DNA from: Chiloscyllium plagiosum
Taxonomy: Eukaryota
Reading direction: 5' to 3'
Assembly: GCF_004010195.1 (NCBI RefSeq)
Contig: NC_057754.1
Coordinates: 12,307,356 to 12,362,989 of the forward strand
DNA length: 55,634 nucleotides
Within the stretch, counting starts at the first letter, position 1; the number at the start of each line of letters is the position of its first letter. Both the position numbers and the translations under genes were made by a program. This document shows, in pieces, positions 1-55,634 of the stretch. The notes under the pieces are model-generated. The model had not been told where the DNA came from, did no database searches, and saw only the letters and a list, made by a program, of their open reading frames with translations.

Positions 1-429
1 GATCAGCCAGCTAGCACATTACATGTTTAAGATATATTGAAATTTCAAAGAATTAGGCAGCTTATCAAATAGACTCACACTGAGCCATTCAAGGTAGGAC
101 ATTAATAGTTTACATTTGTTTTGCCTAAATTTAGTTTCAAAATAAATTTAACTGAGATTATATGAATTGTGCACATGGCCTGGAGTACTGCAAGTGGTTT
201 CAAACATCTTTTAGAATGGACAAAAAAGAACTCCAACACATGAGATTCAAACGAAAATTAGCTCTCCAGATAATATAACTACTGAAACATTTATTGTCAA
301 TGAAACAAAACAAGCTCCTTAAGAAGTCCTGAGTCCGAAATTAATACAAGCTCTCAAATTCATTAAAACGGCACCAAAATAAATAGAGTCAAAAGTGTGT
401 CATGACACGGCAGTAAAGCTTACATCTAA

Positions 430-510
430 TTAGAGTCAGAGAGATGTACAGCATGGAAACAGACCCTTCGGTCCAACCCGTCCATGCCGACCAGATATCC
501 CAAACCCCCA
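430..510 (-). mobile_element. Short 3' end of a CR1/HER1-type LINE
   Basis: Sequence agagatgtacagcatggaaacagacccttcggtccaacccgtccatgccgaccagatatccc resembles the LINE 3' end at 47060-47130. Confidence 0.6.
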
Positions 511-689
511 TCTACCTCTCCTCTTAATCTGTTAAAGAATGAGTGGCAGATAACTCCACACATTCCACCAGTTATATAAAAAACAACCTCAACTTTATTC
601 TTTAACTCTAAAAGTGAATATTAAACAACAACTGTTTACTACTCTTAGCCTCCTTTCTTTTAAAGATTTGTTAACTATCTCCAACTCCT

Positions 690-1560
690 ATGTCTTTACG
701 ATCGATTGTAACTTTGAAAAGTTTCAAGAAGTTTGGTGTGGCTAAAACTGGTGCTTTGGTTAATACTACTTTTGAATTGTCAAATACCTTCTGGCATTGT
801 TCTCACCACTGAAATTTTCTGTTATTCTTCACCAAATCTGTTAACGCTGCTGAAGTTTGGAACAAACTTTGGGTAGAATCCACCTAGTCCCAAAAAACCG
901 TGTACCTCTTTTTCCGAGGTAGGTCCTGGAAATTCCTCGGTACCCTTCATCTTTGTTTTCCTTGAGGTCAACCTTCTGATATTAGGTCCCAAGAACGTCA
1001 CCACTGTTTTCGTGAATTCTATTTTCTTTAATTTCATTACCAGTTTTGCTTATCTTAATCGTTCACGTTATCTTTCCAGAACTCGCTACAGTTCACTGCA
1101 TCATCCAGATAGACAGCACGGATTGTCAGCCCAGCCACAACTCGGTTCCTGAGTCTTTGGAATGTAGCAGCTGCATTCTTCATTCTCACGGCATTACTTT
1201 GAATAGATAGAGCCCATCTGGGGTTACAAATACGGAAACTTATTTTGCCTTCTGTCATACGATACCTGCCAATAACCACGCAGTAAGTCCAAATTTGTGA
1301 TGCAACTGGCCTGTCAAACTTCCTCTACAGAGTCCTCCAATCCTGGTATTGGTTATGAGTCCAATTTAGTTACGGCGTTGACCGTCAGAATTTGGAACTA
1401 GCATGATCAGAACAGTCCACTCGCTCTGACTCGGTTCGAAGATATCTTCATTGAGCATCGCCTCCACAACCTGCTGGACCTTTGTGGCTATAAAAGAACT
1501 AAGATATAGGGGTGTTGTATTATCGGAACACCTTTCCCTGCTTCTCCCTTATGCACAATA
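690..1560 (-). pseudogene. Reverse transcriptase and RNase H start of Gypsy copy 1
   Basis: MKNAAATFQRLRNRVVAGLTIRAVYLDDAV (1055-1279); KEVHGFLGLGGFYPKFVPNFS (822-1037). Confidence 0.88.
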
Positions 1561-1799
1561 GCTTTAGTTCCCCATCTTATTTCTGAATATGTCCTCATAC
1601 TGCTGCAACAAATCTTTCAACTGTGTTCTTTCCTGCTGAGACTGATTGTTCACTATCCTATCCCACTCTGCAAGGACTTCTTCATTGTGTAATGTATTTT
1701 GAGGCACTTTAAACTCCACAACATCTGAATTTCATTTCACACTGTGTGGTAGTATCTAACACCTGTTTCTCCAATACCATCTCTCTAATAAAATATGGT

Positions 1800-2830
1800 T
1801 TCAACATATTCATGTGACATAACCGATATTTTTATTTTCTATCTGGCATTTTACCAGACAGTTTACGTGACTCAACTTTTTTCTCAATTTGTTAAGACGA
1901 CTAAACCTTCATTTGGAGGGATCTCCCACCATTGTTAACAATATTAATATGTCATCTTCTCAGGAAAATGTCCGAATTTCCGAGTTTATGTCTGCCACCT
2001 GTTTCATTCTATGCTGTTCCCTCTTCAAGTGCTGTTTAGCTAACTCATTTACCAGATTTAATCTTTCCCTCAACTCCAATAGGTGTTGCCAGTGTGATAT
2101 CTCTGAGTTCAGTCCTGTCAATTTCTCCTTAACTAATTTCAAAGGCCCTTTCACTTCATGTCCAAATATTAACATTAAGGGAGTAAACTCTACTGGCAAA
2201 CAACATAAATGGGTTACTTTTATCCCAATCATGCGGATAATTCTGACAATAAGATCTCTGCATGGTCTTCAGGGTCTGATGCCACCTTTCCAAAGCTCCT
2301 TGGGAATCAACATATTAAACACTTGATTTAAAGTACTGTATACCGAAGCTAACCATGACTTGAGCATCCGGCATAACAGTAAAGTTAGAACCTTGATCTG
2401 GCTGAATGTCTCTGTGTAGCCCAAAGCACGTGAAGAAAGCTACCAACTCCTCTGACCACTAACCTCTTTTTGCCTTAATGTTCTGTAATGGAATTGCCGC
2501 CAGAAATCTAGTACACTGATCCATCATTGTTCGCAAATACTGGGTTCCCACGTTCAGTTCTCGGGAGGGGACTTACACAATCAACCATAATCAGCGTGAA
2601 AAGAAATGAAATGTGGTAGTTGGCAGCAAAGTTGCAGTTGTCATTACTGCCTGTGGCTTACCTACCATTTCACACGTATGACATCTACAGCAAAACCTAA
2701 CCACGTCCTGGTACATTCTAAGCTAATAGACATGCTTTCGTACCTTAGCCTGAGTCTTCCAAACACTGGGTGACCTCGTACTGGTAGTTCATGTCCTACC
2801 CGTAACATTTCCTGACTGTATGCTACCAGC
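1800..2830 (-). pseudogene. Integrase remnant of Gypsy copy 1
   Basis: DIQPDQGSNF at about 2381-2410; FTPLMLIFGHEVKGPLKLVKEK in ORF 1960-2232. Confidence 0.85.
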
Positions 2831-3199
2831 AAACTTTCTTCTCTGCACTAACATGCTATGGTCTCCATTTTCGTCTTAGGTTTCTATCTACGAAATAATA
2901 AACCTGAGGAATATTCCACGTTACCTTTACTGAGTACGCATCAACATATTTATCTTTAATTTTCTAGTATATCTTTCATAAGTCCAGGAGCATTTCATAA
3001 TGAAACACGTCTGCCTGACCCTCTGCCTGATCAGGTCTTCTTCCTGCACTGTTACCTTAAACAGGGTGTCCACTAACTCAACCTTCACTCTTCCATCTTT
3101 CTCTTTAGTTTTTGCTTCGTGCTGTGATTTATGGTATTGAGATCTTTTTACGACATTGTCTGGAAAAATACCAGGATACTTGTTTTTAATCTCTTCAGT

Positions 3200-3500
3200 T
3201 CTCTAATCTTCCTTGGACATCTCCACAACCAAGGGTGTCACCCCCACATTTGATCCTGTTAAATCGTTCTGAAGAACAAACTGATTTTCTGAAACTGACA
3301 CTCTGTCAAACACCCCTACTGTTACTTTCAAAGTCTTGAGTTGGCACTCCAACTTGATTTTACATAAGAGAAATCTATATACCTGCCCATCTATCCCACA
3401 AATTACCAATTTCTCTCATAGCAGGTTCATAAAGAGTGCAAATACGTTCACTGCGTACAGGTTATAGCCTGTATCTCTCAAAATTATAACTTCTTGTCCT
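3200..3500 (-). pseudogene. Aspartic protease remnant of Gypsy copy 1
   Basis: Reverse complement of 3461-3490 translates VIILRDTGYN; ORF 3203-3409 continues the protease C-terminal half. Confidence 0.75.
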
Positions 3501-3559
3501 TCTCCCCCTGTTGTTTTCAAGTAAATTTTGCCTACAGAGGGGAATTTTTTTATAGAGAT

Positions 3560-5022
3560 CAGGCACTAACGCCATGCCCATCCCTGCCTAGACTGTGCAC
3601 TCTCCTGAAGCTCCTCGACTTTTCTTGATGTATTCCTTAATATTTTCATTAATACAACTGGCTTAGCAACTTTTAACACATCTTTTCCTACCATGCCTTT
3701 CTTAAACGACCAGCACTGGAACATTACGTAACCCACTTTACTACAGTAGAAACACATGGGGTCTTTCACATTCTTTTCACTCTCTTGGGCTTTTTTTTTA
3801 CACGTATTCTCTACTCTTTGTTTTGTAGCGTATGATCTCCGCTTCTCCCAGATTCACAGCATGAAATTCTTGCCAGAATCTAAAATTTGTCTTACGTACT
3901 AAAGTATATTAATCGGCTATTTCTGCTGTTTTTCTTACTTTTTGAAATTTCTGTTCATCATCTATGTAAGTGAGTTCTTAAACACCTCCAGTAGAATAAT
4001 CTCTCTTAGAGCCTCATCGGTCTGATCTATTTTTAAGGCCTGCACCCAGCTAAAATTACTATTTCCAATTCTTTCAAACTCAATACTGACCTGTTTCCTC
4101 TTTTATATTTCTGAAGCGCTGTCTGTACACTTCTGGCATAAAGTCATAAGCACTCAAAAATGGGCTGTTTGATATCTGCATAATCTATTGCCCCCTTCTC
4201 TGACAGCGCTGCAAATTCTTCAATACCTCTGCCTATCAGTTCATTCAGAACTAGCGTTACCCACATGTCCTCTGACAGCTCCAACTGCCTAGCCAATTTT
4301 TCATATGAAATAAAGGAGGCTTCAGTGTCTTTCTCATCAAAATGTGGCTGTGCTTTAACATATGTGTATATATCACTAATTTCTTTCTCCATCTCTATCC
4401 TTTTATCTTGAATTTGCTGACTAGGTCACATCTTCTGAAATTCAAAATCTCTGTCCGTTCTTTTTTGCTCTCTCTTTTCTCTTTCCCTATCGTCTCTCTT
4501 TCTTTATTCAACTCGGTATATTATCTCTTTTTCTTTATCCCTTCTCGTTCTTCTCTCTCTCTTTTTCTTTCCCCCTCCCTTTATTTATCTTCTTACAGAG
4601 TTGTGAGAGCATGGAATGCATTGTCAGCAGCAGTTGTGGAAGCAAGCTCATTGGGGACATTTAAAGACTACTGGACATGTATATGGTCACAGAAATTTGA
4701 GGGTGCATACATGAGGATCAGTGGTTGGCACAACATCGTTGGCTGAAGGGCCTGTTCTGTGCCGTACTGTTCTATGTTCTATGTTCTATGTTCCATTTTC
4801 CTCAACTGTAAAATACGCTTCTCTAACTCTAATGCACTTGTCTGTTTCCCTGCTTCAGTAACTCCTTTACAATATCAACTTTGCTTGTGTCCTTGGTTAA
4901 ATACAACTCTAACCTCTTTCCTAATTCTAAAAGGATGACTTTTCTTTTCTTGTTGAACTTACTTGGCAAATTTGGGAATAATCTTCAAACCCCAGACCCT
5001 CTTCAGCAATTTTCAGAGCCAT
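3560..5022 (-). pseudogene. gag: gag of Gypsy copy 1 (coiled coil, capsid/SCAN-like region, zinc knuckle)
   Basis: Starts MALKIAEEGLGFED. ORF 4144-4392 PHFDEKDTEASFISYEKLARQLELSEDMW; LREIILLEVFK near 3980-4010; ORF 3566-3769 CFYCSKVGYVMFQCW. Confidence 0.85.
4590..4793 (+). mobile_element. 5'-truncated HER1/CR1 LINE 3' end inserted in gag of Gypsy copy 1
   Basis: Close match to 26700-26898; ends in (TTCTATG)n. Confidence 0.85.
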
Positions 5023-5196
5023 TTCTCTCACTTTTCATTTAAGCAACTACAAGTAACCGAAATTGATCTCACCTACATCTTTTGTAAAGATCTAGGACAC
5101 GACGTGGAAAGTGTTCACATCTGCAGGGATCTTTCATAACCATAAATTATTCAAATCTGTTCAAATCTCAGACTGGAAGTGTCCAAACCTGTCCAA

Positions 5197-5213
5197 ATTC
5201 CGGACGACCCCCA
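5197..5213 (-). promoter_or_regulatory. Primer-binding site, tRNA-Pro type
   Basis: Minus strand reads TGGGGGTCGTCCGGAAT versus canonical tRNA-Pro PBS TGGGGGCTCGTCCGGGAT; 3 nt from the LTR end. Confidence 0.8.
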
Positions 5214-5216
5214 AAC

Positions 5217-5925
5217 TGTTACAACAAAGTTTAAGCTCCTCTGCTAATCAAACCAAACACACAGAAAACCTCACCTCGCCTCATAAACTGTGAAAGTGTG
5301 TGTGACAGAGAACTATGCCAAATTCTACTATTTAAAGAAAAATACTTAACTCCAAAATAGATCAACAAACAACAACTACTGACAATCCTAAGCCTCCACA
5401 GTTTCAAAGATTCGTTATCTACTTCACACTCTATAACAATATACTGATCCGATAAAGCCCCCATTTAAAATTACAGCAAATCAATTGTCCAACCCCAAAA
5501 AGAATGAAATAAATGTTCCATGCAGATCTCCCTGGACTGTCTTCGGTCTTCTGCTGCACAGATTTTTCATATGAAAGAAAGTACCTTGTACAGATTTTTC
5601 GGGCAGTCTGTCTGACAATGGCAGAAAGTGATCTTTCTCTGAATAACAGTCCAAAATGACTTTTTTTAATACCCCCAGACATCGGATCGTCTGATTGGTT
5701 TGATGTTGTCAAAGCATTAAAATTTATGTTTAATTCGATTTTCGGATGTTGGCGCATAATTTAAACTGATTGGTTAAATTCGAAATGCTGTAAAAACAAC
5801 AACGTATCTATGTCACTGCCCAAAATTTACATCTTTTAACGTCCCAGCACACTCCGTGACATGACAGGTGCTTGCCAGCTTTCATTCTCTCTTTAAGGTG
5901 CAGTAAATACCTTCAACTTCATAAC
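5217..5925 (-). repeat. 5' LTR of Gypsy copy 1
   Basis: On minus it begins about GTTATGAAG and ends ...TGTAACA just before the PBS. Homologous to 17870-18559, 26975-27165, 31225-31792 and 10385-10677. Confidence 0.8.
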
Positions 5926-5929
5926 TCTG

Positions 5930-7210
5930 TCAATCCCCTCAGAATCTTACATTTTTCTGTAAGGTCTTATCTCATTCTTCTGAATTCTAATTTTTACAGG
6001 CCTAGCCTGCTCAATCTCATCTCCCAAGAAAGTCCTCCCACGTATGTGATCAATCTCCAGAACGTTCAGTAAACTGTCTTTTCTAAATCAAGGGGGCAAG
6101 TGGTTAGCACTGCTGCCTCACAGCGCCAGAGACCCGGGTTCAATTTCCGCCTCAGGTGACTGACTGTGTGGAGTTTGCACGTTCTCCCCGTGTCTGCGTG
6201 GGTTTCCTCCGGGTGCTCCGGTTTCCTCGCACAGTCCAATGATGTGCAAGTCAGGTGAATTGGCCATGCTAAATTGCCCGTAGTGTTAGGTAAGGGGTAA
6301 ATGTAGGGGTATGGGTGGGTTGCGCTTCAGCGGGGCGTTGTGGACTTGTTGGGCCGAAGGGCCTGTTTCCATACTGTAATGTAATCTGTAAAAGCTGTTC
6401 ATAATATTCCAAGTCTGATCCGATTCATATAATGTATACTTTGAGCAAAACTTCCAGTTTTTGTCGCCCATTCCCTTTACGAAAAGGCAACTGACTCTAC
6501 CTTCCTGATTACCCGCTGAGTCTGAATGCGAGATTTTCAACTTTCAAGCACATATCCCACAATTCTCTCTCTGCTGCAGCTTTTTGCAGTGGTTTTCCCC
6601 TGTTAAATAACATTTACCTCTCCCAGAATCCCTGTCAAAATGAACAAACCTCATTTTTTCCCACAATGTATTCTGCTAAGTTTATGTCCACTTACTTACG
6701 CTCTTTTCTATCTTTCTGTAGTTTTGTTATGCATCCTAACTACTTGCCTCCATCGATTGTGTGTCATCTGCAAAGTTGACAATAACACATTCATCTGGAT
6801 GACAGAAGTGATTAATAAATATTGTCAATAAGTGTAGCTCCAGTATTGACCTCTGCAAGCCATCATAAAGATGCTGTACTTGTCTCTACTGTTTTCAAAA
6901 TTCCCAATCCTTGATCAATATCCTTAACTAATATATACTCGCAACTGTGTGGAATCATGGGATTTTAAAACATAAATTAATCTCATATGCAGCACTTTAC
7001 TGAATGTATGTTGGAAATCGAAACATAAATCATCTGTATGATTCCACATTATCAATCCTGTTTCTACTTTCTCCAAGTATTTGATTAAAAGTTTCAGGTA
7101 TGATTGTCCCTTAACAAGAACGTTCTGACGATTCTCAATTCTATGTCATCTTTCTAAATGTACTGTTGTTCCAGTTTCTATAATAAACTCTTAAATTTTC
7201 CCACTGACAG
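5930..7210 (-). mobile_element. Old CR1-type LINE ORF2 fragment, interrupted by an HE1 SINE
   Basis: Degenerate RT-region signatures on minus, e.g. gtgtcatctgcaaagtt (FADD region). Confidence 0.55.
6092..6388 (+). mobile_element. HE1-type tRNA-derived SINE
   Basis: A-box-like tggttagcactgctgcctcacagcgcc, B box gggttcaatt, conserved body, LINE-derived tail gggccgaagggcctgtttcc. Confidence 0.9.
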
Positions 7211-7844
7211 CGGAATTCGAGAAGAGCGATGAATTAATCTGGTAGTGTGTGGTGCTCAGCACTCAGAAAACGTTGTGATGAAAGATAACAATTATTATGA
7301 AAAAAATCAACTTGCCAGCCGGCCTGGTCGTAGAGATTCTGGTCTCCATGGGATGATAGAGTTTGGAGGAGGTGCAGAGAAGACAGAGGCCTGGAGGAAG
7401 GACAAGATGTATGAGACGGTTTTTTTTAATGTACTGATAGCTCAATCATACCTTGAGCATAGCCTCCCAAACCTGTCAATTTCATTTTCATGTTGGACTC
7501 GGGGAACAGGTGTATGTGAGCATTAGCACCCTGTGTCTCCCTCCAAATCATATGACTTCCCAGTTACAAATGCCTATATTTAAATGTATCGCTCGCTCTA
7601 GTAACTGCCTGAACCAGACTCTTCACTGTGTTGTTGCATTGATAGACCTGGAGTTCAGCTCTCAAACGTAGAGTCACATACTCACCGGGATATTTTAATG
7701 TCATGGCCCATCTCCAGCAAAGTCTCAGCTCCCATGTGCTGAGAATATCAACCAGTCATTTGCCTCTTGAGCATGGAGGATGTCTTTTTCAGTATGAAAT
7801 AATTAAAATCAAATTATGTAGTAACTTACTAAAATAGAGAAGCC

Positions 7845-9830
7845 GGACCAGGCGAGTGTCATAACTGCATTATGTGGGAACTGATATACCACATTGTGGT
7901 GCATAGTGATATCATCGGTAGCAAGTTGCTTGAGGAAATCCTGCTCAGATTGATGAGCTGGAGCCTGAGCTCCGAGCACTGTTACATCCCAGGGAACGAG
8001 AAAGGTTACCTGGATACTCTGTTTCAGGAGGCAGTCACATGCCTTAGATAATTATGTCAAATTCGGTCGGAGGTCAGGAAAAGAACGGTGTGACCAAGAG
8101 TGCAGCAGATAGAGGGAATAAAAGGTTAGTGCTGAAGGACCCGCAGCCTTCCAGCTTGTCTAACTGGGTTGAGATTCTTGCGACCTGTGTGGACGAGTGT
8201 AGAGGCTGTGGGGAGAATGAGTAAACTGACCACAGCACTGTTTTAGAGGCAGCCATTCAAGAGCAGGGAGAAAAGGAAAATGTAGTTTTAATCGTTGATA
8301 ACGTAGTCAGGGAAATAGAGACACTTCTCTGTTGCTAGAGTAGAGAGCCCCGAAGTCTATGCTGCCTTTCCTGATGCCTATACTTAGGAAGCCCATCTGG
8401 GCTGCAGAGCAATGACCCAGATGTTTATGTAGACAGAATGAATGATAAAGTGTCTGCTGAAGGAATCTGAGCATCTCTGGGCGAAATAAAAGAAAAACAA
8501 AACCAAGAAGACAATCATTTCTGGATTACTACCTGAACCATAAACAAATTTGAAAAGGGTCTGCAAGGTGAAATAAGTAAATTACGGGGCTGAAAGATTG
8601 AGGTGGAAAAACAGGTTTCAATCTATTGGATATTAGTGTCAGTACTGGAGAAGGACGGAAATGATCTGATAGAACAGGGCCCACCTGAATGATTCTGGGA
8701 TAAGTGTCCTGGAGAATGTCATAACTGGGGTCTAAAGAAAGACCTATAAACTAAACCATTGTGGTTGGTTTCAGCTGCATGGAAGATTGGGGAAAAAAAA
8801 TAAGAGCGCTCAGCACAAGTTAAATATTCCACAATTAGTGATAGGATTGAAAGTATGGAAGCGATCCGTAATCTAACATCAGATACAGCATATAAAGGGA
8901 CAACTTTGGGAAAAGGAGCAGTTAACATAGGACTGAGGGTGCTGTACCTAATTGCACGCAGCATACGAAACTAAGTAAATAGGGCAGAGTCGGCGTGGCA
9001 TCATCAAGGGGATGTTATGCCTGTTGCATCTGTTACATTTTTTAGAGGGGGTAACAAAACCTTTCAGCAAAAAGAGTCAGAGGACGTGATCTATTTGAAT
9101 TTCTGAAAGACTGTGGTAAGGTACTGCACAGAGGCTTCTAAATAAGATCGTGTGAGTATCAAGGTAGAGGATTATCTGTTTGGCAGAAGGAAGAGAGTTA
9201 GGGTAAAGTAGTCTCGTGGACTTCGACGGGAGTCAGTGCTGGCACCAAAACTATTCATGCTATGCATTAAAAATCGGCACAAAGGAAGTAAGGGCATTGT
9301 TGCCACGTTTGCAGATGAGGGAATAAGTGGAGGCGCAGGTAGTGATAAGAAAATGGGAGGATGCAGAAGGATTTGGATAGGATGTGAGAATGCACAAAGA
9401 AGTGGAAATTGGAATATAATGTGGGAATCTATGAGATTATGTCCTTTGTTGGAAAGATTAAAGTGCTCTTCGTTTCCTAAACAGGAGAAGGCTTCAGAAT
9501 TCTGAAGGGCCAGGGACTTTGCGAGTCCTAGTTAAGAAATTCCCTTACGGTTAACAGGCATGTTCAGTCGGCAGATCAGAAGGCAAATATCATTTTAACA
9601 TTTATTTCAAGAATGCTATAATACAAGAGCAAAGATGTACTGCTGAGACGATATCACCTCTGATTAGATTGCTTTTGGAATAGTGTGAACAGTTTTGGGC
9701 CCTTCTAAGAAGAGTGTGCTGAGGTTGGTTGGGAGCCCAAAGTGGGTTTGCAAGAATGTTCGTACATTGAAGCGCTTTTCATAAGAATAGCAGTTGAAAA
9801 CTCTTATTCTGTATGCAATAGAGTTTAGAA
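7845..9830 (+). mobile_element. Decayed CR1 LINE with ORF1 (zinc finger plus esterase-like domain) and internally deleted ORF2
   Basis: CHNCIMWE-like start; IDELEPEL; TIISGLLPEP; ORF2 start LRVLYLIARSIRN near 8933; RT ATFADE (9236-9505). Confidence 0.7.
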
Positions 9831-9859
9831 CTATGTGGGTTGAAGGAAGAATAGAAAGA

Positions 9860-10280
9860 GAGGAAAAACAGAAGGTGGAGTGCTATTTTTGATTAAGGAA
9901 CACATTGCTCCTGAAATTTGAAGAAATATTTTGGAGAAATAAAAACATTCAGTGAAAGCATGTGGTTTGAAATAAGAAAGTAATTATCACCTTGACTGGA
10001 GTGTATTGTAAGTCCCAAAATAATCAGATGGGAACTCAGGATCAAATTTCTGATATATTTAAAAATAATAAGTTTGTAACAGTAGGTGATTTTAATTTTC
10101 CAAACGTGGACTGGGACTACCATTGTGTTAAAGGCTTGGATAGAGAAGGGTTTGTTAAATAACTTCAAGTAAATGTCTTAATTAACATTTAAGTGTTCCT
10201 TCAAGAAAAAGAGCAAAACTTGGCCTTCTCTTGGGTAATAAGGCAGGGCAAGTGACTGAAGTAACACTAAGGGAACATGT
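9860..10280 (+). mobile_element. CR1 endonuclease fragment
   Basis: ggtgattttaattttccaaacgtggactgg translates GDFNFPNVDW. Confidence 0.6.
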
Positions 10281-10384
10281 CTGATAACTTTCTCCAAATC
10301 CAATCAAAAACCTTTCTACCTCTGTTTAAAATATACTCAATTATCCAGTCTTCACAGCTCTTTCAATTTTTAAAACGTTCGTAT

Positions 10385-10677
10385 CTTTTATACTCCCAAC
10401 ATTAGATCGTCTCATTGGTTCGATGTTGGCAAAACAATAAATTCAAATTCATTTGGGTTTTATTATCCTGGGAAATAGATTAAACTGATGTTTAAATTCG
10501 ATTTGTTGTCAGAAAAGCAACCAACTCAGTTATCCATTTTACAGCCAAATGTTACATATTTTCAATTTTCCAGTACACTCTGGGATGGCTAACTAGTCAT
10601 ATATACCGATGCTTCTCAGTTCAGAACAACATTCATTCTTCCTTAAATGGTCATCACACGCCTTCAGCTTCATAACA
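10385..10677 (-). repeat. Partial LTR of the Gmr1-like family
   Basis: Homologous to 5660-5925; ends cttcataaca (TGTTATGAAG on minus). Confidence 0.7.
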
Positions 10678-10679
10678 CT

Positions 10680-11150
10680 GTACCCTGTGTCCGAATGTTC
10701 TGTCATTGGAAACATTTCCCAAGATCCACTCTGTCCAGGATTTTCAGCATTTTATTTGTTTTAATTCGATTGCCCCCTCATTCTTCCACGAGCATTATCC
10801 CAGAGTCCACAAACCTTCCTCATGTGTTAAGTCTTTCATTCCTGGGATCATTCTTGTGAAACTCCAGGAGACATGCTCCAGGGTCAGGACATTTCTACTG
10901 AAGTATGGGGAACAATATTGTCCACAATATTCTCAAAGTGGTCTAACCGGAGCTTTAATATTCCCGTCCTCTCTCGATGAATGAAAACATTGTATCTGCT
11001 TTCCAAACCACAGACTCAACCTGCAAGTTTACTTTAAGAGAAACTTGGACTAGGATTCTCAAGTCCCTTGGTGATACAGATTTTTAAATAGGGCGAAAAT
11101 TCAGAAAATAGCCCATGCCTTCATTCTTCCTACCCAAGCGCATGACCAGT
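10680..11150 (-). mobile_element. CR1 LINE 3' ORF2 fragment
   Basis: gttagaccactttgagaatattgtggacaatattg on minus (VRPHLEYC-like region). Confidence 0.55.
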
Positions 11151-12070
11151 TAGATTGAAAGGTAAGTCTAGTATTATTAGGGAACAAAGGACGAACATTA
11201 AGGCGCTGAAGAAGAATGAAAAGAATTATATATTAGCTAAAGGCAAATGGGTTCCCATCAATCTATTGTAGGGGCTTTCGTAAGAAGGAGATCAGGAATA
11301 CAGAGAGGGGATTTTTGATAATCTAATCTGCCAAGACTAAGGATAAGCCAAAGCGAGTCTACATACATACAGGGCAAGAGAGAAATTAGAAAGAGAGAGT
11401 TGGACACCTTAAGAATCAAGTGGCTGTCTTTACGTTGAAACTTAACTCTCTGGAAGATATATTAAATTAATATCACTTTTTTATTGTGGCGAAACTTAGC
11501 CCAAATGTTCGCTTTCCTGGTATGAACTCGAACAGCTCCTGTTGCCAAACTATTTGACCAGAGGCCAAAGAAATGGAAACTAGGTGATGTTGCTAGTGGA
11601 TGGATTAATTTTCTATTCCGTGTGGTTTAATGCTACACTTACAGTCTTTCTGTTCCTAGGCTTAGAGGGTTTGTGTTTTGAAGAAAGACTGGATGGGTTG
11701 GAACATTCACTGGAGGTGATGGGAAATTTATGGAGGTTTATAAACTCAAGAGGCTTATAACAAATTCACGAGGTGAATATCAAAGGACGTTTCCCTTGGA
11801 TAAGAAAGTCCAAAACTCGCGGGTATACTGTTTAAGGTGAGAGAAAAAAAAAAGATTTGAAAGGTAACCAAGGGGGCAAACTTTTCACACATTGGGTCAT
11901 TTGTATGTGGAATGAACTGCCAGAGCAAATGGTGGGCGCAGATGCTCTTACAATATTTAAAATAAATTTGGGCATATACATGAATAGGGAAGGTTTAGAA
12001 GGATGTGGCACAAATATAAGCAAGTGGGACGAGTTTGGTTTGGCAAACTTGGTTGCCAAGTACAAGCTAG
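11150..12070 (+). mobile_element. CR1 LINE fragments including a 3' end
   Basis: WNELPEQMVGAD...FK motif in ORF 11857-12108, typical of CR1 3' ends. Confidence 0.55.
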
Positions 12071-12119
12071 ACTTGAAGATGGCTAAAGAATGCAACTCAA
12101 GGAAATAAATACTAATGTT

Positions 12120-13850
12120 TGAAAACAGTCCCCCATTACAGGGGAGAAAGTGCTAGAGTTCTTAGAAAATATATAAGGTGGATAACTCTCCAGAACCTGT
12201 CCTAGCTTATATCAGATTGACAAGCAGAAGGGTGAAAGAACACATCAAGACAGGCATCATCAGGAGTGTCGAAGTCTTTTGGGTGCTAACTGGTGTGCTG
12301 TGTTCTTTCAGCCCCCTGCTAGTCTACCGTTGATTCCAGCACATGCAGTTTTATATATCTCTAACCTTGTGCAGGACAGGGCATTGAGGTAAGTAAGGGA
12401 AAAAATTGCGTGGGTCCTTGCAGAAATATTTTTCTCATCTATAATTATGGGTAAGGTGCTGAATGACTGGATAATGACTAATGTTGTGTATTTGTTGAAG
12501 AAGGGATGTGGGGAGAAACTTGGAAACTATAGACCTGAAGGTTTGGCTGACATGGTGGGCAAGCTGCTGGAGGTGATTCTGAAATATAGAATTTGGAAAG
12601 GTCATGAATGACTCGAGATCATCAGCAGCATAGTTTGTGCACAGGAAATCGTGTCTCACAAATTTGAGTTTTACTGAAGATGTAGCCAAAAAGGTTGATG
12701 TGGCCAGAGCAGTGGATTTTGTTTACTTGGACTTTAGAAAAGCTTCTGTCAAGGTTCCACGTGGTGGACTAATGAGTAATATTAGATCACAAGGGATTCA
12801 GGATGAGCTTTCCAACTGGATTCAAACTTCACTTAATGACAGGAGGCAGGGTTTGACGGTAGAGGGTTATTTTTTGGGCTGGACGCCTGTGAAAGGCAGA
12901 GTTCCACAGGGAACGATGCTGGTCCATTTTTGTTTGTCGTTTATACAAACGATTTAGGTGAGAGTATAAAAGCCAGTTTGCGGATGCCAACAAAATTCGT
13001 GGCATAATGAACAGTGAAGAGTGTTATCTAAGATTTCAAAGATATCTTGGTCAATTAGGTCCATGGGCCGAGGACTGGCAGATGGAACGGAATTTGGATA
13101 CATTCAAGGTACTACATTTTCGTAAAATAAAACAGGGAGGAACGAATTATAATTAGAAGTCCAGCCTTGGATAGTGTCGTAGAACAGAAATACTTCGGGT
13201 AATCACTGAACTAATTATTTGAAGTTGATGACATATGTGGACAGGATAGTTGAGATGGCCTTTTGAATGTTTATCTTCGTTGCTCAGACTGTTACTGTTA
13301 GAATTGGGACAGTATGTTGAGGTTGTACAGGTTGTTGGTGAGGCCTTTTCTGGAGACTGTGTCCACTCCTGATCACACTGTTAGAGGTGTATACTATTAA
13401 GTTGTATAGAGTGCAGAAGAAAATACAAGGAGTTTGCTTGGAATGGGAGGACTAAGTTATAAGAAGGGTATGGATAGACTGGGACTCGTTTCACAAGAGA
13501 ATAGAAGGTGGAGTGTGAACTTACAGAGTTTAAAAATCCTGAGGAGCTGATAAGGTCAATTGCAAGTGTCCTCTCCTTAAGGTGGGGGTTTTCAAGACAA
13601 GGAGGCAAATGTTAAATTGAGAGGAGAAAGGTTTAAAAAAGGCATGGGTGCAACTTTTTAAAGAAAATGTTCTGAATGTGGGTACAGTTACAATGTTTGA
13701 AAAACATTTGGATAAGTACATGAAGGGAAAATGTTTAGAAGGATACAGGGCAATTGCAGGCAGGTGGAAGTACATTACTTTCAGAATATGTTAAGCATGA
13801 ACTAGTTGCACTGATCGGTCAGTTTCCATGCTGTCGGACTCGATGACGCA
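12120..13850 (+). mobile_element. Decayed CR1 LINE ORF2 (RT) to 3' end
   Basis: KSCLTNL...VDFVYLDFRKASVKVP...VPQGTML (12637-12957). Confidence 0.8.
12219..12352. mobile_element. Small palindromic Penelope-like terminal fragment inside a CR1
   Basis: Inverted arms 12219-12247 and 12296-12324; end gattccagcacatgcagtt is the reverse complement of the actgcagatgctgg terminus seen at 28766 and 48663. Confidence 0.45.
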
Positions 13851-13857
13851 ATGTGAT

Positions 13858-15695
13858 TGAAATTTGCAGGATACTGAGAAGCCTGGATAGAGTGACTTTG
13901 GTGAAGATTATTCACAAACTTTGAGATATTAGAAGCCAAGGGCACAGCCGCACAGTGAAGAAATGAGGCGAGGCGAGAAGGTTGAAATGAGGCGAGGAGG
14001 TTGTTAAGCCGCTGGCGAAGACCTTTGACTCCTCAGTCTCCACGGGAGTCATACTGGAGGATTGGAAGGATTGGAATGTTGTTCCTCTTTTCAAGAAGGG
14101 TAATAGGGAAATCCCTGGCAATTACAGACCAGTCAGTCTTCGGTCTGTGGTCACCAAAGTTTTGTAAACAATTCTGAGGGATAGGATTTATGACTATTTG
14201 GCAACGCATAGCGTGATTGAAGGCAGTCAGCATGGCTTTATGAGGGGCAGGTCATGACTCACAAATCTAATTCAGTTCTTTGAGGAGGTGAATGGACAGG
14301 TCGACAAAGATCGAGCAGTAGATGTAGTGTACATGGGCTTCAGCAAGGCATTTGATAAGGATCCTCATGGTATAACGAGATTTGGCTATCTGGATTCAGA
14401 ATTGGTTGCTTTACAGAAGGCAGAGAGTGGTTGTAGATGGAAAGTATTCTGCCTGGAGGTCAGTATTGAGTGGGGTCCCGCGGATCTCTGTTCTTTGGCC
14501 TCTGCTCTTTGTAGTTCTTATAAATGATTTGGATAAGCAGGCTCAGGGGTGGGTTAGTAAATTTGCAGATGACAAAAAGGTTGGAGGCGCCGTTGATAGT
14601 ATTGAGGGCTATTGCAGGCTGCAGCGTGACATAAGCAGGATGCAGAGCTGGGCTGAGAAATGGCAGATGGAGTTCAACCTGGATAAATACGAAGTGATGT
14701 ATTTTGGAAGGTCGAACTCGAATACTGAATAAAGGATTAAATGCAGGATTCTTGGCAGGAACAGAGTGATCTGGATGTGCAAGTACATAGATCCCTTAAA
14801 TTTGCCACCCAAATGTATAGGGTTGTTAAGAAAGCATATGGTGTTTTGGCTTTCGTGAACAGGGGAATCGAGTTTAAGAGCCGCGAGGTTTTGCTACAGA
14901 TCTACAAATCCCTGGTGAAACCACACTTGGAATATTGTGTCCAGTTCTGGTCGCCCTACTATAGGAAAGGTACAGAGGCTTTGGAAAGGGTGAAAGAAAG
15001 GTTTACCAGGATGCTGCCTGGACTGGAGGGCTTGCATTATGAAGAAAGATTGAATAAGCTTGGACTTTTCTCTCTGGAGAGAAGAAGGAAGAGAGGTGAC
15101 CTGATTAAGGTATACAGGATAATGAGAGGAATAGATAGAGTAAATAACCAGTAACTTTTCCACAGGGAAGGATTTACTGGTACAAGGGGTTATAGTTTTA
15201 AAATATTAGGGGAAAGCTATAGAGGAGACGTCAGAGATAGGTTCTTTACGCAGAGTTATGATTTCATGGAATGCATTGCCAGTGGTGATGGTGGAAGCAG
15301 AGTCATTAGGGACATTTAAGCGACTGCTGGACATGCACATAAATAGCAGTGAGTTGAGGGGTGCATAAGTTAAGTTATCATGTTTTACGTTAGGATCAAA
15401 CCTCGGCACAACACCGTGGGCCAAAGGGCCTGTTCTGTGTTGTACTTTTCTATGTTCTATGTTCTAATTACTTTTGCCACAGGGTGGTGATTCTGAGGAA
15501 TTAAATGCTGCCGAGGGCTATGAACGCTGTTTCATTGAGTGCATTTATGATGGAGATACAGAGGTGATCAATGTTTATGTGAGAATGCACAAGGCAGAAG
15601 AATGGAGTTGAAAACATGTCAGTCACTATTAAATGGAGAAGCACATTTGATAGGCCAAATGGGTAAATTTTGCTCCTATATCTTTTGGTCTTACG
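13858..15695 (+). mobile_element. Older CR1-family 3' end split by the younger HER1 copy at 13995-15466
   Basis: gaaatgaggcgag|insert|aattacttttgccacagggtggtga rejoins into a continuous CR1 3' region ending ttgctcctatatcttttggtctta. Confidence 0.6.
13995..15466 (+). mobile_element. 5'-truncated HER1/CR1 LINE
   Basis: RT ORFs 14288-15154 (YMGFSKAFDK, WVSKFADD, VKPHLEYCVQFWSP); (TTCTATG)n tail; similar to 25400-26898. Confidence 0.92.
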
Positions 15696-15829
15696 AATAT
15701 TATGATTGATTTCATTATGCATAGAAATTCACTGTCAATACCATAGGGAGATGTTCCTGGAGTGTCAATGATTGATTGGATTGGTTCATGAAGGAACCAA
15801 ATGGAGGACAGACTATCCTCAACTGCACA

Positions 15830-16055
15830 CTGTGGAATGGCTTGTGGTTCATTTACTCAATTGCTCGTTTGTGACGCAGAGTGACAGCAAGTGCTCCATC
15901 CCTGTCCCAGCTGAGGTCACAATGAAGGCCCCTTGTATGAGGAACGGTGACCTCCAGGTTAAAGCACCATTATTCATCTCTCTCCCTCTCTCACTATCTC
16001 TCATAGGATAGTGAGAGCGCTATCCTATGATCTTCTGGGGCAGTGCTAACTTCAA
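15830..16055 (+). mobile_element. Probable degenerate tRNA-derived SINE (non-HE1)
   Basis: tRNA-like head followed by gctgaggtcacaatgaagg...gtgacctccaggttaaagcacca; contains the hairpin cataggatag...ctatcctatg. Confidence 0.35.
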
Positions 16056-16999
16056 TTTCAAAATTTCAATTGTGCCACGAGAAGGCACAACTGAAAATCT
16101 AGTTGTGTGATACTCCTTGTGGGAAAGCAAAGAACTGTAAATGATGAAACCCTTCATTAACACGGATAGTGATGGAGTTGATTCTGAAACGAGGCTTCCA
16201 ATCAAAATAGACAAAATTATGATGGTATGAAATACAAACACGTTACAACGATTTGGGAAACAGAACTTAAACAGGTAACAAGCTTTTAAAGAACACATGG
16301 AGGAACGACCACTGTTGTTTATTCCTGTCTGCACAAAATAAAATGGGAAATCTGGTCCTGCCATGGCGAACAAGGGATATTTGGGATAATACTGGATTCA
16401 AGGAAGATGTATACAAATTGCCTAAAAAGCGCAGCAGACCTGAACTGGTAGCAGTTCATATTTCAGTAAAAGAGTACGAATGGATTAAGAAAGACAGAAA
16501 AATAAAATTTAAGCGTAATCTTGAGGAAAACATGCAAGGTAAGTATTAAAGCTCCTGGGGGTCTATGAAGATAAAAAGAAGATTTCAATAACCTTTACAA
16601 TGAGAAATCGGGGATGTGAAAATTTGGGATCATTTCATGGCATACCAATACACGACAGAATATATTTTTGTTCTATCATCACAAGGATGACACAAGGAAA
16701 ATCTCTAAAATGAGGGGGAGAAACTGAATGAATTCAATTTTAGCAGAGAAATGGTGTTGGGGAAATTGGTGGGATTAAAAGCCACAAATCTTAGCACTTG
16801 ATAATCTGTACCCAGTGTACTTAAAGTCACCCTCGATACGCTGGATGCATTACAAAACTGAAGACTTGAATCTAAGTAGATTAAATTGATTGTCATATTT
16901 TAAGGTTATGTAGACTCTGCAACAATTTGTATGAATTGGAGGTCAGTTCATGTGACCCCACTACTTAAAAAAGAGAAGGTTGGGGGAAAGATGGAATGT

Positions 17000-17312
17000 G
17001 GGCGGCACGGCGGCACGGTGGTTAGCACTACTGCCTTACAGCGCCAGAGCCCCGGGTTCAATTCCCGCCTCAGGCGACTGACTATGTGGAGTTTGCACAT
17101 TCTCCCCGTGTCTGCGTGGGCCCCCCTCCGGGTGCTCCGGTTTCCTCCCACAGTCCAAAGATGTGCAGACCAAGTGAATTGGCCATGCTAAATTGCCCGT
17201 AGTGTTAAGTGAAGGGGTAAATGTAGGGGTATGGGTGGGTTGCGCTTCGGTGGGTCGATGTGGACTTGTTGGGCCGAAGGGCCTGTTTCCACACTGTAAG
17301 TAATCTAATCTA
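17000..17312 (+). mobile_element. HE1-type SINE, full length
   Basis: gggcggcacggcggcacggtggttagcac...gggttcaattccc...; (TAATC)n tail. Confidence 0.92.
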
Positions 17313-17352
17313 GTAGACCAGTTAGCCGAACAGTGGAAGTGTTCGAGGATTG

Positions 17353-17434
17353 AACAAAGTCAGTCAGCAGAGATTTATGAAACTGAAAGGACAAACAAAG
17401 TCAGTCAGCAGAGATTTATGAAACTGAAAGGACA
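17353..17434 (+). repeat. 41-bp tandem duplication
   Basis: aacaaagtcagtcagcagagatttatgaaactgaaaggaca present twice. Confidence 0.9.
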
Positions 17435-17869
17435 AACAAAACCAGATCAGCTGGTAAACAAATCTCTGAAAGTTAGGATGCAAGCGCAGCAGGAGATGAG
17501 GATGACGAATGGTATGTTGGCCTTTGTATCCAGACAATTTGAAAACAGGAGCAGGGATGTCTTGCTGAAACTGTGCAGGGTGTTGGTGAGACCACACCTG
17601 GAGTGTTGTGTGCAATTTAGGAATGTTTGTTTGGTGAAAGTTGCTCTGCCTATGGGGGTTGCACACCAAAGGTTTAACAATCCGATTCCTGGGATGGCGG
17701 GACTGACATAAGAGGACAGAATGATGAAGAGATGCACTTGAGTTTGGAATGATGAAGTAGGATGTCACAAAAACGAATGAGATTCAAAAAAGGAGTAACA
17801 ATATAATTGTAGAAAGGATGCTCTCAATGACTAGGGTGGCCGGTGGGAGGAGGGAGTTTACAGTTTAAG

Positions 17870-18559
17870 TTTATGGTATGGGGTAGACCACTCTGCTATT
17901 TTAAACGAGACGCACAGAAAAGCTCACATCGCCTCGCAATCTGTAAAAGCATGAGTGACAAAGAAATACGAAATCTCATTAATTACAGAAAAAAAACAAT
18001 TTGTTCTTTAATTCCAAGAAAAAAAGAGAACATTAAACAACAACTGTCAAGACGGTAAACAACCTTGGTCTGATTGATTTATCGAACTCCCACTGTACAA
18101 CTGACCCGATAAAGCCCCACGATTAAAATTGAAAAAAAAGACAAATTTCAAAATCAGCCAGCTGTCAGCCTTCCCTTTGTATCTTCCTCTGTAGATTTTC
18201 AAGTGTCTTTTCTTCAGTCTTCTGCTACACAAGTTTCATATGAACAGGTACCTTTCACATGGCATCCCTGCTGGCAGTCAGTTTTTGGTGTTCTTTACCA
18301 CTCTGGCTGACTGTTCAAGATGGCTGATTTTTATACCCAAGAACAGCAAACTGCAATTTCGATTGGATTTGGTATTGTGGCGCATGATTTAAACAGATTG
18401 GCCAAATTCGATTTTTTTTGTGCACAATAGCAACTCAGCTCGCTATTCGGTTCATAGACAAATGTGACATTCTTAAACTTTCCAGCACTGTGTTTATTAC
18501 ATCCTTGCCAATTTTCACGCTCTCTTAAAGGTACAGTACATGCCAACACCTTCATAATA
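17870..18559 (-). repeat. 3' LTR of Gypsy copy 2
   Basis: Homologous to 5217-5925; preceded on minus by purine tract AAGGGCGAAGA (18560-18570). Confidence 0.8.
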
Positions 18560-18699
18560 TCTTCGCCCTTAAGAAAAAAATGAACCATCATAAAGAAAAT
18601 AAGACTTTTTTATATCCCATAATCACGTTACCATGACATATCTACAACTTCAATAAAGTTCACATGAAATTCTTCCCACATAGTTGCAATATTGGATAG

Positions 18700-20130
18700 A
18701 AACCAATCTAATCTGTTGTCTATGAATTGAGACTGTGACAACGCATCTGCTCTTAAATTCTTACGAATGAAACACGTCCAATTTGTAAATTAAACGTTTG
18801 TAACATTAGGCTCCAACGAAATATTCTCATATTCTTGTCTTTAAAGCGTTCCAAGAATGTGACTGTGACATAATTATCTGTGACACGTTCTTCGTGACAG
18901 AAACATTAAATTGTTCTTAAGCCCGACCAAACCAGTGCTAACCAGTGGTTAGCATTGCTGCCTCACAGCACCAGAGACCCGGGTTCAATCCCCGACTCAG
19001 GCGACTGACTGTGTGGAGTTTGCACATTCTCCCTGTGTCTGCGTGGGTTTTCTCCGGGTGCTCCGGTTTCCTCCCACAGTCCAAAGATGTGCAGGTCAGG
19101 TGAATTGGCTATGCTAAATTGCCCGAGTTGTTAGGTAAATGTAGGGGTATGGGTGGGTTGTGCTTCGGCGGGTCGGTGAGCATCGATAGCAACTTTGAAG
19201 GGTTTCAGAAATTTTGGTGTAGCTAAAACTGGTGTTCTCGTTAATTTGCTTTTAAATTGTCAAATGTCTTCTGGCATCGTTTGCCACCGAAATTCTTTGG
19301 ACTTCTTCAGCAAATCTGTTAACGGTGCCACGACGCTGCCGATGTTTGGAACAATCTGCCGATAGAATCTGCTCAGTCCCAAAAATCGAAACACATCTTT
19401 CTTTGTGGGTGGTCGTGCAAATTCCTCGATGGCGTTCACCTTTGCATTCCTTGGGGTCAACATTCCACAATGGATGTTCTGTCCCAAGAAAGTTATCACT
19501 GTTTTAACAAATTAAGCGTTGTTTCAGATTATTTACACTTTTACTTCTCTGAATTGGTCAAAACGCTCTGTGAACTTGTACCATGTGATCTTCCAAGGGC
19601 ACACTAACGATCACAACATCGTCCAAACAGACTGCACAGTTTGGTAACTCAGCCACAACTCTGTTCATGAGTCCTTGGAATGTGACAGGCGCGTTTTCAT
19701 TCTGAAGGGCATCACTTTGAATTGATGCCATTTGGGTTTGCAAACACAGACATTTCCTTTGTCTTTTCTGATAAAGTTATCTGCTAATAACTACACAATA
19801 AGTCCAACTTCATGATGTTACTGATTTGTCCAACTTTCTCCATACAATCCTTCACTTTGGTATTTTGTATGAATTTGATTTCGTTACAGCATTGACCTTC
19901 ATATAATCAATGCAGTATCGTTGAGTCCCTTCAGACTTTAGAGCGCAGATGCTTGTCAAACTCTACTTGCTCAGATTCGGTTCAATCATATCTTCTTTGA
20001 GCATGGCTTACTTGTGGGCCAGTAGAGTTTCGGAAGGATTAAGCTAATGGTGTGTTGTTTTATCAAAACAGCATTCCCCATGCCTACCTCATGCACAATG
20101 TCCTCCCCATCTTATTCCTACACAAATCCT
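18700..20130 (-). pseudogene. RT-RNase H remnant of Gypsy copy 2
   Basis: APVTFQGLMNRVVAELPNCAVCLDDVV (19558-19743); PTKKDVFRFLGLSRFYRQIVPN (19260-19499); NLRADALS-like RNase H end near 18740. Confidence 0.88.
18943..19180 (+). mobile_element. HE1-type SINE inserted in RNase H of Gypsy copy 2
   Basis: tggttagcattgctgcctcacagcaccagagacccgggttcaatccc...; tail truncated. Confidence 0.88.
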
Positions 20131-20269
20131 CATACCACTGCAACAAAACTTTTAACTGCGTTCTTTGCTCTTGAGACAGATAGTTTATTAACCACTCCTC
20201 AAGGACTTTCTCATTGATTAACGTACTTTGAGGCAAGTCAAATTCCACAACATCTGGATTTGATTCCTC

Positions 20270-21370
20270 ACTCTATGTGGCAGTAACTAACACTTGTTTT
20301 TCCACTTCCTTCTCCCTGTTATAATACGATTTTAACATGCTCAGAAGTAATACCCGATAACGTTTTTTTTTCCTAGCAAACATATTTAGCAGATAGTTCT
20401 CCTTTTTCACAATTTGGCACGGACCACTAAACCTGGCTTTGAAAGAATCGCCTATCACTGACAACAATAATAATACGTCATCTCCACGGAAAAACGGCTG
20501 AATCTCAGAATTTTTGTCTGCCACTCACTTCAGCCTCTGCTCGGCCCTCGTTATGTGCTGTTTAGCTCGCGCCAACTCCCCGATTTCAACGCTCCGTCAC
20601 CTCTGATACATAATCCACGTGTGAGATCTCCGACTTTGGTCCTGTCAAGTTCTCTTTAATTAATTTTAAATGGCCTCTCACTTCATGTCCGAATATCAAC
20701 TCAAAGGGAGTAAACTGAGTGCATTCGCCTGGGACAATTGCAATGGCAAACAATATGAATGGGATACCTTTATCCCAAGCATTCAGGTAACCTGACAGTA
20801 TAGTCTTCAGGGTCTGATGCCACCTTTCTGAGGTTGCCTGGAATTCAGGATGGTGCACACTTGATTTAAAGTGTTGTATACATAAGCTATCCATGACTTC
20901 CTAAACAGCCTAGCAGTAAAATAAGAGCCTTCATCCGACTGAATCTATCTGGATAGCCCATAATGTGTGAAAGAAGCAACAAACTCCTCCACCACACCTG
21001 TTGCCTTAATGCACCGAAATGCAATTGACTCTGTAAATCTAGTAGACACATCCATTATGGTTAGCATGTATTTATATTAGTTCCCACTTTTAATTCTCTG
21101 AAGCGGGCCTACACAATTAAATATAACTCACGTGAAAAGTTCTTCGAATACAGGAATTAGCAACAAACGTGCTGGTTTTATTATCGCATGTGGTTTACCT
21201 ATCAATTGACAGGTATTAAACATATGGCGAAAGTTAACCACATCCTTGTGCATTTCAGGTCACAGAAACGTTATTTTTACCTTAACCCGAGTCTGCCATA
21301 AACCTAGGTGACTTCCTACATGTAATTCATGTGCTACCATTAGCACTTTCTCTCTGTATGCTACTAGCAA
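20270..21370 (-). pseudogene. Integrase remnant of Gypsy copy 2
   Basis: AHELHVGSHLG zinc-finger start; HHPEFQATSERWHQTLK core; FTPFELIFGHEVRG; KARFSGPCQIVKK (GPY/F motif). Confidence 0.88.
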
Positions 21371-22269
21371 CACAATCTGGTGCACTTCGACCCATTTTTC
21401 CTCTGCACTAACCTGCTGTGGTCTCCGTTTTCGTCTTTTTCTATCTTTCAGGTAATAACCCTCAGAAATATTCCCTGCCTCCTTTCCAGAGTAGGCATCC
21501 ACATCTATATCTTTCATCGTCTTGTTTTGCTTTTGCAAGTCTCTTAGCCTTTGAAGACGAAACACATGTGTCTGACCGTCTGCCTGTTCAGGCTTTTCCT
21601 GCACCATTATGGCAAAGAGGGTGTCCGCTAACTGACCCTCAACTCCTTCATTTTTCTCGTTATGTTTTGCTTCATTCTGTGACTTATGATAGTGGGATCT
21701 GATGACGACACCGTCTGGGAAAATACAGGGAGTTTTTATTTTCTTTTATCTCCTCAGTTTCCTGTTCTTGTGATTTTCCACATCAACGCGTGTCCCTCTA
21801 CTTTGGACCCTGATAAATCGTTCCCAAGAATAAACTAGATTCCTGAAACTTACACTCTGTCAATCACTCCCGCTGTTATTACCCCAGTCCTGCGTTGGCA
21901 CTCCAACTTGATGTTACACAGGGGACGCTAAATTTCTGTCCTTCTCACAAATTAACACTCTGTCTGGTAACAGGTCAGAAAGATTGTAATTTCGTCTATC
22001 TTTTACTGCCAGAACTGGTCAGATAATCTATCTCACAAAATCATTTTTTTTATATTTTTCCTCCTGTTCTTTCTGAGTAAAATTTAGCCACAGAGTCGAA
22101 TTGTTTATAGAGATCAGGCACTAACTCCATTACACCCTCCTGCCTAAACTGCGCACTCTCCTGCAGCTCATCGACATTTCTTGGGATTTCCTTTACTACT
22201 TTCACTCATGCCACTTGCTTAGCTTCTTTTATCACATTTTGTTTCCAATAGTGCCTTTCTTTAACGAGC

Positions 22270-23703
22270 AGCACTGTGACTTCAGGCGTCCCAATTTACC
22301 AAGTGGAAATACCTGAAGCCTTTCATCTTCTTTCCACCCTCGTGGGGTTCGCTTTCAACCTATGGCAAACACTTAATAGTTCCTCTACATTTTTGTTGAA
22401 TAGTTTGGGATCTCACCTTCTCCAAACTTCAATCCCTCATCGGATGAATTTCTTGCTGGAAGCTTGTCATGTGCACCAACGTGTCTTCATCTGCTAACTC
22501 TGCTGCTCTTCTCACTTTATGAACTTTCTGTTCATCAACGTGAATCTTTATCTTCTCTGGTGAGTTTTTAAACTCCTCCAGCAGAATACTCTCCCTTAGA
22601 GTCTCATAGGTCTTACTTATTTTAAGACTCATTTGTCAAAATGACCATGTTTACTTCTTTCGAACTCAACAGAAGTCTGACCTGGTGCCTTCTTTATGTT
22701 TCTGAACCGCTGTCCATATTCTTCTGGGACCAAATCATAAGCATTTAAGATAGCCTGGTTGACCATGGACTCAGTGATATGGGTGGCATGGTTGCGCAAC
22801 GGTTAGCCCTGCTGCCTCACAGTGCCAAGGACCCAGGTTCGATTCTTACCTCTGGCGGCTGTCTGTGTGGAGTTTGTACGTTCTCCCGTGTCTACGTGGA
22901 TTTCCTCCCACAATCCAAAGACGTGCAGGGCAAGTGAATGGACCATGCTAAATTGTCCATAGCGTTAGGCGCATTAGTCAGAGAGAAATAGGTCTGGGTG
23001 GCTTATTCTTCGGAAGGTCGGTGTGGACTTGCTGGGCCAAAGGACCTGCTTCCACACTGTAGGGAATCTAGTCTAATCTAATCTACAAATCTCTTGACTG
23101 CTATCTGGCAGCGCTGCAAATACCTCACTACCTCTGACTGTCAGTTTAGTTTGAATTAGCATTATCCACAAGTCCTAGGTGCACTCCATCTGCCGAGACA
23201 TTTTTTCAAATTAAATAAAGACGACTTCAATATCTTTCTCGTCAAGATGTGGCAGAGTTTTTGACATATTTTTATATATCACGATCTGCTCTTTTAATTC
23301 CCACTCTGTTGATTTGACTTTGCTTACGAAGTCGCAACTTCTCAAGTTCAAATTGTTTCTTTTTCCTCTCTCTCCTACTCTCTTTCTCTTTCTTCTTTCA
23401 CTCTTTCTCTTTATCTCCCTCTCTCTTTCCTCTCTCTCTCTCTCTCTTTGTTCGACTTCCATTTTTTCTCAATTGTAATTTACATTTCTCTAACTCGACT
23501 ACATTTGTCGGTTTCTCTGACACACCGAAGTGTTTGAATAATTCCCTTACTATTTCAGCTTTACTTTCGTCCTTTGTTAAATCCAAATTTAACACCTTTG
23601 CTAATTAAAATGATATGGTGTTTTGTTTTCTTTCTAAAGTTTCCTGGAAAATTTGGGAATGATCTTCAAACTCCAGAACCGCTTTAGCAATTTTAAGAGC
23701 GAT
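22270..23703 (-). pseudogene. gag: gag of Gypsy copy 2 with SCAN-like region
   Basis: LPHLDEKDIEVVFI; YETLRESILLEEFKNSPEKIKIHVDEQKVHKVRRAAELADE (22429-22632); start codon decayed to ATC. Confidence 0.85.
22781..23085 (+). mobile_element. HE1-type SINE inserted in gag of Gypsy copy 2
   Basis: gggtggcatggttgcgcaacggttagccctgctgcctcacag...ggttcgatt; tail tagtctaatctaatcta. Confidence 0.85.
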
Positions 23704-23824
23704 TTCTCTCACTTTTAATTTAACCAACTGCAAGTAATCGAAATGAAATAAACTGTCTTAGCTACGTTTTATTTAAAGACCTAGGTTACTACCTTGCAAG
23801 TGTTTTAATCTACTGGGCATTCTT

Positions 23825-26800
23825 TTTTGTACCCGACCTTTGAACCCGCATTTTGAGTGCGAGCAGCAGCAGAGATAAGACGAACCCCGGAAGACGGCAG
23901 CTAAGGTAAGGCAGTTTTTTTTAAAATTACTTACCGGTAGCGGACTGCGGTGTTTTCCCTTTCACAGAAGGAGCGGGAGCAGCGGGGGAATTGACGAGGA
24001 CCAGAGGGGCAGCCGGGAACCTGAGATGTATACCGGAGATGAGAGTTGATGCAGATGAGGCAGTAGCAAGAGGTAGACCAGCTAGTGGGAAGGACTTTCC
24101 TGCAAGGAACCAAGGTATCAGTTAAAGTGTGTTTGCTTTAACGCAAGGAGTATCAGGAATAAAAGTGACAAACTTAGAACACGGATCAGTACCTGGTGCT
24201 ATGATTTTGTAGCCATAACAGAGACATGGGTTTCTCAGGGGCAGGAATTGTTGCTGGATGTTCCAGGGTTTAGAGCATTTATAAAGAATAGGGAGGGGGA
24301 AAGAGGAGGGGATGTAACATTACTAATCAGAGAGGGTATCACAGCTACAGAAGCTTCCATTGTCGAGGAAGATCTGCCTACCGAGTCAGTATGGGTGGAA
24401 ATTAGGAACAGCAAACATAGCTCAGCAGATTTTGGAAAAGTGTGGACTTAGTGGGGTTGTTGTAATGGGTGACTTTAACTTTCCCAATATTGATTGGAAC
24501 CTCCTTCGAGCAGAAGATTTGAATGGAGCTGTTTTTGTAAGGTGTGTTCAGGAGGGTTTCCAAACTCAGTACGTTGACAGGCCGACGAGGGGAGAGGTCA
24601 TTCTAGACTTGATGCTCGGCAATGAGCCGGGGCAGGTATCAGATCTTGTGGTGGGAGAGCATTTTGGTGATAGTGACCATAACTGCCTCACATTCTACAT
24701 GGAGAAGGAGAGGATTATGCAAATGGGAGGATATTTAATTGGAGAAGAGGAAATTATGGTGCGATTAGACATGAGTTAGGAAGCATGGATTGATACCATT
24801 TTTCCATGGTAAAGGCACTATAGACATGTGGAGACTGTTTAAGGAACAATTGTTGGAAGTGATGAATAAATACGTCCCACTGAGATAGAGAAGAAGTGGT
24901 AAGATAAATGAACCTTGGATGTTGAGAGCGGTGGAGTTTCTCGTCAAAAGGAAAAATGTTAGCTTACATAAGGTGGAGGAAGCTAGGGTCAAGCTCAGCT
25001 CTGCAGGAGTACAGGCAGGCAAGGAAGGAATTTTAAAATGGTCTGAGGAGAGCCAGGATCGGGCACGAGAAAGGCTTGGCAGAGCGAATTAGGGAGAACA
25101 CAAAGGCTTTTACACTTATGCGAGGAATAAGAGAATGGTCAAAGAAAGAGTAGGCCCGATCAGGGATAGCATAGGGAATTTATATGTGGAATCTGAGGAG
25201 GTAGGGGAATCCCTAAATGAGTTATTTGCTTCTGTCTTTACGAAAGAAACGAACGTTGTAGTGAATGAAACATTTGAAGAGCATGTCTGCATGCTGAAAT
25301 GGATAGAGATAGAGGAAGCTGATGTGCTGAAAATGTTGTCAAACATTAAGATTGACAAGTCGCCAGTCAGGCGCAGATTTGTCCTCGGCTGCTTTGGGAA
25401 ACGAGAAATGCAATTGCTTCGCCACTTGCGAAGATCTTTTCATCCTCGCTCTCCACAGGAGTCGTAACTGAGGACTGGAGAGAGACAAATGTAATTCCTC
25501 TCTTCAAGAAAGGAAATAGGGAAATCCACGGCAATTACAGACCAGTAAGTCTCACGTCTGTCGTCTGCAAGGTGTTAGAAAGGATTCTGAGGGATAGGAT
25601 TTATGACCATCTGGAAGAGCATGGCTTGATTAAATGCAGTCACCACGGCGTTGTGAGGGCCAGGTCATGCCTCACAAACCTTATCGAGTTCTTTGAGGAT
25701 GTGACTAGAAAGGTTGATGAGGGTCGAGCTATGGATGTGGTGTATATGGACTTTAGCAAGGCACTTAATATGGTTCCCCATGGTAGGCTCATTCAGAAGG
25801 CCAGGAGGAATGGGATTCAGGGGAACATAGCTGTCTGGATACAGAATTGGCTGGCCAACAGAAGACAGCGAGTGGTAGTAGAAGGAAAATATTCTGCCTG
25901 GAAGTCTGTGGTGAGTGGTGTTCCTCAGGGCTCTGTCCTTGGACCTCTATTGTTTATAATTTTTATTAATGACTTGGATGAGGGGATTGAAGGATGGGTC
26001 AGCAAGTTTGCAGATGACATATTGGCTGGAGGTGTCGTTGACAGTATAGAGGGCTGTTGTAGGCTGCAGCGCGACATTGACAGGATGCAGAGATGGGCTG
26101 AGAGGTGGCAGATGGAGTTCAACCTGGATAAATGCGAGGTGATGCATTTTGGAAGATCGAATTTGAAAGCTGACTCCAGGATTAAGGGTAGGATTCTTGG
26201 TAGTGTGGAGGAGCAGAAGGATCTTGGTGTGCAGGTACATAGATCCCTTAAAATGGCCACCCAAGTGGACAGGGTTGTTAAGAAAGCATATGATGTTTTG
26301 CCTTTCATTAACAGAGGTATTGAGTTTAAGAGTCATGAGACCTTGTTGCAGCCCTATAAAACTTTGGTTAGACCGCACTTGGAATACTGCGTCCAGTTCT
26401 GGTCGCCCTATTATAAGAAAGATGTGGATGCTTTGGAGCGGATTCAGAGAAGATTTACCAGGATGCTGCCTAGACTGGAGGGCTTATCTTATAAGGAGAG
26501 GTTGACTGAGCTCGGACTTTTTTCATTGGAGAAAAGGAGGAGAAGAGGGGACCTTATGGAGGTATACAAGGTAATGAGAGGCATAGATAGAGTCGATAGC
26601 CAGAGACTATTTCCCAGGGCAGAAATGACTAACACGAGGGGTCATAGTTTTAAGCTGGTTGGAGGAGAGTAGAGAGGGGATGTCAGAGGCGGGTACTTTA
26701 CACAGAGAGTTATGAGAGCATGGAATGCGTTGCCAGCAGCAGTTGTGGAGGCAGGGTCATTGGTGATATTTAAGAGACTCCTCGACATACATATGGTCAC

Positions 26801-26898
26801 AGAAATTTGAGGGTGCATACATGAGGATCAGTGGTCAGCACAGCATCGTGGGCTGAAGGGCCTGTTCTGTGCTGTACTGTTCTATGTTCTATGTTCTA
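23825..26898 (+). mobile_element. HER1/CR1 LINE with 5' UTR and frameshifted ORF2, ORF1 apparently absent; inserted in the leader of Gypsy copy 2
   Basis: GC-rich 5' end; endonuclease LKCVCFNARSIRNK at about 24122 and GDFNFPNIDW; RT ORF; (TTCTATG)n tail. The flanks rejoin to match the copy-1 leader (5070-5200). Confidence 0.92.
25572..26672 (+). CDS. CR1 LINE ORF2 reverse transcriptase domain (open segment of a disrupted ORF2)
   Basis: 366 aa with YMDFSKA, GVPQGSVLGPLLF, FADD and VRPHLEYCVQFWSP. Confidence 0.9.
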   Translation: MLERILRDRIYDHLEEHGLIKCSHHGVVRARSCLTNLIEFFEDVTRKVDEGRAMDVVYMDFSKALNMVPHGRLIQKARRNGIQGNIAVWIQNWLANRRQRVVVEGKYSAWKSVVSGVPQGSVLGPLLFIIFINDLDEGIEGWVSKFADDILAGGVVDSIEGCCRLQRDIDRMQRWAERWQMEFNLDKCEVMHFGRSNLKADSRIKGRILGSVEEQKDLGVQVHRSLKMATQVDRVVKKAYDVLPFINRGIEFKSHETLLQPYKTLVRPHLEYCVQFWSPYYKKDVDALERIQRRFTRMLPRLEGLSYKERLTELGLFSLEKRRRRGDLMEVYKVMRGIDRVDSQRLFPRAEMTNTRGHSFKLVGGE

Positions 26899-26974
26899 AC
26901 TCTATTCAAATCTGGCCATATTTCAGAACGGATCTGTTTAAACCTGTCCAAAGCACGTATCTATGCGTGAAAAC

Positions 26975-27165
26975 TGCCACCACACGGGGTAAACCCCTCT
27001 GCTAATTTAAAATAGACACACAGAAAAGCTCACCTCGCCTTGAAATCAGTAAAAGTATGAGTGTCAAAGATCTAGAAAGTCCCACCCTTTAAAGGAAATA
27101 ATTAACAATCTATTATTTAAAGCCAATAAATAAAGAGAAGATTCTACTATTACTGTCAACACTGT
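26975..27165 (-). repeat. Truncated 5' LTR of Gypsy copy 2
   Basis: ctctgctaatttaaaatagacacacagaaaagctcacctcgcc matches 17890-17935 and 5238-5281. Confidence 0.75.
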
Positions 27166-28629
27166 CAGCCTCCTTTATCTGATTGATTTATCTGCCACCC
27201 ACTCTGCAGAAGTGGGAGATCAATCACTCCCTCCATTTCCTGCTTCATTCTCTCAGCCTCTATCACATTGACAGCCAACTCAATGACAAAGATGTATACA
27301 GTGACACATTTCCAAAAATCACAGTGACTAACACACACACACAAGGGTCTCCCACCAGCACACTGCACATACTCCTCAGGGAACACAGCAATGATTTAAC
27401 CGAATAATGTTTGTTTTCAGCCCCATTCACACCAAAGTCAGGTAAACGAATAGTGAAGTGATAAATTAAAACACAGCAAACCAAACCGAACCAAAACAAA
27501 ACTGAAGGAAGAATCGTGGCCATTGACCGGGGCCTGTTTCTAGGAAGACATTTTAGAGTCTTGCAGTTTAAGTTGCTGATGTGGAAACCTCATGTTTGAG
27601 GCTAGAGCCCGACACTGATCAACAATGAAACCTTCTAACCAGAATATAGCTCCGCCCGCTGTCTTCCCTTTTAACTTTCATTCACTACCTGTGGATGGGA
27701 GTGACCAACACTTCATTCTGGCCATCATTCATGGCACACATGCTCACAACCCACATTAGCTACATGCATGCTCCAATGCTGCCTGCCAGATTGGTGAAGT
27801 TATACAGCAGTGAGCAAGAAATGGGTGGGGCTGTTGGACCGAGCTGAAGCTGCTGGTCCTCCAATGAGAAAGAATGAGGAGTGGGCAAGGACCCTGATCA
27901 ATGAAGAAATGGGGGTGGGAGGGGCTACAGCCCTACCCTCTATGACAGTGAGTGACGGGCACAGCTCGTGGCAGGCTCACTGGAGACAGAACATTTTTTA
28001 GATGGAGGATTTAAATACAGGCTACAAGTGAAAGGGAGATGTGGGCAAGGTCCCCACACACAGCGGCATCTTCAGCACAATGCACCATAATAAATAATCT
28101 CAGTTACAGAGGTTAAAAAATAAAATAAAAGTTGAAAAGGCCATCACTGCAGTTTTCTGAGTAAAAATGTTAAAAAGTTAAACATTTCAGTCCCTTCATA
28201 AGCCATGGACCTGCAGACACTCTAAGCTGGGCTTTCCTCAAGAGGGCTTGCTCTTCCCTGCCCTAAGCATGCTTGCCCAAACTGATCTAAGACCCACCCG
28301 TTTTCCACAATCTGTCCTCAGCGCTGACGGCTGCTGCTGACCTTCATCGGGCACACATACGTCACCACTGTAATCATTCTTCACTGTGACATTACCCTCC
28401 AGGCCCACGCTGGGCCCATTTTGTGGTTTTGCTCCATTGCCTTGCCAGCCATCTGGCAGCAGAATCCAGCTACAGACATTGATGAAGCTGTGATGCTGCC
28501 GAAGAGACCAGCCAACTTTCTGCAGAGAAATGCAGATTCTAAAATTCCTCTGACCCAGGCAGACACAGGGAGAATGTACGAACTCCAAAAAGATAGTCAC
28601 CCGAGGCTGGAATTGATTATGGTGACTGC

Positions 28630-29645
28630 GCCATAAGAATGCTCACCACAGACCATCATGCCATCCATTGTAACCCTCCTTTGGACCACTCCAAAACTAG
28701 CATATCTTCCTTAGGTCCGGCGCCTGAAACTCCTCACAATCCAACAAATGCGGCGAACGTGGTTACTGCAGATGCTGCAGATTAGAATCAAGATTGGACT
28801 AGTGCTGGAAAGGCACAGCAGGTCAGGCAGCACCCGAGGAGCAGAAAAATCGACGTTTCAGGCAAAAGTCCTTCATTAGGAATGAGCACCTGAAACTGCT
28901 CTAAATATTCCAAATGCGTTCTGTCCAGAGCAATTGAAACCCTCAGTAGTACATCTCTGCTCTTGTTTTCTAGCTCTGTTGACATGAATGCCTACATTGC
29001 ATTTAAAATCCTGGCCACCACCTGAACCTGCACCTTAACCATAAGACAATCTTGAACGAGAGACCCCAAGTGTCTTTGGGGAATAGTCTATCCCTCTACT
29101 CTTCTGACCAAAATGTATGGCCACTTCTTTCCCGCACAGTATTTCACCTAACACTTTTTAAATCAATTTACCAGCTGGTCCAAGTCTTTCTGCGGCTCTC
29201 CCATTTTCTCAGTACGACCTTTCCCTGCACCTATAATTGTGAGGTCTGCAGACGTAGTAACAATGCCCTCAATTCCTTCGACCAGATCATTCAAGCATGG
29301 CATGAATAGTTGTGATCCCAACACTGACTGTGGCTGAACTCCAATAGTCACCGGCTGCCATCCATAAGAAGAACACTTTATTCCGACTCTCAGCCATCTG
29401 CCAGTCAGCCAATCTTCAATACAGGCCAGTACCCTGCCCCAAACACCATGAACTTTCGTTTAGCACCTTCCCGTACAGTACCTTATCGAATGTCTTCTGG
29501 AAATCCAAACCGATCACATCCACCATTTCTCCTTTGTCTAACTTGCACACTACCTCCTCAAAGAATTCTAACAGATTTGTAATGCATGAATTCCGCTTGA
29601 TGAAGCTGGGCTGACTCTTCAAATACACCGTGATCACATCCTTAC
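28630..29645 (-). mobile_element. Old CR1 LINE RT fragment
   Basis: SCITNLLEFFEEV...DFQKTFDKV (29416-29637); GVQPQSVLG (29163-29351). Confidence 0.75.
28753..28885 (-). mobile_element. Penelope-like terminal repeat fragment with a degenerate hammerhead motif
   Basis: Homologous to the left arm of 48648-48872; minus strand CTAATGA-AGGACTTTTGCCT-GAAACGTC; flanked by an imperfect ~33-bp direct repeat. Confidence 0.65.
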
Positions 29646-29819
29646 AATGACCTGCCAGACTGTGCTTAACACAAAGCCGATTTATTTGACTTTAATCTAG
29701 AATACTTAAACTTTGCTTTCAGTCCTGAGTGTAATTACCAAGAAATTCCAATCGCTTTTGATATGTGTACTTTCGTGTTCTCACAGCAGGGTCAATGAGT
29801 GGGCTAACGATTTTTCTCA

Positions 29820-31175
29820 CATGGAGAAGGTGAATGTTGTCTCCCCTCTGCATACTGAGAGGTGAGACGATCGTTCGACCCCAGTCTCAAAATGAGCGTT
29901 ACTGAAAGCTCTCCCATCATGTGAATATGTTGATGATACATCAGTTCCAGAGAACATCGATGTGACTTCCCACAGAGTAGGCATTTGAAAGATTTCTTCT
30001 CACGCTGATTGTAAAATACTCCTCATTTAAAAGGTGTCTCCTCAGTTTGAATGTGTTGATGGAAGTTCAGTTCCACAGAATTCCTAAAGTACTTCCCAGA
30101 GTCTGAGCATTTGAAGAGTGTTTCCACCGTGTGAACACATTGATGGGACTTCAGTTCCACAGAATTCCTAAATCACTATCAACAAGCTGAATACATGAAA
30201 GGTCTCTACTCAGTGTGAACATGTTGAAAACATATGAGTCCCCAGAAACTTGTGTAGTACTTGACACATTCCGGGCATTTGAAAGAGCTCTCTGCAGTGT
30301 GAACTTGCTGGTGTCTCAGCAGCTGGTCGACGGAGCGAATTCCCTCCCTCAATCGGAGCAGCTAAATAGTCTTTTCTGCGTGTGAACCTGCTGGTGCGTC
30401 ATGAGGTCAGATGATTGCCTACACCCAGTCACAGAGAGAGAGAGCACCTGAACGCTCTCTCCTCAGAGTGAATAAGATGGTGGGATATCAGGTCCCTTAA
30501 CGTTTTGTAGCATTCCAAGCAGGCTGGGCATTTAAGAGTTGTCTCATTAGCGAGAGCAAGTTGAAAGGACAACGGGTCCCTGCAAATTTTATAACACGTT
30601 CCACAGTTGGGCATTTAAAAGGTGCCTTCTCCGTGTGAGCACTTTAATGGACATCGGTTCCCTAGATCTTTTATAGTATTTTCTGCAGTCCGGGCATTTA
30701 AAAGTGTCTCATTAGTATGAGCGTGTTGATGGAACGTCAAGTGCCAGAGGATTTAAAAAAGTTCCTATCGTCTCAGCATTGAAGTGGTCTCTCCTCAGTC
30801 TGAACAAACTGGTGTTGCAACAGGTTAGATGACTGAGTGAATGCCTTCCGAAATACGGAGCAGGTGAATGGACTGCCACGTGTGCCAATGCATCAATGAG
30901 CATCCAGCTCAAATGGGCAAATGAATTCTTCTCCATAATCCTTACATTTCCAGAGTTTGTCCCGAGTTGACAGCATTTATGATTTGTAATCTCTGATGAT
31001 TGGTGAAACCTTGCCCACAAACACAACACGTGTATGATTTCTCTCTCACAGTGAACGGGGCTTTTTTTTTCCCTTCCGTGTTCAAAGGTTGATTACAGTT
31101 CATTTAGAATAAAATGGGCGACTCCATCAAATCGTGGAGTTATGTTTGGTTTGTAAATATTCTTCTTTTGATATC
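29820..31175 (-). pseudogene. Multi-finger C2H2 zinc-finger pseudogene exon (about 14-16 degenerate fingers)
   Basis: About 84-bp periodic F-K-C-x2-C-G-K...H-Q-x-V-H-T-x-E-R-P units; ORF 30429-30614 CPACLECYKTLRDLISHHLIHSEERAFRC; splice acceptor ttttgacaataatttaacag| at 31176; stops and frameshifts. Confidence 0.85.
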
Positions 31176-31224
31176 CTGTTAAATTATTGTCAAAAGAAAA
31201 CAAGAACATGAAAGAGCGTCTCAT

Positions 31225-31792
31225 TATTATGATGTTGAAGGCACCTACTGTAGATTTAGGAGAAAGAGAATGCTGTTCTGAACTGATTGCTAGCATTTGT
31301 GTATACGATTAAATGGCCATTCCAGAGTGCACTGGGAAATTAAAAATGACTAACATTTGGCAGTGAAGTGGATGCCTGTGTTTTGATTGTTAGATTGTCG
31401 ACAATTCGATTTTAACCAATCAGTTCAAATTGTGCCCAAAGACACGAAAAGCAAATCGAGTTTGAATTCATTGTTTTGCCAGAAGACACAGAACAAGGCA
31501 GAGACTGTGTGGTTTGCAATTAAGTAGATGAACTTCTAACAAATATCGTATTGGAACAGCATATTGTTATAGATTTGGAGTCAGAAAGTGAGCAGTTAAG
31601 AGAAAGAGAGGATAGGTTTGGGTTTTTTGGGGGAGTTAATTTTCACTTTAGAACATAAAATGATGTAATTTTCTTTAAATAGAAAATTTGGGAGTTTTCA
31701 TTTACACATATTTGCATAGTTTACGAGCCGAGGCGAGATTTTCTAGGTAAAATATTTAATTAACAGAAAAGGTTGGCCTTCATATTGTAACA
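31225..31792 (+). repeat. Solo LTR of the Gmr1-like family
   Basis: Reverse-complement homologue of 5217-5925; begins tattatgatgttgaagg and ends tgtaaca. Confidence 0.75.
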
Positions 31793-32589
31793 TGAGACAA
31801 GACTCTGGTTTCTACGTGAATATGGACTGACGTTGAGGGATATTAGACCAGAACTGTGCCAGAACCCAATATGAACTCCACTACCTCGCGACTGATTCCA
31901 TCACTCTCTCTCGCAGCTCAGTCTGAAACAAGCACATCATTACCATGGCAAAATATTTCACACCGAGATGAGTTTTCAACGATGTATTCCCATCGTCGCC
32001 AATATTGCCCACTTCCAGATCAACAGCACTACCCCACTCCTCCTCGTCTCTGCTCATTTGCAGAAGAAACTCTCATTAATTTATTTTTTACTGCTGGACT
32101 TTACTATCCTTAAACACTTCCTAAATTTCTCTCACATTCCCCTCTCTGCTGTTATGTTACTTCCTCTGCCTGTATTAATTGAGCTTGTTTAGTGTTTTAT
32201 TGTTCCTTCCATTGCTTGTATCTGAATAAGTCTTTTCCCACTGCACAGAAGCCCAAACGAGTGCTGCTGCCTTGGCAGCTTTATCTTCCCACATGAGCTC
32301 TCAAAGTACTGGATGGAACGAGTTACTGGTTTTTACCCCAGTGATGTGCTGCTAAGGCCATCCTACACCCTGTTCCCCGTGTCAGTGTTCACACCACGTC
32401 TTGTTAGCCTTCCACCCCATGCTTGCACATTTAAATTGTTAATCTTTCACTCGTGTATTCAAATCTTTTTATCGTGTGCTCTCTATCTATTTCCATAATG
32501 TCTTCCAGCTCTTCTAAGGGAAACTCATGCTGGTCAATCCATGCTTGACCAGCCAGTAACCCCCACAACCAAAGGACGATTTTTTAAAA

Positions 32590-32785
32590 AAGTCCTAAAA
32601 AGCAGAAGATGCGGAGGCTTGAACACACGTAGCAACATGTGCAAGAACAACATCTTCCCTGTCGTTATTAGACTCATAGATGGACTCTCTCATTTCAAAT
32701 AATGTTGATCTTGCTTTGCACACCTCTGGTGCAGTTGTAACTTACATGACTTGCTGTAAGCACTCTATGATCTGTATGTCCTTGT
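32590..32785 (+). mobile_element. Rex1-like LINE 3' end
   Basis: TRSNMCKNNIFPVVIRL resembles the Rex1 C-terminal RTNRFKNSFFPAVIRL motif. Confidence 0.5.
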
Positions 32786-32787
32786 TG

Positions 32788-33095
32788 ATTAGATTAGATT
32801 CCCTACAGTAAGGAAACAGACCTTTCTGACCAACAAGTCCTCAATGTGTAACCCACTCAGATTCAGTCCCCCATTTTATATTTACCTTTGACGAACGCAG
32901 CTAACAGCATGGGCAATTTTTCCATGGCCAATTAACACGACCTGCATATCTTTAGGTTGTGGGATGAAACCAGGGCACCCAGGGAAAACCGACACGGACA
33001 CAGTGAGAATGTGCAAACTCCACACAAACAGTTGCCCGATGCGGGAATCGAACCTGGATCCCTGGCGCTGTGAGGCCACAGTGCTAACCACTGAG
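32788..33095 (-). mobile_element. HE1-type SINE
   Basis: Reverse-strand head gtggttagcactgtggcctcacagcgccagggatccaggttcgattccc; tail tagattagattccc. Confidence 0.88.
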
Positions 33096-34109
33096 TTTGC
33101 TGTGATCTGACTGTACTGCTCGTACAAAAAAAAACTTCCACTATACTTAGGTCCTTGAGAGGACAACAAAACAAATTAAATCAGATATCTGCATTACCTA
33201 TAATTCCAAACTCTTGAGCATTCTGAATTTTAACTGCTCCATATTTGGTTCCCTCAACTTTCAGTTGCCAAGGCCATAAATTTTGAAATTTCTTCAGTAA
33301 TCCACTCTCTCACGAGACGTCAGTTTTGAATTTGAAAATATTCCTTGAAAATTGCATATTTGATCTTAAAGAATTTTGTCACCTCCCTAGTATTTCTCTG
33401 TTTGACTGGGCTCAAAAGATGCTTTACAACACTCTCGGGGAACAGCTTGGAAGTGTACATTATGTGAAAGGCACGTCGATTTGGAAACATATCTCATCAT
33501 TACTTGTTGAACTACTCCTGACTATATAGCATTGTGGGATCTACTAAGAGACAATAATTGACACCAGCAAATGCTCAGGAAATATTCAGCAGTAAAATCC
33601 TCATTCAGCGAGGCAATGGAAGTAACAATAAAATATCTAACACAGTTGCACTCATTATTGGAAACACAGGCAATTAGATAATGACAGGATATTGATCAGG
33701 GAGAGCAGAGATTAAACATTACAATGGATGGACATTAATTCACATCCAAAGTAAAGGGATCACACCAGTCCCAGAGCCATGTCAGGCTCTCACAGATAAC
33801 TGAGGACAGCACTGGAAGTTGAATCATGTAGGTACTGGTTAGAAATACTGAAATAATTGCGTTATTTTCAACTTTAAAATAAAATGCAGTTCGAAAGATA
33901 TCAGAAGCACTGGGCTAAAGGGACATTCTCTCAGTTGAGGGAGTTCCCAAGAATCACGGTGCTTTGACTGAGAAATTGCCTGTGTATGATAACATCACCC
34001 ACATGATAATAGACAAATTGGGTGTGCGCAAATGTGTGGTCACCATGAAGAATGTGGCTGTCTATGGAGAGATTTAAAAGGTCATTTATCGCAATGGTTG
34101 AAGAAACGA

Positions 34110-34404
34110 TGGATATCAGTGATTAGCACGACTGTCTCACAGCACCAGCGGCCCAAGTTTGATTCCAGCTTTGGGCGACTGTCTGTGTGGAGTTTCCATG
34201 TTCTCCTGTGTCTGCATGGGTTTATTCCGAGTGCTCAGGTTTCCTCTCACAGTCCAAACATTTGCAAGTTAAGTGGACTGGCAAATTCCCCATAGTGTTC
34301 AGAGACATGTGGGATAGGTCAGCTAGCCATGGGAAATGCAGGGTGACAGGGAGAGGGTAGGGGAATGAGGATGAATCTGGCTTGGATACAATTTGGAGGG
34401 TTAG
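34110..34404 (+). mobile_element. HE1-related SINE, 3'-truncated at the ERV LTR
   Basis: gattagcacgactgtctcacagcaccag...tgtgtggagttt...; the tail is missing at the LTR junction. Confidence 0.75.
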
Positions 34405-35003
34405 TGTCGGAGAAATTTGCCCAATAGGTTAGAGATCTCAAAACACAGCTCGAGGTGAAATTGGCAAACAGTTTATTGCAAGTGATATCACTGGAGGAGA
34501 AAACAGACTAGCTGACACAGAACTGACAATCTGCACAGAGAATTTGATTTCTCCTCCCAGAGCTGAGGATGAGACCAGTTTTATAGTAATGCTACATAAT
34601 GACACTGACTAAGAAATGGGAGAATACACTGTTTCTGAAAATGGAGTAATTTCGTTCCATGTGTGCTAATTGGAAAACAGTTTATCAGATGAATGTTATG
34701 TTCCTTCACACAATGCAACATTCTGACAGTATCATGGTTCCATTCATCTTCCCAGGTAGGGGTTAACTGCTTTTCTGGAGTGGTGAGGTGCTTCCATTGG
34801 CCTGTGGTGCCTATCTATCTGTCCTAATCTTTGTGTGGCATTGCTGCTGCTGGGTTGTGGATATGCTCTGAGGGCCTTGAGCCTCTGTCATGTCCATGGG
34901 AGTTTGAAAGCGTATTCTATTGTCTGCGTATCGTCTGACCCAGTTCATGAGCTGGTACAATTTGGCCAAATTGCTTTTGTGGGTTAGCACATCTTTTCCA
35001 ACA
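34405..35003 (-). repeat. ERV 3' LTR (599 bp)
   Basis: Inverted termini TGTTGGA...TCCGACA on minus; TATAAAA at 34579-34585; AATAAA at 34472-34477; preceded by a PPT. Confidence 0.88.
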
Positions 35004-35020
35004 ATTCCCCTTTTTTTTGC
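35004..35020 (-). promoter_or_regulatory. Polypurine tract of the ERV
   Basis: GCAAAAAAAAGGGGAAT directly before the LTR TG. Confidence 0.85.
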
Positions 35021-35149
35021 TTAGGGGAGGGACGAGAAGAGGTCAATGTAGCCAGAACCAGGAGGATTATCGAGTGGAGGGGGGTCTCCATATCGGACAG
35101 GTTGCTCTCAATGTCAGAGTCAGGCCCAGCAGAGGCTATCCCGGCGCAG

Positions 35150-36230
35150 GGCTATTCTCCCAGTGGATCTGTGCTAACTGAGTGGTGAGGGGGGCAGAGG
35201 GTAACATGATTGCACATTGGCATGAGCAGCAAATCGGATGGCCATGGTTAGCACTATAAGGCTGGCAATAATAGCAATAAGGGCTATCAGTCCCTGCAGT
35301 AGGGCTGTGCCCCATGTCCCCAGCTAAGAGGCTACCCAGTCCCGTAGGTCCCAACGGGCGTTCTGATCATGCAGGACAGAAGCTGCCTGTCGGATATGTT
35401 TGGCCAGGTCTTTGCTGCTTTCACTGGGGTCAGGAATGTAAGTGCGGCAGTTAGCACCAATAATGGCACATGTGCCTGTTTTCGCAGCGAACAGGTAGTC
35501 TAGGGCCATCATGTTCTGCAGAGCCATTGTTCGGATGGCAACATCCTCCACATTCAGCTGGGCGAGTGCGTCTGCTATGGAGTTTGCCATCTCCTCTCAT
35601 GTGGCTGCGAGTTTGTTGGCTTCTGCCTGTAATTGTAGGGTTGCAGAGTGGGGTGACATCAACTAGAGAGCTGCTTTTTCAATGGCAGCAAGGGCTCGTC
35701 TGCTGCGGGTCATGAGTTTTGGGAAGGGAGGGGACTGGGAGTGATAAATGAATATTTCAGCGTACCTGTCATAACAGCTCTCGGTCCAGGATACCAGCAA
35801 CCAGGGGTAGGCTTTGTGGCCATAGATAAAATAGGTGCCGTTGTAGGTCCGGAGATGACGGGTCTGGGTCTAGCCACCACTCTGCCATGTCAGAGATGCT
35901 TAAGGGGATGAGGCTAAGGGAATGCCCCCGTGAGAGTGGACAGGGACCCAAGTGCAGACCCAGCAGCGGGTCTGATTAAATCGCTGGGCATTTTAAAAAA
36001 GGTGTTGGCCCGTAAGTCACGGCGAGTTATGAAATGTGCTGACCCTTGTCCCTTTTTACCAGCACGCCACAGTGTATTAGTCAGTCAGATCATGCCGAGG
36101 GTGCTGATGGTGATGGCTATCGTGAGCAGTTGTATCCATCCTCGGTGGTCAGAGTGGTGTCTTCCTCTGTGTGGTCCGTGGTCATTGGTTGTGGAGCCCT
36201 CTTGCAGCGAGTAGCATGTGTCCATTTGGG
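35150..36230 (-). pseudogene. env: Gamma-type env remnant (signal peptide, shortened SU, TM)
   Basis: Hydrophobic WIQLLTIAITISTLGMI; NQTRCWVC (CXXC); NGTYFIYGHKAYPW; furin site RSRR/AL at about 35695-35707; ISD LQNMMALDYLFA; CAIIGANCR (CX6CC with the last C lost); TM anchor GLIALIAIIASLIVL. Confidence 0.9.
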
Positions 36231-36696
36231 CCGTCCTTCCAGTTTCACAACAGTCCGGGTTGTCTTTAGGATCAGGTAGGGGCCTTTCCACCTACGGGAG
36301 AAAGAATCTTTTTCTAGTGATTTGATCATGACATAGTCCCTGGGTCGGAACGGATGAATGGGCACTGATTGGGGTGTGGGTAACGCGGCCTTGATATGGT
36401 CGTGAGTAGTACTAATGCTCCTGCTGGTGGAATTAGGACACCCTCCTGTCAATCACCAGTTTGATGCCTTCTGCTGCTGCCAGGGATAGTGGGTATTGTC
36501 GTATAGATAGCAGGACGGCTCCTTGTTTCAGTGTGACAATTTGTGATTGGGCAGACTTCACTTGGCCTGCGTGGTCAAGGTGTTGCGCCCACAGTGAGGT
36601 CGGGAGGTCTGCTAGCAATAGGGTGTTCTCGTAGGAGGAGGCAGTGTCGGTGGTTAGCTTGGTGAAATTGGCCCGAGCGTTGCAGGAGCACAGCAC
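36117..36696 (-). pseudogene. pol: pol remnant: RT N-terminus abutting the integrase C-terminus
   Basis: LWAQHLDHAGQVKSA...LKQGA..SIRQYPLSLAAAEGIK (36433-36696), then PFRPRDYVMIK...RWKGPYLILKTT..VKLEGRPKWTHATRCK (36117-36452). Confidence 0.88.
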
Positions 36697-36789
36697 ACAC
36701 AGAACGCCTTCTGCTCAAGTTGGGCAATCTCTACTAGAGGGGTGGGGGTTTGACTGAGAGGTGCGAAGCGGAGGGGGCGCCTCTTTAGT

Positions 36790-37592
36790 CACACCATCAT
36801 GTGGCCGAAATCATTAGGGAACCCCAGGTTCTTAGCAATGAGGGGAATGTATGAAACAGCCATCGGGCAGTTGCAGAACAGTGCAGCCTGTTGCTTGCCG
36901 AGCTGTACCTCTGTTGCTACTCCCTGTGGTCCCACAAAGTACAGGCCAGTGAATGCTAGCGGGGAGGGGAGGGCGAGATGAGGGTCCGCGAGTGCAGCAT
37001 ACGCTGATGTTGGTTCCTGTGGGCCGGAAGCTGGACAGTGGAACTGACAGACAATGTGGCCTGTGAATATAACCCAGCAGAGGAAAGATAAAGTGGGGGG
37101 ATGAAGGGGCCGTTGATAACAGTGAAAGGAGGGGTTCAAGAAGAGTAGGAGTAGGGGTCTCCACAGTTGGGGTTTTATTGCTGCGGTCTTCTGGTGGTGT
37201 TTGGCAATGTCCCGAAATTTTGAAAGACATTGCAACATGTAGACAGTGTCCCATGAGGGATCCCCGTGCCCCCTGTAATGGCCGTGGTCCAGTAATCAAT
37301 TTCATCAATTTTGAAGGACCCCCGATATGGCCAGTTTCCATGGGACTAGGTGCAAAGGTTCCTTGTGAAGGGGATAACGTAACGGCTGTCCCCTGTCTTT
37401 CTGCACAGTGTCTGCCGGTGACCCAGGTGTAACAAGAGCATCTCCTACGTTGTTCTTGCAGTCAACGTATTTACCATGCGGTTTCAGGGTACTCTTGTTC
37501 ATTTTCCCTCGGCCGTTCTCACCACGTGGTTGGGGTTGCGCAGCTCCCACAGCTGGCATCTCCCGGCAGACAGTGGATGTCCATGCCCCCAT
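36790..37592 (-). pseudogene. gag: Probable gag 5' remnant (matrix plus Pro-rich region)
   Basis: gccATGg start giving MGAWTS (MGxxxS); TPGSPADTVQK; a shifted frame gives NWPYRGSFKIDEIDYW (about 37290-37335), like the gammaretroviral MA WPxxGS/TF motif; no capsid motif seen. Confidence 0.55.
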
Positions 37593-37634
37593 GGCCTCCT
37601 GGACGTCTTGGGATGATTTGTCAGTGCTGTAGTA

Positions 37635-37710
37635 GGGTTCGAAGGGTAAAAAAAGAGATAGAGAGCTAACAGGGGTTCGAAGGGTAAAAAAAGAGATAGA
37701 GAGCTAACAG
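37635..37710 (+). repeat. 38-bp tandem duplication forming the polypyrimidine tract of a minus-strand splice acceptor
   Basis: gggttcgaagggtaaaaaaagagatagagagctaacag present twice; on minus it is followed by tactacAG| at 37627. Confidence 0.85.
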
Positions 37711-38179
37711 AACACAGTCAGTGAGTGATTGACAGGCTAGGCAATAAAAGTTACTCAAGCGTGTAATCGCTGACCACAAAGTAAACAAACACTTCCACGC
37801 TGAACAAATACAGCCAAATGGGGCATCTGAAATTGACAAAGCAGCACTCAGTAAGCGCAGAACAAGCAGACACATCGAAACAAACACTTAGAAACCACAG
37901 GACAGGACAACACAGCTGGGCCCAAGTCAATTTGTTCCAGTTACGGATCTATCAGTAGTAAAGCGAGAATTTGATGAGCGGTCTCTCAACGTATTGTGCC
38001 TAGCTTTCTCTGCCCGACCGTCTTTCTCCTGGCGAGAGCAGGTTCTTGGCAGTAGTTCTGACTCAAGGTGAATCGCGCGTGGGACAAATTAAGGTTTGTT
38101 GTAAAATTTCAGGTAATTAATTTAGCACAGGTGACGACTTCCACAAGCCGAGACAACGTTGTTTAGTACCGAATTACCG

Positions 38180-38460
38180 ACTGCCAGTTAACTTACTTTC
38201 CCACCAGACGACCTCCTCAGGCCCAGACGTAGCAGCTTAAAAGTCAGTTAACAATTTAGGAGCCACATGCTCAACTCCACAGGCCAGAGTCATTACTCAT
38301 ATTCCAAATTGTAGCAGCAGCCGGCTGCCAGTTAGTTAAATTTGAAAATTAATTTAGTTGCTTACCAGACTACCTCCTCGGGCCAAGTTCCGGCAGCAAT
38401 TTAGGAGCCAAATGCTCACCTCCCCAGTTCAGGGTCATTACTCAATTTCAGAATTAGAGT
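38180..38460 (+). repeat. Imperfect ~140-bp direct duplication in the ERV leader
   Basis: ctgccagtta...accagac.acctcctc.ggcc...caatttaggagcca.atgctca...gtcattactca present twice. Confidence 0.75.
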
Positions 38461-38639
38461 AGGTGAAGCCAATTTTACAAAGGCACTTAGGTTTATGATA
38501 GTTCAGGCAAGGTCGATAAAGAGCACCTAGTCCAATTAACGGACAATAAAAGTACTAGAGACTCAGATTTTTAGGAATTGGGCAAGAGTTAATGCAAGAA
38601 TGCAGAATTCATTTTATGTTCCTATTATTTTACTCAATA

Positions 38640-38900
38640 CTGACATTCAAAGGCCAATGAAATCCAGTGCTGAATGAATATTGAATAAATTGACTCTAAG
38701 CAATCTTTTTCTGTTTATTGGTTTGATTTTCCCATCTGTAAATCGTCTTCGTACATGCTGTATACCAAGTTTACAAACGTCGTCTGTCAGTTTGGGATAG
38801 AAATTGAGAATAATCAAAATACTTCTGTCATTTGGAGTTTCTGTGTGTAATTCGACCCGTCCTCCCTCCCTGTAAAAGGAGTTTACAAGCCTCAACCCTA
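38640..38900 (-). other. Probable 5' exon(s) of a ZNF gene
   Basis: acag-ending acceptor-like sites and spaced motifs (gatttaca...aaaccaa...gagtc...cctttgaa) resemble the ZNF exon start at 31175-31080. Confidence 0.45.
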
Positions 38901-38929
38901 TCAGTCCAGGAGAGACATTCACAACGTTC

Positions 38930-39290
38930 TCGGCCCGAGAACAGGATTACTGCACATGCGCCCTGCTGCCCTTTGCACCAACAAAGATAGCGACCGTTCC
39001 GCAAGACCTGTTATTGAGAGGGAGCCTCGAGTGACCACGTTTGTGAAGGGGGGAGTGGTAATTCCTTTATACTGGATCTATCGCATCCACATAGCCACCC
39101 AATCTATTGTCTCTTCTCTCCACTGCAATTTTGTCTTTTGTGGAGCTGAGGAAACGAGGGACAGCTGCTCAGGAACGCTTCGGCTGTGCAGGCACAAAGT
39201 TGTGGGCATGAGCGGATAATGCGCATGCGCAGTGATAAGAAATTTTGCACAGTCGGGGACACTGAGCAGCGCCCAGAATTCTGGGTTAAT
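38930..39290. promoter_or_regulatory. Putative promoter with NRF1 motifs
   Basis: Perfect palindrome TGCGCATGCGCA at 39220-39231 and a variant TGCACATGCGC at 38951-38961, in a locally CpG-richer stretch I could not assign to a repeat. Confidence 0.55.
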
Positions 39291-39504
39291 CTGGCCACTT
39301 TGTAGATTTTGATTTTTTTCTTGTTTTTGTGAGTACAAACAATCTCTCTATTTATGTCCCCAAGGACAACTAACATGTACAATACATAGAATAGAGAATG
39401 AACATTTCCTTGTGTGACCCAGCGTTAAAATAAAGTCTGACACTGAACGACCCTTTAAAGGCTAAAGACACAGGTCATACTCGTTCTGAACCATATAGCT
39501 TTCT

Positions 39505-39750
39505 TCATAAAATCCCTGCAGTGTGGAAACAGGCCATTCTGCTGAGTCGGTCCACACAGAACGCTTGTAAAGCCTTACACTAAGACCCATTCCCCACTCT
39601 ATCCCTGTAGAGTCCCATTTCATCCCTGAAAAATATGGGCAGTTCAGCATGACCAATCCAACCAACTTGTATATGTTTGGACTATGGAAGAAAACTGGAG
39701 CAGCCACCGACAATTCGTGCAGACACTGGGAGAATGTGCAAACTCCAAAT
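39505..39750 (-). mobile_element. HE1-type SINE, 5'-truncated
   Basis: aatccctgcagtgtggaaacaggccattc...ggagaatgtgcaaactcc. Confidence 0.75.
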
Positions 39751-40559
39751 AGTTAAAAAGTGACAACTGGTGGTGGTTTAACATGAGGTACACCATATCC
39801 CTTATGATGGAAAGCTGAATAAGGAAGTCATTAGCGGTAACTTCAAATGGTCTGAGATTTAAACACAAACTCTTGGTATCATGACAAAACTGGTAAATGG
39901 CTCCAAGAAAGAGTTTGGCTTTCAGAACTGTTTTAAAGGAGGAATATGTAGAATTCCTGTTCCAGCAAACACTGTTGTTTCCCGTCATTGTTTGAAAGAG
40001 TTAGTTTCATTCCCTTGAAACCTTCAAGACATTAAATAGCTCATTAGATAAGCACTTGAAGTTTCAGAGCACACCAGGCAAAGCATTAGAAATTGGTCTC
40101 AGAAGTGAGATGTTAGATGACTGATGCTGATCTAATGGGCTGGAGGTCCTCTCTTCATGCTGTTAAAACCACAGTGAGTCTATCATTTTGCAACTTAACA
40201 TAAAGTAAAAAACAGCGTCAAGAAGGAAAGTTGCAAGTATTGCATGAGGCTTCCTCAATGTTTCGTAGCTGGAATTCAGTCAACTGCCATTTGCTGGGGT
40301 GATTTCGAATCAGGGAATGAGGATTGTTTATTCCTTACAAAATGCTAAAATGAACATGAAGTCCTGACACTAAAATAAGCAAACAGTACACGTCTATCAG
40401 AGACAGTGAGAGTTTCACTTAGGAAATGGAAGAAAATGAGAAGAAGCACTGATAGATACCGCCTTTAAATGTAAAGTCACAATACGACAAAAAAAACTTG
40501 CTCCTTATTCAACCTTACAGGGTTTCTTTTTGTCCACTTAACTATTCGAATGCACAACG

Positions 40560-40870
40560 GTGGCTTCCTTTCTAGGACAGTCTCGGACGAGAGTGCTTCA
40601 TATCAGAATGGAGGTTGCACATTTAAGATAAAGATGAGGAAGAATGTATTCCCTCAGAGAGTTGAGAATCTGTGGAAATGTTTTTTCAGCAGTGGGGCAG
40701 TTGCGGCTGAGTCATGAATTATATCCGAGGTTGAGAGCGACAAATCTTTTATCGGTAAGACATTACAGGCAAGAAAGAGCAGCTCAGGATTATGAGATCA
40801 GATATGAACTCGTTTAATGGCAGAGCAGACTTAATAGTCTGAATGGTCTCCTTATGTTCCGAAAATTGAT
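40560..40870 (+). mobile_element. CR1-family 3' end fragment
   Basis: agatgaggaagaatgtattccctcagagagttgagaatctgtggaa...aatggcagagcagacttaatagtctgaatgg. Confidence 0.55.
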
Positions 40871-40938
40871 GCTTCACTCCAATGGTAACAATTTATGAAG
40901 CGGTGATGTCAGCGAAAAAAAACTACTTTTGCCCTAAT

Positions 40939-42603
40939 TGTCACAATGCTAGTCCCTTATTATCTCGAAAAGCTGATCCTTGGCACAAGGAGAGTCTGTC
41001 CTTGATTTTTATTTTCAGATGGGCAATAAACCGATCCAGATTCTGATCGATCTGGTTGGTAAGAGATGAAAAGGATCTTGAGCGGTCTGTTGATTATATG
41101 TAAACATATAGGATTTCAGGCAGAAATGGTCATGCTTTAGAAGTTACCTGTTTCAAAAGAAGGACATAGTCAGCTCTCCAGCTGGCTGAGCTGAGGAGTT
41201 TTAGTTTAGGCTTGAACAGGGAGGTTGAACAGGGAGCTGTGTGGAAACTGTCTCTCTTTTTTATCCTTCAACTTCAACCTACAAACATGTGTTGCATTTA
41301 TACTGGTTTCTAAAGGGTGTTTGCGTATTTGGACTGTTGAGTGTATTCAGAACAGCATAATTAAGTCTAGCTGGATAGGTTGAGTTCTGTAGGGGGTTCT
41401 TCTAATGTTCTGTGTTACACTGTGTAATATTGTGAATAGCCTTTTTGTCTTTTTTAAAATCTAGTCATAAACTTAGCTATCTTACTCCCGGTAATTTTCA
41501 CTGTACACTTGCCAAAACAAATTGCAAAGTTAGGTCGAGAGCTGCCTGCTCAAGAATGGTTTGAGTGGTCTGGCCTATTCCATAAGACACTGGGGGATCT
41601 ACGGGATTTTAAACAGAGAGTGATAGGTGCTAGTGTCTTTATTTCGAGTATTGGTTTGGTTAGGTGGACAAACCTTGGGATAGTAATGGCTCTTTCAGTC
41701 TCCATAAGTTTTATGGAGGTTTTGCAAAAAGTGAATAAGACCTTGTTGCAAGAGTTAACACAGAAGCTGGAATTGGAACTGTTTGTTTCGGTGAGGAAAA
41801 GAAAGGTAATTACAGCAGTAGGTCAGCATTTTGAAATTGCTGGAGAAACCATCAGAATCTATACAGTTGGCCAGCAAATGAAGTAGCTTGAGTTAGAGGC
41901 GTGAAATAAGGAAATGGCAGCAGAAATGAAACAGTTTGAGTTATGATTAGAAGCAGAAGAGAGGGCAAAAGAGAGAGCAGCAAAATAGAAAGAAAAAGAG
42001 AGAGCTTTTGAACTTCAAAAACTGATACTGAATATGTCATCGTAAAATGCCAGAGATAAAGGCTGATGGTAGGCTGAGTGAGGAAGAGCGTTAAGATGAG
42101 GAAACCCTTGGTAGTCAGAAGCCTAGTGAGAAACTGTTTAAGTATGTTCAGACATTGCCTAAATTTGAAGAGAATGATGTGGAAGTCTTTTTCATCTCAT
42201 TTGAAAAAGTGGCTAAACTAATTCAGTGGCCAATCGCAATGTGGGATTTATTGATCCAAACGAAACTTGTAGGTAGGCCGAGTGATATATTCGCATCCCT
42301 ATCAGAAGAGGCTTCTGGGGAGTATGAGGAGGTGAAAAAAAATCAAGTGCGTATGAGCTTGTACCAGAATCCTATAGACAACGGAACAGGAATCTAAGTA
42401 GGCACTCTGGTCAAACATATATTGAGTTTGCAATGATCAAATAGAGTAATTTCGATAGATGGATAAGAGTTTTAGAAATCGAGCAAACCATGATGCCCTT
42501 AGAGAGGTAATTATTTTGGAGGAATTCAAAAATTCACTGCCTGAAGTAATGCGAACTCGTGTGGAAGAGCAGAGGGTTTAAACATTAAGGTTAGCAGCTG
42601 AAC
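40939..42603 (+). mobile_element. Gmr1-like Gypsy copy 3 (different LTR family): 5' LTR, PBS and gag, truncated after the SCAN-like region
   Basis: LTR TGTCACAA...about 41589; PBS TGGGGGATCTACGGGATTT at 41591; gag MALSVS at 41686; PKFEENDVEVFFISFEKVAKLIQWP; LREVIILEEFKNSLPEVMRTRVEEQ. Confidence 0.85.
41591..41609 (+). promoter_or_regulatory. Degenerate tRNA-Pro PBS
   Basis: TGGGGGATCTACGGGATTT versus TGGGGGCTCGTCCGGGATTT. Confidence 0.65.
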
Positions 42604-42604
42604 T

Positions 42605-42718
42605 GTGGACTGCAGCGATTCAAGAAGGGAGCTCACCACCTACTTCTCAGGATCAATTCGGGATGGGCTGTCAATGCTGCCAGCTAGCTACGCTCCAGTC
42701 CCACAAATGTATAAAAAA
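42605..42718 (+). mobile_element. L2-type LINE/SINE 3' tail
   Basis: ggactgcagcgattcaagaagggagctcaccacctacttctcagg...gggatgggc...aatgctg followed by an A-rich end. Confidence 0.55.
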
Positions 42719-42719
42719 G

Positions 42720-42990
42720 TCTATATTCCTCAGTATTTTGTATATCTCAATCATGTCTTCCCACAACCTCTTCTACTCCAACAAAAACAGTCCCAGTCTG
42801 TCCAACCTCTCTTCATAACTCATACTCTTCAACCCAAGCTGTACCTTAGTAAATCTCTTCTGCACCATTCCCAGTGCCATCACTTCCCTAATATAATGTG
42901 AATTACAGAACTGCACACAATTCTCGAGCAAGAGCCGAATGAACAAATGAATTAAAGGAAGTTTAATGTCACAGAAACTGGTCTTTTCCA
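42720..42990 (-). mobile_element. CR1 fragment
   Basis: LLENCVQF...VQKRFTK...SYEERLDRLGLFLLE. Confidence 0.7.
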
Positions 42991-43494
42991 ATAAAGTAAT
43001 TTTTGCTCAACATTGAGCTGATTCCTTTTCGTGTGCCTGATTTTCCAATAACCTTTGGTCCATGCCAGTAAAAGCTGCTACATGAGGATTGAAATCACAA
43101 CCACGGCATCTGAATGGATAAACTAATTTGGAGGTCCCGATGTTGGTATTGGGACATGCTGACTCTCGAGCCTCACTTTACATAAGTAAGCACTTTTTGT
43201 CTTATCATGAATTCCTGTTGCCAGTACCTTCTGTGGCAGTAGTCCCTCAGGAGTGCATATCTCGTCAGCCCGCAGCATTACAGACTGAGAGGATCCTGCA
43301 ATTCTTAATAACAGAAACGTTCACAGTTGAAATAACCAGCAAAGACATTCACCGTCACTGCTTCATTCCAATGGTCCCCAGTTTGTGAAGCAGCAAATTT
43401 TGTAAAGAAAACACATTTTTCCTCATGAAGCCTCCATTCACCCTATGATTAATCAGCCATTCAATGTGATCACCGCTGATCTGATAATTTTCAA

Positions 43495-43665
43495 TTCCAC
43501 TTGGATGACTGTCTGTGAGAAGGTTGCATATTCTCCTCGTTTCTACATGGGTTTCCGCCGGGTGCTCCCGTTTCCTCCCACAATCCAAGAATCTGCACAC
43601 TCGATGAACTGGCTGTACTAAATTTCCCATAGTGTTCAGGGATGTGGAACAAATCAGCCACGATG
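43495..43665 (-). mobile_element. Degenerate HE1-like SINE body (orientation uncertain; body motifs read on +)
   Basis: gactgtctgtgagaaggttgcatattctcc...gggtttccgccgggtgctcc...tttcctccca. Confidence 0.4.
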
Positions 43666-43799
43666 TCCTTACGTTCTAGAACAGGTTCAAGGGGCTCAGA
43701 GACCACATTCTGTTCCAATTGTCTTGTGTTCCAATTTGCAATGGCACGAAGTCACTTATTGTAACTAAGCAAAAGAGAAGATAAGAGTAGATATGTAAC

Positions 43800-44220
43800 A
43801 GTTATGCTCTCCATGTATAAGAACGGGTACATTTACAGTTCACTTTGATTGCCATCACATCCACAAACATTCACTGCCTCCACCATCAACTCTCAAAAGA
43901 AGCAGTGTTCACCAGCTAAAAATTACATTGTAGAAATTTCAAAAGAGTATCTGACAGTAGCTTACAAGCTATGCACTTCTGACGTGTCAAGGGCAACAGG
44001 TCCATGGAAATACCACAACCTGCAAGTTAAATTTAAAGCCAACGACTTGGAAATGCATCATTGTTTCACGAGCATTACTTGATGAAAATCCTGGTTTTCA
44101 TTCCCTTATATTATTGTTTGTGTACATGCACGAAACCGCTTGCAACAAGTAGGGACAAAGCACTACCTAACGTAAGGGCAATAAATGATGGCCAAGCCAG
44201 CTTTATCTAATAGCTATGAA
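43800..44220 (+). mobile_element. L2-like LINE 3' fragment
   Basis: aagggcaacaggtccatggaaataccacaacctgcaagtt...aagggcaataaatgatggcc. Confidence 0.5.
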
Positions 44221-44339
44221 TTAATAATAAACTGAGGTTGCACTATTTGGTTCGCGTGTTTCAATTTCCTGAGTTTCTGAATAAATTTGTGTATCATCAT
44301 GAGTTTCAGGAAGTGGAGAAGGGATTTCGAAGAACATAA

Positions 44340-45400
44340 AGCGTAGAATAGAGAATGTTACAGCACAGTAGATGGCCCTTAGTGTTGCGCCAACCTGTGA
44401 AATTAATCTGATGCCCATCTGACCTACACCATTCCATTATCATCCATATGTATGTCCAATGTCCATTTAAATGCCCTTAAGGTCGGATAGTCTACTACCT
44501 TTGCAGGCAGGCAATTCCACGTCCCCAATACTCTCAGCATAAAGACGCAACTCCGATATCTGTCCTAAATATATCACCCTTCAATTTAAAGCGGCGTCTT
44601 CTCGTGTTAGCCTTCACCATTCGAGGAAAAAGGCTCTCACTTTCCACCCTATCTAACCCTCTAAATATCTTATATGTCTCGATTAACTCAACTCTCAACC
44701 TTTTTCTCTCCAATGAGGCCTTTCCTCGTAAGACCTTCCTTCCATCCCAGGAAACATCCTAATAAATCTCCTCTGAAGTCTTTCTAAAGCTTCCTCATCT
44801 TTCCTATAATGTGGTGACCAGAACTGCACCCAATACGTCAGGTGCTGCCTTACCAATGTCATGTACTGCTGAAGCATGACCTCGTGGCTCCGAAACTCAA
44901 TCCACCTAATAAATCGATCCAAAGGGTGGCAACTTTCCGGGATTTGAGCACCTGGACACCGAGCTGTCTCTGTTCATCTATGCTGCCAAGAGTTTTGCCA
45001 TTCGCCCAGTACTCTGCATTCCTGTTACTTCTTCCGAAGAGCACTACCTAACACTTTAAAGCATTATATAACATTTGCCACTTCTCAGCCTAGCTCTGCA
45101 TGTTATCTATGTCTCTCTGTAACCCACAATATCCTTCGGCACTATCCACAACTCTGCCTACCTTCGTGTCATCCGCAAATTTACCAATCCATCCTTATAC
45201 TCCCAGATCCAGATCATTTATAAAAACGACAAACAGCAGTGGCCACAAAACAGATGTATGCTGCACACCACTGGTAACTGAGCTCCAGGATGAACAATTC
45301 CCATCAACGATCACCCTCTGTCTTCTTTCTGCGAGCAAATTTCTGATCCAAACCGCTCAATCACCTTCAATCCCGAGACTCTGTATTTTGTGCAATAGAA
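44340..45400 (-). mobile_element. 5'-truncated CR1 LINE
   Basis: LVRQHLTYWVQFWSPHYRKD (44695-44922); FADD region near 45170; CR1 3' tail near 44345. Confidence 0.85.
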
Positions 45401-45699
45401 ATGAACTGTAAACGATTCTGAATGACAGGGACTTGATCGGGTAGATGCAGAGAAATTATGTCTGTGGATTTGAGGGTCCAAAGTACGGTGAAGGAATCTC
45501 AGCAAAAGGACAACTTCCTTGAGACTAAGATGATGAGAAAACACTTCATTCAAATGGTGTCAGTTTGTTTAGTATTCACGATCCCCCAAGAATTGTGGAT
45601 GCACTGTAACTGAATACAATGAATAAATACAACATATATGGAGTAGTTTTTCACAGAAGGAGATTACGGTGATAGAGAGGCTGCAACAGATGGGGGTTG

Positions 45700-45930
45700 T
45701 TGATGTCAAGAAAAATCCATTTGATGCACTCACGTCCTTTATGGAGGAAATCAGCCATACACACCTGGTGTGGACATTGTAGTGGGACTCCATGCCCACA
45801 CTAATGTGGTTGCTTCTCAACTGCCAAATGGAAAAAAAAACTTAGCAAGCAACTCAGTTCAAGGTTAGCTAGGGTGGGTAAGAGATGCTGACCGGCCAGA
45901 AAAACCCATATCTCAAGAGCGAATTTAAAG
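45700..45930 (+). mobile_element. Degenerate SINE with L2-like tail
   Basis: ggaggaaatcagccat...gactccatgcccacactaatgtggttg...tagcaagcaactcagttcaagg. Confidence 0.45.
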
Positions 45931-47448
45931 GTATCCTATTGCACTTGGTCCCTTTGGAACCTTACTTAGAGCAATGCCCTGACAAATCATGTCAGTAGGT
46001 TTATAGATAGAGTTTTAAAGTGACAGAGGATGCACAGGCAGGGTTCAGGGGGAAGGAGCTTTCCAAATCTAAAGACAAAATGTGAAGCATTGGAACAGTA
46101 TGGCGATGTGGCTGAAGATAAGAAGAAAGGAAGATTAAGGGACAACGTTGAAGTAAATCTGTACATCAACGAATAGGTTTGTGACAGAAACTTCTGGCCA
46201 AAAAGTAAATTTTCATGTTCTTTTTGGAATAGACAAAGTATTTGCCTGTGAGGCAGAGATAAAAGACATTTGCTCACCAGAGAGGCATGGTTACAGGATG
46301 AACCAAATGATGGACCATAAATATTCAACGGTGCACAACCTTCTGGGGACTTATGCAGAATGGAAATCTTAATGGGTAAATTTGACAGCAATGGATTAAA
46401 GAGAAAACACTAGACCTCCGAGTATGCAGCTGATTCAATCTGAAAGCAAATTCTGATAATACATGTCATCAAAACCAGCAGGAGATTTTTCTTTTACGTC
46501 GCATAACAACATTTCATTATTCATCACTGCATTAAATAGGAATTCATTGGAATTTGTATCAAAATCATTGTGGCAAATTTGGAAGAATTCATTCTTCATA
46601 TAGTCCGGGACAAACGTGCTGGCAAGAATCATGCACGAACAGGAGTTCAGAGAATGTTTTTGTCAGTGTTTCTTTGAATAGCACATTGTGCAACTGCCTA
46701 TGGATTTAACTGTTTCAGATCGACCGTTGGATGATGAAGCTGAATGAATAAGTGATGTCACACTGTGCGATGCTCCGAAAAATTGTGATAAGGTGAAATT
46801 CATAGGAATTATAATGTTTTAAAGCGACTAGAGAAAGGGCAAGCTACATTTGCGGACGGGCACAAAGGCAATTACATGAGTTTCACAGGAGAACTGACCG
46901 AGGTAAACTGGGGAAACAGATTTAAATATGTTTCAGTAAGGGAATATTGGAAAACATTTGAAGGAACAGTGAAAAACATTCAACCAATGCACATGCCATC
47001 GTAATAGTCAAAACCTCAGTAAGAATTCCCCACCTGGCCGTCACTCATAGAGTAAAAGTGTCACAGAGATGTCCAGCACAGAGATCATTGGGTCCAACTC
47101 GTCCATGCCGACCAGATATCCCAACGTAATTTAGTCCCACCTGCCGGCACTCGACTCATATCCCTCCAAACCCTTCCTATTCATATACCCACGTAGGTTG
47201 CTTTTAAGTGCTGCAATTGTATCAGCCTCCACCACTTCCTCACGCAGCTCATTCCACACACGCACCACCATCTGTGCGAAAAAGTTGCCCTTTAGTTCTC
47301 TTTTACATCTCTCCACTCTCATTCTAAACATATTCCCTCTAGTTCTGGACACTCCACCCTAAGCAAAAGAAAATGTCTATTTACTCTATCCATGCCCTTA
47401 ATGATTTGATAAACCTCATAAGGTCACCCCTCAGCCTCCGACATTCAT

Positions 47449-47760
47449 TTAGATTAGATTAGATTACTTACAGTGTGGAAACAGGCCCTTCAGCCCAACA
47501 AGTCCACACCGCCCCGCCGAAGTGCAACCCACCCATACCCCTACATTTACCCCTTACCTAACACTACGGGCAATTTAGCATGGTCAATTCACCTGACCTG
47601 CACATCTTTGACTGTGGGAGGAAACCGGAGCACTCGGAGGAAACCCACGCAGAGACGGGGAGAACGTACAAACTCTACACAGTCAGTCGCCTGAGGGGGG
47701 AATTGAACCCGGGTCTCTAGCGCTGTGAGGCAGCAGTGCTAACCACTGTGCCATCGTGCT
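47449..47760 (-). mobile_element. HE1-type SINE, full length
   Basis: Reverse complement closely matches 17000-17312; tail tagattagattagattac. Confidence 0.92.
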
Positions 47761-48647
47761 GTCCTATTCAACTTCCCCCTATAACTCAAACCTTCCAACC
47801 CATCCTTATAATTCATTTATGAAGCCTTTCAAGTTTCACAAAATCCTTCCAATGGACAGGAGACCCGAATTGCACGCAATATTCCAAGTGAGGTCTAACC
47901 AATGCTGTGCACAACCGCACCATGACAATCCAACCCATATATTCAATACTCTGACCAATAAAAGAAAGCATACAAATCGCCTTCTTAACTCTCCGATCTA
48001 CCCACGACTCTATTTTGAAGCAGCTATGAACCTGGATTCCAAGGTCTTTTTTGTTCAGATTCACTGCTTAGGGCCTTACCATGAAGTGTATATATCCTGC
48101 AAAAAATTGCTTTCCCATAATACAACACCTCGTATTTATCTAAATTCAACTCCATCTGCCACTACTCAGCCCACCGGCCCATCTGATCAAGAACCCGTTG
48201 TAATCTGAGGTAACCTTGTTTGCTGTCCACGACACTTCCAATTTTGGTGTCATTTGCAAATTTACTAACCATACCTCCAATGTTCACTTTATATAAATGA
48301 CGAAAAGTAGTGGACCCAGCACCCATCCTTGTGACATTCCACTGGTCACAGGCCTCCAATCTGAAAAACAGCCCTCCACTACCAAGTCTCTGTCTTCTAC
48401 CTTCGAGCCAGTTCTGTATCCAAATGGCTAGTTCTCCCTGTATTCCATGAGAACTAACCTTGCTTACCTTGGGAAACACTGTCGAACGCCTTACCAAAGA
48501 CAATATAGATCACGTCGACCGCTCTGCTCTCATCAATCATTTTGGTTAATTCATCAAAAAAACTCAATCAAGTTCGTGAGACATGATATCCCTCGCACAA
48601 AGCCATGTTGGCAATCTCTAATGAGTCCTTGTCATTCCAAATACGTC

Positions 48648-48872
48648 TAGGAGAACGTGAGGACTGCAGATGCTGGTGATCAGAGCTGAAAATGTGTTGC
48701 TGGAAATGCGCAGCAGTTTAGGCAGCATCCAAGGAGCAGGAGAATCGACGTTTCAGGCATGAGCCCTTCTTCAGGAATCTTTCTGAAGAAGGGCTCATGC
48801 CCGAAACGTCGATTCTCCTGCTCCTTGGATGCTGCCTGTCCTGCTGAGCTTTTCCAGCAATACATTTTCAGC
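48648..48872. mobile_element. Palindromic Penelope-like terminal element with 16-bp TSD
   Basis: Inverted arms of about 95 bp (48683-48777 and 48781-48874); TSD TCATTCCAAATACGTC at 48632-48647 and 48873-48888. Confidence 0.85.
48783..48815 (+). ncRNA. Minimal hammerhead ribozyme motif (mirror copy on minus at 48742-48779)
   Basis: CTGAAGA-A-GGGC-TCAT-GCCC-GAAAC-GTC: CUGANGA core, 4-bp stem II, GAAA, ACGU palindrome, GUC cleavage triplet. Confidence 0.65.
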
Positions 48873-50094
48873 TCATTCCAAATACGTCATCTGGATGTCG
48901 TAAACATGTCCCTCTGGATTCCCTCCAACAACTTGCCTACTACTGACATGAAGCTCACTGGAATAGATCCCTGGTTGGTCCTTACTCGCTTTCCTACGTA
49001 GTAGCACCACGTCGGCTGACCTCCTCTCTTCCAGCACCTCACCTGTGACTATCAATGATACAAATATCTCAGCAAGACGCCCAGCAATCACTTCTCTAGC
49101 TTCTCACAGCGTTTAAACTTACACCTGATCAGGTCCTGAGGACATCCACATTTATGCATTTCAAGACCTCCAGCATTTTCTCCTCGATAATATGAACATT
49201 TTGCAAGATGTCAGCATCTATTTCACTATATCATCCATGTCCTTCTCCACAGTAAATACTGATGGAAAATATTCGTTTAGTATATCCCCTACCTCCTGCT
49301 GATCCACACCTCGGCCGTCTTGCTGATGTTTGAAAGATACTCAACTCTTCCTAGTTACCGTTTTGTCCTTAATGTATTTGTAAAACCACTTTGGTTTCTC
49401 CTTAACCCTGTTTGCCAAAGCTATCTCATATCCCCTTTTTGTCCTCCTCATTTCCCTCTTAAGTATACTCCTACTGTCTCTTGTAAGAATTCATTTGATC
49501 TACCGTGTCTATACCTGACATATGCTTTCTTCTATTTTTTAACTAAGCCCTCAATTTCTCTGATCAGCCAGCATTCACTACACACACCAGCCTTTTCTTT
49601 CACCCAAACATGAATATACTTTCTCTGGACTCTCGTTATCTCACTTCTGAAGGCATCCCATTTTCCAGTCGTCCCTTCACCTGTGAGCTTCTGCCCCAAT
49701 CAGCTTTTGAGAGTTCTTGCCAAACACCATCAAATGTAGAAATTCAAACTTTCACATCACTATTTTAAAACTAATAGAATTATGGACGCTTGCCCCAATG
49801 TGCTCCCCTGTCACCTCCTTCTTATTTCCGAAGAGTAGGTCAAGTTTTGCTCCTTCTCTCGTAGGTTCATCTACGTACTGAATCCGAAAATTTTCCTGTA
49901 CATACTTAACAAATTGCTCTCCATCTAAACCGTTAACACTAAGGCAGTCCCAGTCTATGCTTGGAAAGATAAAATCACCTACTGTTAAAACCCTATTATT
50001 CTTACAGGTGACTGAAATCTGCTTACAAACTCGTTTCTCAATTTCCCGCTGACTATTAGGGGGTCAACGATACAATCCCAATAATATGATCATT

Positions 50095-51109
50095 ACATAG
50101 AACATACAACAATACAGCACAGAACAGGCCATTCGGCCCACGATGTTGTGCCGAGCATTTGTCCTAGCTTAAGCACCTATCCATGTACCTATCCAATTGC
50201 CGCTTAAAGGTCACCAATGATTCTGACTCTGCCACTCCCACAGGCAGCGCATTCCATGCCCCCACCACTCTCCAAGTCACCCCTCAACCTTCACCGTTCC
50301 AATGAGAAAAGACCTAGCACACACAACCTATCCTTGTACGACCTATTCTCCATTCCAGGCAACATCCTGGTAAATCTCCTCTGCACCCTCTCCAAAACTT
50401 CCACATCTTTCCTAAAGTGAGGCGACCAAAACTGCACACAGTACACCAAATGTGGCCTTACCATGGTCCTGTACAGCTGCAACATCACCTCACGACTCTT
50501 GAATTCAATCCCTCTGCTAATGAACGCTAATACACCATAGGCCTTCTTACAAGCTCTGTTCACCTGAGTGACAACATTCAAAGAGCTATGAACATATACC
50601 CCAAGATCCCTCTGCTCCTCCACCTTACTAAGAACCCTAGTGTTAACCCTGTATTCCGCATTCTTATTTGTCCTTCCAAAATGGACAACCTCACACTTGA
50701 CGGGGTTGAACTCCATCCGCCACTCCTCAGCCCAGCTCTGCATCATATCTGAGTCTCTTTGCAGCCGACAACAGCCCTCCTCACTATCCACAATTCCACC
50801 AATCTTCATATCGTCTGCAAATTTACTGACCCACCCTTCGATTCCCTCTTCCAAGTCATTAATAAATATTACAAACAGCAGAGGACCCAGAACTGATTCC
50901 TGCGGAACTTCACTTGTAACTGGTCTCCAGGCTGAATATTTACCATCTACCATCACTCTCTGACTTTGACCGGTTAGCCAGTTCTCTATCCAACTGGCCA
51001 AATTTCCCACTATCCAATGCCTCCTGACTTTCCACATAAGCCTACCATGGGGAACCTTATCAAATGCCTTGCTAAAATCCATGTACATTACATCAACTAC
51101 TCTACCCTC
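50095..51109 (-). mobile_element. Younger 5'-truncated HER1/CR1 LINE nested in the endonuclease region of the older CR1
   Basis: RT ORF 50291-51142 (YMDFSKAFDKVPH, FADD); TSD ATCATT at 50089-50094 and 51110-51115. Confidence 0.88.
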
Positions 51110-52149
51110 ATCATTCTTTTCTCTTTTCTCAGTTCCACCCAAATATGTTCCCTGCGTGTATTTCTGTGAATATCCTCTCTCAGCACAACTGTCACGCTAT
51201 CCTTTATCAAAAACGCCACTCTCCCACCTCTCTTGCCTCCCTTTCTGTCTTTCCTGCAGCATTTTCATCCCGGAACATTAAGCTGCCAGTCCTGTCCATC
51301 CCTGATCCATGTTTCTGTAATTGCTTTGACACCCGAATCCCATGTTCTTAACCATGCCCTGAGATCATCTGCCTTTCCTGTTAGGCCTCTTACATTGAAA
51401 TAAATGCAGTTAATTTTTTCAGTCCTACGTTGTACTCTGCTTTGTCCGTGCCTGCCCTTAACTGTTTGACTCCATTCTTTTCTCAACTGTACCAGTTTCA
51501 GATTAATCTCTTTCCCCACTAGTTCCCTGGGTCCCACCTTACCAGTTTCAATCATCCCGAGCAGATCGTGTAAATCTCCCTGCCAGTATACTCGTCCCCT
51601 TGCAATTCTGGTGTAATCCATCTTTCTTGAACAGGTCGCTTCTACCCCAGAAGAGATTCCAACGATCCAAAACTGTGAATCCTTCTCCCACACATCAGCT
51701 CCTTAGCCACATATTCATCTGCACTATCCTCCTATTCCTACCCTCACTAGCTAGTAGCACTGAGAGTAATCCAACTACCCTCGAGACGTCCTTTTAAAAT
51801 TCCTGCCTAACTATCTATATTCTCCCTTCAGAATCTCATCCTTTTGCCTTCCTATGTCGTTCGTTTCCATCTGTACAAACACCTCCTGCTGCTCCCTCTC
51901 CCTTTTGAGAATATTCTGCACCCTCTCTGAGACATCCTTGATCCTGGCAGCAGGGAGCCAACACACCATTCTACTTTTTTCGCTACTGGCCGCAGAAACG
52001 CCTGTCTGAGCATCTGATTAGAGTCCCCTAACACAAGGGATGCAAGATAGCGCTTGATATGGTCGACTCCCTGCGTGCAGATCTCAATTCCCTATTTCCT
52101 ATAATCGTTCTACAATCTTTGAACTGAATACCATACTTTCAAAAAATAC

Positions 52150-54200
52150 AAATAACTGTGTTTTATTGAAACTCACAGACTCTCAAAGCCAGCTCATTGG
52201 ATGCAGGCAGCAGAACACGTCATGCCCACTACCCATCTGTCTGCCTCAGAAGATAACCAGGTGAGCTATAGCTGTCTACACGAGCGCCAGGCTTGCGGCC
52301 TGCCCAAAAATGGAGGGGCCCGAGAGAACTGCCGCAGGAAGGAGAATGGACACAAAACGGTTCTTGTCCCATAAGACGCCCTGCCTGACATGACATCTAT
52401 CAAAACGTACCTGGAGACAGCCCAAACACTTCTGCAAAAAACGTGGCTGGACCTGGAGCAGCAAATTGGCAGTGACTGAAACCAGGAACGTCTCCACTGG
52501 GTCCGAAGCAAACTCCCTCTGGTAAAATACCAAGCATCAACTTACCTGGTACACTGGGTCCTAAGCAGACCCTCTGCAAAAAATAACCACACGAACCTGC
52601 AAACCATACAGGGTCCGAGGAAGGATAACTTAACTGGAAGCACAACCCACTCCACAAGACCACCAAAGCATTCAAATATAAGAAAAATGTGAGGAATCGG
52701 GTTTAGGGTGTTGGCCTGCTCGTAAGACTGTGACTACGTGATTTCAAGACCCCCTGCCCCCGCCTTTCATAGCTTACTCCTAGCAAACGTACAATCTCTA
52801 AAGAACAAGATGGACGAACTTATATCATAGCTCAACTTCCAGAGCGAATTGTGGGACTGCTGCGCACTCTGCTTCACAGAAACCTGCCTTAACCCATCCA
52901 TTCCCGGCTGCACACTTCAGGCTAATGGTTTTTCTATGCATCGTGTGGACAGTACAGCATCCTCAGGTAAGACAAAGGGTGGATGGGTTTGCTTTTTAAT
53001 CAATAACTTGTGGTGCACGGGCATTGAAACCCTGGCAGCCATTGCTTCCTAAACCTTGAATTCCTCACCATCAAATGCCGCCCCTTATATCTACCACGGG
53101 TATTTACCGCTGCTATAGTAACTGCTGTGTACATACCACCACAAGCAAGGGTTGAGGAAGCTCTGGGCCTGCTGTACTCCACCACTGACACCTTGGAGAT
53201 AGAACATCCCTAGGCCCTGTTTATTGTAACTGGCAATTTCAATCAAGCCAATCAAAGGAAGGCGTTGCCTAAGTACCACCAGAACATTACCTGCCCCACG
53301 CGGGGCCCGAGCATTTTAGACCACTGCTACACCACTGTGAAAGATGCCTCCCGCTCCATCCCCCGCCCTCATTTCTGGAAGTCCGATCACAATACTATGT
53401 TTCGTCTCCTGGCTTACAAGCAAAAGCTCAAGCAGGAGAACCCCTAATACGGGTCCAGTGCTGGTTGGAGGAGGCAGATGATCAACTCCGGTGCTGTCTG
53501 GATTCGGCTGCTTGGGCCGTGTTCAAACAGTCCGCAGGTACCTTGGAAGAGTATGCCACCACCGCCACAGACTTTATCAGCAAGTGTGTGGAGGACTGCA
53601 TACCGATGAAGTCAATAAGGGTGTTCCTCAACAGGAAACCCTGCATGAATTACGACATACAGAACCAACAAATAAAAACAGGTTTGAGGCCATCAGCTCA
53701 GGAGACCCACTCAAATATAATGAATCTAAGTATGACCTCCGCAGAGCTATTAAGACAGCCAAGAACCATTACCAATCCAAACTAGACACCCGGACAGACA
53801 GCCGGCGACTATGGCAAGGGCAGAATGACATCACAGGTTTTTAAAATAGACAGTGCAAGATAGCAGACGATTGCACGTCCCTCCCAGATCGCCTCAACGC
53901 CTTCTATGCTCACTTTGAGCGGAATTTCGGAGGAGAATTAACACCTATTCCGACAAGTCCTGACGAACCTATCCCAACAGTCACCACATCAGAGGTCAGA
54001 TTAGTTTTCCTTCGTGAGAGTCCAAGGAAAGCAATGGGGCCAGACAGAGTACCAGCATGCACTCAAAGCATGCGCAGATCAACTGGCAGATGTCTTCTTG
54101 GACATCTTCAACCTCCCCCTGTAGCAGGTCACTGTCCCTGCCTGTTTCAAGAGGGCCAACATCAACCATGTGATTAAGAAAGCTCATGCAGGATGACTAC
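52150..54200 (+). mobile_element. Rex1/Babar-like LINE (5' region, endonuclease and linker; truncated at the RT start)
   Basis: LLLANVQSLKNKMDEL; CALCFTETCL...SGKTKGGWVCFLINNLWC; TAVYIPPQA; TCPTRGPSILDHCYT; SDH. Confidence 0.8.
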
Positions 54201-54234
54201 CTCCCCCCCCCCTCTCGCCCCGTCAGTGCCCCTC

Positions 54235-54668
54235 ATTATAGCCGTTTAAATTTGGCTTGGGTGGTGGGTAGGTTGTTGGAAACGATTCTGAAAATTAGTA
54301 TTTATAATCATTTTAAGAGGCAACGAATGCTTAGAGTTAGTATCCATGGCTCTGTGCGATGGCAATTGGGTCTCACAGACATGCCTGAGTTTTTCTTTGA
54401 GAAACAGACCAAGGAGATTGATCAGGGCTGAGAAGTAGACATTGTTTACTTGGACTTCAGTAAAACCTTCGACAAGGTTCCACATGGTCGACTAATCGTT
54501 AAAGTTCGATCGCATAAGATTCATGGTGAACTTTCCAGTTGGATATAAAATTGGTTTATTGGGAAGAGGCAGAGACTGGTTATGCAAAATCATTTTTCAG
54601 ACTGGAGGACTGTTACCAGCAGTGTTCCAAAGGGATCTGTGCTTGGTCCACTTCTGTTTGTCATTAAT
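54235..54668 (+). mobile_element. CR1 RT fragment
   Basis: VVGRLLETILK; YLDFSKTFDKVPH; VPKGSVLGPLLF. Confidence 0.75.
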
Positions 54669-54928
54669 ATAGAACATAGATAGAACATAGAAGAATACAG
54701 CGCAGTACAGGCCCTTTGGCCCTCGATGTTGCGCCGATCCAAGCCCACCTAACCTATACTAACCCACTATCCTCCATATACCTATCCAATGCCCGCTTAA
54801 ATGCCCATAAAGAGGGAGAGTCCACCACTGTTACTGGCAGGGCATTCCATGAACTTACGACTCGCTGAGTGAAGAACCTACCCCTAACTTCAGTCCTATA
54901 TCTACCCCCCCTTAATTTAAAGCTATGA
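54669..54928 (-). mobile_element. HER1/CR1 LINE 3' end
   Basis: atagaacatagatagaacatagaa tail; acagcgcagtacaggccctttggccctcgatgttgcgccg. Confidence 0.8.
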
Positions 54929-55324
54929 CTTTAAATTAATCCCTGCCAGAGATAGTGTTGAGCTCAGTTTAAAGCAAGTACCAAGCCTGACACACTTGTT
55001 TAACATTGTTGGTGGCCATCGTTTCAGCTGCCAAAGTAAAGCTTTACTTTGTAACATTTCTTTTGTGAAGCAGTTTGAGATGGTTTATGACGTTAAAATG
55101 ACTAAATAAGTGCAAGTTGAAGTAAAGTTACCTTTATACGAGCTTTAACTATCCTACTCCCATGATTGTGTGATGTTTCTGGTTTACCTTCCCCGTTGTA
55201 AGAGTGCAAAGCATGTTTACCAGTCATTCCTCATAATAGAGACACTGCCTCCGGCACCACTGGACCTGCTCTGTGACTTGGTGACTAGGACTGACTCCAT
55301 TGACCCAAATGCAAAGCAACAGCA

Positions 55325-55634
55325 CCAATTTATATATCTGTGGCACCTTCACCATACCATAATGCCCCAATTTATGTATCTGTGGCACCTTCACCATACC
55401 ATAATGCCCCAATTTATGTATCTGTGGCACCTTCACCATACCATAATGCCCCAATTTATGTATCTGTGGCACCTTCACCATACCATAATGCCCCAATTTA
55501 TGTATCTGTGGCACCTTCACCATACCATAATGCCCCAATTTATGTATCTGTGGCACCTTCACCATACCATAATGCCCCAATTTATGTATCTGTGGCACCT
55601 TCACCATACCATAATGCCCCAATTTATGTATCTG
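55325..55634. repeat. 42-bp minisatellite: 7 full units plus a partial unit, running off the window end
   Basis: Unit ccaatttatgtatctgtggcaccttcaccataccataatgcc; only the first unit differs, by one base. Confidence 0.95.

What the first reader, a model, noticed from the sequence alone, without database searches (positions are those of the whole stretch)
34405..38600. Miniaturised shark endogenous retrovirus keeping only the ends of its genes
Seen: gag MA/Pro-rich start, about 60 codons of RT N-terminus joined to the IN C-terminus near 36445, a shortened env of about 1.1 kb that keeps signal peptide, CWVC, furin site, ISD and TM, then PPT and LTR. Capsid, protease, RT core, RNase H and IN core are not visible. 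Established: CXXC/ISD/CX6CC env and a GPY/F integrase mark class I retroviruses; chondrichthyan ERVs are less studied. Inference: possibly an undescribed lineage, and possibly a non-autonomous derivative spread in this reduced form.
Basis: partly seen in the sequence, partly recalled or inferred. Interest (0 to 1): 0.72.

Follow-up and report, generated by a model that had tools for sequence, protein, structure and literature searches.

The report
Gutted copy of shark retrovirus family
This is a dead, one-ended and heavily deleted copy of an old retrovirus family in shark genomes, and most of its relatives also seem to lack the copying enzyme gene, so the family probably spread by borrowing that enzyme, a known trick not yet found described for sharks.

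Summary
The element is real: a minus-strand class I endogenous retrovirus remnant, 34405 to about 38490. It has one LTR, a PPT, an env lacking roughly 85-130 SU codons, and an integrase C-terminus joined to about 57 RT N-terminal codons at ~36445. The gag start rests on motifs only. The 5' LTR and PBS are gone, so this copy is dead.

Contigs from three species cover leader, gag-5', IN tail and env at a median 11-21 times flank depth, but the RT remnant at only 0.9-2.0 times. The 36445 joint is therefore probably not amplified, and close full-length parents look rare. Other copies carry different deletions.

Best reading: an old family spread largely as pol-less derivatives complemented in trans, like ETn, recKoRV or bovine D-type ERVK, with this locus one variant. 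The tool warns that depth dips can be filter artefacts, and no genome was available, so this is suggestive only. Env's nearest relative is a Chiloscyllium punctatum PABLB-like env. Four sequence look-ups found no earlier report of it in this scan. New member of a known kind.

The parts
34117..34404 (+). Host SINE cut off by the LTR end; its 3' tail is not found to the right of the element
   Evidence: blastn to other SINE copies in the window at 75-79%; no plus-strand tail match in 34405-40500
34405..35003 (-). Single (3') LTR, 599 bp, TG...CA, TATAA 34585, AATAAA 34477, short U5
   Evidence: 30/31/35 contigs end at 34405 with unlike flanks; 12 RNA reads of related LTRs carry poly(T) ends before 34466
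35004..35020 (-). Polypurine tract
   Evidence: 15 of 17 purines directly before the LTR
35022..35869 (-). env, 3' part: SU C-terminus (NGTYF at 35842), furin site RSRR 35707-35696, ISD 35521-35471, degenerate CX6CC 35470-35444, TM ~35305-35237, tail of uncertain end; several stops
   Evidence: TLV_coat E=3e-5; collinear with relatives at 35-49% identity; syncytin-1 TM E=1.6e-5
35870..36225 (-). env, 5' part: candidate ATG 36225, hydrophobic signal-like stretch 36138-36088, CWVC 35965-35954; deletion joint at ~35870; frame shifts near 35990 and 35910-35925
   Evidence: tblastn of relatives in two frames up to ~35870; signal peptide by eye
36117..36445 (-). Integrase C-terminal domain (RWKGPY), overlapping the env start; begins at the pol deletion joint
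   Evidence: MLVIN_C E=8.8e-11; 2M9U E=2.4e-7; aligns with IN tails in L001/L002 only from about ORF residue 14 onward
36446..36615 (-). Reverse transcriptase N-terminus, ~57 codons, ending at the joint to the IN tail; near single-copy in three species
   Evidence: MMLV RT 17-71, E=0.22-0.63; depth 2.0/0.9/1.3x flank in bin 36501-36667
36616..36960 (-). Probable pre-RT pol remnant: linker plus a stretch (~36790-36960) that resembles, from recall, the second half of the CNPase-like 2H domain of fish ERVs, without an intact His motif; unconfirmed
   Evidence: position and recalled resemblance only; no hit in PDB, Pfam, NCBIfam or ESM Atlas; model unusable, pLDDT 44
36961..37592 (-). Probable gag 5' part (MA-like and Pro-rich), frameshifted; joint to the pol remnant placed only roughly at ~36960-37000
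   Evidence: GCCATGG start, MGAWTS, 95 open codons; no family hit; multi-copy
37593..38490 (-). Leader (5' UTR), 5'-truncated: no PBS and no 5' LTR; holds a perfect 38-nt tandem duplication (37635-37710) and a 66-nt repeat pair (38252/38397)
   Evidence: depth falls from 8.5-14x to 1.3-1.7x between bins 38338-38504 and 38505-38671

Best explanation
A dead, 5'-truncated copy of an old, multi-copy class I (epsilon-like; PABLB/ERV3-type env) ERV family of sharks. Most copies appear to keep leader, gag-5', integrase tail, env and LTR but not the RT region, so the family probably multiplied mostly as pol-less derivatives. Their RNA keeps the cis signals (LTR, leader/gag-5' packaging region, IN-tail/env 3' region, PPT) and would be packaged, reverse-transcribed and integrated by proteins of a rarer or more distant helper. 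Deletions would arise by template jumps during reverse transcription, and later in the chromosome. This copy kept an unusually long pol-5' remnant, inserted into a SINE, and lost its 5' LTR, PBS and the SINE tail before organisms A and B split. SHOWN: anatomy, env and pol deletions, one LTR, many insertion sites, probable ortholog in B. INFERRED: family-wide lack of RT (from depth only), trans-complementation, deletion mechanism, gag and CNPase-like identity.
For: Depth over flank in 19 of 21 internal bins: median 21x/11x/18x, minimum 11.9x/4.8x/7.3x. The two bins set apart, covering the RT remnant and linker, are 2.0/0.9/1.3x and 6.7/1.5/5.7x. The dip is the same in three species, over a frame that is open for 93 codons, so local decay of this copy is an unlikely cause. 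30/31/35 contigs leave the LTR end into unlike flanks. Other copies carry other internal deletions, one seen in both A and C (35193 to ~36000; 2.0x and 1.2x) and some at more than one copy (35734-36340 at 4.7x in C; 35200-35319 at 10.6x in A). Contigs of B cross the flank/leader boundary and the gag/pol-remnant region at 4.3-5.6% divergence. The retained parts match the pattern reported for bovine D-type ERVK, ETn and recKoRV (PMC10924933, passages).
Against: The lay tool states that summed contig depth is no copy number and that a dip can come from its human-DNA filter. Copies are mostly 85-95% alike, close to the 85% cut-off, so depth swings about 5-6x between ordinary bins. Only 15 of 128 joints, 24 of 913 loose ends and 24 of 4915 pieces were displayed, none at 36445 or 35870, so no junction was seen directly in another copy. 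No full-length parent or helper was found (all empty, all weak searches). Many different breakpoints also fit ordinary decay.
Confidence: 0.5

Rival explanations
1. Ordinary decay. The family spread as complete proviruses, and each copy, this one included, lost pieces on its own afterwards; the RT dip is a filter or threshold artefact.
For: This copy also has a private-looking 5' truncation and a perfect 38-nt duplication. The displayed joints have many different breakpoints, most at about one copy's depth. The tool warns about dips.
Against: RT is normally the best-conserved part (general knowledge), yet it is the only coding bin at about 1x in all three species. Three separate internal deletions that each spare leader, gag start, IN tail and env ends are many for one locus. 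One deletion is shared by A and C, and two lie at 4.7x and 10.6x depth.
Confidence: 0.27
2. One reading: this exact miniature (gag-5', RT N-terminus joined to IN tail at 36445, short env) was the master and was amplified as such.
For: Leader, gag-5', IN tail and env are all multi-copy. Both sides of the SU joint are multi-copy (10-31x at 35908), so the SU deletion could be shared.
Against: The RT side of the 36445 joint is at 0.9-2.0x flank depth in all three species, where a master would give the same depth as its neighbours. Contigs show other, incompatible deletions.
Confidence: 0.1
3. Recombinant. The central piece (36446 to ~36960) was swapped in from another ERV lineage, as in recKoRV or bovine D-type elements, so the joints are recombination points, not deletions.
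For: The central piece has its own lower depth. Swapped central segments are the reported pattern in recKoRV, ETn and D-type ERVK (PMC10924933, passages).
Against: Gene order (pre-RT pol, RT N-terminus, IN tail) is what a simple deletion leaves. Depth falls gradually from 8-13x (36835-37001) to 1.5-6.7x to about 1x, more like nested breakpoints. G+C is 0.52-0.57 across all coding parts.
Confidence: 0.13

Closest known systems
PABLB-like / ERV3-like env of chondrichthyan class I ERVs, nearest XP_072421847.1 of Chiloscyllium punctatum (P0003)
   Same: 49% identity over 173 residues and sister branch with 99/93 support in a 55-row tree; CWVC, NGTYF, ISD and TM layout shared with envs from Heterodontus, Scyliorhinus, Pristis, Pristiophorus and Hemitrygon
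   Different: This copy lacks about 85 residues of SU present in P0003 and about 125-130 present in P0002, and is broken by stops and frame shifts
Non-autonomous ERV derivatives: bovine ERVK[2-1-LTR] D-type, mouse ETn/MusD, IAP I-delta-1, koala recKoRV (PMC10924933, passages read)
   Same: Keep LTRs with portions of gag and env (or gag and pol) and lack a working pol; defective copies can outnumber competent ones (85% against 15% in cattle)
   Different: Those are mammalian and recent, with an identified helper; D-type, ETn and recKoRV have a swapped central segment. Here the family is old (copies mostly 85-95% alike), no helper is identified, and non-autonomy rests on depth
CmiERV lineages II/III of elephant shark (Han 2015, PMC4422223, section 2 part 1 of 2 read)
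   Same: Chondrichthyan ERVs grouping with epsilonretroviruses; old insertions
Fish epsilon-like ERVs with a CNPase-like domain (Basta et al. 2009, seen only as cited in PMC4977317; scan note e1-7858212)
   Same: A stretch just before the RT N-terminus resembles the second half of that domain (recall)
   Different: Only half a domain, degenerate, and no tool confirmed it

Membership tests
Class I ERV (gamma/epsilon-like) | Gamma-type env: CXXC in SU, ISD and CX6CC in TM | tested here: met
   CWVC and ISD present, TLV_coat E=3e-5, syncytin-1 E=1.6e-5; CX6CC degenerate here (third Cys absent) but present in relatives
Class I ERV (gamma/epsilon-like) | MLV-type integrase C-terminal domain | tested here: met
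   MLVIN_C E=8.8e-11; 2M9U E=2.4e-7
Class I ERV (gamma/epsilon-like) | RT phylogeny grouping with gamma/epsilon retroviruses | tested here: inconclusive
   RT core absent; the N-terminal remnant hits only MLV-type RTs, at E=0.22-0.63; no tree possible
Epsilon-like ERV (WDSV/ZFERV/CmiERV II-III group) | Placement with epsilonretroviruses in a Pol tree | not testable with these tools
   No reference Pol sequences could be fetched; the env tree had no named epsilon or gamma reference
Provirus (intact integration unit) | Two LTRs, PBS and target-site duplication | tested here: not met
   One LTR only in the 55.6 kb window; no PBS behind an LTR end; TSD cannot be read
Non-autonomous ERV family | No coding capacity for RT/IN in this copy | tested here: met
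   RT N-terminus abuts the IN tail at ~36445; no RVT_1, RNase H or rve match in the element
Non-autonomous ERV family | Many independent insertions | tested here: met
   30/31/35 contigs with unlike flanks at the LTR end; internal depth median 11-21x. The LTR count may include related LTR families
Non-autonomous ERV family | Same deletion shared by several full-length copies at different loci (at least five gap-free copies without ORFs in the criterion of PMC10089650) | tested here: inconclusive
   Depth suggests a general lack of RT but argues against recurrence of the 36445 joint; no junction-spanning contig from another locus was displayed; no genome held
Non-autonomous ERV family | An autonomous partner sharing LTR and cis elements | tested here: inconclusive
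   None found in weak searches
A named Repbase/Dfam shark ERV family | High nucleotide identity to a library consensus | not testable with these tools
CNPase-bearing fish ERV | 2H phosphoesterase domain between protease and RT | tested here: inconclusive
   No hit; model pLDDT 44; resemblance is recalled

The most novel reading that the evidence does not exclude
An old ERV family shared by at least three shark species was amplified almost wholly as RT-less, env-retaining derivatives with nested pol deletions and almost no close full-length parent left. It would be invisible to RT-based ERV surveys and would be the first non-autonomous ERV family I could find described for cartilaginous fish. 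This locus would preserve a rare, less-deleted intermediate that shows the parent's pre-RT region, possibly with a CNPase-like domain.
Probability: 0.4. Interest if true: 0.42.

Novelty: new member of a known kind. Interest (0 to 1): 0.27.

Why it matters
Published shark ERV surveys key on Pol (Han 2015 required Pol plus Env), so a family that is mostly pol-less would be undercounted. If the depth pattern holds, it extends the 'parasite of a parasite' pattern of mammalian ERVs to cartilaginous fish and shows which cis regions an epsilon-like genome needs. If it does not hold, this is an ordinary fossil. The locus itself has no plausible function: env is broken and the 5' LTR is lost.

Tried and rejected
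No genome is held, so the genome-wide BLAST could not be run.

All three word-index protein searches were empty: RT piece, longer; env, near; IN piece, longer. They are weak, since the index-free search found 625 env relatives at E<=0.001. Four scans of viral contigs found nothing. The metagenome scan gave 2 loci from 70 candidate stretches; both have uninterrupted SU regions, no DNA similarity to the window, and served only to place the IN joint.

ESM Atlas gave no usable hit twice. The gag piece against PDB gave only chance phospholipase-type hits. The CNPase-like idea got no support from PDB, Pfam or NCBIfam; its single-sequence model was too poor for a fold search, so none was run. Rfam, ARAGORN and the bacterial promoter scan gave nothing relevant.

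No RNA holder was listed. In the one RNA run laid (about 2% read), 53 reads fitted and none was 95% or more alike, so this says nothing on expression of this locus. A LINE-made retrocopy was rejected: the LTR ends in a full U5 with CA, without poly(A). A second LTR displaced by an insertion was rejected within the window.

Eight paper searches listed no description of this family; most subscription papers and all supplements were unseen, and supplements of ERV surveys may hold it. Four sequence look-ups and one of two word look-ups in the scan's own findings were empty.
Full report
1. What is there. The element lies on the minus strand. An LTR of 599 bp runs 35003 to 34405, with TG...CA ends, terminal 7-mers inverted at 6 of 7, TATAA at 34585 and AATAAA at 34477. 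A tract with 15 purines in 17 precedes it. blastn finds no second LTR in the 55,634-base window, also with word size 6 (best E=0.33). The LTR cuts a SINE at 34404, and that SINE's tail is not found on the other side. No genome is held for this window.

2. env. Read with X at its 5 stops, 35989-35180 matches Pfam TLV_coat (E=3e-5) and shows CWVC, NGTYF, RSRR, an ISD-like stretch, a CX6CC lacking its third Cys, and a TM segment. An index-free search found 625 relatives at E<=0.001, of which 150 were listed. I looked up names for 20: 15 carry one, 9 from sharks or rays and 6 from bony fish, coelacanth or alligator, most often 'PABLB member 1 Env-like'. In a tree of 55 rows (54 of the top 60 hits kept for covering at least 140 residues, plus the query) the sister is XP_072421847.1 of Chiloscyllium punctatum, support 99/93. 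The CWVC-to-TYF spacing is 43 residues here and 118-195 in the 12 of 16 aligned relatives that hold CWVC; the joint is at ~35870. From there to the TM the sequence is collinear with relatives. Intact relatives are 404-525 aa, so about three quarters of env remains.

3. pol. 36452-36120 matches MLVIN_C (E=8.8e-11) and the MLV integrase CTD (E=2.4e-7), and aligns with the IN tails of two metagenome loci only from about residue 14. Directly upstream, about 57 codons align to MMLV RT 17-71. This is weak alone (E=0.22-0.63), but 10 of 13 hits are MLV-type RTs at their N-terminus. The RT-N/IN-C joint at ~36445 is thus real; by MLV's scale (recalled) about 2.5 kb are missing. No RT core, RNase H, IN core, protease or capsid match appeared in the element.

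4. gag and the middle. A GCCATGG start at 37592 gives MGAWTS and 95 open codons; the MGxxxS myristoylation motif and the likeness of a downstream WPYRGSF to class I matrix are recalled, and no library confirms gag. A scan note on this genome (e1-7858212) reports a CNPase-like domain between protease and RT in another ERV, and PMC4977317 (passages) mentions such domains in fish ERVs. From recall, ~36960-36790 resembles the second half of that domain. PDB, Pfam, NCBIfam and the Atlas gave no hit and the model was unusable. It stays a lead. If right, the pol remnant is ~515 nt and the gag/pol joint lies at ~36960-37000.

5. Is it a family? 20 of 24 listed runs hold part of the stretch, in three coded organisms, at most 43% of the sampled words. 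I laid 4 of the 24 on 34330-39330 at 85% likeness: contigs of A, B, C and one RNA run of A. Relative to the last four flank bins, 19 of 21 internal bins lie at a median 21x, 11x and 18x (minimum 11.9x, 4.8x, 7.3x). The two bins set apart are 36668-36834 at 6.7/1.5/5.7x and 36501-36667, the RT remnant, at 2.0/0.9/1.3x. 30, 31 and 35 contigs leave the LTR end at 34405 into unlike flanks. Multi-copy depth stops by 38504, so the element ends near 38490, inside its leader. In A, three contigs differ from the window by 0.3-0.5%. In B, a contig crosses the leader/flank boundary at 4.6% and two internal ones are at 4.3-5.6%, which fits an ortholog. In C the flank contig aligns only from 38491, with 159 letters unplaced, so orthology there is open. 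Other displayed contigs differ by 9-15%, that is, other copies. Their deletions differ from ours: 35193 to ~36000 in both A and C, 35734-36340 at 4.7x in C, 35200-35319 at 10.6x in A, 36267-37453 in C.

6. What this does and does not show. If the 36445 joint had been amplified, its RT side would be as deep as its neighbours. If many full-length parents existed within 15% divergence, the RT side would be deep too. Both predictions fail in all three species, which leaves a family mostly lacking RT, with this locus as a less-deleted variant. The caveats are serious. The tool says summed contig depth is no copy number and that dips can come from its human-DNA filter; copies sit near the likeness cut-off; and only 15 of 128 joints, 24 of 913 loose ends and 24 of 4915 pieces were shown, none at 36445 or 35870. 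Whether the SU deletion is shared is undecided: both sides are multi-copy. All searches for a parent were empty and weak.

7. Mechanism. Defective ERVs can multiply by complementation in trans (PMC3769647, PMC10435555; passages). Bovine D-type ERVK, ETn and recKoRV keep LTRs plus portions of gag and env or pol, and D-type makes up 85% of its clade (PMC10924933; passages). The parts at high depth here are those same regions. I infer spread by a helper's Gag-Pol, then decay. This copy cannot be mobilised now, having lost 5' LTR and PBS. In the RNA run, 12 of 53 laid reads have poly(T) ends before 34466, just past the AATAAA; none of the 53 is 95% alike, so they come from related LTRs, not this locus.

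8. Comparison and novelty. It works like a known class, non-autonomous ERV derivatives; membership is only partly shown (a stricter criterion of five gap-free copies is given in PMC10089650, passages; non-autonomous elements are reported among zebrafish ERVs in PMC8672886, passages). Class I membership is met on env and IN. Epsilon placement and identity with a library family could not be tested. Han 2015 (PMC4422223, outline and section 2 part 1 of 2) describes three elephant-shark lineages found through Pol plus Env. Eight paper searches (listings) showed no description of this family; supplements were not read and may bear on this. Two other scan notes describe an amplified ERV-like element in this genome (e1-8025832) and a deleted foamy-like family in another genome (e1-7805515); neither was checked.

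9. Verdict. Observation partly confirmed, interpretation partly supported. New member of a known kind; interest 0.27, about 0.42 if the family proves to be almost wholly RT-less.

Noticed in passing
window 34497-34830 versus 34831-34997: The promoter/R/U5 side of the LTR lies at 50-345x flank depth but the far U3 part at only 13-33x: the LTR looks modular, its 3' half shared with a far more abundant LTR family.
   Followed up: no
window 34455-34480: 12 single-cell RNA reads from related LTRs (none 95% alike) carry poly(T) ends before 34466, just past the AATAAA at 34477: some related LTR seems to be used as a poly(A) site.
   Followed up: partly
window 35193 to ~36000: A deletion removing nearly all of env between the CWVC region and the TM end appears in contigs of both organism A (2.0x) and C (1.2x): a shared locus or a recurrent form.
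   Followed up: partly
window 37635-37710: Perfect 38-nt tandem duplication just upstream of the gag start; contigs of all three species show joints skipping 54-55 letters here, so it is probably recent and local.
   Followed up: partly
window 38252-38317 and 38397-38462: A 66-nt repeat pair (80% alike, spacing 145) in the ERV leader, possibly part of a packaging region.
   Followed up: no
window 30000-30900 (minus strand): Degenerate C2H2 zinc-finger array with 84-nt spacing, broken by stops and frame shifts.
   Followed up: partly
window 38850-39260: Single-copy, CpG-richer stretch (CpG o/e 0.67 over 38500-39330) with the window's only GCGCATGCGC at 39221; it may be a promoter, perhaps of the zinc-finger gene, which would put the ERV in its intron in the same sense (inference).
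   Followed up: no
window 1963-2268 (minus strand): Pfam calls it Stn1 (E=2.8e-5), but the translation looks from recall like a gypsy-type integrase tail; probably a false family hit.
   Followed up: partly
window 24086-26669, 49755-51196, 14376-15151: LINE remnants with endonuclease and RT matches, including a 438-codon open RT frame at 25356-26669; CR1-like by recall.
   Followed up: no
window 38491-39053, organism C contig (record 6): The flank contig has 159 letters before 38491 that were not placed on the window: an empty site, a retained 5' LTR or a different deletion in that species.
   Followed up: no
L001 1-2344 and L002 1-1617: Two metagenome contigs hold an IN tail followed by class I env sequence; L001's env is a complete 531-aa frame equal to P0027. 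Probably host ERV DNA in a metagenome.
   Followed up: partly
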